A DNA stretch of 64,000 nucleotides from an uncultured Methanoregulaceae archaeon (lineage in GTDB: Archaea; Halobacteriota; Methanomicrobia; Methanomicrobiales; Methanospirillaceae). Under the pieces are notes generated by a model, which had not been told where the DNA came from, ran no database searches, and saw nothing but the letters and a program-made list of their open reading frames with translations. This document shows, one piece after another, positions 1-64,000 of the stretch. A program made the translations under genes and the position numbers. Location: assembly GCA_963705255.1 (NCBI GenBank), contig OY970061.1:1568001-1632000 (forward strand), given 5' to 3'. Every line of letters begins with the position of its first letter. Within the stretch, counting starts at the first letter, position 1.

Positions 1-339
1 GTGTATGGAGGCCTTGCCCCCGGCATGAACGCCGATGTCGGTATCTTCGACCTCAATTGCAAGAGTATGCCCTCTGACCCCGAGAAGATCGAGAAGGCAT
101 TCCAGCGGGCTGCCTGCTTCATCAAGTCTGGCGAGATCGTAGTAAAAGACGGCGATGTCGTCAGCCATGGCCACAAGCGGACGGTCTGGGTCAATGTCAA
201 GATGCCCGAGAACCCCCAAGTCAAACGCGACATCACTCAGTCCTTCACCAAAGACTACACGGTCGATCTCATCAACTATCCGGTCAGGGACTATCTTGCC
301 CCGCATCCGTTCGTCATCGATGTTGATGTGGAGGCCTGA
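1..339 (+). CDS. fwdA: Formylmethanofuran dehydrogenase subunit A, C-terminal part (truncated by window edge)
   Basis: GLAPGMNADVGIFD and KSGEIVVKDG amidohydrolase C-terminal motifs; directly upstream of subunit C. Confidence 0.85.
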   Translation: MYGGLAPGMNADVGIFDLNCKSMPSDPEKIEKAFQRAACFIKSGEIVVKDGDVVSHGHKRTVWVNVKMPENPQVKRDITQSFTKDYTVDLINYPVRDYLAPHPFVIDVDVEA

Positions 340-348
340 GGTGCGATC

Positions 349-1155
349 ATGGCAATTGTGACGTTAAAACCCACAAAAGTCCCCGAGCTTATACTTGAGG
401 GTTACAGCATTACGCCCGACGCATTTGCAGGAAAAACGTCCGCACAGATCGCAGAGCTCCCGGCCCACGAGGGCAAGATCCACGTCAAGATCGGGGATTT
501 CTATGAGGTCTCCGGTAGTTCTGGTGCAACCGCAGCGGACACCGATATCGTGATTGCCGGCGACTGCACCCGCGTCAAGTATATCGGCTCCAAGATGACC
601 GCCGGGACCGTCACGGTCAACGGTAACGCGGACATGTACGTCGGCGGCTGGATGAAGGGTGGAAAGATCCATGTCACCGGCAACGTTGACTCCTTCTGCG
701 GGATCCAGATGCAGGGCGGCGAGATCCTTGTTGACGGCGATGCCAAGAACCATGTCGGCTGCGCCTACCGCGGCGACTGGAGAGGTATGAAGGGCGGCAC
801 CATCCGGATCGGGGGCAGTGCCGGCAACGATATCGGCACCTTCATGCTCGGCGGCACCATCATCATCGAGAAGGACGCGTTCATCCACGTCTCCACCCAT
901 GCCGAGGGAGGCACCGTCATCATCAAGGGAGATGTCGAGGGCAGGGTCGGCGGCCAGATGGTCAAGGGCGACATGTACGTGCTCGGCAAGATCAAGTTCA
1001 TGATGCCCGGGTACCAGAAGGTCGACACTGTTGAGAAGGAAGTCGATGGTGTCAAGGCAAAGTTCGACCACTACATCGGCGACCTCGGCGAGAGGCACCC
1101 GAAGAGCAAAGGCCAGATCGTGTACGCGAACCTGTACCTGAAAGCAGTGGCATGA
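349..1155 (+). CDS. fwdC: Formylmethanofuran dehydrogenase subunit C
   Basis: GXGXG beta-helix repeats, GCAYRGDWRGMKGG motif, GDLGE near C-terminus; RBS GAGGTG upstream. Confidence 0.93.
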   Translation: MAIVTLKPTKVPELILEGYSITPDAFAGKTSAQIAELPAHEGKIHVKIGDFYEVSGSSGATAADTDIVIAGDCTRVKYIGSKMTAGTVTVNGNADMYVGGWMKGGKIHVTGNVDSFCGIQMQGGEILVDGDAKNHVGCAYRGDWRGMKGGTIRIGGSAGNDIGTFMLGGTIIIEKDAFIHVSTHAEGGTVIIKGDVEGRVGGQMVKGDMYVLGKIKFMMPGYQKVDTVEKEVDGVKAKFDHYIGDLGERHPKSKGQIVYANLYLKAVA

Positions 1156-1254
1156 GCGTCCTGTACAAGATCCATCGCACATCCAGAATAGCCCTCTGTG
1201 GCCAATACTTCTTTTTTTCTGCCAAAAAACAGATAGCATCCCAGGCGTGATCCC

Positions 1255-2010
1255 ATGAACACTGTCGGAAAAGAATTCATCAAAGGAACCAGATACCCGG
1301 ATTATTCCACGGTCGACCTTGTCCTCCGTGTCCCGGAACCCCCGCATGAACTACCGGTAAAAGAGGGGCAGGTCGTAATCAAACTCCCGAACCCGAAACG
1401 GTTCAAGCTCCCGGATTTGCCGGTCAGGCAGGCCATCGAGAGCTGGGAACCTGCCGGGTTCTTCTCCCGCTCGTCCCTGACCTTAAAAGAACTCTCGTAC
1501 CTGCTCTGGTGTACCCAGGGGTTCAGGAAGACCGTCGCAGAGACCATGCAGCTCAGGAACGTACCCTCAAGCGGTTCACGCTACCCGCTCGAGACCTACT
1601 TTGTTGCAAACGAAGTCGAAGGGCTCGAGACGGGGCTCTACCGGTACCTCCCGAAATCAAACAGAATCGTCGCAGAAAGGATCGATTCCGACCTGACCCT
1701 GGAGATGAGCACTGCAAGTCTGAACTTCAAGATCATGACCCGGGCTGCCATCACCTTCCTCTGGGTTGCCGTGCCGTACCGTTCGGTCTGGGCGCTGGGT
1801 GACCGGGGCTACCGGAGCGCACTGATCGAGGCGGGGCATACCTGCCAGAACCTCATCCTTGCGACCGCCGGCCTTGGGTACAGCGTATTTGCTACAGATA
1901 TGTTCCACGACGACCTGATCGCCAGACTGGCAGACTTGGATCCGGAGAACCAGTGGCCGGTCTATCTTGCTGCGGTGGGAAAGGTGGAGAAGAGCGTAAC
2001 GCTGGCATAA
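1255..2010 (+). CDS. SagB/ThcOx-family nitroreductase-like dehydrogenase
   Basis: LSYLLWCTQG, RNVPSSGSRYPLETY, EAGHTCQNL motifs. Confidence 0.85.
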   Translation: MNTVGKEFIKGTRYPDYSTVDLVLRVPEPPHELPVKEGQVVIKLPNPKRFKLPDLPVRQAIESWEPAGFFSRSSLTLKELSYLLWCTQGFRKTVAETMQLRNVPSSGSRYPLETYFVANEVEGLETGLYRYLPKSNRIVAERIDSDLTLEMSTASLNFKIMTRAAITFLWVAVPYRSVWALGDRGYRSALIEAGHTCQNLILATAGLGYSVFATDMFHDDLIARLADLDPENQWPVYLAAVGKVEKSVTLA

Positions 2011-2204
2011 GCGGGATCGGTTTTCGTGAAGGCACAAGGGCAGGAGTGCCAACTAATGTTCCGATGTTTATATCCAATAGAATTAAGATATATTAATTTA
2101 CATTTGGAGAAGGTTCAGCCAACAGGATGTAGGGAAGGTGAGGCCAACACCACCTCCTGTAGCGAACCGGTATCCACACTCACGATTGGCACGGGCATAC
2201 ACCC

Positions 2205-4124
2205 ATGGTAAAGCGCTATCTTTCGCTCTGTTCCCTGGAACAAGCGCTCAACCTGATGAAGTCTTCGTTTCCGTCACCGCAGCGGACAGAAAAAGTCCCG
2301 GTGATGGAGTCGGTCGGTCGGGTCGTCGCAGCACCGGTCTACGCGAAGTATTCCGTTCCGGAAGTGAATATCTCGGCAATGGATGGTATTGCGGTCAGGA
2401 GCCGCGATACTGTCGGGGCAACCGACCGCGAGCCGGTCACGCTGGAAGTATTTGCACGGGTCAATACCGGCAATATCGTCCCTCCGGAGTTCGACGCGGT
2501 CATCATGATCGAGGACACTTGGGAGGCATGCGACCGGTTCCAGATCCGGAAAGCTGCTGCCCCCTGGCAGCACGTCCGTCCGGCGGGAGAGGATATCCGC
2601 GAAGGGCGGCTGGTCCTCCCCAAGGGCCACCTGATACGGGCATTTGACATCGGGGCACTCGCCACGTATGGTGTCACCCGCATCGAGGTAAAGTCTGTCA
2701 ATATCGGCATTATCCCCACAGGGAGCGAACTGGTTCCCCTCGGGGTGCGGCCGGGGCCCGGACAGGTGGTAGAGAGCAATACGATCATGGCCCAGGTATT
2801 CCTGCACGCCATGGGCGCACGGTGCAGCCGGCTCCCGATCGTCCGCGATGATCCCGATCTGATCGCTGATGCGCTCACGACGGCAGTCAGGAACAATGAC
2901 CTTGTCATCATTTCCGCTGGCTCCTCTGCAGGCACCCGCGATTTTACTGCAGGGGTTATCAGCAGCCTCGGCGAGCTGATATTCCATGGCGTTGCCGTCA
3001 AGCCCGGAAAACCGGTGATGCTGGGGAGGATTAACGGGAAACCCGTTCTCGGACTTCCGGGATACCCCCTCGCTGCGCAGACTTCCCTCCGGGAGTTCGC
3101 CGCCCCCCTCCTCGAGTCCTGGGGATTTCCCCCGGCCCCGAAACTCCCGGTCCGGGTCAGGCTCGCGGAGGCACTCACATCCGACCTTGGCTTTGATGAG
3201 TTTGTCCCGGTCTTCGTGGGACGGATCGGGTACTACGCTCTGGGGCACCTCCCATGCCAAAGGATCCGGCGTCCAGATGGCAACCGTCAAGGCAAACGGG
3301 TATACCCATATACCTGCACCCGTGGAGGGGTACGAGGCCGGTCACGAGCTTGACGTGCTCCTGACAACGGACCCCGGGAGTGTCGACCGGACCCTTTTCT
3401 TCCCGGGTTCCATCGATCCCGCTCTCGAAGAACTCGCGGCTCTTGCCCACGATGAGGGGCTCTTCATTCATGCCAGCAATGTCGGGAATGAGAGAGGATT
3501 CTTTTCGCTCAAACGCAATGCGTGCCATGCGGCACCCGTAAGCCTTCCCGTTGCGTCCGCCCTGCTTTCGGCGGAAGAGCCTTTCGTGCAGTCCCTCCCT
3601 CCCTCGGGCCTGGCTTTCGTCCATATCGCAAAGATCGAACAGGGGATTGCATCCCGCGAAGGGCTTGCATTCGATGACCTGCCCGGTGTCCGCTTCATCA
3701 ACACCCGGAAAGACTCCCCCTCCCGCCGGGTCTTCGATGCCCTTCTCCGGATGCGGAATATCCCCATTTCGCGGATCAACGGGTACCTGCAGGAGGTATA
3801 CGGGCCTCAGGCGGTTGCAGCAGCGATCCGGAACGGGTTTGCTGACGCCGGGATGTGCACCTCCGGCATTGCCGGGAAGTACGGCCTCCGGTTCGAACCA
3901 CTGGCATACGAGAATTACGAGCTGGCAGTACAGCGGGAGATGCTTGCGGATCCCCGTATCTGCACGATCGTTGGCCTGATCCGCTCCCCTGCGTACCAGG
4001 CTGTCCTGAATCGGGCCGGGGGTACGACATAGCTCACGTAGGGGTCATCCGCGGGCTGGCGGACGATAGTACCCTGACGGAACTTTCGCCAACTGCGCCA
4101 ACGGCCGGATACCCGGGCACCTGA
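2205..4124 (+). CDS. moeA: Molybdopterin molybdenumtransferase MoeA fused to a C-terminal PBP/LysR-type substrate-binding domain; apparent frameshifts at ~3231 and ~4022
   Basis: SAMDGIAV, IIPTGSEL, SAGSSAGTRD, VKPGKP, GLPGYP in ORF 2205-3353; continues in ORF 3187-4032 (FINTRKDS, ENYEL PBP domain) and ends GYDIAHVG... in a third frame at 4124. Confidence 0.85.
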
Positions 4125-4248
4125 ACTCCTTTTTATGTGCAGATGGGAGAATCCGGAGGTCCTGCAGTACCCCGGTCCGGATCTGCCTTGCAACAATGGT
4201 CTGGTCTGTATAAACGGCGAGTTGATCACGTCAGGACAGGCTTTTTTA

Positions 4249-4575
4249 AAAAAATTGTCAGGTCCGGATGTGACAATAAAAAATAATTGTCAGATCGGTT
4301 AGTGGGAATTTTAAAAAATTCCCCGATCGGATCGCAGGAATTTTGCCGGAAAAATCCGGAAAATCCATGCTTTTTCCGACGGAGCGCCCATCTTGTCTTA
4401 CTGGCAATTAAAAATAATTGCCGGGTCCGGACGTGACAATTCAGAAAAATTGCCAGATCGGTTGGTGATAATTTTAAAAAATCCTCAGGTCCGGATCTGG
4501 CAATTGAGAAAAATTCCCGGATCCGGATGCGGCAATAAAAAATAATTCCCGGATCGGTTGGTAGGAATTTTCAAG
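4249..4575. repeat. Array of imperfect palindromic units with an exact 32-bp period
   Basis: Unit-start AATT/AATC at 4253, 4285, 4317, then 4416, 4448, 4480, 4512, 4544; each unit is an A-tract, AATT(G/C), a GGTCCGGA or GATCGGTT core, then (C/G)AAT. Confidence 0.8.
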
Positions 4576-4593
4576 AATGGTATGAAAAAAGGA

Positions 4594-5844
4594 TTATTTC
4601 TTTATCGGATTGAACACGTTCTCGTAGATCATGTCGCTGCCGGTATTATGCAGGCGCTCGCGCTCGACTTTCTCCTCTGCGTAGGCAAGGATCGGGAGTT
4701 CCATGCTGATGCCCGGGGTATGGCCGAACATCTTCTCGAGTTCCACCTGCTGGGCGTGCATGAAGAGCGCATTGGGGATCTCCGCAGGGCAGACTTCCTC
4801 GCACTGGCCGCAGTTCACGCAGGACGAGGCGATGTGGGCGTACCGGATCAGGTGGAACATGAAGCTGACCGGGAGCTCGCCGGGGGGCACCATGGCGGGG
4901 TTCTTGGTCGTGCACTCGACACAGTAACAGATCGGGCACTGGTCTATGCACTGGTAGCACTTGATGCAGCGGGAAGTCTCGGTCATGATCTTCCTGAGAC
5001 GGTCCTTGCCCTCCCCGAGCCCCTCGAAGTCCTTCTTGCGCCACTTCTCGCCGAGCTTGAGCATCGCGCCTTCGACCTTCCCGCGGATGTCGAGCCCCTT
5101 GGGGTTTGCCGGCTCGGTCTCGAGGATGCCTTTCTTGATGGCACCGGCAAGAAGGTTCGCACCTTTCTCGCTGCAGACTTCCACGAAAGTCGCCTTGCCG
5201 GCACGGGGGCCGATGACACCCCAGTTCCCGCAGGCGAGGTCGGCCTGCCGCGGGACCTTGAGCTTGCAGCGGCGGCAGTTGGACCGCCGCCCGTAGCCTG
5301 CTTCCTCGAGTTCGTCGACCGAGATGCCCTTGTGGCCGCCCTCGTACTCGATGATGAACTGGCCCTTGTCGATCTCTTCCTTGTGGACGGCCTCGGGGTC
5401 GACCCCGTACTTGTCGGCGATCATCTTCCGGGCAAGGACCGGGCTGACGGACCCTCCGCAGTTGACGCCGATCATGATCACGTTGTCGAGGTCGATCTGC
5501 TTGCGCTTGGCAAGTTCGTAGAACGCCATCATGTCGCAGCCCTTGACGGTCACGCCGATCTTTTTGTCGCTGGCACCGTCAAGGTATTTTTTTATGAGTT
5601 TTGGGATCAGGAGCGTACCGCAGTGGAGCGAACCGGCGGTCTTTGCAAGATCCTTGGGATCGGTGATGAAGACCGGCTTCGCGTCGTACAGGTCGACACC
5701 CCTGGTCACCACGAGAACAGCATCCACGGTTTTGGATTCAAGGGCATACTTCCACAGGGCGGTGACCGCACCGCCGAGTTCCGCCTTCTTCTGGATCTCT
5801 GCATCTGTCGTCCAGGCATAGAGCATGTCGCCTTTCTTGGTCAT
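4594..5844 (-). CDS. fdhB: F420-dependent formate dehydrogenase beta subunit, copy 1
   Basis: ELGGAVTAL, GSLHCG, GVNCGG, RRSNCRRC, ADLACGNWG plus two 4Fe-4S motifs (CIKCYQCIDQCP, CVNCGQCEEVCP). Confidence 0.95.
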   Translation of the reverse strand: MTKKGDMLYAWTTDAEIQKKAELGGAVTALWKYALESKTVDAVLVVTRGVDLYDAKPVFITDPKDLAKTAGSLHCGTLLIPKLIKKYLDGASDKKIGVTVKGCDMMAFYELAKRKQIDLDNVIMIGVNCGGSVSPVLARKMIADKYGVDPEAVHKEEIDKGQFIIEYEGGHKGISVDELEEAGYGRRSNCRRCKLKVPRQADLACGNWGVIGPRAGKATFVEVCSEKGANLLAGAIKKGILETEPANPKGLDIRGKVEGAMLKLGEKWRKKDFEGLGEGKDRLRKIMTETSRCIKCYQCIDQCPICYCVECTTKNPAMVPPGELPVSFMFHLIRYAHIASSCVNCGQCEEVCPAEIPNALFMHAQQVELEKMFGHTPGISMELPILAYAEEKVERERLHNTGSDMIYENVFNPIKK

Positions 5845-5845
5845 G

Positions 5846-7910
5846 TTACTGCGCCTCCTTGATCTTTTCTACGGCAACGGCACAGTGCTTGAGTTCCGGC
5901 ATCTTGGAGAGCGGGTCGAGCGCCGTGTTGGTGAGGTTGTTGGCACCCTCGTTAAAATGCATTGGCATGTACAGCACTTTCGGGGCCACATCATCCGTCA
6001 CCCGTGCGATGGTGATCGTCTCGCCACGGCGGCTGCGTACTTTGATCTTTTCGTGTTGCTTTATGCCGAGCTCTTTTGCATCCTGCGTGTTGATCTGGAT
6101 ATAGGACTCGGGTACCTCGTAGTGCAGCGTCGGGCTGCGGTCCGTCTGGGTCCTCGTATGGTAGTGAAAGATACAACGCCCGGTCATGAGCGTGTATGGG
6201 AACTCTGCATCCGCTACTTCCGCCGGCGGTTTGTACTCGAGGCCGAAGAAAGTCCCAAGGCCGTCGGCAGCCGCGAACTTCTCCCTATGCAGGATCGGGG
6301 TCCCCGGGTGTTCGACCGTCGGGCAGGGCCAGTGGACGGACTCGGGCTTCTCCATCTTTGCGTACGTTGCGCCGAACATGGATGGAGTGCATGCCCGCAT
6401 ATCGTTCCAGACATCTTCGGCGGTCTTGAAGTCGAAGCCTTTCAGTCCCATCTTCTTTGCAAGCAGCATGAAGATTTCAATATCCGTTTTCGCTTCGCCT
6501 GGGGCATCGACGGCTTTCCGGACACGGTTGATCCGCCGCTCACCGCTCGTAAACGTCCCGTCCTTCTCGGCAAAACAGGCACCGGGGAGGACGACATCAG
6601 CATACTGGCAGCTCTCGGTCCAGAAGATGTCCTGGATGACGAGGAAGTCGAGCTTGTCAAGCGACGCCTTCACATGGTTCGAATCGGGATAGGAGACCAC
6701 CGGGTTCAGACCGAGGATATACATCGCCTTGATCGGGTCCCCGCACTGGTTGATCTGCTCGGTCAGGGTTGCACCATACCAGTCAGGCAGGCCGGTAACT
6801 CCCCAGGCCTTCTCCATCTTCGCACGGTTCTCGGTCTGTCTCACACTTCTGGTAGCCGGAGTAGACATTCGGGTATGCGCCCATGTCGCAGGCACCCTGC
6901 ACGTTGTTCTGGCCGCGGAGCGGGTTGACACCGACGCCGGGGCGCCCGATGTTGCCGCAGAGCATCGAAAGGTTGCCCATCGAACGGACGTTATCGGTCC
7001 CGGTGGTGAGCTCGGTGATGCCCAGGCAGTAGATGATGACCGCGTTCTTTGCTTTGGCATACTTACGGGCAAAATCCTTGACCTTCTCGGTCGGGACACC
7101 GGTGATCTTCTCGGCATCGGCATACTTCTCGACGGTCTTCTTGAGGTCATCGAACCCTTTCGTACGGTTCTTGATGAACTCCTTGTCCTCAAGGCCTTCC
7201 TTGATGATCCAGTACATCATGGAGTTGGCGAGCGCGATATGGGTGGACGGGTTGAACCGGATCCAGTCATCCGCGAGCCGTGCAGTTGCGCTGTACCGCG
7301 GGTCGACCACGATGATCGGGATCCCTTTCTTCTTGGCCTGCATGACACGCCGGGCGGCAAGCGGGTGGGCCTCAACCGCATTGGAACCCCACATGACGAT
7401 GAGGTCGGAGTTCAGCACATCCTCGAACGGGTTGGTGGCCGCACCGGACCCGAAGGAGAGCGAGAGACCGGCAACTGACGGGCCGTGGCAGATACGGGCG
7501 CAGTTGTCGACATTGTTCGTCTTGAACGCGACCCGTGCCCATTTCTGCATGATATAACAGTCCTCGTTGACGGTCCGGCACGAGACCTGGAACCCAAGGG
7601 ACTTGGGGCCGAACTTGTCGGAAGTCTCCTTGAACTTCTTCGCGATGAGATCGAGGGCTTCGTCCCAAGAGGCTTCCTCGAACGTGTCACCCTTCTTTAT
7701 CAGGGGTTTTGTCAGCCGGTCCGGGTTCTGGACCGGTTCCCAGCAGGTCGCGCCCTTGGGGCAGAGCTTGCCTTCGTTCACCGGGCTGCGCTTGTAGGGT
7801 TCAACCCCGACGAGCTTGCCGTCATTGACAACAAGGTTCAGACCGCAGCCTACACCGCAGTACGGGCAGGTCGTTGGTACATATTTCAACAGTCTATTTG
7901 CATCTGTCAT
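5846..7910 (-). CDS. fdhA: Formate dehydrogenase alpha subunit, copy 1 (Cys ligand); +1 frameshift at ~6836
   Basis: TTCPYCGVGC, LCPKG, NCARICHGPS, RGQNNVQGACDMG in ORF 6783-7910; C-terminal half (QDIF, EKDGTFT, molybdopterin-binding domain) in ORF 5846-7192. Confidence 0.93.
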
Positions 7911-8000
7911 GGATATTCACCAAATCACGGAATGATTCAACACATGTCTTACTTGAAGGATTTGTTAAGGTAATTTGTTTATATTAAAAATTCCGCCGGG

Positions 8001-8045
8001 AATATATAAGGACTATGAAATTTTCCTGATATTTGATGAATATCA
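8001..8045 (-). promoter_or_regulatory. Putative fdhA1 TATA box with an upstream 7-bp inverted repeat
   Basis: CTTATATATT on the minus strand (8001-8010); TGATATT-N5-AATATCA at 8027-8045. Confidence 0.45.
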
Positions 8046-8258
8046 ATGGGTAAATGGGGACAATTGAACGAGTTCGCGTTCCGCCCGTTAAACGATTTTA
8101 ACCTGGTGGTTATTCGGTGCGCAGGATCATTTCTCCCGGGGATAAAAAAAATTCTGCCACACAGGACTGCACACCGGTCCCTGTACCGGCCCCTGCATCC
8201 GGGCCCCGGGGAACTCATGTGAACAATTGTTTAACCTATATCCGGTAAATAGTTCATT

Positions 8259-8900
8259 ATGAAGGTAGCACACACCCCGGGCTCTTCCGGAGATGTTCAT
8301 ACACTCATGGACGCCTGCGGCGTGGAACCGCGGCTGAAAGAGATGATTACCGCGTCCATAGCTTTACATTCCTACCCGGCGCCCGGAGTACTCATCGGGG
8401 CATTTATGGTAGATTACGCCCTAGAACGTATCAGGGCAACCCCGTCTGACAAGCTCTATGCAGTCTGCGAGACACCGAAGTGCGTCCCGGATGCCATCCA
8501 GGCGATAGCACACTGTACCACGGGAAATCACCGCCTCCGGATCGTGCCTGTCGGGAAGTTCGCTATCACCCTCAACGCCGCATCACCGGGTCTCGTAACC
8601 GAGGGGGTCCGGGTGTATATCGACCGGGAGAAACTGAAAAAATTCCCGACCATCGCTATCTGGTACGTAAACAGTCCTGCCTTTGTCAAGGATACCATGA
8701 CCCTCCAGCTCCGGGAGGAGATCTTCCGGGCAGGCCGGGCTATCCTCTCGTCCGAGCGTATCCGTCTCACCGTTTCCCCAAAGAAGAGATGGAGATCGGT
8801 CACCTGTCCCTGCTGCGGGGATACCGTCCCCGACTACCTCTTTGAGAAAGACCGCTGTGCTGCCTGCGGCTCTTTGAAATACTATGATAAAATTTCCTGA
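8259..8900 (+). CDS. FmdE-family protein with C-terminal zinc finger
   Basis: LHSYPAPGVLIG, CETPKCVPDAIQ, CTTGN, C-terminal CPCCGD...CAAC. Confidence 0.88.
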   Translation: MKVAHTPGSSGDVHTLMDACGVEPRLKEMITASIALHSYPAPGVLIGAFMVDYALERIRATPSDKLYAVCETPKCVPDAIQAIAHCTTGNHRLRIVPVGKFAITLNAASPGLVTEGVRVYIDREKLKKFPTIAIWYVNSPAFVKDTMTLQLREEIFRAGRAILSSERIRLTVSPKKRWRSVTCPCCGDTVPDYLFEKDRCAACGSLKYYDKIS

Positions 8901-8975
8901 TGCCACGGTTCAGGATCCGGATACCGGCTCCTGTCCCCGACATTTCACCAGATGAAATAGATGAAAAAATGCAGC

Positions 8976-9374
8976 TTATGCTGCCACGTTTGCCGGTGCA
9001 TCGGCGCTCTTTCGTACCGGCTTCTTGACCCACATGAGCCTATTGCCATCGTATGCAAAAGACTTCATGGTGAAGACCTTCATTCCCTGTGGCAGAGAGG
9101 ATGTGTCGGCATTGGCCGGCACCATCACGGCATACTCGTTCCGCGAGAGCGTGCCGTCGGAGTTTGTCTCTGACGTGGTGAGTTCGTCGAGGTGACCGGA
9201 GGGAATGGTCTTCCCGAACGTGACCAGTACCTTGACGAATTCCCGGTGGCCGTCTTTGCGGCGTTCCAGCACGATGATCGTATCGTAGCCGGTGCCCAGC
9301 TTTCGGGGCGTCATGTTCCAGCCATCAAAACTCGAGTAGATACTCTTGATCTCTTTTGCCACAAAATCGTGCAT
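8976..9374 (-). CDS. Hypothetical protein
   Basis: 132-aa ATG ORF with native codon usage and a globular alpha/beta pattern. Confidence 0.7.
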   Translation of the reverse strand: MHDFVAKEIKSIYSSFDGWNMTPRKLGTGYDTIIVLERRKDGHREFVKVLVTFGKTIPSGHLDELTTSETNSDGTLSRNEYAVMVPANADTSSLPQGMKVFTMKSFAYDGNRLMWVKKPVRKSADAPANVAA

Positions 9375-9772
9375 AACATCAGGTACTGAAACCCATAGTA
9401 CTCAGGTATTTGGCCATGACCGGCTAATAAAACATGTTGGTTAACTGGTAGTTATCCCAGGATCAGCGTTCCTTAACGAGGTTCTCAACCAGTTCTCACT
9501 CATCTCCTCACATCAGATCTGCACCGGCTGATAGGGAAATTCCGGCAGTGGTCAATACTTTTTTTTTAACAAAATAGATTTATTAACAAAAAGAGTGAAA
9601 GTAATTTTGCCGAAAGGCAGGGCAGGTCAGGTCCTTCCGGATTACCGCTTCTCCGGGCGTCCGGCATCATGCCACGATGTTCTGATACTGACTTACTCCT
9701 CGTTTCCCGTGTGCGGCCGCCGATATATTCACACACACAGAAGCGGCCGCGCGAACGGGAACAGAGTACGCA

Positions 9773-10582
9773 CTATTCTGCTCGGATCACGGTTCCGATC
9801 CTTTTCCTGTTGATGGCCTTCTCGATATTCCCCCGCTTGTGGCAGTTGATGATCCTCACTTCACGGATATTGACCGCACGCTCAAGAAGTTCAACCACCA
9901 TAGGTTCAATGACCATATCGTCGAGATCCATCCTGATCAACTCTGCTGCAGTGATCTCCCTGATAAGGTCAGCATCGGGATCGACTCGGGGGTCTGCAGT
10001 GTAAAGGCCATCGACATTTTTGCCAATGATACAGCTCTTTGCCCCGAGGACTTCGGCGATGAGGAAGGCACCGGTGTCCGTGCGGTGGGGGGGGATGGTA
10101 TCGGTCCGTGACGGGTGTTCATAGAGTCCATAAGGCGGAGTGCCGTGAACCACCGGCAACATCCCAAGCCTGAGCAGGGTGGGAAGGTCTAGGATATCCC
10201 CGGTATGGATCCGGGTGCCATTGTATTTCGATAGGAGGATCGAGACCATAATTGCATTCTGTTCAGAAATTTTTGCTGATAGTTCGGCGAGCACTCCTGT
10301 GGGCATGCCAAGATCCATACCGATATCCATGATGTGGCGGACCCGCCCGCCACCCCCGGTAACAACTAGGATCTGGTGTTTTTTTGACAACTCCCCGATC
10401 TCTTCGCAGAGCGGGTACATGATCCTGCGCCCGTAGTCAATCGCACCGTGTCCCCCTATCTTGATCACATTGATATCAGGCGCGATCCGGATCTGACCGG
10501 ATGGAGGTCTTTTGATGCGCATGCCCTTCCTGACAAGGGTCTCTCCCTGCAACCCGCTGGCGAGCTCGATGCGTTTTATCAT
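9773..10582 (-). CDS. Molybdenum storage protein (MosA/MosB)-like amino-acid-kinase-fold protein
   Basis: VIKIGG, TGGGGRVRH..GMDLGMPTG, PPYGLYEHP, IPPHRTDTGAFL, NVDGLYTADP match recalled Azotobacter MoSto motifs; Mo/W gene context. Confidence 0.75.
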   Translation of the reverse strand: MIKRIELASGLQGETLVRKGMRIKRPPSGQIRIAPDINVIKIGGHGAIDYGRRIMYPLCEEIGELSKKHQILVVTGGGGRVRHIMDIGMDLGMPTGVLAELSAKISEQNAIMVSILLSKYNGTRIHTGDILDLPTLLRLGMLPVVHGTPPYGLYEHPSRTDTIPPHRTDTGAFLIAEVLGAKSCIIGKNVDGLYTADPRVDPDADLIREITAAELIRMDLDDMVIEPMVVELLERAVNIREVRIINCHKRGNIEKAINRKRIGTVIRAE

Positions 10583-10713
10583 GTTATGCTCTCACTACCA
10601 GTATCGCAAAGGAAAGGTATAATCTCATGTAAACCAGTTGATATATCAGAGTCACAACTCCCTTCAGTTGGGGAAGTGCCAAGGTGAGAGGGTTTCTGAC
10701 AGGAGGAACTATT

Positions 10714-10917
10714 ATGAGAATCTATGTACGGGAACGCCAGAAAGTCGGCGAGGGGGGCGAGTCCCCGAAGTTCAGGATCGTTGCTGTGACCGGGGGGCAA
10801 CTCCAGATTGAGGCAACCCACTTCAGAAAGTTCGAGATTGAGCAGATTGCAAAAGACATTGGTGCAGAAGTCGTTTTTATGAAACCTGTTGTAGATGAGT
10901 ATAAGAAGAAACATTAG
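10714..10917 (+). CDS. Small hypothetical protein (67 aa)
   Basis: Strong SD AGGAGG at 10701-10706, ATG at 10714, T-tract after the stop. Confidence 0.75.
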   Translation: MRIYVRERQKVGEGGESPKFRIVAVTGGQLQIEATHFRKFEIEQIAKDIGAEVVFMKPVVDEYKKKH

Positions 10918-11028
10918 CTTTTTCCGGACATCCCGCCGCAACGGGTTATTGTGCCGGTGCCTGAAGGATTGCGGGGATTTTACTAAGTCTCTTTATGTAA
11001 GTGTGCCTAATATATCTGCAGAGAGCCT

Positions 11029-11370
11029 ATGGCCGTCCTTTCTGTGGATTGTCTCTTTGATGCAGCGATTCGTATCCAGCTGCTGGAACGTTCGATTACG
11101 ATCTCGTTCACGGACAACACCATACGGATAAAATTCCCGACTACACGGAGGCTTGCAGAATTTCTCGATGTACCACACTATTACATCCTTCCGTACTTTG
11201 CCATGATGGAACAGGAAGAGCTGGTCACCCGTGCTGAACGTGTCGGGATCCTGACTACGGCAAAGGGGAGCCGGAAAATGATAGAACTTATGAAGGAGAA
11301 ATACAAAAGCGAGACCTCAAGGATCCTCGGGCAGGAGATCTTTGACAACTTGTCTAGAAGAATTGATTAA
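11029..11370 (+). CDS. Putative winged-helix (GntR-like) transcriptional regulator
   Basis: FPTTRRLAEFLDV...MEQEELVTRAERVG resembles the GntR LPSxRxLAxxLxV...LExEGLVxR HTH pattern. Confidence 0.6.
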   Translation: MAVLSVDCLFDAAIRIQLLERSITISFTDNTIRIKFPTTRRLAEFLDVPHYYILPYFAMMEQEELVTRAERVGILTTAKGSRKMIELMKEKYKSETSRILGQEIFDNLSRRID

Positions 11371-11524
11371 AACGGACAGGAAATTTTTATTGTTTAACAA
11401 TTTTAAAAAATCAATCAGTTATCGTATAAACCATCTGCTTACCAACTGATTAGCATTTTATTTTAACATATGATAAAAAGAAACATTCAATAATTTCTCT
11501 GCAAAAGGTTATCCCGGTCATACT

Positions 11525-12569
11525 ATGACTAAACATGTACCATTAGGATTCATCGCAATTATGATTGCAGTAATTTTCGCTGCAATTCTCGTTACTGGAT
11601 GCACGAATACTCAGGGAACGTCAACACCCGCCGCAACACCGGCCCCCACTGAGAACGCACAACAGAACCTGGTCATCGCAACGACCACGAGCCTTTACGA
11701 TACAGGTCTTCTCAACTACCTGCAGCCTAAGTTTGAATCGCAGTATAATGTCAAGCTGCTGATAACATCCCAAGGAACCGGAAAAGCGATCGAGCTTGCA
11801 AAGCGTGGTGACGCAGACGTACTGCTTGTCCACTCTCCCGCCCAGGAACTGGCATTCATGAAAGGCGGATACGGCCTGAACCGGCGGTCATTCGCATCGA
11901 ACTCGTTCATGATTGTTGGTCCTGCGACGGACCCTGCAGGTGTCATCAACATGACTCCGGAGAACGCTTTCACCACGATCCTCCTCGAAGGCACAAACAA
12001 GACAGCAAACGTGTCTTTCGTTTCCCGTGGTGACGGGTCAGGGACGCAGACTGCTGAAATAAATATCTGGAAAAATGCCGGGTATAATTACACCCAGAAC
12101 GTCGAGAAATCCGGAAACTGGTATATCGAGACGGGACAGGGTATGGGAGCGACCCTCCAGATGGCAAGCCAGTTGGGTGCTTATACCCTGACCGACGAGG
12201 GCACGTACCTCGCTTACAAAGGCAACCTGACCCTTGTACCGGTCATCACCAAGGGCTCAAGCCTGCTCAACATCTACAGTGTCATGGCGGTCTACAATGA
12301 CAAGCAGCCTGCAGACAAGATCCAGATGGCAAACAACTTCATCAACTTCCTGATCTCCCCGCAGACCCAGGCAGATATCGGAAACTATGGCGTGGCTCAG
12401 GTACGGGAAGTCGCTTTTCATCCCGATGAGCGTCAGCGTCCCGAACGCCCCTGCCGGGTGGGTCGGTGACCACACCACTCTGGCAACGGATCTCGCGCCA
12501 GCCGCAACGGCAACAACTGCCATGGCTACTACCGCTGCCCCGGCCGCCAATGCGACAACAACATCATAA
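11525..12569 (+). CDS. tupA: Tungstate ABC transporter substrate-binding lipoprotein; +1 frameshift at ~12400
   Basis: Lipobox VTGC; TupA signatures ATTTSLYDTGLL, GTGKA, GDADVLLVH, FVSRGDGSG, YTLTDEGTY; C-terminus continues YGKSLF...ANATTTS in another frame. Confidence 0.88.
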
Positions 12570-12649
12570 CCTCCCTTTTTTAAACCGATACCGCTACCAG
12601 ATATTCGGAATTTTTCCTGCCCTGATCGGAAAGGGAACAGGTTGGGCCT

Positions 12650-13816
12650 TCAGCAGCTTCCCTGTACCTTCTGACCCCGCGTCCACCCGTACAGGTAAAC
12701 GATGATCATACCGGCAATGAAAGCGATTGTCATGGAGCTGACCAGGGCAAGCAGCCCGATGATAATTGTCACGAAGAGGCTGTCGGTTTTGAGGCTGTGA
12801 CGCCCCATTTCAATACCGACAAATACCAGAAGGGCGCCGAGAACGCCGACAGCAATGATGGAAAGGACCTGGGGCGAAGTGAAGAAAAGGGCAAGCACGA
12901 TGAAGATCAGGCCTGCGTATACATTTGCTCCTCCTGTCCGTGCCCCATACCGGTACTGTCCCGCTAGCCCCCCGGCGCCGTGACACATCGGGAATCCCCC
13001 GAACGGGACAGATGTCAGGTTCATCAACCCGATCGTGGCCGAGAATTTTTTCGGGGGCACGTCTTTCCCGAAAAGGTCTTTGGTGAGGAGCGATGTCGCA
13101 AGGATCGCATTCGCTATGGTGAGGACTACCTGCGGCAGGACCAGCGTTGAGAGGGCCGACGGAAAATCGCCGGGAAGCGGGATCACGAGCTGCGGGAAGG
13201 GGATGAGGCTCACCGGGGGGATACCGGAGATGAGAATTCCCCCGATAAAGCCAACGGCGATAACGCAGATCGATGAGAGATCAGGGAACGATCGGTAGCG
13301 TACCAGGATAAGAAAACCGACGATGATCGCAATACCGATACCAAAGAAGAGGGGATCCTTGATCACGAAACCGGCCGAAGACTTAAAAAGGAGCAGAGCG
13401 AGACCCAGCTGGATCCCCCGGACCACACTCTGGGGTACCCATCGTTCGATCATCTCAAAAAAACGTCCATAGCCGAGCACAAGGAATATGACGCCCAGTA
13501 TAAGCCCGGATGCCGCAATCTCTCCTGCTGAAATACCCCCGACAGCTCCGGCAGCGATAACGACGACCGCAATTGCTTTCATCGGTTCGAGCGGGATCGG
13601 CAGACGGTAATACAGGCCGGTCAAGATGAACCATATCCCAAAAAAGAGGAGAATGTAACGGGGATTGACGTCCGACACAAGGGCGACCGCAAGGATGAGG
13701 GGGATGATAGTCCCGAAATCCCCAAGGGATCCTGCAAGCTCGGAAAGGGAGAAGGAGAAGGGTACTGGTAGATCCGGGGGTTGGGTGTTGGTGTCCATAG
13801 ATGGCTGATCAGGCAA
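12650..13816 (-). CDS. MOT1-family molybdate transporter (putative sulfate/molybdate transporter)
   Basis: ELAGSLGDFGT, PIPLEPMKAI, VVRGIQLGL, PMCHGAGGLAGQYRYGARTG MOT1 motifs. Confidence 0.88.
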   Translation of the reverse strand: MPDQPSMDTNTQPPDLPVPFSFSLSELAGSLGDFGTIIPLILAVALVSDVNPRYILLFFGIWFILTGLYYRLPIPLEPMKAIAVVVIAAGAVGGISAGEIAASGLILGVIFLVLGYGRFFEMIERWVPQSVVRGIQLGLALLLFKSSAGFVIKDPLFFGIGIAIIVGFLILVRYRSFPDLSSICVIAVGFIGGILISGIPPVSLIPFPQLVIPLPGDFPSALSTLVLPQVVLTIANAILATSLLTKDLFGKDVPPKKFSATIGLMNLTSVPFGGFPMCHGAGGLAGQYRYGARTGGANVYAGLIFIVLALFFTSPQVLSIIAVGVLGALLVFVGIEMGRHSLKTDSLFVTIIIGLLALVSSMTIAFIAGMIIVYLYGWTRGQKVQGSC

Positions 13817-13976
13817 AACGAATCAGATTTCTTTCACATACCGGGAAGTTACGAAACGGCATTGAACAATAATTAAAATAAAGTAAAGGCGATTATAACA
13901 ATTAACCTTTTCAAAGGGACATTCTTTACCGGATTCGCGGAATACCGCACAGAAGGGATGGGATACAGGAGGCAGG

Positions 13977-14708
13977 ATGGGAGATATAACCTCGGGATTT
14001 GTCCAGGCAATCAACCTGATCATCACCCTCAACCCGGAAGTCCTGCAGATCGCAGCACTCTCTCTCTATATTTCCCTCTCGGCAACAATCTTTGCAGCCT
14101 GCATTTCCATACCTGCCGGCGGGTTCATCCATTTTTACGAGTTCCGGGGAAAGCAGGTACTTATCACCCTTATCCAGACCCTGTACTCCGTCCCAACGGT
14201 TGTTGTCGGCCTCCTGATCTACCTGATGATCTCGAGGAGCGGCCCGCTGGGACCCCTGGGCCTCCTTTTTACCCCGGAAGGGATGATACTCGGCCAGACC
14301 GTGCTGATCATTCCCATCCTGATAGGTCTGGTTATCGCCGCACTCGGGGGGGTCGACCGCACTATCAGAGATACTCTCGTATCACTCGGAGCGACCGGGT
14401 TCCAGAGCATTATCCAGATCGTGAAGGAGGCGCGGTACGCAATTCTCAGCGCGGTAGTCCTCGGTTTCGGGCGGGCAATCTCCGAGGTCGGTGTTGCGAT
14501 GATGGTCGGGGGAAACATACGGGGCGAGACCCGTGTTCTGACAACGGCCATCGCACTCCAGACAGGCATCGGGGACTTCGGGTTTTCCGTCGCTCTTGGT
14601 ATCATCCTTCTCGGTATAGCACTTATCATCGTTGTCACTATGCACGTCATCACATCGGGCGCTTTCGGGACGTTTGAGCAGATCTCGGGGGGCGCACCAC
14701 GGGCCTGA
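13977..14708 (+). CDS. tupB: Tungstate ABC transporter permease
   Basis: PTVVVGL, SRSGPLG, FGRAISEVG, VGGNIRGETRVLTTAI. Confidence 0.9.
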   Translation: MGDITSGFVQAINLIITLNPEVLQIAALSLYISLSATIFAACISIPAGGFIHFYEFRGKQVLITLIQTLYSVPTVVVGLLIYLMISRSGPLGPLGLLFTPEGMILGQTVLIIPILIGLVIAALGGVDRTIRDTLVSLGATGFQSIIQIVKEARYAILSAVVLGFGRAISEVGVAMMVGGNIRGETRVLTTAIALQTGIGDFGFSVALGIILLGIALIIVVTMHVITSGAFGTFEQISGGAPRA

Positions 14709-15802
14709 TTGATATCTCTGGTGTATCCCGCGAAACTGGCGGGAGAACTATCCTGGAAGGGATCACCCTTGGGATCAGGAAAGGCGAAGTATTTACCCTG
14801 ATCGGCCCGAGCGGGAGCGGCAAAACAACCCTCCTCCGCATCATCGATCTCCTCGATAACCCCACAGGCGGACAGATCCTTTTTGATGGTGTCGATACCA
14901 GAGCCCCGGAATCTGTCCGCCTTTCACTCCGGCGCCGCATGGGGATGGTCTTCCAGAAACCCGGGGTACTCAACACGACCGTTGCGGAAAATGTTGCATT
15001 CGGCTTGAAATTCCGGGGCATTCCAAGAGATGAAATCAGAGAAAAAGTCCCGGCAGCCCTCGAGCTCGTGGGCCTTCCCCACTTCGCGGAACGCCGTGCA
15101 GTAACCCTGTCCGGGGGTGAGATGCAGCGCGTGGCGATAGCCCGTGCCATGGTGACCGAACCCGATGTGCTCCTCCTTGACGAGCCGACCGCGAACCTCG
15201 ATCCGGTCTCTTCGGAACTGATAGAAAACCTCGTGGTCCGCATCAACCGGGAACTGCACACGACAGTTGTCATGGCCACCCATGACATGATCCAGGGACA
15301 GCGCCTTGCAGACCATATCGGGGTTATCATGGGAGGGCGGATCGTCCAGGTCGGCACCATCAATGATATCTTCTACCAACCGGCGGGAAAGGAGATCGCG
15401 CGTTTCGTCGGGATCGATACGGTCCTGAAAGGAGTTGTCAGGAGCAACGACGGGGGACATGCTCTGGTCGGAATTGGAGATGTCGTGTTTGATGTGATAA
15501 CGCCCGTCCAGCCGGGAGAGCGGGTGGCTCTCTATATACGGCCTGAGGAAGTGACCATAACTCTGCCCGGTGACGGTTCGTCACGGACAAGCGTGCGGAA
15601 CCAGCTCGCCGGGACCATAACCAGGATGGTACCTCTGGGACCATTTATCAGGATCACCGTGGATTTCGGGTCGCAACTCACGGCCCTTATCACCCGGAGG
15701 TCCTGTCATGAGCTCAATATCAGTGTCGGAACGGTTGTCACCGCAGGGATAAAAGCTTCAGCCATTCATGTCCTGCCGGATACCGTTGGCACAACCCGGT
15801 AA
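14699..15802 (+). CDS. tupC: Tungstate ABC transporter ATPase with C-terminal TOBE domains; frame opens upstream of the first ATG, apparent start codon ACG at 14699
   Basis: Walker A GPSGSGKT lies at ~14803-14827, upstream of ATG 14939; LSGGEMQR, LLLDEPT; TOBE SVRNQLAGTI. Confidence 0.85.
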   Translation, partial: TGLIDISGVSRETGGRTILEGITLGIRKGEVFTLIGPSGSGKTTLLRIIDLLDNPTGGQILFDGVDTRAPESVRLSLRRRMGMVFQKPGVLNTTVAENVAFGLKFRGIPRDEIREKVPAALELVGLPHFAERRAVTLSGGEMQRVAIARAMVTEPDVLLLDEPTANLDPVSSELIENLVVRINRELHTTVVMATHDMIQGQRLADHIGVIMGGRIVQVGTINDIFYQPAGKEIARFVGIDTVLKGVVRSNDGGHALVGIGDVVFDVITPVQPGERVALYIRPEEVTITLPGDGSSRTSVRNQLAGTITRMVPLGPFIRITVDFGSQLTALITRRSCHELNISVGTVVTAGIKASAIHVLPDTVGTTR

Positions 15803-15907
15803 CTCCGGCTGAAAGCTGGATCAGGATACTGGAGGGAGCGCTTCCCGGAATTGTTCAGGAAAAAGGGGACCGGCAGGTCATCGCCGGAAGCGCAGGCAGC
15901 GAAAAAA

Positions 15908-17161
15908 TTAATGGCCCTTCATCGGGTTGAACACGTTCTCATAGATCATGTCGCTGCCGGTGTTGTGCAGCCGCTCGCGCTCCACCTTCTCCTCTGCATA
16001 GGCGAGGATCGGGAGCTCCATGCTGACACCGGGAGTGTGGCCGAACATCTTCTCGAGTTCGACCTGCTGGGAATGCATGAAGAGAGCGTTCGGGATCTCG
16101 GCCGGGCAGAGTTCCTGGCACTGGCCGCAGTTCACGCAGGACGGTGCGATGTGGGCGAACCGGATGAGGTGGAACATGAAGTTCGGTGGGACTTCTCCGG
16201 GCGTCACATAGGCCGGGTTCTTGGTGGTGCAGTCTACACAGTAACAGATCGGGCATGCACTGATGCAGGAATAGCACTTGATACAGCGGGAGGTCTCGGT
16301 CATGATCTTCCTGAGCCGCTCCTTGCCCTCGCCAAGCGCTTCAAAGTCATGCTTTCGCCACTTATCGCCGAGCTTGAGCATCGCACCCTCGACCTTCCCC
16401 CGGATATCGAGTCCTTTGGGATTTGCGGCTTCGGTGGTAAGGAGGCCCTTCTTCACCGCGCCATCAAGGAGGTTTGCACCTTTCTCGCTGCAGACCTCGA
16501 CGAATGTAGCCTTGCCGGCACGGGGCCCGATAACCCCCCAGTTCCCGCAGGCCAGGTCGGCCTGGCGGGGGACTTTCATCTTGCAGCGGCGGCAGTTGGA
16601 CCTGCGGCCGTAGCCGGCCTCTTCGAGCTCGTCGACCGAGATGCCCTTGTGGCCTCCTTCGTACTCAATGATGAACTGGCCCTTGTCGATCTCTTCCTTG
16701 TGAACAACGTCCGGGTCTACACCGTACTTGTCAGCGATCATCTTCCTGGCGAGGACCGGGCTGACCGAGCCGCCGCAGTTGACCCCTATCATGACCACGT
16801 TGTCGAGGTTGATCTGCTGGCGTTTGGCGAGTTCGTAGAATGCCATCGCGTCGCAGCCCTTCACGGTCACACCGATCTTCATATTCTCGGCACCTTCCAG
16901 GTACTTCTTGACGAGCTTGGGCAGGAGCAGAGTACCGCAGTGGAGGGACCCGGCCGTCTTTGCAAGTTCCTTGGGGTCGGAGATCAGGACCGGTTGTGCA
17001 TCGTAAAGGTCGGTACCCCTGGTAATAACGAACACCGCGTCCACCATCTTTGACTCCAGCGCATATTTCCACAGGCTGGTGACTGCACCGCCGAGTTCGG
17101 CCTTCTTCTGGATCTCGGCATCGTTGGTCCATGCGTAGAGCATGTCGCCTTTCTTTGTCAT
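15908..17161 (-). CDS. fdhB: F420-dependent formate dehydrogenase beta subunit, copy 2
   Basis: Near-identical to 4594-5844 with the same motifs. Confidence 0.95.
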   Translation of the reverse strand: MTKKGDMLYAWTNDAEIQKKAELGGAVTSLWKYALESKMVDAVFVITRGTDLYDAQPVLISDPKELAKTAGSLHCGTLLLPKLVKKYLEGAENMKIGVTVKGCDAMAFYELAKRQQINLDNVVMIGVNCGGSVSPVLARKMIADKYGVDPDVVHKEEIDKGQFIIEYEGGHKGISVDELEEAGYGRRSNCRRCKMKVPRQADLACGNWGVIGPRAGKATFVEVCSEKGANLLDGAVKKGLLTTEAANPKGLDIRGKVEGAMLKLGDKWRKHDFEALGEGKERLRKIMTETSRCIKCYSCISACPICYCVDCTTKNPAYVTPGEVPPNFMFHLIRFAHIAPSCVNCGQCQELCPAEIPNALFMHSQQVELEKMFGHTPGVSMELPILAYAEEKVERERLHNTGSDMIYENVFNPMKGH

Positions 17162-17162
17162 G

Positions 17163-19232
17163 TTACTGCGCCTCCGCAATCTTCTCGATTCTCAAAGCAC
17201 ACGCCTTGTACTCCGGGATCTTTGCCGTCGGGTCAAGCGCATTGTTGGTGAGCACGTTTGCTGCGCATTCCACAAAGTGGAACGGGATAAAGACCTCCCC
17301 TCTCTTTATGCCTTTCGTTACCCGTGCGCCAAGGGTAATCTCCCCTCTGCGGGAGACCGCCTTGACCATCTCCTTGTCCTTTATCCCCCATTCCTTTGCA
17401 TCCTCGGTGTTGATCTCGACCCAGCCGGTCGGTTCCTCGCGCTCAAGGCTGGGTGAGCGTCGGGTCATCGAGCCGGTATGCCACTGCCATATGCAGCGCC
17501 CGGTGGTTAAGATTATCGGGAAGTCCTTGTCCGGCACTTCGGCCGGGTACTTGAACTCAATGGGCGTGAAGATGCCGAGCCCGTCGGGGTGGGCAAACTT
17601 TTCTTTGTGCAGGATCGGGGTTCCCGGGTGCTCTAGGGTAGGGCAGGGCCAGTGGAGCGCTTCGGGCTTCTCAAGGCGTGCATAGTTCATGCCGCCATAG
17701 GAGGGAGTGACTTTTGCAACCTCGGTGAAGATCTCTTCCGGGCTCTTGAACGGGAACTGCTTCTCGTACCCCATGACCTTGGCAAGCTCGCAGATGATCT
17801 GCCAGTCGGCCTTTGCCTCACCTGGCGGGTCCTGTGCTTTCCTCCACTTCTGGACACGACGCTCGGTTGACGTCTGCGTTCCGTCCTTTTCGGCAAAACA
17901 AGCTGCCGGTAATACAACGTTGGCGAGCTGGGCGGTCTCGGTCAGGAAGATGTCCTGCACGACAATGAACTCGGCATTCTTCAGGCCCTTCTCCACATGG
18001 TGGAGGTCAGGGTCGGAAACCATCGGGTTTTCCCCCATGATATACAGGCACTTGAGCTTGCCGGGTGTATCGGCAAGGACATTGACCATCTCGGTGACCG
18101 TGTAGCCGACCTTGCCCTCAGCGATGTCGCAGCCCCATGCATCCGTCATCTTCTTGCGGAGATCGGCGTTGATGACCGCCTGGTAGCCGGAGTAGACGTT
18201 TGGCAGCGCGCCCATGTCGCAGGCGCCCTGCACATTGTTCTGGCCGCGGAGTGCGCAGACGCCGCCGCCCCGTTTCCCGAGGTGGCCGGTCAGCATCTGG
18301 AGGTTTGCAACCGATTTGACGTTGTCGACACCGGTCGTGTGCTGGGTGATACCCATCGAGTAAAGGACATTGCTCGACTCGGCCTTCGCAATCCACTCTG
18401 CAGCCTGTGCGAGCTGGGGAGCGGGGATACCGCAGATCTTGGAGACGTTTTCTAAGGTGTATGCCTCTTTCATCACGACTTCCTTGAGCTTCTCGAAATC
18501 CTTCGTCCGGTTCTTGATGAAGTCCTTGTTCTCCCAGCCGTTCCTGATGATGTACTGCATCATGCCGTTGAGGATGGCTACGTCCGTGCCTGAGTGGAAC
18601 TGCATGTAGAGGTCGGCCTGCTTCGCCGTCGGGGTCAGCCGCGGGTCTGCTACGATAACCTTGCCTCCGCGTTGCCGGGCGAGCATGATCTGCCGGCCGA
18701 TGAGCGGGTGGTTCTCAAAGGTATTGGAGCCGAGAACAAACACACACTTGGACTCACCGATATCGGTGATCGAGTTGGTCATCGCGCCGGAGCCGAATGC
18801 CCCGGCAAGCCCGACGACCGTTGACGCGTGGCAGAGCCGGGCGCAGTGGTCGACGTTGGGGGTCTTTAACACGGCCCGTGCAAACTTCTGCATCAGGTAG
18901 TTCTCCTCATTCGAGACACGGGCCGATGAGAGGCACTGGATCTCGTCGCCCTTGTAAGACTTGAACTTCTGGGCAATCAGCTTGTATGCCTCATCCCAAC
19001 TCGCCTCTTCGAACCTGCCGTCCTTTTTGATCAGCGGTCTGGTCAGGCGATCGGGGCTGTTGATGAACTCCCAGGCATAGTTGCCCTTGGGGCAGAGCTT
19101 GCCTTCATTGACCGGGTTGCGGTGCCAAGGCTGGACGCCGACGACCTTCTTGTCCACGACAACAAGATTGAAGCCGCACCCGGTTCCGCAGTACGGACAC
19201 GTGGTTGGTACATATTTGAATTCCATGTTCAC
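17163..19232 (-). CDS. fdhA: Formate dehydrogenase alpha subunit, copy 2 (Cys ligand)
   Basis: TTCPYCGTGC, HCARLCHAST, RGQNNVQGACDMGAL; intact 689-aa ORF. Confidence 0.95.
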   Translation of the reverse strand: MNMEFKYVPTTCPYCGTGCGFNLVVVDKKVVGVQPWHRNPVNEGKLCPKGNYAWEFINSPDRLTRPLIKKDGRFEEASWDEAYKLIAQKFKSYKGDEIQCLSSARVSNEENYLMQKFARAVLKTPNVDHCARLCHASTVVGLAGAFGSGAMTNSITDIGESKCVFVLGSNTFENHPLIGRQIMLARQRGGKVIVADPRLTPTAKQADLYMQFHSGTDVAILNGMMQYIIRNGWENKDFIKNRTKDFEKLKEVVMKEAYTLENVSKICGIPAPQLAQAAEWIAKAESSNVLYSMGITQHTTGVDNVKSVANLQMLTGHLGKRGGGVCALRGQNNVQGACDMGALPNVYSGYQAVINADLRKKMTDAWGCDIAEGKVGYTVTEMVNVLADTPGKLKCLYIMGENPMVSDPDLHHVEKGLKNAEFIVVQDIFLTETAQLANVVLPAACFAEKDGTQTSTERRVQKWRKAQDPPGEAKADWQIICELAKVMGYEKQFPFKSPEEIFTEVAKVTPSYGGMNYARLEKPEALHWPCPTLEHPGTPILHKEKFAHPDGLGIFTPIEFKYPAEVPDKDFPIILTTGRCIWQWHTGSMTRRSPSLEREEPTGWVEINTEDAKEWGIKDKEMVKAVSRRGEITLGARVTKGIKRGEVFIPFHFVECAANVLTNNALDPTAKIPEYKACALRIEKIAEAQ

Positions 19233-19796
19233 ACCTCTATCAACAGGAAATCTCGTAAAACAGTATTTAAACTCACGCGAAAAATTCCTAGAAATGATGA
19301 TTAATGGTGGGTAGCACGATTAACCGGATTTTGTAAATTTCATGCACGGGGGTAACATCCAATAGTTAATTTTTGATTGTTTTTCGGCAGGTAATGGGTT
19401 TTTTTGCAATGCGCGCAAAAGACCTTCAATCCGATCGCAGAAGAGAACGTGAAGGAAGAATGAGACCGGGATAATACCGATAGAAGATCTGTCATCGGAG
19501 AACAGAACATTCAATCTCCCCGGATATCACAACTCCTCCCGGAACCGGTGAGCGGAAAAGTATAGGGAAAGGGTATAATTACCACACCGGTTTTTGGGTC
19601 AATAGCCCACTTCTATGCAGGACAACTGGCGATCGCCCGTCAGGTTCGATCCGGGACAGGCCTCCGACAGGGTTTTACCGGATAATTTTTACCGGAGAAT
19701 TCTGATCATAATTTTGAACATTTTCAATTTTTTTATAAAATCAATGTGCTTAAATAGGGAAATTGTCAATAATCATTTAAACAAGGTGCGTATCCG

Positions 19797-20252
19797 ATGA
19801 AAGCAGATGATGCAAAAAAAATCATTTCGCTCGCTATTGACCGGGAAGTGGAAGCATATTCATTTTACCGCAGTGTTTCTGACAAGGTGAAGGACCCGGC
19901 ACTGAAATCACTTTTTAACGAGCTTGCTGGCGAAGAGAAAAAACACCGGGAATTCCTCCAAGCGTTCCTCTCACGGGATGTATCAAAATTCCATTTTGAT
20001 GCCGGGAAGGACTATAAAGTCGGGGATGCCCTTCCGACACCTGCCCTGTCCGTGGGCATGAAACCCCTCGAGGGGCTTGTCATCGCCATCAAGAAGGAAC
20101 TTGAAGCGATGCAGATGTATACCCAGCTTGCCAGCCATTCGACCGATGTCGAACAGCAGCTGCTCTTTTCCCAGCTTGCAAATATGGAGAGGGCCCACAA
20201 GGCCCGGCTTGAGGATATTTACACGAATATGGCCTTCCCGGAGGCATGGTGA
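19797..20252 (+). CDS. Rubrerythrin/ferritin-like diiron protein
   Basis: AIDREVEAYSFY, LAGEEKKH, AIKKELEA, LANMERAH ExxH pairs. Confidence 0.88.
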   Translation: MKADDAKKIISLAIDREVEAYSFYRSVSDKVKDPALKSLFNELAGEEKKHREFLQAFLSRDVSKFHFDAGKDYKVGDALPTPALSVGMKPLEGLVIAIKKELEAMQMYTQLASHSTDVEQQLLFSQLANMERAHKARLEDIYTNMAFPEAW

Positions 20253-20748
20253 CCGGATCGGGTACTGAAAACCAGCAGGATATATCCCGTATTTTTTTCT
20301 CTCACATTAGTTCTTCAGAAAATCCCGGTTCAGGGTGAATTGTCATCTTTTATCCCCGCAGATACCGGGCTCCATGACCAGAATTATTGGTAGTTATCAA
20401 AAAGGCATCTTTTAACCGCGCATAATCCCCAACAGGATCACTTCTTTTTTGGAGCCTGACCCCTCAGCACCCTGGAAGATCGCCCTCATCAGAACGTTGA
20501 ACTTCAGGGAATCTTAGATCCCGGATTTCACAGGTTACAGGAGGACCGTGGCATTCTTGTATCTGGCGAAGGAGGAGTCTGCAGGGGGGTTAAGGGCCGG
20601 GACAGCAAAAATATCTCCGGTCCGGGTTTCCTGCAGGGAGAGATCATCCCGGGGTAGGAAATGCCTGAAAAAAAGATGAAAGGAATTTCGCCAGAGAGTA
20701 TTCAATAAATTTATCAGGTTGTCAAAAGTAACAGTCATTAAGATCGCT

Positions 20749-20937
20749 ATGTCTGATTTGCTCACCGATATTCTGATTTATACAGGTATAGGGATTATTA
20801 CGTTCACGATTGGCATGATTCTCGGGTACCAGCTTCTGATCATGTACTATACGAAAAGGTTCATGATAGTTGCAAAAGAGTGCTCGGACACCGATTCCGT
20901 TATACCTATCGTGGATGAACTTGCCAAGGAGACGTAA
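20749..20937 (+). CDS. Small single-pass membrane protein
   Basis: 62 aa with one hydrophobic helix; paralogous to the next ORF. Confidence 0.6.
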   Translation: MSDLLTDILIYTGIGIITFTIGMILGYQLLIMYYTKRFMIVAKECSDTDSVIPIVDELAKET

Positions 20938-20949
20938 GGAGGAAACCCC

Positions 20950-21135
20950 ATGGTTGATGTCGTAAGTTACACCCTTATTATCATAACCTGCTTCTGCTTC
21001 GGGCTCATTGTCAGTTTCCAGATAGCGCATATCCATTACTGCAGGAAGCTTACCCTGCTGGTGAGGCGTTCCATATCCACAAAGACCATAGCGCCGGTCC
21101 TTGCCGAGTATGAGGCCCTGAAGCTGAAAAAATAA
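20950..21135 (+). CDS. Small single-pass membrane protein
   Basis: SD AGGAGG upstream; 61 aa with one TM helix; similar layout to the previous ORF. Confidence 0.65.
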   Translation: MVDVVSYTLIIITCFCFGLIVSFQIAHIHYCRKLTLLVRRSISTKTIAPVLAEYEALKLKK

Positions 21136-21281
21136 TTTTTACAATAGGCCGGATACACAACACCCAACTCTTGTGTGTACTCCCAAAAATCAGCCGCTCA
21201 TCCAATAATTTTTGCTTTGGTATCTTTAACTGCCTGACCCGGGTTAAACACTCTAATACGTGGACTGCGAATAATGAGACG

Positions 21282-22070
21282 ATGCACTGTACGGTTCTTG
21301 CCAGCGGGAGCAAAGGCAACTGCATGGTAGTCGCTGGGAGCGGGGGTTCGGTCCTCGTTGATGCAGGGCTGAGCGCAAAAGAGACCCTCCTTCGCATGGA
21401 GCGTGCAGAGCTGGACGCCGGCAGGATCGAAGCGATCCTCATAACCCATGAACACGGCGATCATATCAAAGGACTCGACGTGCTCTCCCGTCGTCTCGGT
21501 ATACCGGTGTACGCGACGGGAGGGACACTTAGCGATTTCCTGACCAACCGGCGCACTTCCAATAAACCGGTGGCCAGCCACGTGTGCCGTTTTCACGAGC
21601 ATTTTTCTGTCGGGGGGTTCGTGATTGAGCCTTTTGCAACATCCCATGATGCAGCAGAGCCGTGCGGTTTTATTATCCGGGATGGGGACCTCCGGCTCGG
21701 CTGCTGCACTGACACCGGAATCATGACACCCACCATGGTCGGACTCCTGAGACTGTGCGACGGGGTCGTGCTTGAGAGCAACCACTGCCCGGAGATGCTG
21801 GAGAACGGGCCCTATCCGGAATCCCTGAAACGCAGGATTCGCTCGAAACGGGGTCATCTCTCGAACCCGGCAGCAGCCGGTTGCCTGCGTGCCTTTGGCA
21901 GAGACGTGCCAAAGGTCATCCTCGCCCACCTGAGCGAGATGAATAACACGCCGGAAAAAGCGATGCTGAGTGCCCGAGAGGGGCTCGGGCTTTTCTATGA
22001 CGAAGACCGAGTAATCATTGCCACCCAGTCAGGGACAACTGCCTCCAATTCCCAGTATATCACGCTGTAA
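21282..22070 (+). CDS. MBL-fold metallo-hydrolase (YycJ/WalJ-like)
   Basis: LASGSKGNC, THEHGDH, SHDAAEP, TDTG, LESNH, GHLSN, AHLS. Confidence 0.9.
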   Translation: MHCTVLASGSKGNCMVVAGSGGSVLVDAGLSAKETLLRMERAELDAGRIEAILITHEHGDHIKGLDVLSRRLGIPVYATGGTLSDFLTNRRTSNKPVASHVCRFHEHFSVGGFVIEPFATSHDAAEPCGFIIRDGDLRLGCCTDTGIMTPTMVGLLRLCDGVVLESNHCPEMLENGPYPESLKRRIRSKRGHLSNPAAAGCLRAFGRDVPKVILAHLSEMNNTPEKAMLSAREGLGLFYDEDRVIIATQSGTTASNSQYITL

Positions 22071-22249
22071 GGAGGACGGCAATCCTGCATGATCCCGGTA
22101 TGCACATAACCTGAGTCCGGACCCTTGCTAAAGTGAGGATTACCGGATTTGTGCCGGTTTTATCAGAACCGGATTTTTTGTATCAAACCTGTCTGGGAAA
22201 ACAAAACGTTAATCCCATTGTCAGGGCAACATCTCAAGCGATCACCGCA

Positions 22250-23902
22250 ATGCTTTTTATGGAATTTTCCAGGACCTGTGAAAAACTTGAGGGGATTTCA
22301 GGGCGCCTGGAGATGATCGATATCATCAGCAGAGTCCTTCCTGACCTCTCGGACGAGGAACTTCCGGTCTTTGTCCGGTTCGTCATGGGGAGGATATTCC
22401 CTGACTGGAGTTCCCGGAAACTTGGCATCGGCCCCAACCTCCTCTACGAGGCGATCGGGTACGTGGCTGGCATGAAAAAAGAGCAGGTCGTCGAAAAGAT
22501 AAACAGGACAGGGGATGTCGGACAGGCGGTTGAGGAACTGCTCTCGCTGAAGTCCCAGACCACGTTCTTTCACGAGGACCTCGACATCGTGCGGGTATAC
22601 CATGAGCTGATCAGTATCGCGGAGGAGGAAGGGAAAAAGTCGCAGCGGGAGAAACTGCTCGCCGTCCGCCGTCTGCTCGGCAATGCCCACCCGCTCGAGG
22701 GGAGGTACCTGGCCCGGATCATGCTCGAAGAGCTCCGCATAGGTGTAGGGGAGGGAAGCGTTCGGGAAACCATCGCAAAAGCCTTCAGCGTAGACCCGGC
22801 TCTTGTCGAGCATGCCATGCAGGCCCTCAATGACATCGGCGAGGTTGCCCGGCTCGCAAAAAACGGGCCCGCTGCCCTGAAGGAGGTCAGGATAACCATA
22901 TTCCATCCGGTCAGGATGATGCTCGCGCAGCAGGGCACCATCGCCGACATGATCAAAGAACATGGCGAGATCGCCGCCGAGTATAAGTATGACGGTTCCC
23001 GGTTCCAGTTCCATAAAAAAGGCAACTGGGCCCGGCTCTACTCCCGCAGGCTTGAGGATGTGACCGGCGCCCTGCCCGATGTCATCCAGCAGCTGATGGG
23101 GGCAACCGACCACGATGTCATTCTGGACGGGGAGGTCATCGCGATAAAGGGCGGGAGGCCCATGCCGTTCCAGTCGGTCCTCCGCCGGTTCAGGCGCAGG
23201 CATGATATAGCGGAAGCACAGGAAGTTGTCGAGATGGTGCCGAATGTGTTCGACATCCTCTATCTGGACGGGGAGACCCTCATCGACCTGCCGTTTCACG
23301 AGCGGCGGAAAAAACTTGAAGAAGTCGTGAAGATGTACATCGCCCCGCAGGTCGTCAGCAGCGATGCCGGGGAGATAGAAAAGACCTACGATGCGGCCCT
23401 TGCAGCGGGCCATGAAGGCATCATGATCAAGGTGCCTCTTTCCCCTTACTCTCCCGGCCAGAGAGGGAAAAACTGGATCAAGATAAAACCGGAGGTCGAC
23501 ACCCTCGACCTTGCGGTCATCGGTGCCGAATGGGGGGAAGGGAAGCGTGCGCACTTCTTCGGCTCGTTCCTCCTCGCCTGTCAGGACCAGGGAAAACTCG
23601 TCCCGCTCAGCCGGGTGGCGACCGGGTTTTCCGATGAGCAGCTCGCCGAGGTCTATGACCTGCTGAAAGACTCCGTTATCTCGGAGGCGGGAAAGGAAGT
23701 GAGCTTCGAGCCTTCGCTTGTTTTCGAGGTGGGGTACGCGGAGCTCCAGGTCAGCCCCACGTATGAAGGCGGATTTGCCCTGCGGTTTCCCCGTTTTATC
23801 AGGATCCGGGACGACAAGGACATAACCGACGTGGAAACGATTGCCGGCATCAGGGACCGTTATCGCCGCCAGGTGAACTCGGGGCAGGCGTATCAGCAGT
23901 AA
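22250..23902 (+). CDS. lig: ATP-dependent DNA ligase
   Basis: EYKYDG motif I, LDGEV, FDILY, EGIMIK, WIKIKP, ALRFPRF. Confidence 0.96.
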
Positions 23903-23929
23903 AGAATCCTCACGGATTCTTCTCGTATC

Positions 23930-25092
23930 TCACCCCTGTTGGGGTTCGACAAACTGAAAGAGCGTCCGCTGCGTCCGGAGTTCAGGGATGAGGGTGCTGT
24001 GCGATACCCATGAGCCGGACCCGAGAACGGCGGATGCCTTCCCGATGGCTGCATCGAGCGATCCACAGGATACCGGAGGAAGTGCCATGGCTTTTCTCGT
24101 TGCCTCGCGGATCACCCAGGTCCCAAGCGGGACCCAGTATTCGCTCGAGATGCTGCGCACCACGATCACCCGTGCGGATCGCTGAATCTTTTTCAGGTAT
24201 TCGCAGACAGCGAGCCGGGCAGAGTAATAGGCCCCCGAGATCGGGGAATAGCCGTGCTTCGTCATCCCTTCCCGGTCCTGAACGATCACCTCGTCGTCTC
24301 CGGCCCAGAGTGTCTTCCTGCCCCAGATCTCTATCATCTCGTACTTCCAGTCGCCCGGGACAATGATACATGCTATGCGGTTCCCATACAGTTCCCCGAA
24401 GAAGAGGAGGACCTCTTCAATCGGCGGGAACCGGCCGATCTCTTTTTTCAGGTCTGCCGAAATGGTGTCGTCTACTGCCGTGATCGCCCAGCGCGTGGGG
24501 ACAAACTTCCTCTTCCTGCCAAGGAGCCCGGCGGTCATCAGTTCTGAGATCCGGTATACGTCAATATCCGAATTCCTGAGGGCGAGGCAAGCGTCGGCTG
24601 CGCCAACATCGGTGTCAGAAATGATCCGGTCAACAACCCGTTCCACCCTCGCACTCCCGATGACGTCCATCTCTTTTACGGACCCGGTGAAGCCGACAGG
24701 GGCGACGGTCCCGTCAAAACTCAGGCGGAATGCAACCGGTTTTTCAAATGCCACGTCCACATCGAGAGGGACCGAGGAGATCGCGATCTCACGGATATCG
24801 TCCTCTACGGCGTGGAGTCCGCTGCTCCCCCGGATCGTGCGGGCACGGATTCCCACGATCTCCCCGATACCGAGAGCCCGCCCGATCCAGTCCGGGGGGT
24901 TGTCGGAATCATTGACCATGAGGGGCCTCCCCTCACGTCCGGATACCCGAAACTGCCGATGAACAACGAAGGGGCACGGCCTTGGTAACTGCTCGCAGGC
25001 TTCATGTCCGCCTGGGCGTGGAACCGGCTCACGATCGGGCAGCGGGCAAGGCCACACATGCCCTTTCCCTTGCACTCTGCACACCGCATCAT
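23930..25092 (-). CDS. nreA: Nre-family archaeal DNA repair protein; frameshift at ~24925
   Basis: N-terminal CAECKGKGMCGLARCP (ORF 24805-25092), PTRWAITAVDD, GAYYSARL, PLGTWVIRE, C-terminal PIP box QRTLFQF. Confidence 0.88.
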
Positions 25093-25124
25093 ACCCGTTC
25101 ATGCCCCGGTACGCTGACGATAAC

Positions 25125-25418
25125 TTACTGGCCCCCTTTAAAAGGGGTGTCCGTGCAGACCTGCCGGAGATCCGCGGTCTTCACAACCTTGCTTGCCGGT
25201 TCTGCAAAAGAGGCCCGCCACCCCACGTCGTACCTCACCCCGCATTCAGGGCAGATGAGGATCACCCGGAAGACCTCGCGGGTGGACTTGACAGGGTTGT
25301 CCTTCTCGGCGTTCATGTTGATGAAGGAAGTATGGAACCCGTATTCATATCCACAGGCCGGGCAGATATGGAGATCATCCTCGACACTGAGCGTTGTTAT
25401 TTCGGTACTGACCGGCAT
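25125..25418 (-). CDS. Small zinc-ribbon hypothetical protein
   Basis: CPACG...GFH...CPECG. Confidence 0.7.
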   Translation of the reverse strand: MPVSTEITTLSVEDDLHICPACGYEYGFHTSFINMNAEKDNPVKSTREVFRVILICPECGVRYDVGWRASFAEPASKVVKTADLRQVCTDTPFKGGQ

Positions 25419-25436
25419 GGATACACCTGATCCTGA

Positions 25437-26558
25437 TTAAGATTTGCCCCTGATATTAAGTTGCCTGCGGGCTGCAACAGCAGTTATAATATCAGTCGCA
25501 TTTTTCCGGCCATTGATCGCGGCATGGACCTCCCGGAAGGGTTTTGGGGTGATGTCCATGGTCTCGGCAATTTTTTTCTCCAGCATGTCCAGCGTAACAC
25601 GCCTCCCATCAACAGAAGTGCCTGCACCCATGTCTACAATCTTTTTTGCATTGTTCTGCTGTTCGGGATGGTCCGGGTCCATGATGATCAGCACCGGTTT
25701 TTCAAACAACAGGGCCTCATGCAGCGTCGTGAGACCGCCGTGCACGATCGCAATTTTTGCTTCGGCGAGGTGCTCGTACAGGTTCGGGACATACCCGTGG
25801 GACTCGAAGTTGTCCGATGATTCCGGGAGCACGGGCCCGGTATAAAAAACATCAAAGAACAGATCCTTCCGCCGGTCGGCAATCCTCTTGAGCATGAGGT
25901 ACATGGGAAGTTTGTACGGCTCGCCGCCAAAACTGGTGAAAATGGTCTTCTTGGAATAGGTGTACCGTGAAGGGTCGAATTCATAGAACGGACCGGTATA
26001 ACTGTACCGGCTTCTTTCATTTTCAGGGACCAGGATATTGTATTCGCTCACGGTGTCCGGGGCAGGATAGTCCGGGATGATGACATGTGTCGCCAGGCGC
26101 AGGTAACGCTGGATCAGGAAGTTGAGGCTTTTCCAGACCGGATTGGTCGTCCCGTTATGACCGTTGAAGTGGTTCTGGTTGGTGATAAAAATGACCGGGA
26201 CGTTCCGGAGCCGGGATGCAATCACCCCGCCATACATGGTATCGCACACAACGCAGTCAAACCGGTATTCCCGGATGAGGTTTCTTACGCTCATGGCGGA
26301 CCTCACCATATCGAACACGATCGATTTTGAGTACCACAGCGTCTTTTTCAGGCTGAAGAACCCGTTTGTCCCCTCGAGCCAGACTTCCCGGTGGATCCGG
26401 TGGATGTGCGTACACCCATGCTGGCTCATGAAATCGAAGGATTTCCCGTAGCCGGCAAAATGGACGGTGTGGCCGTGCTGCTGCATGTAATGCCCGAGAT
26501 GGAGACAGCGGGAAGCGTGTCCCAGTCCCTCGCCGCAGACGACAAAGAGGATCTTCAT
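25437..26558 (-). CDS. GT-B glycosyltransferase (MJ1255/MurG-like, family 28)
   Basis: CGEGLGHASR, HGGLTTLHEAL, HPEQQNNA. Confidence 0.85.
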   Translation of the reverse strand: MKILFVVCGEGLGHASRCLHLGHYMQQHGHTVHFAGYGKSFDFMSQHGCTHIHRIHREVWLEGTNGFFSLKKTLWYSKSIVFDMVRSAMSVRNLIREYRFDCVVCDTMYGGVIASRLRNVPVIFITNQNHFNGHNGTTNPVWKSLNFLIQRYLRLATHVIIPDYPAPDTVSEYNILVPENERSRYSYTGPFYEFDPSRYTYSKKTIFTSFGGEPYKLPMYLMLKRIADRRKDLFFDVFYTGPVLPESSDNFESHGYVPNLYEHLAEAKIAIVHGGLTTLHEALLFEKPVLIIMDPDHPEQQNNAKKIVDMGAGTSVDGRRVTLDMLEKKIAETMDITPKPFREVHAAINGRKNATDIITAVAARRQLNIRGKS

Positions 26559-26935
26559 GAATTCCTGCCGGATGAATTGGTCCTGATTCCTGATGAAATG
26601 TTAGTCCTGCCCACCGGATCCCATAACCGGTTCTCTTGTCTTCCGGGAGCCGGGTTTTTCCGGGGCGACAATCCATGCAATGAGACAGACGATGAGACCG
26701 GTCTCAGGGAGAGGAGGGTTTCAGCGACCCGGACCAGCCGTATGACCGTCGGGTCTACGGCAGGGGGTTCACCGGGGCCGGCACCGGCACCCCCGGGCAT
26801 CTTCCCTTCAGCTGCATGGTACAGCCGCTTCATGCTGATGAATTTGGTTTCAAGGATTAAAAATACCGGCTCTGTTATTCCCCCGGTAACAAGAGTCTTA
26901 TAGTAACCGCAGTCCACGGCATAATGGATAATGCG

Positions 26936-27431
26936 ATGACGGGGACCGAGAATAATCCCGGAAAAGCGACGTTTGGGGCGGGGTGCTTCTGGGGGGTTGA
27001 AGCCGCATTCCGGAAGATAAACGGGGTGCTGGACACCGCTGTCGGTTACATGGGCGGGACGATGAAAAACCCGACATATGAGGACATCTGTTCCGGCAGG
27101 ACCGGGCACGCGGAAGTCGTGCAGGTCACCTATGACCCGGAAAAAGTCAGGTACAGACCAGCTCCTGGAGGTCTTCTGGTCCATTCATGACCCGACCCAG
27201 CTCAACCGGCAAGGGCCGGACATCGGGTCGAACTACCGCTCGGTGATCTTTTATCATGACGCGGAACAGGGAAAAACTGCAAGGAAATCCAAGGAAGGTG
27301 TGGAAGTGTCCGGAAGGTTCGGGTTCGGCAAGGTCGTGACCCGGATCGTGCCTGCCACGGAGTTCTACCAGGCCGAGGAATACCACCAGCGGTATTTTGA
27401 GAAACACGGCGGTGGAGGTTGCCATATCTGA
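26936..27431 (+). CDS. msrA: Peptide methionine sulfoxide reductase A; +1 frameshift at ~27156
   Basis: [18 protein letters not shown], then [19 protein letters not shown] and AEEYHQRY in the next frame. Confidence 0.92.
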
Positions 27432-27493
27432 TACTCTGAACCTCCGGATCCCAATCCGCATGGCTTAATACCGATCCGGAACAGGTGGGTAGT

Positions 27494-27748
27494 ATGCAAG
27501 TCTCTTCCATCCTGCAACTTATCGCCACGCTCATCGAAATCGTGATCGCGGTGGTCGGGGTCCTCATCGCAACGCAGAAGAAAAAAACGTATGGCTGGTT
27601 CATCGCCCTCACGTTTGCGCTCTTCGTGGTCTTTGACCTTGCCCGGATCCTTGCGCTGGACATCCCGGCCGACGTCTATTCCCTGATTCTGCTAGCGGCC
27701 TGCCTGTCGATGCTGTACGCAATGTGGCTGGTGTGGAAGGAGAAGTAA
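27494..27748 (+). CDS. Small membrane protein (3 TM)
   Basis: 84-aa hydrophobic ORF. Confidence 0.7.
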   Translation: MQVSSILQLIATLIEIVIAVVGVLIATQKKKTYGWFIALTFALFVVFDLARILALDIPADVYSLILLAACLSMLYAMWLVWKEK

Positions 27749-28071
27749 GATAGGGTGCACAAAATTTTTAAGATTGACTTGTATCATTTCCGGATAACAT
27801 ACGAAAAACTATAAACCGGCACAGGTCCGTGACCCTCGTTTTCCCGTTCAACCGGTCGTCATGAAGACGATGAACTGGATATGGGTACGTGTCAGTCGTC
27901 ATTTCTTGTTCTTTCTGCATGCTTCGAGAAAGGGAACATGGCCCGGGCAGACGCAAAAATTCTTTGCAAATGGGGCAGGGATATTCCCTGGGAAACTCTG
28001 GTACGACACAGTTTATAAACAGAATAGTTTGATCATAAAACTATTAATCCATAAAACCCAACCCTCCAGAT

Positions 28072-28512
28072 GTGACCGAGGATCTCAAGGACCGGATTGC
28101 AGTGCTTATGCTCTCCATCCTGCCGTTTTACCATAAGAAAATCTTCAGGTCGGGACACTGCGCTACCGGTATACATGCTGCACAGTACCGCACGCTCGGT
28201 GTCCTGATGAGGGAGGGCACTCCCCTTACCATGTCGGAACTGGGAAAGCGGCTGTACATATCGAAACCCTACATGACGGTACTCGTCGACCAGTTGATCG
28301 GGGACGGGTATGTCGAGCGTATGCCCGATACCCGGGACCGGAGGGTGATTAATATCAGCATCACTCCTGCCGGCAGCAGACATCTCCGGCGGGCGGGTGC
28401 GGAGTATAAGACAGATATCAAAGCAATTCTTTCCGACCTGAATGACGAAGATCTCAAAGAACTCTGCCTGTCTCTTGAAAAACTGCACAGCATTTTCGCC
28501 AAGATCAACTGA
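28072..28512 (+). CDS. MarR-family transcriptional regulator
   Basis: MSELGKRLYISKP..T.LVD.L...GYVER..D.RDRR. Confidence 0.9.
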   Translation: MTEDLKDRIAVLMLSILPFYHKKIFRSGHCATGIHAAQYRTLGVLMREGTPLTMSELGKRLYISKPYMTVLVDQLIGDGYVERMPDTRDRRVINISITPAGSRHLRRAGAEYKTDIKAILSDLNDEDLKELCLSLEKLHSIFAKIN

Positions 28513-28575
28513 GGAGATTATACCGATGGGCAAAGAAGTATTCCAGCGGCGAACCCCGGGACAGGGAAGGGCTGA

Positions 28576-29601
28576 ATGACAGACCCCGTTCCTGACCAGG
28601 GTGAGGCTGACAGCATCATCCGGATAGATAACATTGTAAAAATATTCAAAAGCAAGGTAAAGACCGTAACGGCGGTCAACGATGTCTCATTCACGGTGTA
28701 CCGGGGGGAGATCTTTGGTCTTCTCGGGCCGAACGGGGCCGGGAAAAGCACCCTGATACGGATCCTGACGACCCTTCTCACACCAACATCCGGGACAGCA
28801 TATCTCGATACCTACGAGATTACCCGGGATCCCGAAAAAGTCCGGAGCATTATCGGCGTCTGCCCACAAAACAGCACGCTCGACGTTGAACTTACTGCAT
28901 ATGATAATCTCGATTTTTACGGCAAACTGGTGAATGTTCCTGAAAATGTCCTCGATAAAAGAATATGGGAACTCCTCGCGATGACTGAACTGACCGATCG
29001 TGCCCACGCAAGAGTCGAGACATTTTCCGGGGGTATGCGAAGGAAACTGGAGATCGTCCGTGCTTTCATTCACCACCCGCTCATCCTGTTCCTTGACGAA
29101 CCGACGATCGGCCTTGACCCGGAGGCCCGTCGCGAAGTCTGGAAGCAGATTGCTGATCTGAATAAGGAGAAAACCACTATCATCCTGACTACGCACTATA
29201 TGGATGAGGCGGAAAAACTCTGCGACCGGATCGCTTTCATCGACCAGGGGCACCTTATCGCTCTCGATACGCTCGAAAATCTTAAACAGCTCCTCCCTGC
29301 AGGGGACCTGATCGAGATCGGTCTCGATACGATGGATGACCGCGTACTCCCGGGAATCAGGGAGAACCAACTGGTCAATTCGGCCGAATTCAAGAATAAT
29401 ACGCTGAACATCTCCGCAAAGAACGGGAGCAGAGTACTGCCCGCCATTATCAATGTCTTTGATGGTTATTCCCTTCCGATGAACTCCATATCGATCCATT
29501 CACCCTCACTGGAAGATGTGTTCATCTACCTGACCGGGAGTAAACTGGATTCGGGGACCAATGAGGGGGCAAAACCGGGTGGCAGGAGGCGGCCGTCATG
29601 A
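28576..29601 (+). CDS. ABC-2 exporter ATP-binding protein (DrrA-like)
   Basis: GPNGAGKST, FSGGMRRKL, LFLDEPT, TTHYMDEAE, SLEDVF. Confidence 0.92.
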   Translation: MTDPVPDQGEADSIIRIDNIVKIFKSKVKTVTAVNDVSFTVYRGEIFGLLGPNGAGKSTLIRILTTLLTPTSGTAYLDTYEITRDPEKVRSIIGVCPQNSTLDVELTAYDNLDFYGKLVNVPENVLDKRIWELLAMTELTDRAHARVETFSGGMRRKLEIVRAFIHHPLILFLDEPTIGLDPEARREVWKQIADLNKEKTTIILTTHYMDEAEKLCDRIAFIDQGHLIALDTLENLKQLLPAGDLIEIGLDTMDDRVLPGIRENQLVNSAEFKNNTLNISAKNGSRVLPAIINVFDGYSLPMNSISIHSPSLEDVFIYLTGSKLDSGTNEGAKPGGRRRPS

Positions 29602-30686
29602 TCCGGGGGGCCGTGGCAATATTCACCCGGGACTTCAAGAAATTCCTGAGCAACCCGTTCGTTGTCGTCATGACGCTCATGATGCCCATCATGTATCTCG
29701 TGATCTTCGGGAACGCGTTTGGTGGGACGATCAGTCATATACCGGTTGCCGTTGTCCAGGAAGGGCCGCCCTACAACGATACCCCGCTCTTTACCAGCGC
29801 CTCATACGCACTCAACCATATTCCGCAGACAGATTATCCCAAGCTCCTCGATGTTACCATCTATTCCGACGAGATCACGGCCAAACACGCACTTGACAAA
29901 GGGCTCGTATCCGCGGTCATCGTATTTCCGCCAGAGGCATCCAGTGACCATACCATCCGCCTGTACGTTGACAGCTCAGATTCGATCATACCTGCGCTCG
30001 TCGAGTCAGCGCTCAACGGCGTCCTCGCCAAACTCGCGGCGAACAACCCGGTGGCGATCAACAACATCTACGGGGACATAAAATACATCCAGTTCTTCGG
30101 TGTCGGTGTCATCATGATGGCAATTTTCACCTCCACCATGTTCGGCGGGGGGATAGCTCTCATCAAGGACCGTGAGGCCGGAATCCATGAGGGTTACCTG
30201 GTTACACCGGTCCAGCGTACAAGCATCATCGCCGGTATCATTTCGAGCGGGACCATCAGGGCATTCATTGCAGGCTTTACCATATTTATTATCGATATCC
30301 TCCTTACCGGCATCGTCATCCAGAGTTTCGCAGATTTCCTGCTGGTCATGCTGGTGATCCTGATTGCCTGTATCGGGGTCACCAGTCTCGTGGTCTCGTT
30401 CGCTTCACGATTTTCAGCCCAGCAGGAATATGCATCGACTGTCGCATTCCTCAATCTCATCCTGTTCATGACTTCGGGAGCGTTCTACCCGGTTATCGGT
30501 ATGCCGGACTGGCTTCGCTGGATCACCGTGATCAACCCTGAATATTACGGGGTGGACGCACTGAGAGGAATCATTCTCAGGGGACAGGGACTCGACGTGA
30601 TAGGAATGGACCTTGTCGCGCTGCTGATCTTCTCCGGTGCGATGTTCATCCTCGGTATCGTCACCTACCGCAGGACACTGGAATAG
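29598..30686 (+). CDS. ABC-2 exporter permease
   Basis: Multi-TM; SGAFYP...MPDWL...NPEYYGVDALR; ATGA overlap with the ATPase. Confidence 0.9.
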   Translation: MIRGAVAIFTRDFKKFLSNPFVVVMTLMMPIMYLVIFGNAFGGTISHIPVAVVQEGPPYNDTPLFTSASYALNHIPQTDYPKLLDVTIYSDEITAKHALDKGLVSAVIVFPPEASSDHTIRLYVDSSDSIIPALVESALNGVLAKLAANNPVAINNIYGDIKYIQFFGVGVIMMAIFTSTMFGGGIALIKDREAGIHEGYLVTPVQRTSIIAGIISSGTIRAFIAGFTIFIIDILLTGIVIQSFADFLLVMLVILIACIGVTSLVVSFASRFSAQQEYASTVAFLNLILFMTSGAFYPVIGMPDWLRWITVINPEYYGVDALRGIILRGQGLDVIGMDLVALLIFSGAMFILGIVTYRRTLE

Positions 30687-30817
30687 GGAAAAATCCTGTT
30701 TTTTCAGAGGAATCAAAAAAGAGGATTATTTCCCCGGAACCCTTCAGATTCCCGGGAGAATTGCTCCGGTCTTTAGTACATAGGATAGAATTTTTCCCAA
30801 TACCCGGTGCCCTCATT

Positions 30818-31204
30818 CTAAAACATCGTATTATCGTTCGCCGGGGTCTCCGGCACCTCCTGCAGCACATCCCAGTGCTCGACCACCTTGCCGTTCTCCA
30901 GCCTGAAGATGTCCATCACGGCCATTCCCCGGTCGCCCGCGTGCCGGACGAGGTGGCTGTGCACGACCACGAGGTCTCCCTGTGCGACGATCCGTTTGAA
31001 ATTGAAATGGAGCGTAGGGAATGCCTTCACAAATTCCCTGACGAACGCGATGAATGCTTCGGCGCCGTCTCCTGCCCCCGGGTTGTGCTGCCGGTAATAC
31101 GGTCCCATGAACTTTGCCACCGCCTCTTCCGGCTTCTTGAGGTTCAGCGCGAGGTTGTAAAAATCCCGCACTGTCGTCTTGTTGGTCTCCGGCTGGTCTT
31201 TCAT
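30818..31204 (-). CDS. SnoaL-like / NTF2-family protein
   Basis: YRQHNP, IVAQGDLVVVH, DIFRLENGKVVEHWD. Confidence 0.88.
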   Translation of the reverse strand: MKDQPETNKTTVRDFYNLALNLKKPEEAVAKFMGPYYRQHNPGAGDGAEAFIAFVREFVKAFPTLHFNFKRIVAQGDLVVVHSHLVRHAGDRGMAVMDIFRLENGKVVEHWDVLQEVPETPANDNTMF

Positions 31205-31720
31205 GATCTTTCCACCATTACCTGAATATTTTTCATCGTTTTTGAGGACATCCGCAGGGTTTCCCCCGGGAGTCTTTCTCTCAAAGGCATACTCAGGTAA
31301 GGAGGGTATAGGCAGGTCGTCAATATATATCTCTATGGAAATGAACGGAGATACGAGAAGATCCAAGGATTCCTGGTACCCGATAACAGTTTTTTATGTT
31401 TTCAGAATTGCGATTTGTAGCAAACCACCGGTGATACGTAAGAAAAGTCACTCCGACAGACCAAAACCGGAAACAGCGGGAAATGGATGCACATAAACTA
31501 TCCTCCGATTTTTTTGTTCATATGCCCGGTCCCTGAAGAAGAAGGTACCCGGGAATTTCGCTGGCAGGGATCATCTACAGGTAACTATGGGTAGCGGGTG
31601 ACGATCAGCCAGAATCGGCATTCCAAGGCGGGAACAAATCCTGCATCGAAAAATAAAAATTGGTTCCTGCACGGTTCCGGCAATCTCCCTGCATATCGGG
31701 GACGGAGGGCAGAAACCTGT

Positions 31721-32219
31721 TCACCCAATCTGATGGGAGACGGACGGGAAGCTGATCTGGTCGTTATACGTTGCCTGGTACCCATCCGGGAACGTAATGG
31801 TCGTCACATCGGGTGACATGTCGACCGAGATGAGCCCGGCCCACCAGGTACTGCCTGATCGCCGCTTGAGCGTTGGCAAACGAGAATGCCGGGGTCGTCA
31901 TCGTCTCTGTCCCGTTAGACAGGCTGATCGTGGCAAAGGAGGGGATGATTACATCGGCAGAGGAACTGTCCGCCTTCACCACGGTGACCTGCCGGTTCAG
32001 GTTGTTTTCCAGGGCAGTCTTGAGTTCCGCAGAGGGGTTGGCAATATTGACAAATACCGCGGCCTGCTCCGCGAACGAGAGGTCATACTGGAAATCCACC
32101 TGCGCATTACCGTTCGCATCAAGGTTGATGGTAAGTGCTTTTGCCGTGAATGCTTGTGCGGGCATAACCGCCCATGCAAGGAGGCAGATGCATCCGATAA
32201 GGAGATAGGTGCTCTTCAT
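31721..32219 (-). CDS. Secreted hypothetical protein; +1 frameshift at ~31847
   Basis: Signal peptide MKSTYLLIG...AQA; continues WWAGLISVDMSPDVTTITFPDGY... in another frame to TGA at 31721. Confidence 0.7.
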
Positions 32220-32446
32220 GTGTGTCAGGTTCACTGTACCTTTTATGCCTATATACGTTTGTCCCTCAACTCCCCCGGCCAGATCGTTACCCGAATGCCG
32301 GTCCGGGAAAACCGGCCCGGATCCTCCGGCAATGGGGGGACTATAAATTCCTGAAATCCTGTTTTCCGGCCCGGCAGCGTCCGGATTTTGGATTATCCTG
32401 CAGCGGTCCGGGTTGTAACCAGTACACCACACGAAAAAGAGAAAGA

Positions 32447-32520
32447 TGGGCCCGCTGAGATTCGAACTCAGGACCTCCGCCATGTCAAGGCGACGTCATA
32501 GCCAACTAGACCACGAGCCC
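32447..32520 (-). tRNA. tRNA-Val(GAC)
   Basis: GGGCTCGTGGTCTAGTTGG...CTTGACAT...GTTCGAATC...GGGCCCA cloverleaf; TTTAATA TATA box upstream. Confidence 0.96.
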
Positions 32521-32669
32521 GCGAAAGGATGATGCTCTATAACATCTGCTCTGGTATTATTAAAAATTAGTGTCCCTTATCCGGAATTGCGATCAGCCCG
32601 TGTGTCCCGGGAAAGCAGAGAATGCGGATAGTTTATTTCCCGGACTCCCCAATCTCATGACGATATATT

Positions 32670-32984
32670 ATGACCGACGGAACACCAACGCAAAAACAGC
32701 TCTTCCTGTTCGAACACGATGCAGGCCGCCTCGAACTGCTCATCCGTATCGTCTACTGGATCCTCATAGGCATCGTCCTCGGGGTCTACGGGATCATCGC
32801 GTTCATCGTCCTGTTCATCCAGTGGTTCCATGTCCTGATCCTCGGAAAGCGTAGCCAGGCGCTCTCTGATTTCGCAAAAGGCTACCTTGAATACATGGTA
32901 CACGTGCTGCCGTACACGTACATCATGACTGACAAGCGGCCGGACATCCTGCCGGTACCGGTGAAGATACTCGAAGAACGCTGA
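32670..32984 (+). CDS. DUF4389-like membrane protein
   Basis: RLELLIR...FIQWFHVLILGKR...Y...YTY.MTDKRP pattern. Confidence 0.75.
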   Translation: MTDGTPTQKQLFLFEHDAGRLELLIRIVYWILIGIVLGVYGIIAFIVLFIQWFHVLILGKRSQALSDFAKGYLEYMVHVLPYTYIMTDKRPDILPVPVKILEER

Positions 32985-33244
32985 TGCGTTCTTCTCGTCC
33001 TCGGGGTCTGATGACCCCTCGGAATTCGAAGAAGCGTAGACACGAGACTGCTGCTGGCCGTTGCTGGCCGGCTTTCTTTTTTCTGTCTGGCTGCAGGGAC
33101 CTGTACCACCCCTACTGCACGAAATCTCTTGGCAATTTTTCGATTGGGCCCTGCTTAAAAATTCAATCAAGGTTTGATGATCCGGATCACATTTTTAATC
33201 GTAATATGATCGCGATAAAAAATTTCAGTCAGGGTTCGATTAAA

Positions 33245-33510
33245 GATCTGATCCGCTCTTGGGGACTGCGCCCCCACCACTCAGGTACAGCGAAGACCTT
33301 TCAGCGTCTTCTCGACACTGCCACAGTCTGCTGCGACAATGGCAGTATTCCCCCCATGGGGAGAGTGCAGTATTACCTGTCATATGGCTTATCAAGTGTC
33401 TTCTCCTATGGGGTATTAATCGGTGAGGCCCTGAAACCGCACTCAAGCCCGAAGGGTCTGGGCTCACAAATGCGGCAGGGGTGCTTGCCCACCCTGCCAC
33501 GCGGAGATGT
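33245..33510 (-). ncRNA. Candidate uncharacterised structured RNA (~265 nt)
   Basis: At least six hairpins, an internal closing helix and 5'/3' pairing; G-U pairs and UUCG/GAAA loops favour the minus strand; TATA-like box upstream and T-tract downstream; no convincing ORF. Confidence 0.55.
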
Positions 33511-33564
33511 TGAGAATTATCCTCCCCGAGGTTATCTGAAAATATTTAAAAAAAAAGAGTATTC

Positions 33565-35169
33565 TCAGATCAGTTCACTCGATATCTTGGCAAACGTTGC
33601 GGTGAAGATGCCGGGCATTCCGCGGATCTCCTCCATCACTGCTGCGGGGACCTCGCTGTCCACGTTCAGGACCATGATCGCCTGTTCGCCGGGGTTGATC
33701 CGCCCGACCTGCATGCCCGCGATGTTGATGTTGCACTTCCCGAGGATGGTCGAAGCCCTGCCGATGACCCCCGGCTTGTCGAGGTGGCGGGAGACGATGA
33801 CATACCCTTCTGGGATCATGTCCATGGTGTAGCCGCCGACCGCAACGATTCTGCTTCGGCCCTTGAAAAAGACGGTCCCGCTGACGGACTCGCCGCCCTT
33901 GTCGGTCTTGATCTTTATCGTGATCAGGTTCCTGAACCCTTTTGCCTCCTGCGTGACAGTCTCGCTGACCGCGATTCCCCGCTCCCGTGCGATGAACTCT
34001 GCGTTCACGATATTGACCGGCTCCTGGAGGATCGGGTCGAGGAGCCCCTTGAGGGCGAGCCGTGTTACGAACTTCATGCTGCCGGCATAGGCCGACAGGT
34101 CCCCGCCGTAGATGCACTCTACGGAAGAGAGGCGCCCGCCGGCAGTCTGGATGGCAAACCTGCCCATCTTCTCGGCAAGCTGGGCGTAGGGCTCGAGCAC
34201 TTCCGCCTGCTCCGGCGGGACCATGGGTGCATTGACGACATACTTCGCCGACCCGCCCCTGAGCACCTCGATGCACTGCTTTGCAACGGAGACTGCGACA
34301 TTCAGCTGTGCCTCGACCGTACTCGCACCAAGGTGTGGCGTGACGATGACCTGGTCGAGCGAGAGGAGCGGGGACTCGAGCGGGGGCTCCTCCTCGAAGA
34401 CATCGAGGGCTGCCCCGGCTACCTTGCCGCACTTGATAGCGTCATAGAGCGCCTTCTCGTCGATGATGCCGCCGCGGGCGCAGTTGATGATCCGGACGCC
34501 GTCTTTCATCGTGGCAATGCTCTTCGCGTTGATCACGTGCCGGGTCTCCGCGATCAGGGGAGTATGGACGGTGATGATGTCGGCGACTTTGAAGAGGTCT
34601 TCCATGGACATCATCTCGACGCCGAGCTGTGCCGCCCGCTCCTTCGTGATGAAGGGGTCGTAGGCCACGCACTTCATGTCCAGTGCGTTCGCCCGCTTTG
34701 CCACCTCGCGGCCGATACGCCCGAAACCGACGATGCCCAGCGTCTTTTCGTTGAGCTCCACGCCCATGAACTTCGAGCGCTTCCACTCCTTCTTCTTCAG
34801 GCTCGCGTTCGCCTGCGGGATGTTGCGGGCGAGCGCCTGCATCATCGCCATCGTGTGCTCGGTTGCCGCAAGGGTGTTGCCCTCCGGCGCGTTGGCAACG
34901 AGGATGCCTTTCCGCGTTGCCGCGTCCACGTCGATGTTGTCGACCCCGACACCCGCACGGCCGATGAACCTGAGATTTCTCCCCGCCTCTATCACTTTCG
35001 CGGTGACTTCCGTGCCGCTCCGCACGAGCAGGGCGTCGTAGTCCCCGAGGATCCTGCAGAGCTCGTCCTCGGAAAGGCCCGTCATGACATCAACGTCGCA
35101 CGCCGCCCTGAGGATCGCAAGCCCTTCTTCCGCCAGCGGGTCGCTGACGAGCACCTTTGCCTTTGCCAT
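33565..35169 (-). CDS. serA: D-3-phosphoglycerate dehydrogenase
   Basis: RAGVGVDNID, GFGRIG, NCARGG, TPHLGAST, C-terminal ACT domain (DKPGVIG). Confidence 0.96.
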   Translation of the reverse strand: MAKAKVLVSDPLAEEGLAILRAACDVDVMTGLSEDELCRILGDYDALLVRSGTEVTAKVIEAGRNLRFIGRAGVGVDNIDVDAATRKGILVANAPEGNTLAATEHTMAMMQALARNIPQANASLKKKEWKRSKFMGVELNEKTLGIVGFGRIGREVAKRANALDMKCVAYDPFITKERAAQLGVEMMSMEDLFKVADIITVHTPLIAETRHVINAKSIATMKDGVRIINCARGGIIDEKALYDAIKCGKVAGAALDVFEEEPPLESPLLSLDQVIVTPHLGASTVEAQLNVAVSVAKQCIEVLRGGSAKYVVNAPMVPPEQAEVLEPYAQLAEKMGRFAIQTAGGRLSSVECIYGGDLSAYAGSMKFVTRLALKGLLDPILQEPVNIVNAEFIARERGIAVSETVTQEAKGFRNLITIKIKTDKGGESVSGTVFFKGRSRIVAVGGYTMDMIPEGYVIVSRHLDKPGVIGRASTILGKCNINIAGMQVGRINPGEQAIMVLNVDSEVPAAVMEEIRGMPGIFTATFAKISSELI

Positions 35170-35341
35170 AAAAACCCATACAATATCAGCACAATACTTA
35201 AAGAGGGTTATTCTTCCCGTGCAGGTGCCCCCCCGGAATCCCGGAATATCCGCCCGTCCCTGCAGCTGTTCCGGACCCGGGGCGGGACAACACGATGATA
35301 GTTATTATACAGGTGAGGTTGACATTTACAGTGGTGCGAGC

Positions 35342-37624
35342 ATGAAAGATGTGCCTAATATTCTGTGGCTCGAGGAGATACGGAAGGAAGACATCATCTC
35401 GGTAGGGGGCAAAGGGGCTTCCCTTGGAGAGATGGCGTCGATCGGTCTTCCCGTCCCGAAAGCCTTCGTGGTCACTGCCCAGGCCTTCCGCAGGTTCCTT
35501 GTCGAGACCGGCCTTGAAGCGAAGATCTTTGCGTCCTATAACAAGCTCGATGTCGAAGATAACGAGGCCCTCGAGAAAGCGGCCGAAGGTGCGAAGGCCA
35601 TGGTGCTGAAGGCGAAGATGCCTGCGGCGATCCGCGACGAGATCAAGAAGGCCTACAAAAAGATCTCTCCCGACGACCTCATCGTAGCGGTCCGGTCGAG
35701 CGCCACGGCAGAAGACCTGCCGGACGCAAGTTTTGCCGGCCAGCAGGAGACCTATCTCAATATCAGGGGAGAGGCAGCACTCCTGACAGCAGTCCAGAAG
35801 TGCTGGGCGTCCCTGTACGGTGCCCGGGCGATCTATTACCGGGCCAAGCAGGGGTTCGACGACCATACCGTGAACATCGCCGTGGTCGTCCAGCAGCTGG
35901 TCCATTCCGAGAAAGCCGGCGTCATGTTCACGTCCCACCCCATCACGGGAGAGCCGAAGACCATTATCGAGGGCTCATGGGGGCTTGGCGAAGCCGTTGT
36001 TTCCGGCACGGTCTCGCCCGACAACTATGTTTTTGACCAGCGGGCCGAGAAAGTCGTCGACCATTTCATTGCCAACAAGAAAGTCGAGATCATCGCGGAT
36101 GGCGATAACGGGACAAAAGTCGTGGATATTGCAGGAGCCCGCCAGGACGCACAGGTTCTCTCGGACGAGGAAGTGACCAAGCTCGCGATGTACGGCAAGA
36201 TTGCCGAGGACCATTACGGTATCCCCCAGGACGTGGAATGGGGTATCGTCGACAAAACTATCTATATTCTCCAGTCCCGCCCGATCACCACGATCGGGAA
36301 GAAGGAGGCAAAGGGCATGCCAGGGCAGACATCAAGCGGAAAGATCATCCTGAAAGGGCAGGGGGCTGCGCCCGGTATCGCCTCCGGAAAGGTCGTCATC
36401 ATCAGGGACGTCAAGGACACCGGGAGCGTAAAGGAAGGGGACATCCTCGTCACCCGCATGACCAACCCGGACATGGTGCCGGCAATGCGGAAAGTCGCGG
36501 CGATCGTGACGGACGAGGGCGGGATGACCTGCCATGCGGCGATCGTGAGCCGGGAACTGGGCACCCCGGCGGTCGTGGGCACGAAGACGGCGACCAGTGT
36601 GCTGAAAAACGGGCAGCTGATCACGGTTGACGGGGAGATGGGGCTGATCTACGACGGCGTGATAGCCCACGCGGCACCCGCACAGGCGGCAGCCGCACAG
36701 GGCGTGGCTGGGCATGCTCCGATCATCACCGCGACGAGCGTGAAAGTGAACGTCTCCATCCCCGAAGCGGCTCAGCGGGCGGCTGCGACCGGCGCGGACG
36801 GCGTCGGGCTGCTCCGGATCGAGCACCTGATCCTCGGGCTCAACAAGACCCCGGGCTGGTTCATCGCGAACAAGAAGGAAGAGGATTTTGTCCTTGAGCT
36901 CCACGACGGGATCAAGACCGTGCTCGACGCGTTCCCCGGAAAACCCGTCTGGGTGCGGACGCTCGATGCCCCCACCGACGAGTTCCGGAACATGATAGGC
37001 GGCGAGAACGAGCCCCACGAGCACAACCCGATGCTCGGCTGGCGGGGGATCCGGCGCGACCTCCAGAGCCCCGACCAGTTCCGGCTCCAGGTGGAGTCCT
37101 TCAAGCGCCTCTGGAAGGAGGGGTACGAGAACCTCGGCATCATGTTCCCCATGGTCTCCCACCCCGACCAGTTCATCCGGGCAAAGGAGATGATGCGGGA
37201 GGCCGGCGTGGATGTCGAGAAGATCACGCTCGGCATTATGATCGAGATCCCGTCGAGCGCCATCATGATCGAGGACTTCCTCAGGGCCGGCATAAAATTC
37301 GCCTCGTTTGGCACAAACGACCTCATCCAGTACACGCTCGCTATCGACCGGAACAATGAGAACGTTGCGGACATGTACCAGCCCCAGCACCCGGCGGTGC
37401 TTAGCCTGATCCACAGCGCGATCCAGATGTGCCGGGCTTACGACGTCGAGTGCTCGATCTGCGGGCAGGCGGGTTCCGACCCGAAGATGGCAGTCTGGCT
37501 GGTGGAACACGGGATCTCCAGCATCTCGGCAAACATCGACGCGATCGCCAAGATCCGCGAGGCGGTCGCCCGGACGGAAAAACGCATCGTCCTGGAAGCC
37601 GCGAGAACAAAAGATGCTGACTAA
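35342..37624 (+). CDS. ppsA: Phosphoenolpyruvate synthase
   Basis: GGKGASLGEM, VRSSATAED, GGMTCHAAIVSRELG, GTNDLIQY, CGQAGS. Confidence 0.96.
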   Translation: MKDVPNILWLEEIRKEDIISVGGKGASLGEMASIGLPVPKAFVVTAQAFRRFLVETGLEAKIFASYNKLDVEDNEALEKAAEGAKAMVLKAKMPAAIRDEIKKAYKKISPDDLIVAVRSSATAEDLPDASFAGQQETYLNIRGEAALLTAVQKCWASLYGARAIYYRAKQGFDDHTVNIAVVVQQLVHSEKAGVMFTSHPITGEPKTIIEGSWGLGEAVVSGTVSPDNYVFDQRAEKVVDHFIANKKVEIIADGDNGTKVVDIAGARQDAQVLSDEEVTKLAMYGKIAEDHYGIPQDVEWGIVDKTIYILQSRPITTIGKKEAKGMPGQTSSGKIILKGQGAAPGIASGKVVIIRDVKDTGSVKEGDILVTRMTNPDMVPAMRKVAAIVTDEGGMTCHAAIVSRELGTPAVVGTKTATSVLKNGQLITVDGEMGLIYDGVIAHAAPAQAAAAQGVAGHAPIITATSVKVNVSIPEAAQRAAATGADGVGLLRIEHLILGLNKTPGWFIANKKEEDFVLELHDGIKTVLDAFPGKPVWVRTLDAPTDEFRNMIGGENEPHEHNPMLGWRGIRRDLQSPDQFRLQVESFKRLWKEGYENLGIMFPMVSHPDQFIRAKEMMREAGVDVEKITLGIMIEIPSSAIMIEDFLRAGIKFASFGTNDLIQYTLAIDRNNENVADMYQPQHPAVLSLIHSAIQMCRAYDVECSICGQAGSDPKMAVWLVEHGISSISANIDAIAKIREAVARTEKRIVLEAARTKDAD

Positions 37625-38720
37625 GGGTTGTTCTGAAGAAGAACTTTTCTCATTTCTCTCCCGGAAAAAGCGGGAGGACATCGACCATTCGTTTATCCTG
37701 AGCTCCATGTGCACGCTCCCCCACCCGGTTGCGGTCCAGGCACACTGCATGTTCATGGAGGCCAACCTCGGCGACCCCGGGCTCTTTCCCGGAACCCGAT
37801 CGATCGAACAGCTCCTCATCAGCAGGCTGGCGACCCTCTTCCACGGCCCGGATGCGGGAGGCTACGCTACGAGCGGCGGAACCGAGTCCAATATCCAGGC
37901 CCTCCGGCTTGCAAAGGCACTGAAGCCCGGGGTACCATCGCCGAACGTGATCGTTCCCGAATCTGCCCATTTCTCATTCAAGAAGGCCTGCGACATCCTC
38001 GGCCTCGGGATGAGGAGAGTGCCACTGGGGAGGGACTTCCGCATGGACGCCGATGCCGCGGCAGAATCGATCGATGCCGGTACCATTGCCCTCGTCGGGG
38101 TCGCCGGCACGACGGAGTACGGGATGGTCGACCCCATCGAAGACCTCGCACGGATCGCCGGGCAGCACGACCTCTTCTTCCATGTCGATGCGGCTTTTGG
38201 CGGCATGGTGGTCCCGTTTCTTGACCGCCCGATCCCCTTCGACTTCGCCCTCCCGGGGGTGACGACGATTGCCGTCGACCCCCACAAGATGGGCATGAGC
38301 ACGATCCCGGCGGGCTGCCTGCTCACGCGGGACCCGGACCTGCTCCATGTCCTGGACATCGATACCCCGTACCTGACGGTAAAGCAGGAATTTACGCTTG
38401 GCGGCACCCGCCCCGGTGCACCGGTGGCCGCTGCACTCGCCGTGCTCGATTACCTCGGGGTCGAGGGCATGAAGGCGGTCGTGGCGGGGTGCATGAAGAA
38501 TACGGAACGGCTCATCGCGGGCATGGAGACATTTGGTATCCAGCGTGCAGTTACGCCGGATGCCAACGTGGCTACGTTCGTTTGCGAAAAGGAACGCGTC
38601 CCCGGGCCATGGAAAGTTTCGTGGACCTGCCGGAAGCACCTGCGGATCGTCTGCATGCCGCACGTGCACCGGGACCGCATCGAGGCATTTTTAAAAGATA
38701 TTGGTGAACAGCATGCTTGA
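37614..38720 (+). CDS. mfnA: L-tyrosine/L-aspartate decarboxylase
   Basis: ILSSMCT, NLGDPGLFPG, SGGTESN, HVDAAFGG, DPHKMG. Confidence 0.93.
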   Translation: MLTKGCSEEELFSFLSRKKREDIDHSFILSSMCTLPHPVAVQAHCMFMEANLGDPGLFPGTRSIEQLLISRLATLFHGPDAGGYATSGGTESNIQALRLAKALKPGVPSPNVIVPESAHFSFKKACDILGLGMRRVPLGRDFRMDADAAAESIDAGTIALVGVAGTTEYGMVDPIEDLARIAGQHDLFFHVDAAFGGMVVPFLDRPIPFDFALPGVTTIAVDPHKMGMSTIPAGCLLTRDPDLLHVLDIDTPYLTVKQEFTLGGTRPGAPVAAALAVLDYLGVEGMKAVVAGCMKNTERLIAGMETFGIQRAVTPDANVATFVCEKERVPGPWKVSWTCRKHLRIVCMPHVHRDRIEAFLKDIGEQHA

Positions 38721-39261
38721 CAGACTCGTAGAATCCCTTGAAACCTGCCCCATGGTGAAACGCGGGGAGTACAACTATTTCATCCACCCGATCACGGACG
38801 GTGTACCGGTTGTGGAACCCGCACTCCTCCGCGACGTGTGCAGCGCCATGATAAAAGTGCTCGACCTGAACGGCGTGGACAAGATCGTGGTCGTCGAGGC
38901 GATGGGCATCCATATCGGCGCGGTTCTCTCGACTATGACCGACATCCCAATGACGATCATGCGCAAGAGGGTGTACAACCTGCCCCACGAGGTCCCCGTC
39001 CACCAGACCACCGGCTACTCGAAAGGCGAACTCTACCTGAACGGCGTGTACAGGGGCGACCGTGTCGTCATCATCGACGACGTGGTGAGCACCGGCGGGA
39101 CGATGAGGGCACTCCTCAAGGCCCTGGAGATCGCCGGGGCCGAGGTCGTGGATGTCTGTATCGCGATCCAGAGGGGGGACCCGGATATCGGGCGCCCGTA
39201 CAAGTCACTGGTCACGATCGAAGTGACGGAAAAGGTGCGTGTGGTTGAGCGGCACCTCTGA
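38713..39261 (+). CDS. hpt: Hypoxanthine/guanine phosphoribosyltransferase
   Basis: YNYFIHPITDG, EAMGI, TGYSKG, IIDDVVSTGGT. Confidence 0.9.
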   Translation: MLDRLVESLETCPMVKRGEYNYFIHPITDGVPVVEPALLRDVCSAMIKVLDLNGVDKIVVVEAMGIHIGAVLSTMTDIPMTIMRKRVYNLPHEVPVHQTTGYSKGELYLNGVYRGDRVVIIDDVVSTGGTMRALLKALEIAGAEVVDVCIAIQRGDPDIGRPYKSLVTIEVTEKVRVVERHL

Positions 39262-40186
39262 TCTCATCAAGCTTCTGAACCAGCGGGGGGCAAAGAGGGT
39301 CGCCCTCCAGTTCCCGGAAGGATTGAAACGCCGTGGAGCTGACTGTGCCCGCCTGCTCCGGGAGGCCGGCTTTGAAGTTGTTGTGAGCGGTGACCCCTGC
39401 TACGGGGCCTGCGACCTGGCACTCGGGACACTCGGGTATGCCGACGTGCTGGTCCATTTCGGGCACACGCCGGTCGATGACCGGCCGCAGGTCATTTTCG
39501 AACCATATGAGATCGGTTTTGACTGTGCAGTCCTGGAGAATGCTCTCCCGCTCCTTTCCGGGAGACCGACCGGGCTCGTCACCACGGTACAGCACACCCG
39601 CCTCATCCCTGCCATGGAAGAATTCCTGCGGGGCAAAGGGATTGAAGTGCGGGTCGGCGGTGGCAGTGGGCGGACTCCCTGCAGGGGCCAGGTCCTCGGC
39701 TGCTCCTTTGCGGCAGCCAGAATCGAGGGCGTGGACCAGGTCCTTTTCGTCGGTACCGGGCTCTTTCACCCGGTCGGCATCGCCATCTCGACCGGAGCCC
39801 GGGTGATCGCCCTCGACCCGCTCACCGGGGCGGCACAGGAAGTAAACGGCGACGCTCTCCTGCGCCGCCGTTTCGCCGTAATGGAGAAGGCGAGGGGGGC
39901 AACGAGCGTGGGCATCATCGTCAGCTCCAAGAGCGGGCAGCAGCGGATGGACCTTGCCCGCCGGCTCGTCCCGCTCCACCCCGGCGCGGTCATTGTCCTG
40001 ATGCAGGAGGTCAGCCCCGCCGAGCTGCTCAACCTCGGGTTTGCCTGTTACGTGAACACGGCCTGCCCCCGTCTCGCGTACGACGACCAGGTGCGGTTCC
40101 CGGTTCCCGTCCTCTCCCCGCAGGAGTTCGAGATCCTCTGCGGTACAAGGACCTGGGAAGAGTACGTGATCGACGAGATCCTATGA
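39239..40186 (+). CDS. dph2: Diphthamide biosynthesis protein Dph2
   Basis: LQFPEGL, PCYGACD, VHFGH, GQVLGC, NTACPR. Confidence 0.93.
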   Translation: MWLSGTSDLIKLLNQRGAKRVALQFPEGLKRRGADCARLLREAGFEVVVSGDPCYGACDLALGTLGYADVLVHFGHTPVDDRPQVIFEPYEIGFDCAVLENALPLLSGRPTGLVTTVQHTRLIPAMEEFLRGKGIEVRVGGGSGRTPCRGQVLGCSFAAARIEGVDQVLFVGTGLFHPVGIAISTGARVIALDPLTGAAQEVNGDALLRRRFAVMEKARGATSVGIIVSSKSGQQRMDLARRLVPLHPGAVIVLMQEVSPAELLNLGFACYVNTACPRLAYDDQVRFPVPVLSPQEFEILCGTRTWEEYVIDEIL

Positions 40187-40800
40187 AACTCAGGCGCCTC
40201 GAGATGGAGCTCCAGCGCCTTGCGGGATTTACGCGCCCGCGTGCTGCCCTCGAACAGTACCAGACACCCGCCCCGCTTGCGGCACGGCTGCTGTACCACG
40301 CCCTCATGAAAGGGGACATCGGAGGAAAGAGGGTCTGCGACCTCGGGAGCGGTACCGGCATCCTGGCAATCGGCGCCGCACTTCTCGGCGCTGCGTCGGT
40401 CACCGGTATCGAGGCCGACGCGAAAGCGGTGGAGGTGGCGTACGAGAACGCAGCCCTTCTCCAGGAGGCTGACGCCGGGTTTATCGTTGCCGACGTGAAA
40501 GACCCTTCGCTCTCTTCCCGGGCGGGAACATTCGATACCGTGGTCATGAACCCGCCGTTCGGGGCACAGAAGGAACACGCCGACCGCCCGTTCATCGACC
40601 TCGCCCTCGTCCTCGCACCGGTAACCTACGGCATCTTCAATGCGGGATCTGCCCCGTTTGTCAGGACCTACACGGAAGGACGTGGCGAGATCACCGAGAC
40701 GGTTGGCGGCACATTCCCCATAAAAAGAACATTCACCTTCCACACAAAAGACGTGCAGGAGATCGAGGTCGAGATCCTGCGTCTGATACGAAAACAATAG
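40183..40800 (+). CDS. METTL5-family N6-adenine RNA methyltransferase
   Basis: LEQYQTP, DLGSGTG, VMNPPFG. Confidence 0.9.
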   Translation: MKLRRLEMELQRLAGFTRPRAALEQYQTPAPLAARLLYHALMKGDIGGKRVCDLGSGTGILAIGAALLGAASVTGIEADAKAVEVAYENAALLQEADAGFIVADVKDPSLSSRAGTFDTVVMNPPFGAQKEHADRPFIDLALVLAPVTYGIFNAGSAPFVRTYTEGRGEITETVGGTFPIKRTFTFHTKDVQEIEVEILRLIRKQ

Positions 40801-41261
40801 CCCGGCCCCGCAGCACCAGGAATATGGTTGCCAGGCTTGCGACCGGGTTCAGCGGATATACCGGCGCACCGGATATAGTTGCTCTGTAGAAAACCTATTT
40901 TATCGTGTGATTCGCTTATATTCTTTGACGGTTATGAGCGTGACCCCCTCTCTCAGGTCGAAGAATTCGTCAGAATTCTTCGAACAGCAGTCTCCTCCAA
41001 GAGCGTCAATTATGAAAACCGATGATTTCTCCAGAGCAGATATATTTTACCAGATAAACCAGGAAATGAAAGCACAGGGCCCGTATCAGCTCCGGACAGG
41101 TGGAACGAGAGGGAGAGGCAGTTTCTGCACGGTGCTGCCGGTTGAAACGTCCGATGATTCTTTCCGGTTCGGGGAAAACGCCCGTTTCACAGTGTGGATG
41201 GCTCCCGGATGAGAACAATACGCTTATATCAGCGGATAAAAAAATACTATCCGGGTATGTT

Positions 41262-41441
41262 ATGGATAAGACAGGAATTATCTCTCTGATCCTCGGGCTG
41301 GTATTATGCGCCCTTGGAGGTTATGCGATCTGGGTATTCCTTCCGGAAGTGGTTGTTGCGGTAGAAGACCTCATCGGCATCGTTGTTCTCTTGGCCGGCC
41401 TGTTGCTGGTTATCTTCGGTATCCTGATCTTCAAAGATTGA
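41262..41441 (+). CDS. Small membrane protein (2 TM)
   Basis: 59-aa hydrophobic ORF followed by T-tracts. Confidence 0.6.
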   Translation: MDKTGIISLILGLVLCALGGYAIWVFLPEVVVAVEDLIGIVVLLAGLLLVIFGILIFKD

Positions 41442-41479
41442 AAATTTTAAAAAACACCTGAATTTTTTTTATCCTCTTT

Positions 41480-42223
41480 TTATACTTTGACCACGAGGCA
41501 CTGCGAACCGGCGGTTTCCAGGACCGGTTCTGCCTTTGCCTCAAAAAAGTCATCGAATGCCTTTTTTACCCCCGGTGCCGTGATATAGTCGTGGGAGATG
41601 ATGATGCCCCCCGGGCTCATGCGGGAATAGAAAAATTCCAGGCACTGCTTCGTGCTCTCATAGCAGTCCACATCGAGGTTCACCATCGAGAATGACTTTT
41701 CCCTGACCGGGTCCGAGGTATGGGGGAAGATCCCCTTGTAGAAATAGACCCCGCCGGCGTCCTTCAGGTAATCCCTGACATGGTCGTACGAGGCAGCGAA
41801 CTTCCCTTCGTAAAAGGGCCAGACCATGTCGATGTCATCCACATTCGGGAGCCCTTCGAACGTGTCGAACAGATGGAGAGGTTTGTCACCCTTGGCAGAG
41901 CAGATGATCTTCGCTGAACCGCCTTTGTATACCCCTACTTCGGCGATATCGCCCGGCACCTTCCGGGTCCGTTTTACTGCCATGAAGATATGGTACGCCT
42001 CGATGTCCTCGAGGAGGAGTTCGGTCTCCGATCGGATCTTCCGGAGATCCCTCGCGAACTCCTTCCGCTCATCGCATCCATAGTGGGAGAGCCGGCCCCT
42101 TGTCGCGATATCATTGCCGATGAACGGCTCAAAAACAGCGATCTTCCTGAATTTGAGAAGATATTTGCTGGGGACAACGGTATCAAAAACCCAGAACAAA
42201 TTCTTTTTCGGGAACAGACTCAT
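41480..42223 (-). CDS. TylF/MycF/NovP-family O-methyltransferase
   Basis: GDIAEVGVYKGGS, FDTFEG, LDVDCYEST, HDY. Confidence 0.88.
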   Translation of the reverse strand: MSLFPKKNLFWVFDTVVPSKYLLKFRKIAVFEPFIGNDIATRGRLSHYGCDERKEFARDLRKIRSETELLLEDIEAYHIFMAVKRTRKVPGDIAEVGVYKGGSAKIICSAKGDKPLHLFDTFEGLPNVDDIDMVWPFYEGKFAASYDHVRDYLKDAGGVYFYKGIFPHTSDPVREKSFSMVNLDVDCYESTKQCLEFFYSRMSPGGIIISHDYITAPGVKKAFDDFFEAKAEPVLETAGSQCLVVKV

Positions 42224-42365
42224 GCCTTAAACCATGCGTTCTCATAAAATTTATAGTGTCTTGTCCGAAGCCGGAAACTCCCCCGGAACGCGGGTCCGCA
42301 TAAGAAAGCAGCAATCCTGAAAAAACTGTCACAGCCGACCCAGTTTTTCCGGCGCCCGCGGCACC

Positions 42366-42797
42366 CTACTCCGGGGATTCCCCGGCTGCATCCAGTTCGT
42401 CAAGGAACGGCATCAGTCCGGTGACAAAAGGTACGGTTTTGGCGCCGGGTCCCTGGTGATATTCACCGAACGAGACGATCTCGACCATGAGCGGGAACTC
42501 GCGCATGGTCTGCGCAAACGAAGGATCGTTCTCCCGTGTGAACCTGAGGAATGCATCGATGGTAATATAGGGCCGTTCGTACTCGGAGACATCCCGGAAC
42601 ATTTCCACAATCTCCCCGATCGTGTGGGAGTGCGCGAGATCTTTTTCAAAAAAAAGAAAAACATCGATACCATATCTCCCGGCGGTCTCGTCCAGAGCGA
42701 GGATATCAAAAGTCCTGCCGGTCCCAATCCCCAGCGATTCAAGTTTTTCCCGGACGGTTGTGCCGCACAATGCCGCCCATGCAGCAGAATTATTCAT
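42366..42797 (-). CDS. Hypothetical protein
   Basis: 143-aa ORF from ATG 42797 with native codon usage. Confidence 0.65.
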   Translation of the reverse strand: MNNSAAWAALCGTTVREKLESLGIGTGRTFDILALDETAGRYGIDVFLFFEKDLAHSHTIGEIVEMFRDVSEYERPYITIDAFLRFTRENDPSFAQTMREFPLMVEIVSFGEYHQGPGAKTVPFVTGLMPFLDELDAAGESPE

Positions 42798-43134
42798 AGA
42801 AGATAAGGGGCGTGTATTTTTGTAAATATATGGTTTGGGGACCGCTGGTTGCCGGAGGATTTGTGAACACGATGCCCTGTCCTGAAAGGGATCCGGCGGG
42901 TACATCCAGCCGGATACCTGAAGCGGAGAGCACCGCGGTCTCCTGCTTGCACCATGTTGTGACCGGAAGTTTCTTCAGAAGCAATTCCCTGACGAGGTCC
43001 GGGGCAGGGTTGCCCCGGGAGACTCAGATACTACGGACTATCCCGGAAAAAAAGATGACAGTTATCCGGTTCTGGTGACGCCGCGTGCCAGGAACCACAA
43101 CCCGAGCGCTATCAGGAAAACAGCGGCAAAATAC

Positions 43135-43218
43135 GGCCAGAGATTTGCCGGGCCCGGCCTGTTTCGGGACAAAGGCATTTTGGATGAGTTCCCTGCTGAA
43201 TGCCGCGGGGACACCGAG
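43135..43218 (-). pseudogene. Orphan copy of the 3' end of the DUF6159-like gene
   Basis: Translates VPAAFSRELIQNAFVPKQAGPGK versus VPSAFNPDLIKNAFAPKQAGPGN at 44266-44340. Confidence 0.75.
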
Positions 43219-43339
43219 CTCAGATAACCAACAAATTGCCAATAGAATGTACTGGATTTTTTCCATGGGGTCTGGATTATATCAGATATACATCCCAAAA
43301 AAGAATATACATATGTATAGGCAATATTTTTTAATAAAA

Positions 43340-43897
43340 TTAGGAATTTTTTAATATTTCTGATTCATACTCCAGTTTCAATGAATTATAACGTGCCTCA
43401 TCGAGTCGCCCCATTTTATATTCATCAGTAATTTTTCTAATAGATTGGCGGATTTCATCATTCTTCTTAAATTTTACGAGACGTTCTTCGATTATAGCTT
43501 TGATCATCATCGGATTCGCTACACCTCTCATCATCTCAGTTCCAGTTGCAGTTCCCGGGGTAGCTATAAGCACATTACCAAAATTAAGGATTCTGCCAAA
43601 AAAATCTTGAACTAATGACGTATTGGTAACCCATTCCATCTTGATATCGTTCATTACTCGGGAAATTAATCCATATTTCACAAAAATTCGTTTATTAGAG
43701 ACGAAATATTCAGATGTTGCAACATTTATCCATGCGATAACGATGAAAATAATCGCTATTGGTATCCCCAAAATTGTTATAGCAAATATAACCGCACATA
43801 ACAACCAGACCCAATTAGCAGCCCAACTCATCTGACCGAACCAAAATGGTGTTTCTCCTTCAGTCATGCTTATTTCAGTAGGTATACGAATTGCCAT
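43340..43897 (-). CDS. Bacterial PH-domain (bPH_2) membrane protein, low GC
   Basis: Two TM helices, then EYFVSNKRI..KYGLI..., QDFFGRILNFGNV; SHOCT-like C-terminus. Confidence 0.8.
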   Translation of the reverse strand: MAIRIPTEISMTEGETPFWFGQMSWAANWVWLLCAVIFAITILGIPIAIIFIVIAWINVATSEYFVSNKRIFVKYGLISRVMNDIKMEWVTNTSLVQDFFGRILNFGNVLIATPGTATGTEMMRGVANPMMIKAIIEERLVKFKKNDEIRQSIRKITDEYKMGRLDEARYNSLKLEYESEILKNS

Positions 43898-44063
43898 AAT
43901 ATATCTCACACCCCACTTATAATAAATGATTTTCTATTCTCCAGACTGATATTCTATGTCAAAAATTAATGGTAAATAATCAATATTGCCTTTTTATGGA
44001 AACGATTTAATTAAGAATGTAATTAGGGAATTGATGCTACCATGCCATTAATTATGATGAATG

Positions 44064-44096
44064 CCGCCGCCCCCGAAGGGGCGCCCCCGCGGCGGA
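44064..44096. repeat. GC-rich palindromic element in AT-rich DNA
   Basis: CCGCCGC/GCGGCGG outer stem with an inner CCCC-GAA-GGGG hairpin. Confidence 0.55.
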
Positions 44097-44265
44097 TCAA
44101 TGAAAAAAAGCAATTTTAAAAAATCTTCCTACCTCCGCCGTGCCTTAAAGAGGTCCTGAGGTGAGGAAGTTTCACAAATGTTGCCTCAACTAACAATATC
44201 CATCATTCATATATGGACACATTGATTTATCCCATTTTAAAAGGTAAAAAAATTGAAAAAATGTT

Positions 44266-45105
44266 TCAAATATTTCCCGGGCCTGCCTGCTTAGGAGCAA
44301 AGGCATTTTTGATCAGGTCCGGGTTGAATGCTGATGGAACTGATCCGGTCTTTGCATAAGTGTAGAGTGCAGTCACGAAGATTCCTTGCATGGCCGAATA
44401 TACCACTGCAAGGAGAACAACCAAGATGAGGAATAGTACAAGTGCAACGCCAAAAATGACATCGTTCCCAAGGAGCCAAATGGCAAAGACACCAATTGCT
44501 GCAATAACGCCAATAATCATAAAGACGAGCACGATCGATACAGAACCGATGATGCTCTCACCCCAGGTCTTCCGGATCAGGGAGAAGGACTCTTTCACGG
44601 AACCGATGACTTCCTTGTCCTCAAGGACAAGGACGGGGACGACAAAATACGTCACCAGACTCCAGACACCCCCGACGATCAAGAGGACGATCTGCCCGAC
44701 GAGGCCTGACCGCTCCTCAAGGATGTGGAGGATGAGCCCGATCGTCGCGGAGATCAGCGCCCAGCCGAATATGGCGGGAATATGCCGTGCGGAACCGGAC
44801 AGTCCCTCCCTGACGGTCATATCCTTCCCGTTCAGCCGTGCACTGACGCAGGAGATGAGCGCCGTGTTGAAGAATATCACCACAAAGTAGCTGACCACGT
44901 AATACAGGAAGAGGATCCCGTAAAAGAGGAGCCCGGTCGTGTTCAGGAAGCTTCCGGCAACAAAGAGCGGGAGGACGAAGGAGAGGATGACAAGGATCGT
45001 GATGATTCCCGAAAGGACCGGGAATACGAGGAGTTTTTTGTCATCCATGAGAATATTCCAGCTCGTCTTCACCAGCTCGAAACTTCTGCCAATGCTTTCA
45101 AACAT
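44266..45105 (-). CDS. DUF6159-like membrane protein
   Basis: S..L.K.SW..L..DK.LLVFP, FFNTAL, WALISAT.G, TYFVVPV, KTWGE. Confidence 0.75.
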   Translation of the reverse strand: MFESIGRSFELVKTSWNILMDDKKLLVFPVLSGIITILVILSFVLPLFVAGSFLNTTGLLFYGILFLYYVVSYFVVIFFNTALISCVSARLNGKDMTVREGLSGSARHIPAIFGWALISATIGLILHILEERSGLVGQIVLLIVGGVWSLVTYFVVPVLVLEDKEVIGSVKESFSLIRKTWGESIIGSVSIVLVFMIIGVIAAIGVFAIWLLGNDVIFGVALVLFLILVVLLAVVYSAMQGIFVTALYTYAKTGSVPSAFNPDLIKNAFAPKQAGPGNI

Positions 45106-45185
45106 ACTGACAGCGTGGACGGTAAAACGAGATGAAGGTTATGCCGCATACGAACCCGGGGCCAAAAAGGTCGGATCTCACGGAC

Positions 45186-45890
45186 TCATGCCCTGCGCAT
45201 GAAAAGGAGGAACCCGAGGCCCAGTCCGGCAACCGTTGCAGGAAGAGAGAGTCCGGGCGAGGGTGCAGTCGGGACGGCCGTCGGGGCGGGGGCCGGGGTG
45301 AATGTGGGGGAAGGCGCCGTCCCGGTCGTCTCCGGCTGCCCCGCCACCGGCACCGTTATGACCATCACGCTGCCCGGGACGAGCTGGTTGCTGTTGTCGA
45401 TCTCCTCCACCTGCAGGAGCATGACCTGCGGTCCGGCTGCCTGCGGCACGGTCCCATCGACCGAAACGATGAACGAGACATCGTGATAGGAGGAGTAGGA
45501 GAGGAGGAAGCCGCTCAGGAATGCGGCACTCCCCCGGGCAGTCTGGTTTGCAGTGTTCAGGCCATCCACAACGACCTGGATAGTCCATCGGGCACCGGAA
45601 AGCCCGGTCTGCATCTGGAGCTCGTGGCCGCTGTAAAATGTGCAGGGCCCGGGACTGATATACAGGCACGTGCTGGTAGAGGCAGACGTACAGGCGCCGA
45701 CAGGATAAAATGAGCACGTGGCAGTGGGAGTCAGGATATACCGTGCGGCCACGTGCTGCTGACCGCCCGGCGTGAGGGGCGGGGACGGGAGATACGTGAC
45801 GCTGGAGAGGGAGAGCGATGCGGCTGCTGGATACGCCGCGAGCAGGAGGGCCGCGGTCCCGCAGATGACCAGAAGGGGCAGGGTTTTCAT
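45186..45890 (-). CDS. Secreted/surface protein with PGF-CTERM-like anchor
   Basis: Signal peptide; Pro/Thr linker; SPGL + hydrophobic helix + RR C-terminus. Confidence 0.75.
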   Translation of the reverse strand: MKTLPLLVICGTAALLLAAYPAAASLSLSSVTYLPSPPLTPGGQQHVAARYILTPTATCSFYPVGACTSASTSTCLYISPGPCTFYSGHELQMQTGLSGARWTIQVVVDGLNTANQTARGSAAFLSGFLLSYSSYHDVSFIVSVDGTVPQAAGPQVMLLQVEEIDNSNQLVPGSVMVITVPVAGQPETTGTAPSPTFTPAPAPTAVPTAPSPGLSLPATVAGLGLGFLLFMRRA

Positions 45891-45922
45891 GATGCTTCAT
45901 CGCTCCCGGGGGTTCGTCCTGA

Positions 45923-46828
45923 TCAGCGGGCCTGTATGCTGCGGATGAACCGCCCGGCATGATCGATCGCCTGCTGGGCTTCGGGTATCTGCTCTGCAAA
46001 CACCTGCCAGCAGTGGAACATTCCCTCCCACAGTTCTGCCTGGACCGGTACTCCGGCCCAGCGGGCCTTGTCCACGAACTTCCCGACATCGGATAGCAGC
46101 AGCTCGTGCGTCCCCACCTGGATATAGAGCCGCGGGAGGCCGGAGAGGCTGGCATGGAGAGGGGATGCGATCGGGTCCTGGGGATCATGGCCTGCAAGGT
46201 AGACGCTGCGGATCGCGTGGAGGCGGCCCGGCGTGATCCAGTCCCGCTCCTGGTTCTTCGCCACGGACTCCCCTTCAAAGAGCATATCGACTTCTGGTGA
46301 CAGGCAGACCGCGGCAGGGGGGAGCGTCAGGCGCTGGTCGCGGAGCGTGAGAAGGAGCCCAAGGACGAGGGTGCCCCCGGCAGAGATTCCCGCGGGGAGT
46401 ATGCGGTGGGGGGGATACCCCCGTGACTGGAGGTACCGGAATGCAGCAACGGCATCTTCGACCGGGGCAGGGAAGACATGTTCGGGGGCCAGCCGGTAAT
46501 CGACCGAGAAGACTTTTGCCCCGGCAGCCCGGGCAAGCCTCAGGCAGAGGCCGAGGTGGTCTTCGGTCGACCCGATCGTGAACCAGCCCCCGTGGAAGAA
46601 GAGGACGACATGGTCCGGATCCGATTCCGGGACCGAGATCCAGTACCCCCCCACGCCGTCCCTGAACATGACCTTCTCGATCTGGTGGGTCGTGCTCCCG
46701 ATCGTCTCTTCCTGCATATCCTTGTAAAAAGCGGAGAAGTCCTGACGTACCGCTGCAAGGGGCAGTTTCGGGTCAGGCGTATGGGATCGGATAATTTCAA
46801 GGAATTCCTCAGGAGATTCGCGGATCAT
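45923..46828 (-). CDS. Alpha/beta hydrolase (HSL-family esterase)
   Basis: HGGW, VDYRLAPEH, GISAGG, SPL, GMFH. Confidence 0.9.
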   Translation of the reverse strand: MIRESPEEFLEIIRSHTPDPKLPLAAVRQDFSAFYKDMQEETIGSTTHQIEKVMFRDGVGGYWISVPESDPDHVVLFFHGGWFTIGSTEDHLGLCLRLARAAGAKVFSVDYRLAPEHVFPAPVEDAVAAFRYLQSRGYPPHRILPAGISAGGTLVLGLLLTLRDQRLTLPPAAVCLSPEVDMLFEGESVAKNQERDWITPGRLHAIRSVYLAGHDPQDPIASPLHASLSGLPRLYIQVGTHELLLSDVGKFVDKARWAGVPVQAELWEGMFHCWQVFAEQIPEAQQAIDHAGRFIRSIQAR

Positions 46829-47247
46829 TATTTAGTCTCTTTTAGCAGGACTTGTAAATAAAATGAAGGGGTACCCGGACCCGCGATGGGCAGGGATCAC
46901 CGGTAAAACCAGTACGCATACCATCCCCCAGAACCGGGATCCCCGGCAGGACTGCCGGCACCCGTGAGACCGGGGAACGGACCGTACGGAACGTATCCCG
47001 CCGCCTGCTACCGTTCCGCGACCTTTTTGGGATCTTTCATCGGTTTCATAAGGAGATGCCCTTCTGGTCCTTCAGGTCCGGGTCCCTCTCCGGAGAAACG
47101 CGACCACATCGGTTCTCCGGCAATGCCTGATGTCAACCAGGAACCGAAGACAGATGGCATCCGGACAGCCGCTTCTGAAGATGCCTTCCTCATCCTGATC
47201 CTGATTTATCAGCAAGAGATTTATTAATCTGCACCCTCCATCATTGT

Positions 47248-48400
47248 ATGAACGCGATGCCCTCCCATAGTTTCTGTTTTTCAGCGGATTCTACACGGGA
47301 AATTTCCGAAAGGATCAGGAATTTTTCAGATTTTCACCCAGCGCTCGGGATCATCTTCAGCTCCGTTGCGCTCGGTATTCCCGGCCTGGCTTCTCAAATC
47401 GCTTCAGCCGGGTTCCCCGTGTTCGGCTGCTCGACCTGCGGGGAGATCCTGAAGGGGGAGGGGGAGGGTCCCGTACTCGAGGAGTCAGCCGTGTGCTGCC
47501 TGCTCGATATCGATCCGTCCGTCTTTTCCGTGGCACTCTTTGAGAGACGCGATGAATCGTCCTTTGACTTCGGCAAGCGGATCGGTGCCTGGGGGAAGAA
47601 GACGTTTGCCAGCCCGGCCTTCATCGTCACCATGGCGGGCCTTAAAAATGACGGGGAGGCATTGGTCCGTGGCATTGAATCGGGAAGCCACCCCGGGACC
47701 CGGATATTCGGGGGGCTTGCAGGAGATGACAGGAAATTTTCCGGGACCTACGTTTTTTCCCATACCGGCTGGTCGGCGGATGGTGCGGCAGTGATCGGTA
47801 CTGGACCGGTCCCGGATAGAAGTGAACGGCATTGCCACCAGCGGATGGGCTGGCGTAGGGGGGGAGATGGTGATAACCTCATCGGAGGGGAACGTGGTAC
47901 GGACCATCAACAACCGCCCTCCTGTCGAGATTTACAAGGAGTACCTCCATGTGAGTGACGGTGACCTCCAGGATATGGGAATATCCTTCCCCCTTCTCGT
48001 GAGGAGGCCGGATGGATCCGAAGTACTCCGTGCGTTTCTGGCTGTCGATTTCGAGACCGGTTCCCTGGTGTTTGCGGGAGCCGTGCCCCAGGGAGCCAGG
48101 GTGCGGTTTTCCAGTTCGTTCGGACATGAGATCATCGAAAAATCGGTCCAGGATCTCACGTGCTGGCACCGGCAGCACCCCCGGGCGGATCTCGTCCTCA
48201 TCTTCTCCTGCATGGCACGCCATCAGGTCTCAGGGCCCATGGTAGCAGAAGAGATCGCCGCGGCATCGGATCTCTGGAAGGCCCCGCTGATAGGCTTCTT
48301 CACCTATGGCGAGATAGGCCATAACCTCTACGGGACCTGTGATTTCTACAACGAGACACTCAGCCTTGTCGCGATCGAGTTCCTCCCTGACCGGATATGA
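47248..48400 (+). CDS. FIST N/C-domain sensory protein; +1 frameshift at ~47797
   Basis: FGCSTCGEI, FGGLAGDD, then SGW, IFSCMAR, GFFTYGEI, NETL in the next frame. Confidence 0.85.
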
Positions 48401-51400
48401 AACAGCTTGACCGACTCTGGACCGAACTGCAGCCGCTCCTTGCGCAGCATTCAGCGGAAGAGCAGGAAAACCTGAATGCTGCCTTCGGCCGTGCAAAAAA
48501 GGAGACCTCGCTCCTCGAATCAAAATATCAGCGCGCGATCCGGGACCGGGCTGCGGTCCATGCCCTGCTCAAGAAGGCGTCCGAGGATCTCCTCCAGAGG
48601 TACCAGACCCTTTTCGAGAACTCCGGAACAGCGATGGTAGTCATTGAAAATGACGGGACGATCTCGCTTGCCAATACCCTGTTCCTGAACCTCCTTGGTT
48701 ACCGTCGGGAAGACATTGAGAACCGGAAAAGTTTCTTTGCCATTTTCGACGAACGCTTCCAGGATCAGGAGCAGGACTATCACCTGCGCAGGCGGGCCGG
48801 CGATACGACTGTGCCTCACCGGTACGAGGCCCAGGTTATCAGCAGCGACGGCAGAGTTCTGGATGTCATCATCATGATCGGGCTGTTCCTCGGGACCACC
48901 CAGAGTGCGGCATCGATCGTTGACATCACCGACCGGAAACGTATGGAGGATGAGCTCAGGCTCTTTAAGGCCTCCGCCGACCGGGCATATGATGAAGTAT
49001 TCTGGCTCGATTTCGAGGGCAACATGCTCTACGTGAACGACGCGGCCTCGCGGAATACCGGGTACTCGCGGGAGGAGCTCCTTGCCATGAAGGTCTTTGA
49101 ACTGGACCCGGACTTCAACCCGGATATCTGGAAGGGATTCACCGAGGACCTCCGGAAGAAGGGATCCATGATCTTCGAGACCCGGCACCGGCGCAAGAAC
49201 GGGGAGCTGATGGATATCGAGATCGTATCGAACTATGTCACCAAAGAGGGGAGCGAGTACAGCTTCGCCTTCGTCCGGGATATCACCGACCGCAAGCGCA
49301 CGGAACGGGACATTCTCCAGAAGAACGAAGAACTGAACAAGGCTTACGGGCAGCTGGCTGCGATTGAGCAGGAACTCCGGCAGCAATATGACGAACTTGC
49401 CAGCAGCCAGAAGCTGCTGAAGGAGAGCGAGGCCAAGTTCCACGGTGTCTTCAACAATGCGAATGATGCGATCTTCATCCACCACGCCCGGGAAGGCACC
49501 CCGGGCAGGTTCCTGGAAGTAAATGACTTCATGTGCAACGCACTGGGGTACTCCCGGGATGAACTCCTCACCATGGAAGTGAAGGATATCATATCCGAAA
49601 CCCACCTGAAAGAGGTGCCGGATATCAGCAGGGAGATCGCCGAGAGAGGGTCCCATAAATTTTACGCTGAACTGGTGCGGAAGGACGGGTCAACATTCCC
49701 CGTTGAGGTGAACTCCCACAAATACCAGTTCTCCGGACAGGAGGTCGTCCTGGCGGTTGCACGGGATATCACCGAATGGAAGCACGCAGAGCAGGAGATC
49801 CTCCATGCGAACAAGGAGCTCAACGCGGCATATGAGCAGCTGGCTGCCGTCGAACAGGAACTCCGGTCAAATTACGAGAACCTGAGCGCAACGGAGAAAA
49901 AACTCCGGGAGAGCGAGGCATGGTCGCGGGAATTCGCCGAGCTCCTCCCCCAGTGCGTCTATGAGGTAGATACGGCCGGGAGGATCCTCTTCGGGAACCA
50001 GAACGCCATGGACATCTTCGGGATCACCCGCGAGATGCTTGACGCCGGCCTGAACATGCGGGATATCATCATCCCGGAGGAATGGGAGCAGGCAGAGAGG
50101 AACATGGCCCAGATTGTCAAGATGGGAAGGAAAACCTCAGAGGATCTGTATCACTGCCGGAGGAAGGACGGCTCCCTGATGCCGGCCAACTTTTACACCG
50201 CCGCGGTCTATCGTGACGGTGCGCTTGCGGGGTTCCGGGGCATCGTCGTTGATATAACCGATGCCCTCAGGGCACAGGAGGCGCTGCAGAGAAGCGAGAC
50301 CCGGTTCCGTGAACTTGCCGAGCTCCTGCCCCAGATCGTGTTCGAACTGGATGAAAACCTGAAGTTCACCTTCTTCAACTGGAATACCATCGAGATGACC
50401 GGGTATGCCTATGACGACCTGTCACACAACAGGACCGGCATCTATGATATTCTCCAGCAGTCGGATCGCCTGCCTGCCGAGCGTTTTTTTGCCCACATCC
50501 TCCAGGACCGTGCCAGCGGCCACCTCGAATGCGGGCTCGTTACCCTTGACGGCAGGGAGATCCGCGCCATCATCTACGCTTCCCCAATAATCGGGGGAAA
50601 CCGGGTTGCAGGCATCCGGGGAGTCATCGTCGACATCGCAGAACAGAAAAGCCTTGAGCTGGCGTTCCGGGAGAGCGAGCTGCGGTTCCGGGAGCTGGCC
50701 GAGCTCGTCCCGCAGTTTATCTTCGAGACCGACAGGAACTTCCGGTTCACCTATTTCAACCTGAGCGCGCTGAACGTCACCGGGTATGATCACGAGGACT
50801 TTGCGAAAGGGCTGGATGCCTTTTCCCTCGTGGACATTGCCGACAGGCGACGTATCAGGGAGTCCTTCATGAGGATTTTCGCGGGTGAGGACGTGCCTCC
50901 CCTCCAGTTCCCTCTCACAACGAAGGAGCGGGACAAGATCCCGGTCATCATGTACGCTGCGCCGATCATCAGGGAGAACGAATATGCGGGGATACGCGGG
51001 ATCATCGTCGATATTTCCGATCAGAAACGGCTCGAGACCGCACTCGCGACCACAAACCAGAAACTCAACCTGATGAACAGCCTGACCCGCCACGATGTCC
51101 TGAACAATATCACCGGACTTCTCGGCCTCGTCGATATGCTGGGGGAGATTACAACTGAGAGCAAGGCACGGGAACTCATCCTGGAGATCCACGACCTGAT
51201 CAACACGGTAAAGGACCAGATCCTCTTCACCAGGGACTACCAGAGCGTGGGGGTGAAGGCTCCCCAGTGGCAGAGCCTCTGCGAGGGCATCGGGAGCGCG
51301 GTATCGGCCATCGGGCGGGACACGGTACCGGTGAAGATGCCCGTATCCGATGCCGAGATCTATGCCGATCCCTTTTTCGGCAGGGTCTTTTACAACCTGA

Positions 51401-51690
51401 TCGATAACAGTTTCAGGCACGGTGAATCGGTCCGGAACATCTCGGTTGATACCGAGGTTCTGCCGGAGGGGGGTCTCCTTATACGGTACTGCGATGACGG
51501 GACGGGCGTCCCGCCGGATGAGAAGGAACTGATCTTCAAGCAGGGATACGGCAAAAATACCGGGTTCGGCCTTTTTATCATCCGCGAGATCCTGGGGATA
51601 ACCTGCCTGACCATCAGGGAGACCGGGGTATATAAGAGCGGGGTACGGTTCGAGATCACGGTCCCGAAAGAGGCATGGCGGGCCGTATAG
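48397..51690 (+). CDS. Multi-PAS sensor histidine kinase
   Basis: About six PAS/PAC repeats (DIT/DIS ends); H-box RHDVLN, NLIDNSFRHG, DDGTGV, GFGL. Confidence 0.92.
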   Translation: MKQLDRLWTELQPLLAQHSAEEQENLNAAFGRAKKETSLLESKYQRAIRDRAAVHALLKKASEDLLQRYQTLFENSGTAMVVIENDGTISLANTLFLNLLGYRREDIENRKSFFAIFDERFQDQEQDYHLRRRAGDTTVPHRYEAQVISSDGRVLDVIIMIGLFLGTTQSAASIVDITDRKRMEDELRLFKASADRAYDEVFWLDFEGNMLYVNDAASRNTGYSREELLAMKVFELDPDFNPDIWKGFTEDLRKKGSMIFETRHRRKNGELMDIEIVSNYVTKEGSEYSFAFVRDITDRKRTERDILQKNEELNKAYGQLAAIEQELRQQYDELASSQKLLKESEAKFHGVFNNANDAIFIHHAREGTPGRFLEVNDFMCNALGYSRDELLTMEVKDIISETHLKEVPDISREIAERGSHKFYAELVRKDGSTFPVEVNSHKYQFSGQEVVLAVARDITEWKHAEQEILHANKELNAAYEQLAAVEQELRSNYENLSATEKKLRESEAWSREFAELLPQCVYEVDTAGRILFGNQNAMDIFGITREMLDAGLNMRDIIIPEEWEQAERNMAQIVKMGRKTSEDLYHCRRKDGSLMPANFYTAAVYRDGALAGFRGIVVDITDALRAQEALQRSETRFRELAELLPQIVFELDENLKFTFFNWNTIEMTGYAYDDLSHNRTGIYDILQQSDRLPAERFFAHILQDRASGHLECGLVTLDGREIRAIIYASPIIGGNRVAGIRGVIVDIAEQKSLELAFRESELRFRELAELVPQFIFETDRNFRFTYFNLSALNVTGYDHEDFAKGLDAFSLVDIADRRRIRESFMRIFAGEDVPPLQFPLTTKERDKIPVIMYAAPIIRENEYAGIRGIIVDISDQKRLETALATTNQKLNLMNSLTRHDVLNNITGLLGLVDMLGEITTESKARELILEIHDLINTVKDQILFTRDYQSVGVKAPQWQSLCEGIGSAVSAIGRDTVPVKMPVSDAEIYADPFFGRVFYNLIDNSFRHGESVRNISVDTEVLPEGGLLIRYCDDGTGVPPDEKELIFKQGYGKNTGFGLFIIREILGITCLTIRETGVYKSGVRFEITVPKEAWRAV

Positions 51691-51751
51691 CGCGGAAGAA
51701 AGAGAGAGTATTATCCAAAAAGCGATGTATGATTGTATAGGAGACTGAACG

Positions 51752-52115
51752 ATGACGAAGATCCTCCTTGTCGAAGATGACGATATTGTCTCACGGGTTG
51801 CCATCTGGCGCCTGGAGAAACTCGGCTACGAAGTCTGCGGGAGAGCGACCAACAGCGCCGCTGCCGTGAACCTGGCAAGAGAACACCATCCCGATCTCAT
51901 CCTGATGGACATCAAGATTGCCGGACCCAGTGACGGCATAACGACCGCGAAGATGCTCAAAGAGGTCACCACTGCACCGCTGGTGTATCTTACGTCCCAG
52001 AGCGACGAAGAGACCGTCATCCGGGCGGCCGAGACCCGGCTGCGGCTTCATCTCGAAGCCATTCGAGGACAAGGATCTCAGGATCGCAATCGAGATCGCG
52101 CTCCGGAAGAAATAA
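51752..52115 (+). CDS. Single-domain response regulator; +1 frameshift at ~52036
   Basis: LLVEDD, PDLILMDI, YLTS; continues GFISKPFEDKDLRIAIEIAL to TAA 52115. Confidence 0.85.
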
Positions 52116-52217
52116 CCGGATCGAAACGTGGCGGTAAACGGCAGAATACGGGATATTCTCTTTTGACTGCTCCCGGAACAGGAGTGGGGCCCTTTCAGGC
52201 GGACTGGGAACGGCTGC

Positions 52218-53036
52218 TTACCGATAGTGCCCGCCCACCCCGGTCAGCTCCTCCGCCATCTTCCAGAGCCGTTCCTGAATCCTACGGTCGTAGGACAGGG
52301 CAGACGAGCGGACCTCCCGCCGTTCATCGAAATACCGCCCCGACACCCCGGCCACATCCGGGGAACGTGCGAGCCAGATCGATGTCTGCGCCCCTTCTTC
52401 CGGCGTGATGGTGGCGATACCGGGAGCCGCGGATCGGGAGAGCTTCGTGTCTGCGACGCCGGGGTGCAGGCAGTTGGCCGTGATCCCGCTCCCTTCGAGG
52501 TTCCGGGCAAGGGTATACGTGAATGCCACATCGGCAAATTTCGAGAGCGAGTAGGCCCCCCACGGATCGTACCGGCGCTCCTGCGGCAGGTTCTCCCAGT
52601 CGATCCTGTCCACATCCTCGTGGGCGCTCGAAGCGACGGTGACGATGCGGGAATTTTTCCGGAGCAGGGGGAGCAGCAGGTGGGTGAGGAGGAAGGGGGC
52701 GAGGTAGTTCACGGCAAAGGTCATCTCGACCCTTTCCGCCGTCACATGCCGGGCCTTCTGGTAGGTGCCTACGTTATTGACGAGGACATCGAGGCGGGGA
52801 TAGCGCGACGTGAGGTCAGCTGCCATTTCACGGATCCGGTCCTGCCGGGCGAAGTCGGCGATGAACAGATCGGGGCGGGCGGAGCCGGTCTTCCCCAGCT
52901 CCTGCTGTACCCGTTTCCCTTTCTTTTCGTCCCTCCCGTGGAGGATCACCTCAGCTCCCCCGGCGGCCAGTGCGGTCGCGGTGGCCTTGCCGATACCGTC
53001 CGTGGAGCCCGTGACAAGAATGAGCGGCTGTGCCAT
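52218..53036 (-). CDS. Short-chain dehydrogenase/reductase (retinol-DH-like)
   Basis: TGSTDGIG, LVNNVG, YSLSK, LHPG. Confidence 0.9.
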   Translation of the reverse strand: MAQPLILVTGSTDGIGKATATALAAGGAEVILHGRDEKKGKRVQQELGKTGSARPDLFIADFARQDRIREMAADLTSRYPRLDVLVNNVGTYQKARHVTAERVEMTFAVNYLAPFLLTHLLLPLLRKNSRIVTVASSAHEDVDRIDWENLPQERRYDPWGAYSLSKFADVAFTYTLARNLEGSGITANCLHPGVADTKLSRSAAPGIATITPEEGAQTSIWLARSPDVAGVSGRYFDERREVRSSALSYDRRIQERLWKMAEELTGVGGHYR

Positions 53037-53343
53037 GCTGGCGTGTATCGGGCTGCGACGGGAAGAACGTTTCGGATACGTTCCAGCGTTTCCGTGGAGC
53101 CCGCCCTTTGAATCATCCGTCAGGATACTCCGGGAGTTCCCCCGGACCTATCGTACTCCGGATTTTTCCGGAACAGTTCACGGGTTTTTTCGCCGGATGA
53201 AAACCGGCCACTTCCCGATATTTTATATATTTCTTCAGTCAAGCATAGCACGTGCTGAAAAGGGCACACAACCGGAACATGAGCCAATGCCGGGAGAAGA
53301 CCGGGGGTATCATGTCCAGCCAGGAAACGAGCAAGGTGAATCC

Positions 53344-53727
53344 ATGACAGGACAACACTCATTCGGAAACCTGATCTATACCTATGATGCCGCAGCCGGG
53401 GAAGCGCTCGGCAAGCGGGAGAGCCACACGCCGAAGATCGAGGCGCCGGCTACTGTGAAGCCTGATGAACTCTTCAGCCTGAAGGTAACCGTGGGGTCCC
53501 ACCCGAATACGGTCGAGCACTCGATCCGGTGGATCATGGTCACGTTCGAAGAGGAGGGGCGGGCCTTCAACCCGGTCTTCCTCGGGAAGGTGTCCCTGAA
53601 CTCCGTGACCACCCAGCCGGAAGTAGTCCTGAGCGTAAAGCTGCCAAAGAGCGGCGTCATCCACGCGCTCGAGTACTGCAACCTTCACGGCCTGTGGGCG
53701 GGGAAACGGGAGATCAAGGTCCAGTAA
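53344..53727 (+). CDS. Superoxide reductase-like (class II SORL/neelaredoxin) protein
   Basis: ESHTP, HPNTVEHSI.W, YCNLHGLW. Confidence 0.88.
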   Translation: MTGQHSFGNLIYTYDAAAGEALGKRESHTPKIEAPATVKPDELFSLKVTVGSHPNTVEHSIRWIMVTFEEEGRAFNPVFLGKVSLNSVTTQPEVVLSVKLPKSGVIHALEYCNLHGLWAGKREIKVQ

Positions 53728-53782
53728 TTTTTTCGGTTTTTATCGTCCGGAACACGGGAGGAACTGACGGGAGTTTTCTCGC

Positions 53783-54214
53783 ATGCCACGCTACTGGATC
53801 ATAGTCGCATCAAAGGACCATGTCATGCATGGTGTCTCGCTCGGTATCGCGCAGGCAGGGCACGGCAAACGATCGGGGATTGCACGGATGCACGCGGGGG
53901 ACGGGATCGTCTACTATTCCCCGAAGGAAGAGTATTCGGGTCATGAACCGCTCAAGGCCTTCACCGCTCTTGGCTTTGTCGAAGATGAGGAGATCTGGCA
54001 GGGAGAAGAGTCGCCGGATTTCCGGCCGTTCCGGCGCAGGGTGAAGTACGTTGCAACAAAAGATGTGCCGGCTGCACCCCTTGTCGGGGATCTGAAGTTC
54101 ATCCGGAACAAGAAGGCATGGGGCTATGTCATGCGCTTTGGGCTCATCGAGATCCCGGAGGAGGACTTCCGGCGTATCGGCGCTGAAATGCGAGTCCCTG
54201 ACCCTAATCCCTGA
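53783..54214 (+). CDS. EVE-domain protein
   Basis: YWIIVASKDHV, HGK, GDGIVYYSP, PFRRRV, WGY.MRFG. Confidence 0.88.
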   Translation: MPRYWIIVASKDHVMHGVSLGIAQAGHGKRSGIARMHAGDGIVYYSPKEEYSGHEPLKAFTALGFVEDEEIWQGEESPDFRPFRRRVKYVATKDVPAAPLVGDLKFIRNKKAWGYVMRFGLIEIPEEDFRRIGAEMRVPDPNP

Positions 54215-54442
54215 TTCTTCTGAAAGCGGATCGGGACGGCGGTGCTGTCTCTCCTTGCAACGGGAGGGCAGGGGGCGGGTGCCCGAGAAGAGCCTGGGCT
54301 GCTGTTCACTACAGGTTTTGATAACACATCACTCAGGCCGCGAACCTGATGCTGTCCCGATAGGGACAGGATGACATTTTTCAGAGAGCATCCGCTCTTT
54401 GAGTAAAATTTCATAAGAACAGATACCGTGTAAGAAGGAAGG

Positions 54443-54565
54443 TGATAGCAGCTTGGTATGCTTCCCGGGGACTCGCGTACCTCGATACAACATACTACGT
54501 GTGCCGGCTTAACTGCTGGGTTCGGAATGAGACCAGGTGTGTCCCGACAGCTATGGCCGCTATCA
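54443..54565 (-). rRNA. rrf: 5S rRNA
   Basis: GATAGCGGCCATAGC...CTCATTCCGAACCCAGCAGTTAAGCC...GCTGCTATC; terminal helix GGTGATAGC/GCTATCACC. Confidence 0.93.
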
Positions 54566-54680
54566 CCACATGTTTGCTTTTAGATGCTGGTTCTGAACGA
54601 AGAGCGATCGCATCATCTCCGAAGTCGAAGAATCGCAGGCGATTCTTCTCCTCGTCGATGTGTTGACACACATCTCCGAA

Positions 54681-54752
54681 AGCCAAGGTCCGGATTTGAA
54701 CCGGAGTGTAGTTGATCTGCAGTCAACCGCGTGGCCGCTCCGCCACCTTGGC
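54681..54752 (-). tRNA. tRNA-Cys(GCA)
   Basis: GCCAAGGTGGCGGAGCGG...GACTGCAGATC...GGTTCAAATCC GGACCTTGGCT. Confidence 0.95.
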
Positions 54753-54834
54753 GACCGTGTAGGATGATACCCTATCCTCTATGTCAGGATACGATATAAG
54801 GTTTGCACTCAGAATTTCGTCTGGGTTTAACGTG

Positions 54835-57748
<2,914 letters not shown>

Positions 57749-57870
57749 TATACTAATGCTCCGCTAAACCCATTTAACGTCCTGAGTGCACCTTTACACG
57801 ACCTCGCAAAGTCATTGGTTTGACTCTCAGCCCTTCCCTCGTGATTCGCATCCCGAGGTGCATCTAAACC

Positions 57871-57922
57871 GGCCCACCGGGATTCGAACCCGTCCTCGTT
57901 CACCCCAGGAGGTGATTGAGCC
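57871..57922 (-). ncRNA. tRNA-like remnant in the 16S-23S spacer (no anticodon arm)
   Basis: GGCTCA/TGGGCC acceptor-like stem, CGGG-TTCGAAT-CCCG T-arm, short ACCTC-CTG-GGGT hairpin; position where tRNA-Ala normally lies. Confidence 0.6.
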
Positions 57923-57992
57923 TTTTTCATGTCGACACCGGCAATTTTACAGTTTGTCCAGTAACCGCTTTTAACCCGAAATCAAATTCGTT

Positions 57993-59460
<1,468 letters not shown>

Positions 59461-59653
59461 TCTACAAATATACGCACACTATCTGAACTGTTTCGAGGAA
59501 TTAGCGGTTACTAAACAAATTTCCGCATTGCCAGTATCAACGTCAGAACCAACACCGGTCATGCCGGGTATCGTTGGATCTCCATCAAAGAGAATTTGTG
59601 TTACGCTTCGTCGTGTTGTTTGATTGAACACGGGCTCATAATGTATGTCTCAA

Positions 59654-59818
59654 GGATATTTATACCTTGTGACCCGAGCCATCTCCCGTCGGAACCAATG
59701 CCGTGAAAACCGGCCTACTTGGTCCTTCACTGTGGGTGCCTTATTGGGTGAACTGCGTCGTGATTTTTCACGCGTTCACGGGCTTACAATGTAGGTTAGA
59801 GGATTATTTATACCTTGT
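59654..59818 (-). promoter_or_regulatory. Tandem rRNA operon promoters
   Basis: Repeated ACAAGGTATAAATA BRE/TATA on the minus strand at ~59654-59670 and ~59801-59818. Confidence 0.7.
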
Positions 59819-60401
59819 TGCCTATCTTGTATTTTCCGTCGGAGCCGACACCGGTCCCTTGCGGGGCGGTCTTCGCCGGTTCGTCATCAGGTTTTGCAGG
59901 ACATATTATAGGAGAGCCGGACACTTAAACATTCTCTCTGGCGTCCCGCCGGTATTGCCTGCCGGATCTATCGCCCCGGAAATATACCCGGGCCGGATAG
60001 AGCAGGAATGACTCCTGAACTTTTCTTTTGGGGCGATTTTGGGATTTCCCGGAAATTTTTCTTCTTGTACCGGTCGGCTCGGCTGAAGTTCCCGGAAATG
60101 GCTGGTTATCCGGAAAAGTGCGGGGAGCGCGGCACGACCTAATGGTCACTTCTGATGGAACGCGCGAAAGGTTGGTGATTGTGTGCGGGTACCTTGCCGC
60201 AATCGCGTATGCAGGTTGGATATCTTACATCATCTACTATAATACGTCCTTATGAGACAGAATTGACATATCAATAAAAGCACTTATCGCGGAATAGACA
60301 TACACTATGCGGAAATCCTATCTCAAAGCAAGAGGTCCAAATGACAGCGCAACGACCTCCCAAGAATGTTTTTGTACTTTTTCAAAAACACAACTTCAAA
60401 A

Positions 60402-61780
60402 TTAAACCAAATTGATATTTGGTGCGATGTCTGAAGGTATCAGATTATATTCCCGCTGCCAATCAGATATGAGTCCATTTATAAGACCATCCATTTCATT
60501 CATTGTTTTAATTAGAGCATCCTTGTCTCTTTGATATTCATCCATATCCTCTTTAAAAGATAGTTCGATTAATTTTGATCTCAATTGGTCTCTATTCATT
60601 TTATAAAATGGAAAATTCTGATATCGGTAGGCTTTTTTTGCATCTGCAATTGCAAAAGCGAATACCATTTCATAACCCACTTCATTTGTAATGCAATCAC
60701 CAGAACTAATCAAAGTGTTGCAGAACGATTTAAATTCTGACCATATGTTACTCCTTTTTTGGATTATATTTTTAAGATTTTTCTCGATGAGATTTGAGGA
60801 TTTTTCGAATTCCTCACTTAATTGTTCGATTTTAGTTAGGTATTTATTTAAGACCTTATCGGGATTATGAATTCGTCTTTTCAACAATAAGTCCGGTGAA
60901 AAAAATATATTTATTTTCTGATGGACAGGTAATTTTTCATTATCAGACAATTTTTGGAGAATATAACCACTTTGAAGCAACTTATCAGTATCTTTGTTCA
61001 TTTCCTTAATCGGCGAAAATATTGTAACCGCCATATTGGCATAGACACGGCTTTGGCGTTCTTTTTCATTTAAATCCACTAATTTCTGGTTGTTGATTGT
61101 GGAAAAAACAGTCATTATTAACAAACGTATTGTCAAAAACGGAGCCGCCCAAGCAGGATCCCAATATGCAATTACAGAAAACAATGCTACAAGAATGCTT
61201 CCAACTATTAAATAACACATTCTTTCGAGTAAAATTTCAGCTTTTATAATTTTCCAACCAACGTAGATGAGAAATGCAAAAATTATAATTAAGCCAAAAC
61301 CACGAAGCCACACATTTGGGATCTTTTTTAAAATATCAGCATTTTGATTAGCATTTTCATTTTGGTTTTGTATTATCGATTCGTTAACACAATTTTGTTG
61401 ATTGTACTTATTTTCAGTTGATGCAATATTCGTATAATTATTTGTGTAATATGTGTTTTCGATATGAATTGTTTGTTAATTACAATATTTGGTTGAGATG
61501 TTGTTTTTTCAATTACAGTATTTTGATTACTAAAAGGAAGAAGAGCAGCAGAGAATAAGAAATAAAATAGTAAAAATGCTATTATTATCCCCAAGGCGAT
61601 CGTCGGAACGATTGCTTTTTTGCAGAGCTCTTGTGCACTCGGTTCTTTTTTCTCTTCTTTATTTTTCTGTTTAATGTACTCATACCAAGCTGAAACAACC
61701 CATCCGCCAAACGTACCCATAATTATCCCAACCGCCAATGAACCGAAAAAGAGCAATCCATCTTCTGGGGAAATGGACAT
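60402..61780 (-). CDS. Low-GC membrane protein, probably one gene with a frameshift at ~61474
   Basis: Frame of ORF 60402-61313 is open upstream to 61475 (QTIHIENTYYTNNY...), overlapping ORF 61373-61780; one missing A joins them. Confidence 0.6.
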
Positions 61781-61972
61781 GTAATGAATATTCTTCGAAC
61801 TGGATGTAAATATATTGTCTTATATTTTTAAGATACTAAAAATCAGAATTGCCATTCCTGCATCAGCAAATGGTGGGTGAACAAGTAAAGACATTCCTAA
61901 ACCAGCAGAGTTGATCAAAGTGGTCTTTTAATTAAATCCACAATTTTCCAAATGAGGGGTCACCTCCCACTA

Positions 61973-62271
61973 CATGTTTACCCCATCCGACCCCCCCTCC
62001 CCAATATAGCCATCCTGATGGCGGGTGCCGTGAATAATTAGCGTCTATAAATTGCAGTAAATCACCGGCAAAATACATGCCGGAAATGCGTAAGGTCTAG
62101 GGGGGTCGGATGGGGTACTCATGCATTGAAACACCCCCTGCCGTACGCGAACACGCTGCCACGCAATCCGGAACAGACCAACTCAAACAACGGAATCCCG
62201 GGCAGGCTGGGCAGGGCCGAGTCGCCAGAATCTCCGGCCGACAGGATCATTTTTACCCCATCCGACCCCCC
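61973..62271. repeat. Three copies of the 18-bp motif TACCCCATCCGACCCCCC (direct, inverted, direct)
   Basis: 61979-61996 (+), 62100-62117 (-), 62254-62271 (+); each preceded by CAT-N3. Confidence 0.9.
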
Positions 62272-62397
62272 GCAACCAACCACCAAGGATTTATCGGACC
62301 CCCGCACATTCTCCTTGATCAGAACCGTACACCAGCCCACCCATGCGGCAGAATGCCCGGTCGCTGTTGGAGCTGCAGTCATGCAGATGGGTATGCT

Positions 62398-62901
62398 ATG
62401 GGATATTTCAAGCCGAAACCCGGAACAAAAAGTGCTGTCCGCTACCTGAAAACCCCATTCCCCGACCTGATGGCGTTTGATGCCGTCGTCCAGTCGCTCG
62501 TCATGAATAACCCGCTCGGGTGCATTTCCTACATGAGCGCGGGAAAGAACCATCCCCCGATCGAGAAGGCCAGGGAAATGTATACCGCGAAATTCGTGTA
62601 CCTGAATGCGGGAGGAAAACAGATCGGGCGCGGGCTGGACATGTATGACTCCATCGACGGTTACGAGACCGGTGTCGCCGCAGTCATCTCGAACATGGCG
62701 AACATCGCATCGCACCGCGGGAAGGTCCGGCACCTCCCTGGCGCAGACCTCTTCTCCGTCACCCTGAAGTGCCGCGACCCGGACGGCGAACTGTACTTCC
62801 TGAGCATCGCCCGCGACCGGGTTACGCTGTCATCCTATAGTGATGATGCGATCCGGAAGCGGGTCGAGAAGTGGGCGGACGGCGTGCCGGGGCTGGCGTA
62901 A
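62398..62901 (+). CDS. Conserved hypothetical protein (167 aa, unknown function)
   Basis: ATG 62398; KSAVR.L..P, NP.GC.SY, YTAK.VY, TLKC.DP.GELY, SY.DDAIR..VE.WAD. Confidence 0.8.
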   Translation: MGYFKPKPGTKSAVRYLKTPFPDLMAFDAVVQSLVMNNPLGCISYMSAGKNHPPIEKAREMYTAKFVYLNAGGKQIGRGLDMYDSIDGYETGVAAVISNMANIASHRGKVRHLPGADLFSVTLKCRDPDGELYFLSIARDRVTLSSYSDDAIRKRVEKWADGVPGLA

Positions 62902-62928
62902 GAGGATAATCTAAAAGTCAACGAGGAT

Positions 62929-63204
62929 TCAGAAGTCCCGGTAGGAGTGTTTCCGATGTTCGACTTCCAGGACATGAATGATCAGGACATCGTCATGGAT
63001 GGACAGGAGGGCACGCACCTCCCGCATGACCCTGAAGGAGTACACCGGGTGTTTCGGGTTGGATGCCTTTAGTTTTTTCACGTAAAGATATGGGGCGTCA
63101 GAGATTTCGTCGATTGTACGGATGGTCTTTTGGGCAACTTCCCGCGGGAGTTTGCGAAGATCCTGACGTGCACGGCGAGTGTACCTGACCAGATACACGC
63201 TCAT
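62929..63204 (-). CDS. RelE/ParE-family type II toxin
   Basis: YTRRARQDLRKL, VKKLK, YSFRV, VLEVEHRKHSY. Confidence 0.88.
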   Translation of the reverse strand: MSVYLVRYTRRARQDLRKLPREVAQKTIRTIDEISDAPYLYVKKLKASNPKHPVYSFRVMREVRALLSIHDDVLIIHVLEVEHRKHSYRDF

Positions 63205-63437
63205 TCAACACCGAATTCGGCCTTGATATCTTCTTCAGAGATGAGGTTCCCTTTTTTAATGTCTTCAAGGGCTTCTTCCAGCCCTTGGATCGCTTCCTCG
63301 CTGAGCGGCTCGTCATCGATTGCAACAGACACAAGCCGCTCGATGACATCGCTGTATGACTCTTTCGGATGTCGTTTAAGGTCATCCAGCTGGCCCTTGA
63401 GATCTTTCCGGATATAGATCGTGGTCGCTGCCTGCAT
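63201..63437 (-). CDS. Cognate antitoxin (RHH-like N-terminus, acidic C-terminus)
   Basis: TTIYI...L..LK.HPKESYSDVIERL, LSEE...LEEALEDIKKG; 4-nt overlap with the toxin. Confidence 0.85.
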   Translation of the reverse strand: MQAATTIYIRKDLKGQLDDLKRHPKESYSDVIERLVSVAIDDEPLSEEAIQGLEEALEDIKKGNLISEEDIKAEFGVE

Positions 63438-63614
63438 AGTAGTAACTCTATGCACCTATAGGTATTAAACCGGATGGTTCCTACAAATAACGGACGGAGG
63501 GAGACGTGGGCGCTGAAGTGCCATGATCTGAAGGGGTACTCTAGATCGGAATCCGTCCTTATTACCGGAGTACTACCTATAAAAAATCAAAAATCCTACG
63601 ATTTCGTATCGACC

Positions 63615-64000
63615 ATGATCATCCTTCGTCCCATTACTCCCGACGACATCGCCATCATCCGGGGATGACCTCCCTACCCACCGGAATTCCGGGACCTCGA
63701 TTATGCTCTCAGGGATGGTGGGTGGCTCGATGAGGTACTGGCAAAAGACCGGCGCGGATATCCTTGTCGCTGACGATAACGGGGAGATAGCCGGTTTTTC
63801 GATCATCGCGCGGGAACCCTGGGGGATTGCAGAGTTCCGGATCGCACTTCATCCGGCGAGACTCGGGCAGGGACTGGGAAGAACCATCACACGCCTTTCC
63901 CTAACCCATGGGTTTTCAGATCCGGCGACCACCACCATCCGGCTCATCGTAAGGAAGAATAACCCGCGTGCAGAAAGACTGTACGAACACCTGCATTTCC
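63615..64000 (+). pseudogene. GNAT-family acetyltransferase, disrupted as read (TGA at 63666, +1 frameshift at ~63735); runs off the window
   Basis: MIILRPITPDD...; downstream frame IAGFS, LHP.RLGQGLG, VRKNNPRAERLYEHLHF GNAT motifs A/B. Confidence 0.7.

Follow-up and report, generated by a model that had tools for sequence, protein, structure and literature searches.

The window, the 64,000-nt stretch of DNA analysed here, contains the serA gene for D-3-phosphoglycerate dehydrogenase (33565..35169, minus strand; Pfam 2-Hacid_dh_C, 2-Hacid_dh, PGDH_inter and ACT) and, converging on it, a DUF4389 gene (32670..32984, plus strand; PF14333, E 3.9e-21), beyond which lies a tRNA-Val gene. Together the two protein genes bound a spacer of 580 nt. 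A folded element (33245..33512, minus strand) begins about 53 nt past the serA stop codon, on the same strand as serA, and has an orthologue in the nearest relative (L008:3250-3495). The original prediction had described this element as an independently transcribed, possibly ribozyme-like RNA, and the structural features that it listed are all present on the minus strand, in place or at most one base away. As read from the sequence, these comprise closure of the two ends (UCCGC 33505-33501 with GCGGA 33256-33252), a hairpin GGCAGGGUG / CACCCCUGCC (33498-33474), a long hairpin closed by CCGCA / UGCGG (33475-33437), a helix of CAGGUA (33379-33374) with UACCUG (33287-33282), and the hairpins ACUGCCA / UGGCAGU (33346-33317), GAAGAC..GUCUUC (33311-33292) and GGGGGC-GCA-GUCCCC (33275-33261). 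The first two hairpins, both stable, make up a 5' domain (33437..33498, minus strand) that is specific to this lineage by BLAST.

An A+T-rich box, TTTAAATA, is also present about 40 nt upstream of the closing helix (33543..33550, minus strand); read in the direction of the element it occupies 33550-33543, one base from the 33542-33549 first given, and it is a candidate TATA box of the window copy only. Downstream of the element, a T6 run (33222-33217) falls within an imperfect palindrome of 76 nt (33182..33257), which abuts the 3' end of the element and is found as a single copy in the source genome by BLAST. In addition, the same spacer holds a second GAGAAGA...UCUUCGA module (32971..32996, minus strand), recognised by pattern match.

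Fold and polarity of the element

Folding bears out the minus-strand polarity that had been proposed. The minus strand of 33245-33510 has a minimum free energy (MFE) of -110.7 kcal/mol, compared with -93.8 +/- 5.0 for dinucleotide shuffles (z -3.42), and none of 200 shuffles was equally stable, whereas the plus strand reaches -96.7 (z -1.11), a stability equalled by 26 of 200 shuffles. Because the minus strand folds beyond its shuffles and the plus strand far less so, the polarity call is sound. The computed MFE structure keeps both 5' hairpins and all three 3' ones, as well as the closure of the ends. Both strands of the proposed CAGGUA/UACCUG helix lie where they had been placed, but the MFE structure pairs the middle of the element otherwise, and a covariance model of the repeat family described below (R1) predicts a third arrangement there. 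All three sources thus pair the centre of the window copy differently.

Known RNA families and coding potential

None of the 4227 Rfam families matches the element at its gathering score, in keeping with the claim that it belongs to no recognised class; at the same thresholds, the only hits in the whole window are two tRNAs and the rRNA operon. When 33000-33800 was scanned permissively, five sub-threshold matches were returned, the best of which is to a plant microRNA model (26.1 bits, where the cut-off is 53.4) on the plus strand of the palindrome at 33182-33257, and this palindrome is the sole source of the microRNA-like, sub-threshold matches of the region. Six further family loci had no Rfam match at E <= 1. 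The two archaeal multi-helix RNAs that the element resembles in size, RNaseP_arch (RF00373) and Archaea_SRP (RF01857), differ from it in that neither matches within it and both score above their cut-offs elsewhere in the genome, with 212 bits for the RNase P RNA and 166 bits for the SRP RNA. The absence of RNase P and SRP character therefore holds, and identity with either RNA was rejected; when five family members were compared with both by BLAST, only words of 7-10 nt were shared.

Two open reading frames overlap the element (33240-33500, minus strand, 86 aa; 32984-33832, plus strand, 282 aa), and one might suppose either that a short protein-coding gene lies here or that G+C-rich spacer DNA happens to fold well. 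Both suppositions are exceedingly improbable. The shuffles described above speak against a chance fold, neither reading frame has a Pfam family, gaps of 1, 4, 5, 6 and 12 nt relative to the orthologous copy at L008 would break any reading frame, and homologous copies are present elsewhere. The non-coding status of the element is upheld by the lack of Pfam families in the two frames, and protein coding was ruled out on this ground together with the frame-breaking gaps. The structure of the element is real and unclassified.

History of the serA locus

The serA gene was found in 39 of 41 genomes of the genus. Among the 29 other serA loci of the genus that were fetched, the element is present at a single one, L008 of genome G041, the nearest relative of the source genome (G000), with a serA protein 99% identical to that of G000. 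The order serA-DUF4389-tRNA occurs at 13 of the 29 loci; the spacer is no longer than about 100-200 nt at six loci (L015, L021, L023, L030, L034 and L036), and at seven it measures about 490-985 nt and is occupied by other sequence. Comparison of the G000 and L008 copies showed that the 5' 107 nt are 89% identical and that both ends, CCGC...GCGG, are retained; in the 3' half, which is beyond the reach of BLAST, whole hairpins differ. The block downstream that includes the DUF4389 gene is 89.5% identical between the two loci and the end of serA 95%. When the region of the 5' domain (33390-33515) was used as a BLAST query against the 151 family genomes, it was found only in G000 and G041, and the five remaining hits were of 24-41 nt (E 9e-4 to 8e-3).

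Absence from 28 of the 29 serA loci, together with a 5' domain found only in G000 and G041, suggests that the element is a recent insertion into a short convergent spacer and not an old gene. The L008 locus also contains a 46-nt fragment resembling the DUF4389 gene (L008:3178-3219), which lies between serA and the element, and a block of about 360 nt with a long inverted repeat downstream of the element (L008:3500-3860). The extra fragment and the inverted-repeat block point to this spacer as a hot spot of rearrangement.

A dispersed repeat family

Weak BLAST matches in three other genomes have motifs in common with the 3' half of the element. These matches yielded a 20-nt motif common to the family (ACAGGUAAUACnnCACUnUC; 33361..33380, minus strand), which the window copy fits with two mismatches and which is present in 8 copies in G000 and in up to 35 in genome G118, many of them at contig ends; a reversed-pattern control gave 0-2 matches per genome. 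The R1 model was then made from 18 copies. Against R1 the window copy scores 29.7 bits over 33254..33483 on the minus strand (the 3' 230 nt), with E values of 2.2e-6 in 451 nt and 6.7e-4 in 134 kb; in a genome-wide search it scores 28.7 bits over 33254-33427, with a borderline E of 0.02. The BLAST relatives L002, L003 and L004 score 42, 27 and 129 bits, respectively, and the orthologous copy at L008 is not detected by R1 at E <= 1. The window copy belongs to the R1 repeat family and shares its conserved 3' domain.

In G000, R1 gives 30 hits at E <= 1 and 16 at E <= 1e-3. The element had been presented as a distinct locus, and this view gives way to a dispersed, multi-copy family with 16-30 model hits in the source genome. 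Across the order, R1 hits were obtained in 34 of 151 genomes, with 18 of 29 in one family (f1), 13 of 20 in a second (f2) and 2 of 101 in the other four; a second draw gave hits in 29 of 33 genomes of the genus, and relatives carry up to at least 21 scored R1 copies per genome, a lower bound because no more than 21 candidates were scored in each. An exact 26-nt pattern from the 3' domain matched 73 stretches in the species-representative genome collection, of which 70 lie in records titled Methanoregula, Methanoregulaceae or Methanomicrobiales and three are bacterial. Apart from the two genomes out of 101 noted above, the distribution of the family by R1 is restricted to two families of Methanomicrobiales.

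The candidate promoter and terminator of the window copy, that is, the TATA-like box and the T6 run, are present as claimed, but they are not features of the family. Among 69 family copies there is no upstream A+T peak, the content being flat, and T-runs are found upstream of 26 copies as against downstream of 25. By crude gene calls, the commonest setting is a convergent spacer: 25 copies in G000 comprise 12 between convergent genes, 2 between divergent genes, 6 in tandem sense and 5 in tandem antisense position, and no protein gene is consistently adjacent around 8 G000 copies or around the two arrays described below. These counts bear on the idea that the element is a structured 3' untranslated region of serA, acting as a terminator or stabiliser, for which its strand, its closeness to the stop codon, the T6 run that follows it and its place between converging genes could all be cited. 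We regard this as very unlikely, as relatives with the same gene order mostly have a spacer of about 100-200 nt or unrelated inserts, and the module adjoins unrelated genes in both orientations. The context counts are instead the pattern expected of tolerated insertions and not of a 3'-UTR device.

Family anatomy and covariation

The short copies of the family, of about 125 nt, have a 5' C-run that pairs with an internal G-run and so encloses one hairpin and a stem; after this central part come a small hairpin, then a G/C hairpin and lastly a tail, RRGAGCG. The last 50 nt or so are nearly invariant, as judged from 72 distinct 3' ends from several genera. Longer copies have extra hairpins inserted at several points, and some MITEs, the miniature transposable elements with inverted repeats, in records titled Methanoregula contain the 5' hairpins alone, or none.

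In the window copy, the equivalent of the family central stem spans 33352..33413 (minus strand), with GGAGA (33406-33402) pairing with UCUCC (33364-33360) as P3 in the R1 alignment; the corresponding helix is GCGAU/AUCGC in short copies and GGGA/UCCC in L008. An extension of this stem, P1, may be formed by CCCC (33413-33410) with GGGG (33355-33352) on the minus strand. This is our own placement, and R1 would draw the 5' strand of P1 from a CCCC farther upstream, near 33481-33478. The conserved 3' domain (33254..33287, minus strand) follows the same order and sequence pattern as the 72 distinct family 3' ends, and consists of a small hairpin, UACC-UGAGU-GGUG, the terminal hairpin GGGGGC-GCA-GUCCCC at 33275-33261, and a tail, AAGAGCG, at 33260-33254. 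The terminal hairpin and tail were placed according to R1 and the small hairpin by us; in its stead, R1 would pair UAC (33347-33345) with GUG across a 67-nt insert.

A search for homologues and covariation had been suggested as a check on the element, and at the level of the family it was affirmative, with a family recovered and helices kept through compensatory changes. In an alignment of 74 copies, 92.9% of cells are paired, compared with 85.4% in shuffles (none of 500 reached the observed value) and 53-62% in a control with slid partners; 16 of 22 pairs have changed on both sides, and G-U pairs outnumber A-C pairs by 121 to 29, or four to one. These figures overstate the case, since the copies are related and their alignment is one fitted to the model. 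Nevertheless, the G-U excess and the compensatory changes indicate selection on one folded strand, and it is for the family, rather than for the single copy, that compensatory helices and polarity of the kind seen in conserved structured RNAs were found. A candidate pseudoknot between a 5' CUCUU and the 3' AAGAG tail, noticed by eye, has mostly one-sided changes, and the motif is absent in genus g19.

One hairpin of the element (33290..33313, minus strand) is an instance of a smaller module, GAGAAGA-stem-loop-UCUUCG(A/C), which is present in 189 strand-specific copies in G000, compared with 2 in a reversed-genome control. Its stems covary, and a second, purine-flanked hairpin often precedes it. 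GA dinucleotides flank the stem on both sides in all 189 copies, as they would in an L7Ae-binding K-turn, but the search pattern itself demands them; complementarity of the flanks with a 3-nt bulge is 0.44, against 0.32-0.44 at other offsets. A GAGAAGA...UCUUCGA module also occurs in the rRNA operon of the window (54625-54650), between the 5S rRNA (54443-54564) and a tRNA (54681-54752).

Carriers of the family core

The inverted end GGCUCUGUWGAAAYCCU occurs in G000 as 27 pairs that bound elements of 159-578 bp. An 8-bp flank duplication (<= 1 mismatch) accompanies 16 of the 27, compared with none of the 27 in a shifted control, and a strict 3'-domain motif, with 18 copies genome-wide in G000, is found inside 7 of them. 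The family is thus dispersed, short and transposase-less in the manner of MITEs, with ordinary genes as neighbours. Many dispersed copies with target-site duplications, which the original prediction had named as the MITE-like outcome that would count against it, were found for the family and not for the window copy, which has no ends. The best end-like matches near the window copy have 4-5 mismatches in 17, at a background of about one per 430 nt in the window, so that degenerate ends were rejected as no better than chance; with no definable ends, the copy also has no target duplication. A resemblance of 33100-33180 to the right arm of a MITE was judged by eye only and was dropped. Elsewhere in the window, at 40880-41038, lies a complete miniature transposon of 159 bp, whose IS5-type ends have one mismatch each and whose flanking 8-mers are the same but for one base.

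The same ends flank elements of about 1.0 kb that encode an IS5-family DDE transposase (NF033579, PF01609), and such elements occur in 42 of the 151 genomes of the order as well as in records among 88 stretches that contain the 21-nt insertion sequence (IS) end GGCTCTGTWGAAAYCCTATTT exactly. This end is identical across haloarchaea, Methanosarcinales-type methanogens, Methanobrevibacter, Methanomicrobiales and a few bacterial and DPANN bins (loci L124-L203), which is unusually wide conservation for a transposon end. No R1 hit was obtained at E <= 1 in 25 full-length IS loci. We therefore consider the folded core to be cargo and not an IS relic, and derivation of the core from the parent IS was excluded. 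In G000, the transposase query matched only two short fragments with stop codons (C1:1149226-1149426 and 1987709-1987900), so that no intact partner for the G000 MITEs is detected with this query and current mobility in this genome is not indicated.

The core is found in other carriers as well. In G118 it lies inside a MITE of 302 bp whose ends, of 26 bp, are different ones (36 matches to these ends, control 0), and in G172 inside a third inverted-repeat shell. G065 has a tandem array of 6.8 x 215 bp (L330:8735-10200) with a super-unit of 431 bp, in which each unit holds one folded core and two internal variants alternate; the array is flanked by genes for a CN-hydrolase and a nucleoside diphosphate kinase. 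In G201, four copies form a looser cluster, which, like the G065 array, is situated between ordinary genes. Simple hitch-hiking is insufficient as an explanation of why three MITE shells, and also arrays, contain the same core.

The size of the element and its multi-hairpin, strand-specific fold resemble omega-RNA scaffolds, and we considered whether it is a guide-RNA-only relic of a TnpB/IscB element (IS200/IS605 type) or, alternatively, a REP element whose movement depends on a Y1 transposase. There is hardly any likelihood of either. None of the 8 copies of the motif in G000 has a TnpB-sized gene beside it, no R1 hit adjoins either of the genome's two TnpB-type zinc-ribbon matches (2035489 and 2543446), and OrfB_IS605 (PF01385) was not found there. 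The Y1 transposase (PF01797) is present in 0 of 29 f1 and 1 of 20 f2 genomes, but in 22 of 101 genomes of other families, and the inverted ends and 8-bp duplications of family copies are marks of DDE transposition. A TnpB omega-RNA origin was accordingly rejected on the lack of any copy beside a tnpB-type gene in G000, and a Y1/RAYT-driven REP system on the lack of the transposase from repeat-bearing families; both ideas are largely refuted.

Discussion

Our analysis suggests that the structured element downstream of serA is likely to be a decayed, rearranged and end-less copy of a Methanoregula-type mosaic hairpin repeat, one that is often moved as the cargo of IS5-type MITEs, and that a unique new RNA gene is improbable here. 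In this repeat family, a central stem and a conserved 3' domain of about 50 nt are combined with a changing set of inserted hairpin modules, and IS5-ended MITEs that carry the module can be moved by transposase made elsewhere. One copy probably landed in the short convergent spacer between serA and the DUF4389 gene in the common ancestor of G000 and its nearest relative, and then lost, or never had, recognisable ends. A 5' extension specific to the lineage would subsequently have been added to it, and exchange with other copies would have replaced its 3' half. The hairpins would form in a single strand, be it RNA or single-stranded DNA. Any transcription would most simply come by read-through from serA, in which case the element would be at most a 3'-end structure and not a dedicated RNA gene.

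Several observations do not sit easily with a decayed repeat copy. The window copy is end-less, its genome-wide R1 match is borderline, the L008 copy goes undetected, and the compensatory changes and G-U excess of the family leave room for a real RNA function. One may ask, then, whether the element is after all an independently transcribed functional ncRNA, either as a copy recruited by the host or because the whole family consists of transposon-carried small-RNA genes like SINEs. The strand-specific fold, the TATA-like box and T6 run that frame the window copy, the fact that the nearest relative retains the closing ends and the 5' domain, the covariation of the family, the near-invariance of the 3' domain across genera and carriers and the lack of an Rfam match are all consistent with such a gene. 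Yet the element is missing at nearly all other serA loci, its 5' domain has changed no more slowly than its flanks, and the family has neither a positional promoter or T-run signal nor a consistently adjacent protein gene. In addition, tandem contexts are without orientation bias, and the copies are mosaic and decaying. An independently transcribed RNA is therefore quite unlikely, and the original claim of one at this locus is not supported, given a dispersed, MITE-type family and a single occupied locus among the 29 others.

A related idea is that the conserved core itself, that is, the central stem with the 3' domain, is a functional RNA that unrelated miniature transposons have picked up time and again and that has been multiplied in arrays. 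It is tempting to speculate that such a core could promote its own spread as an RNA, or provide the scaffold of a ribonucleoprotein. The idea is kept alive by the near-invariance of the 3' domain and the strand specificity of the pairing, and we think it unlikely but worth holding in mind. If it were true, archaea would have in this family an equivalent of the mobile RNA genes of SINE type, and the host would have kept a derivative of it in the serA-linked copy, whose 5' domain is private.

Folded interiors are not unprecedented among prokaryotic MITEs, as illustrated by the Correia/NEMIS elements of Neisseria, the enterobacterial ERIC sequences, bcr1 of Bacillus and SM1-4 of Sulfolobus. Like these, the present family is short, gene-less and multi-copy, lies mainly between genes and has an interior of stable hairpins, and many of its copies have the inverted ends of a known IS and 8-bp target duplications. 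It differs in that its core does not come from the parent IS, in that this core is found in at least three end shells and in tandem arrays, and in that conservation is much stronger in the 3' domain than elsewhere; the window copy, moreover, is without ends. To our knowledge, archaeal MITEs have been little studied. The ends of the carrier MITEs are those of the archaeal IS5-family elements (NF033579, DDE_Tnp_1), and their 8-bp duplication presumably fits the ISH1 subgroup of IS5, whereas the element in the window has neither ends nor gene, and G000 has transposase fragments only.

The bacterial REP/BIME (REPIN) sequences offer a second comparison, being mosaic repeats of small hairpin modules. 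The family resembles them in the very high copy number of its small strand-specific hairpins, of which the GAGAAGA module is an example, and in the combination of modules as mosaics or clusters in intergenic spacers, often after genes. In contrast to REP/BIME, the families that bear the repeat are nearly without a Y1 (RAYT-type) transposase, the units are larger and branched, and part of the family moves as DDE-type MITEs. The omega-RNA-only derivatives of TnpB/IscB are alike in having gene-less, structured, strand-specific repeat copies, but the present family has no link to tnpB and has DDE-type ends and duplications. Among the passages retrieved from the literature on archaeal MITEs, Methanoregula repeats, insertion sequences and RNA motifs, none describes this repeat or RNA, and the matched passages of PMC2678158 and PMC13343696 do not concern it.

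For annotation, the lesson of this locus is that a convincing 'novel structured RNA' beside a housekeeping gene can be repeat DNA. The R1 model and the motifs reported here will allow dozens of false leads of this kind to be masked in each Methanoregula genome. The reading that we favour leaves the near-invariance of the 3' domain across carriers and genera unexplained; if an RNA or protein partner underlies the conservation of this folded domain, that partner would be worth finding. In the family itself, archaea provide a clear example of mosaic hairpin repeats that have been partly mobilised as the cargo of IS5-type MITEs.
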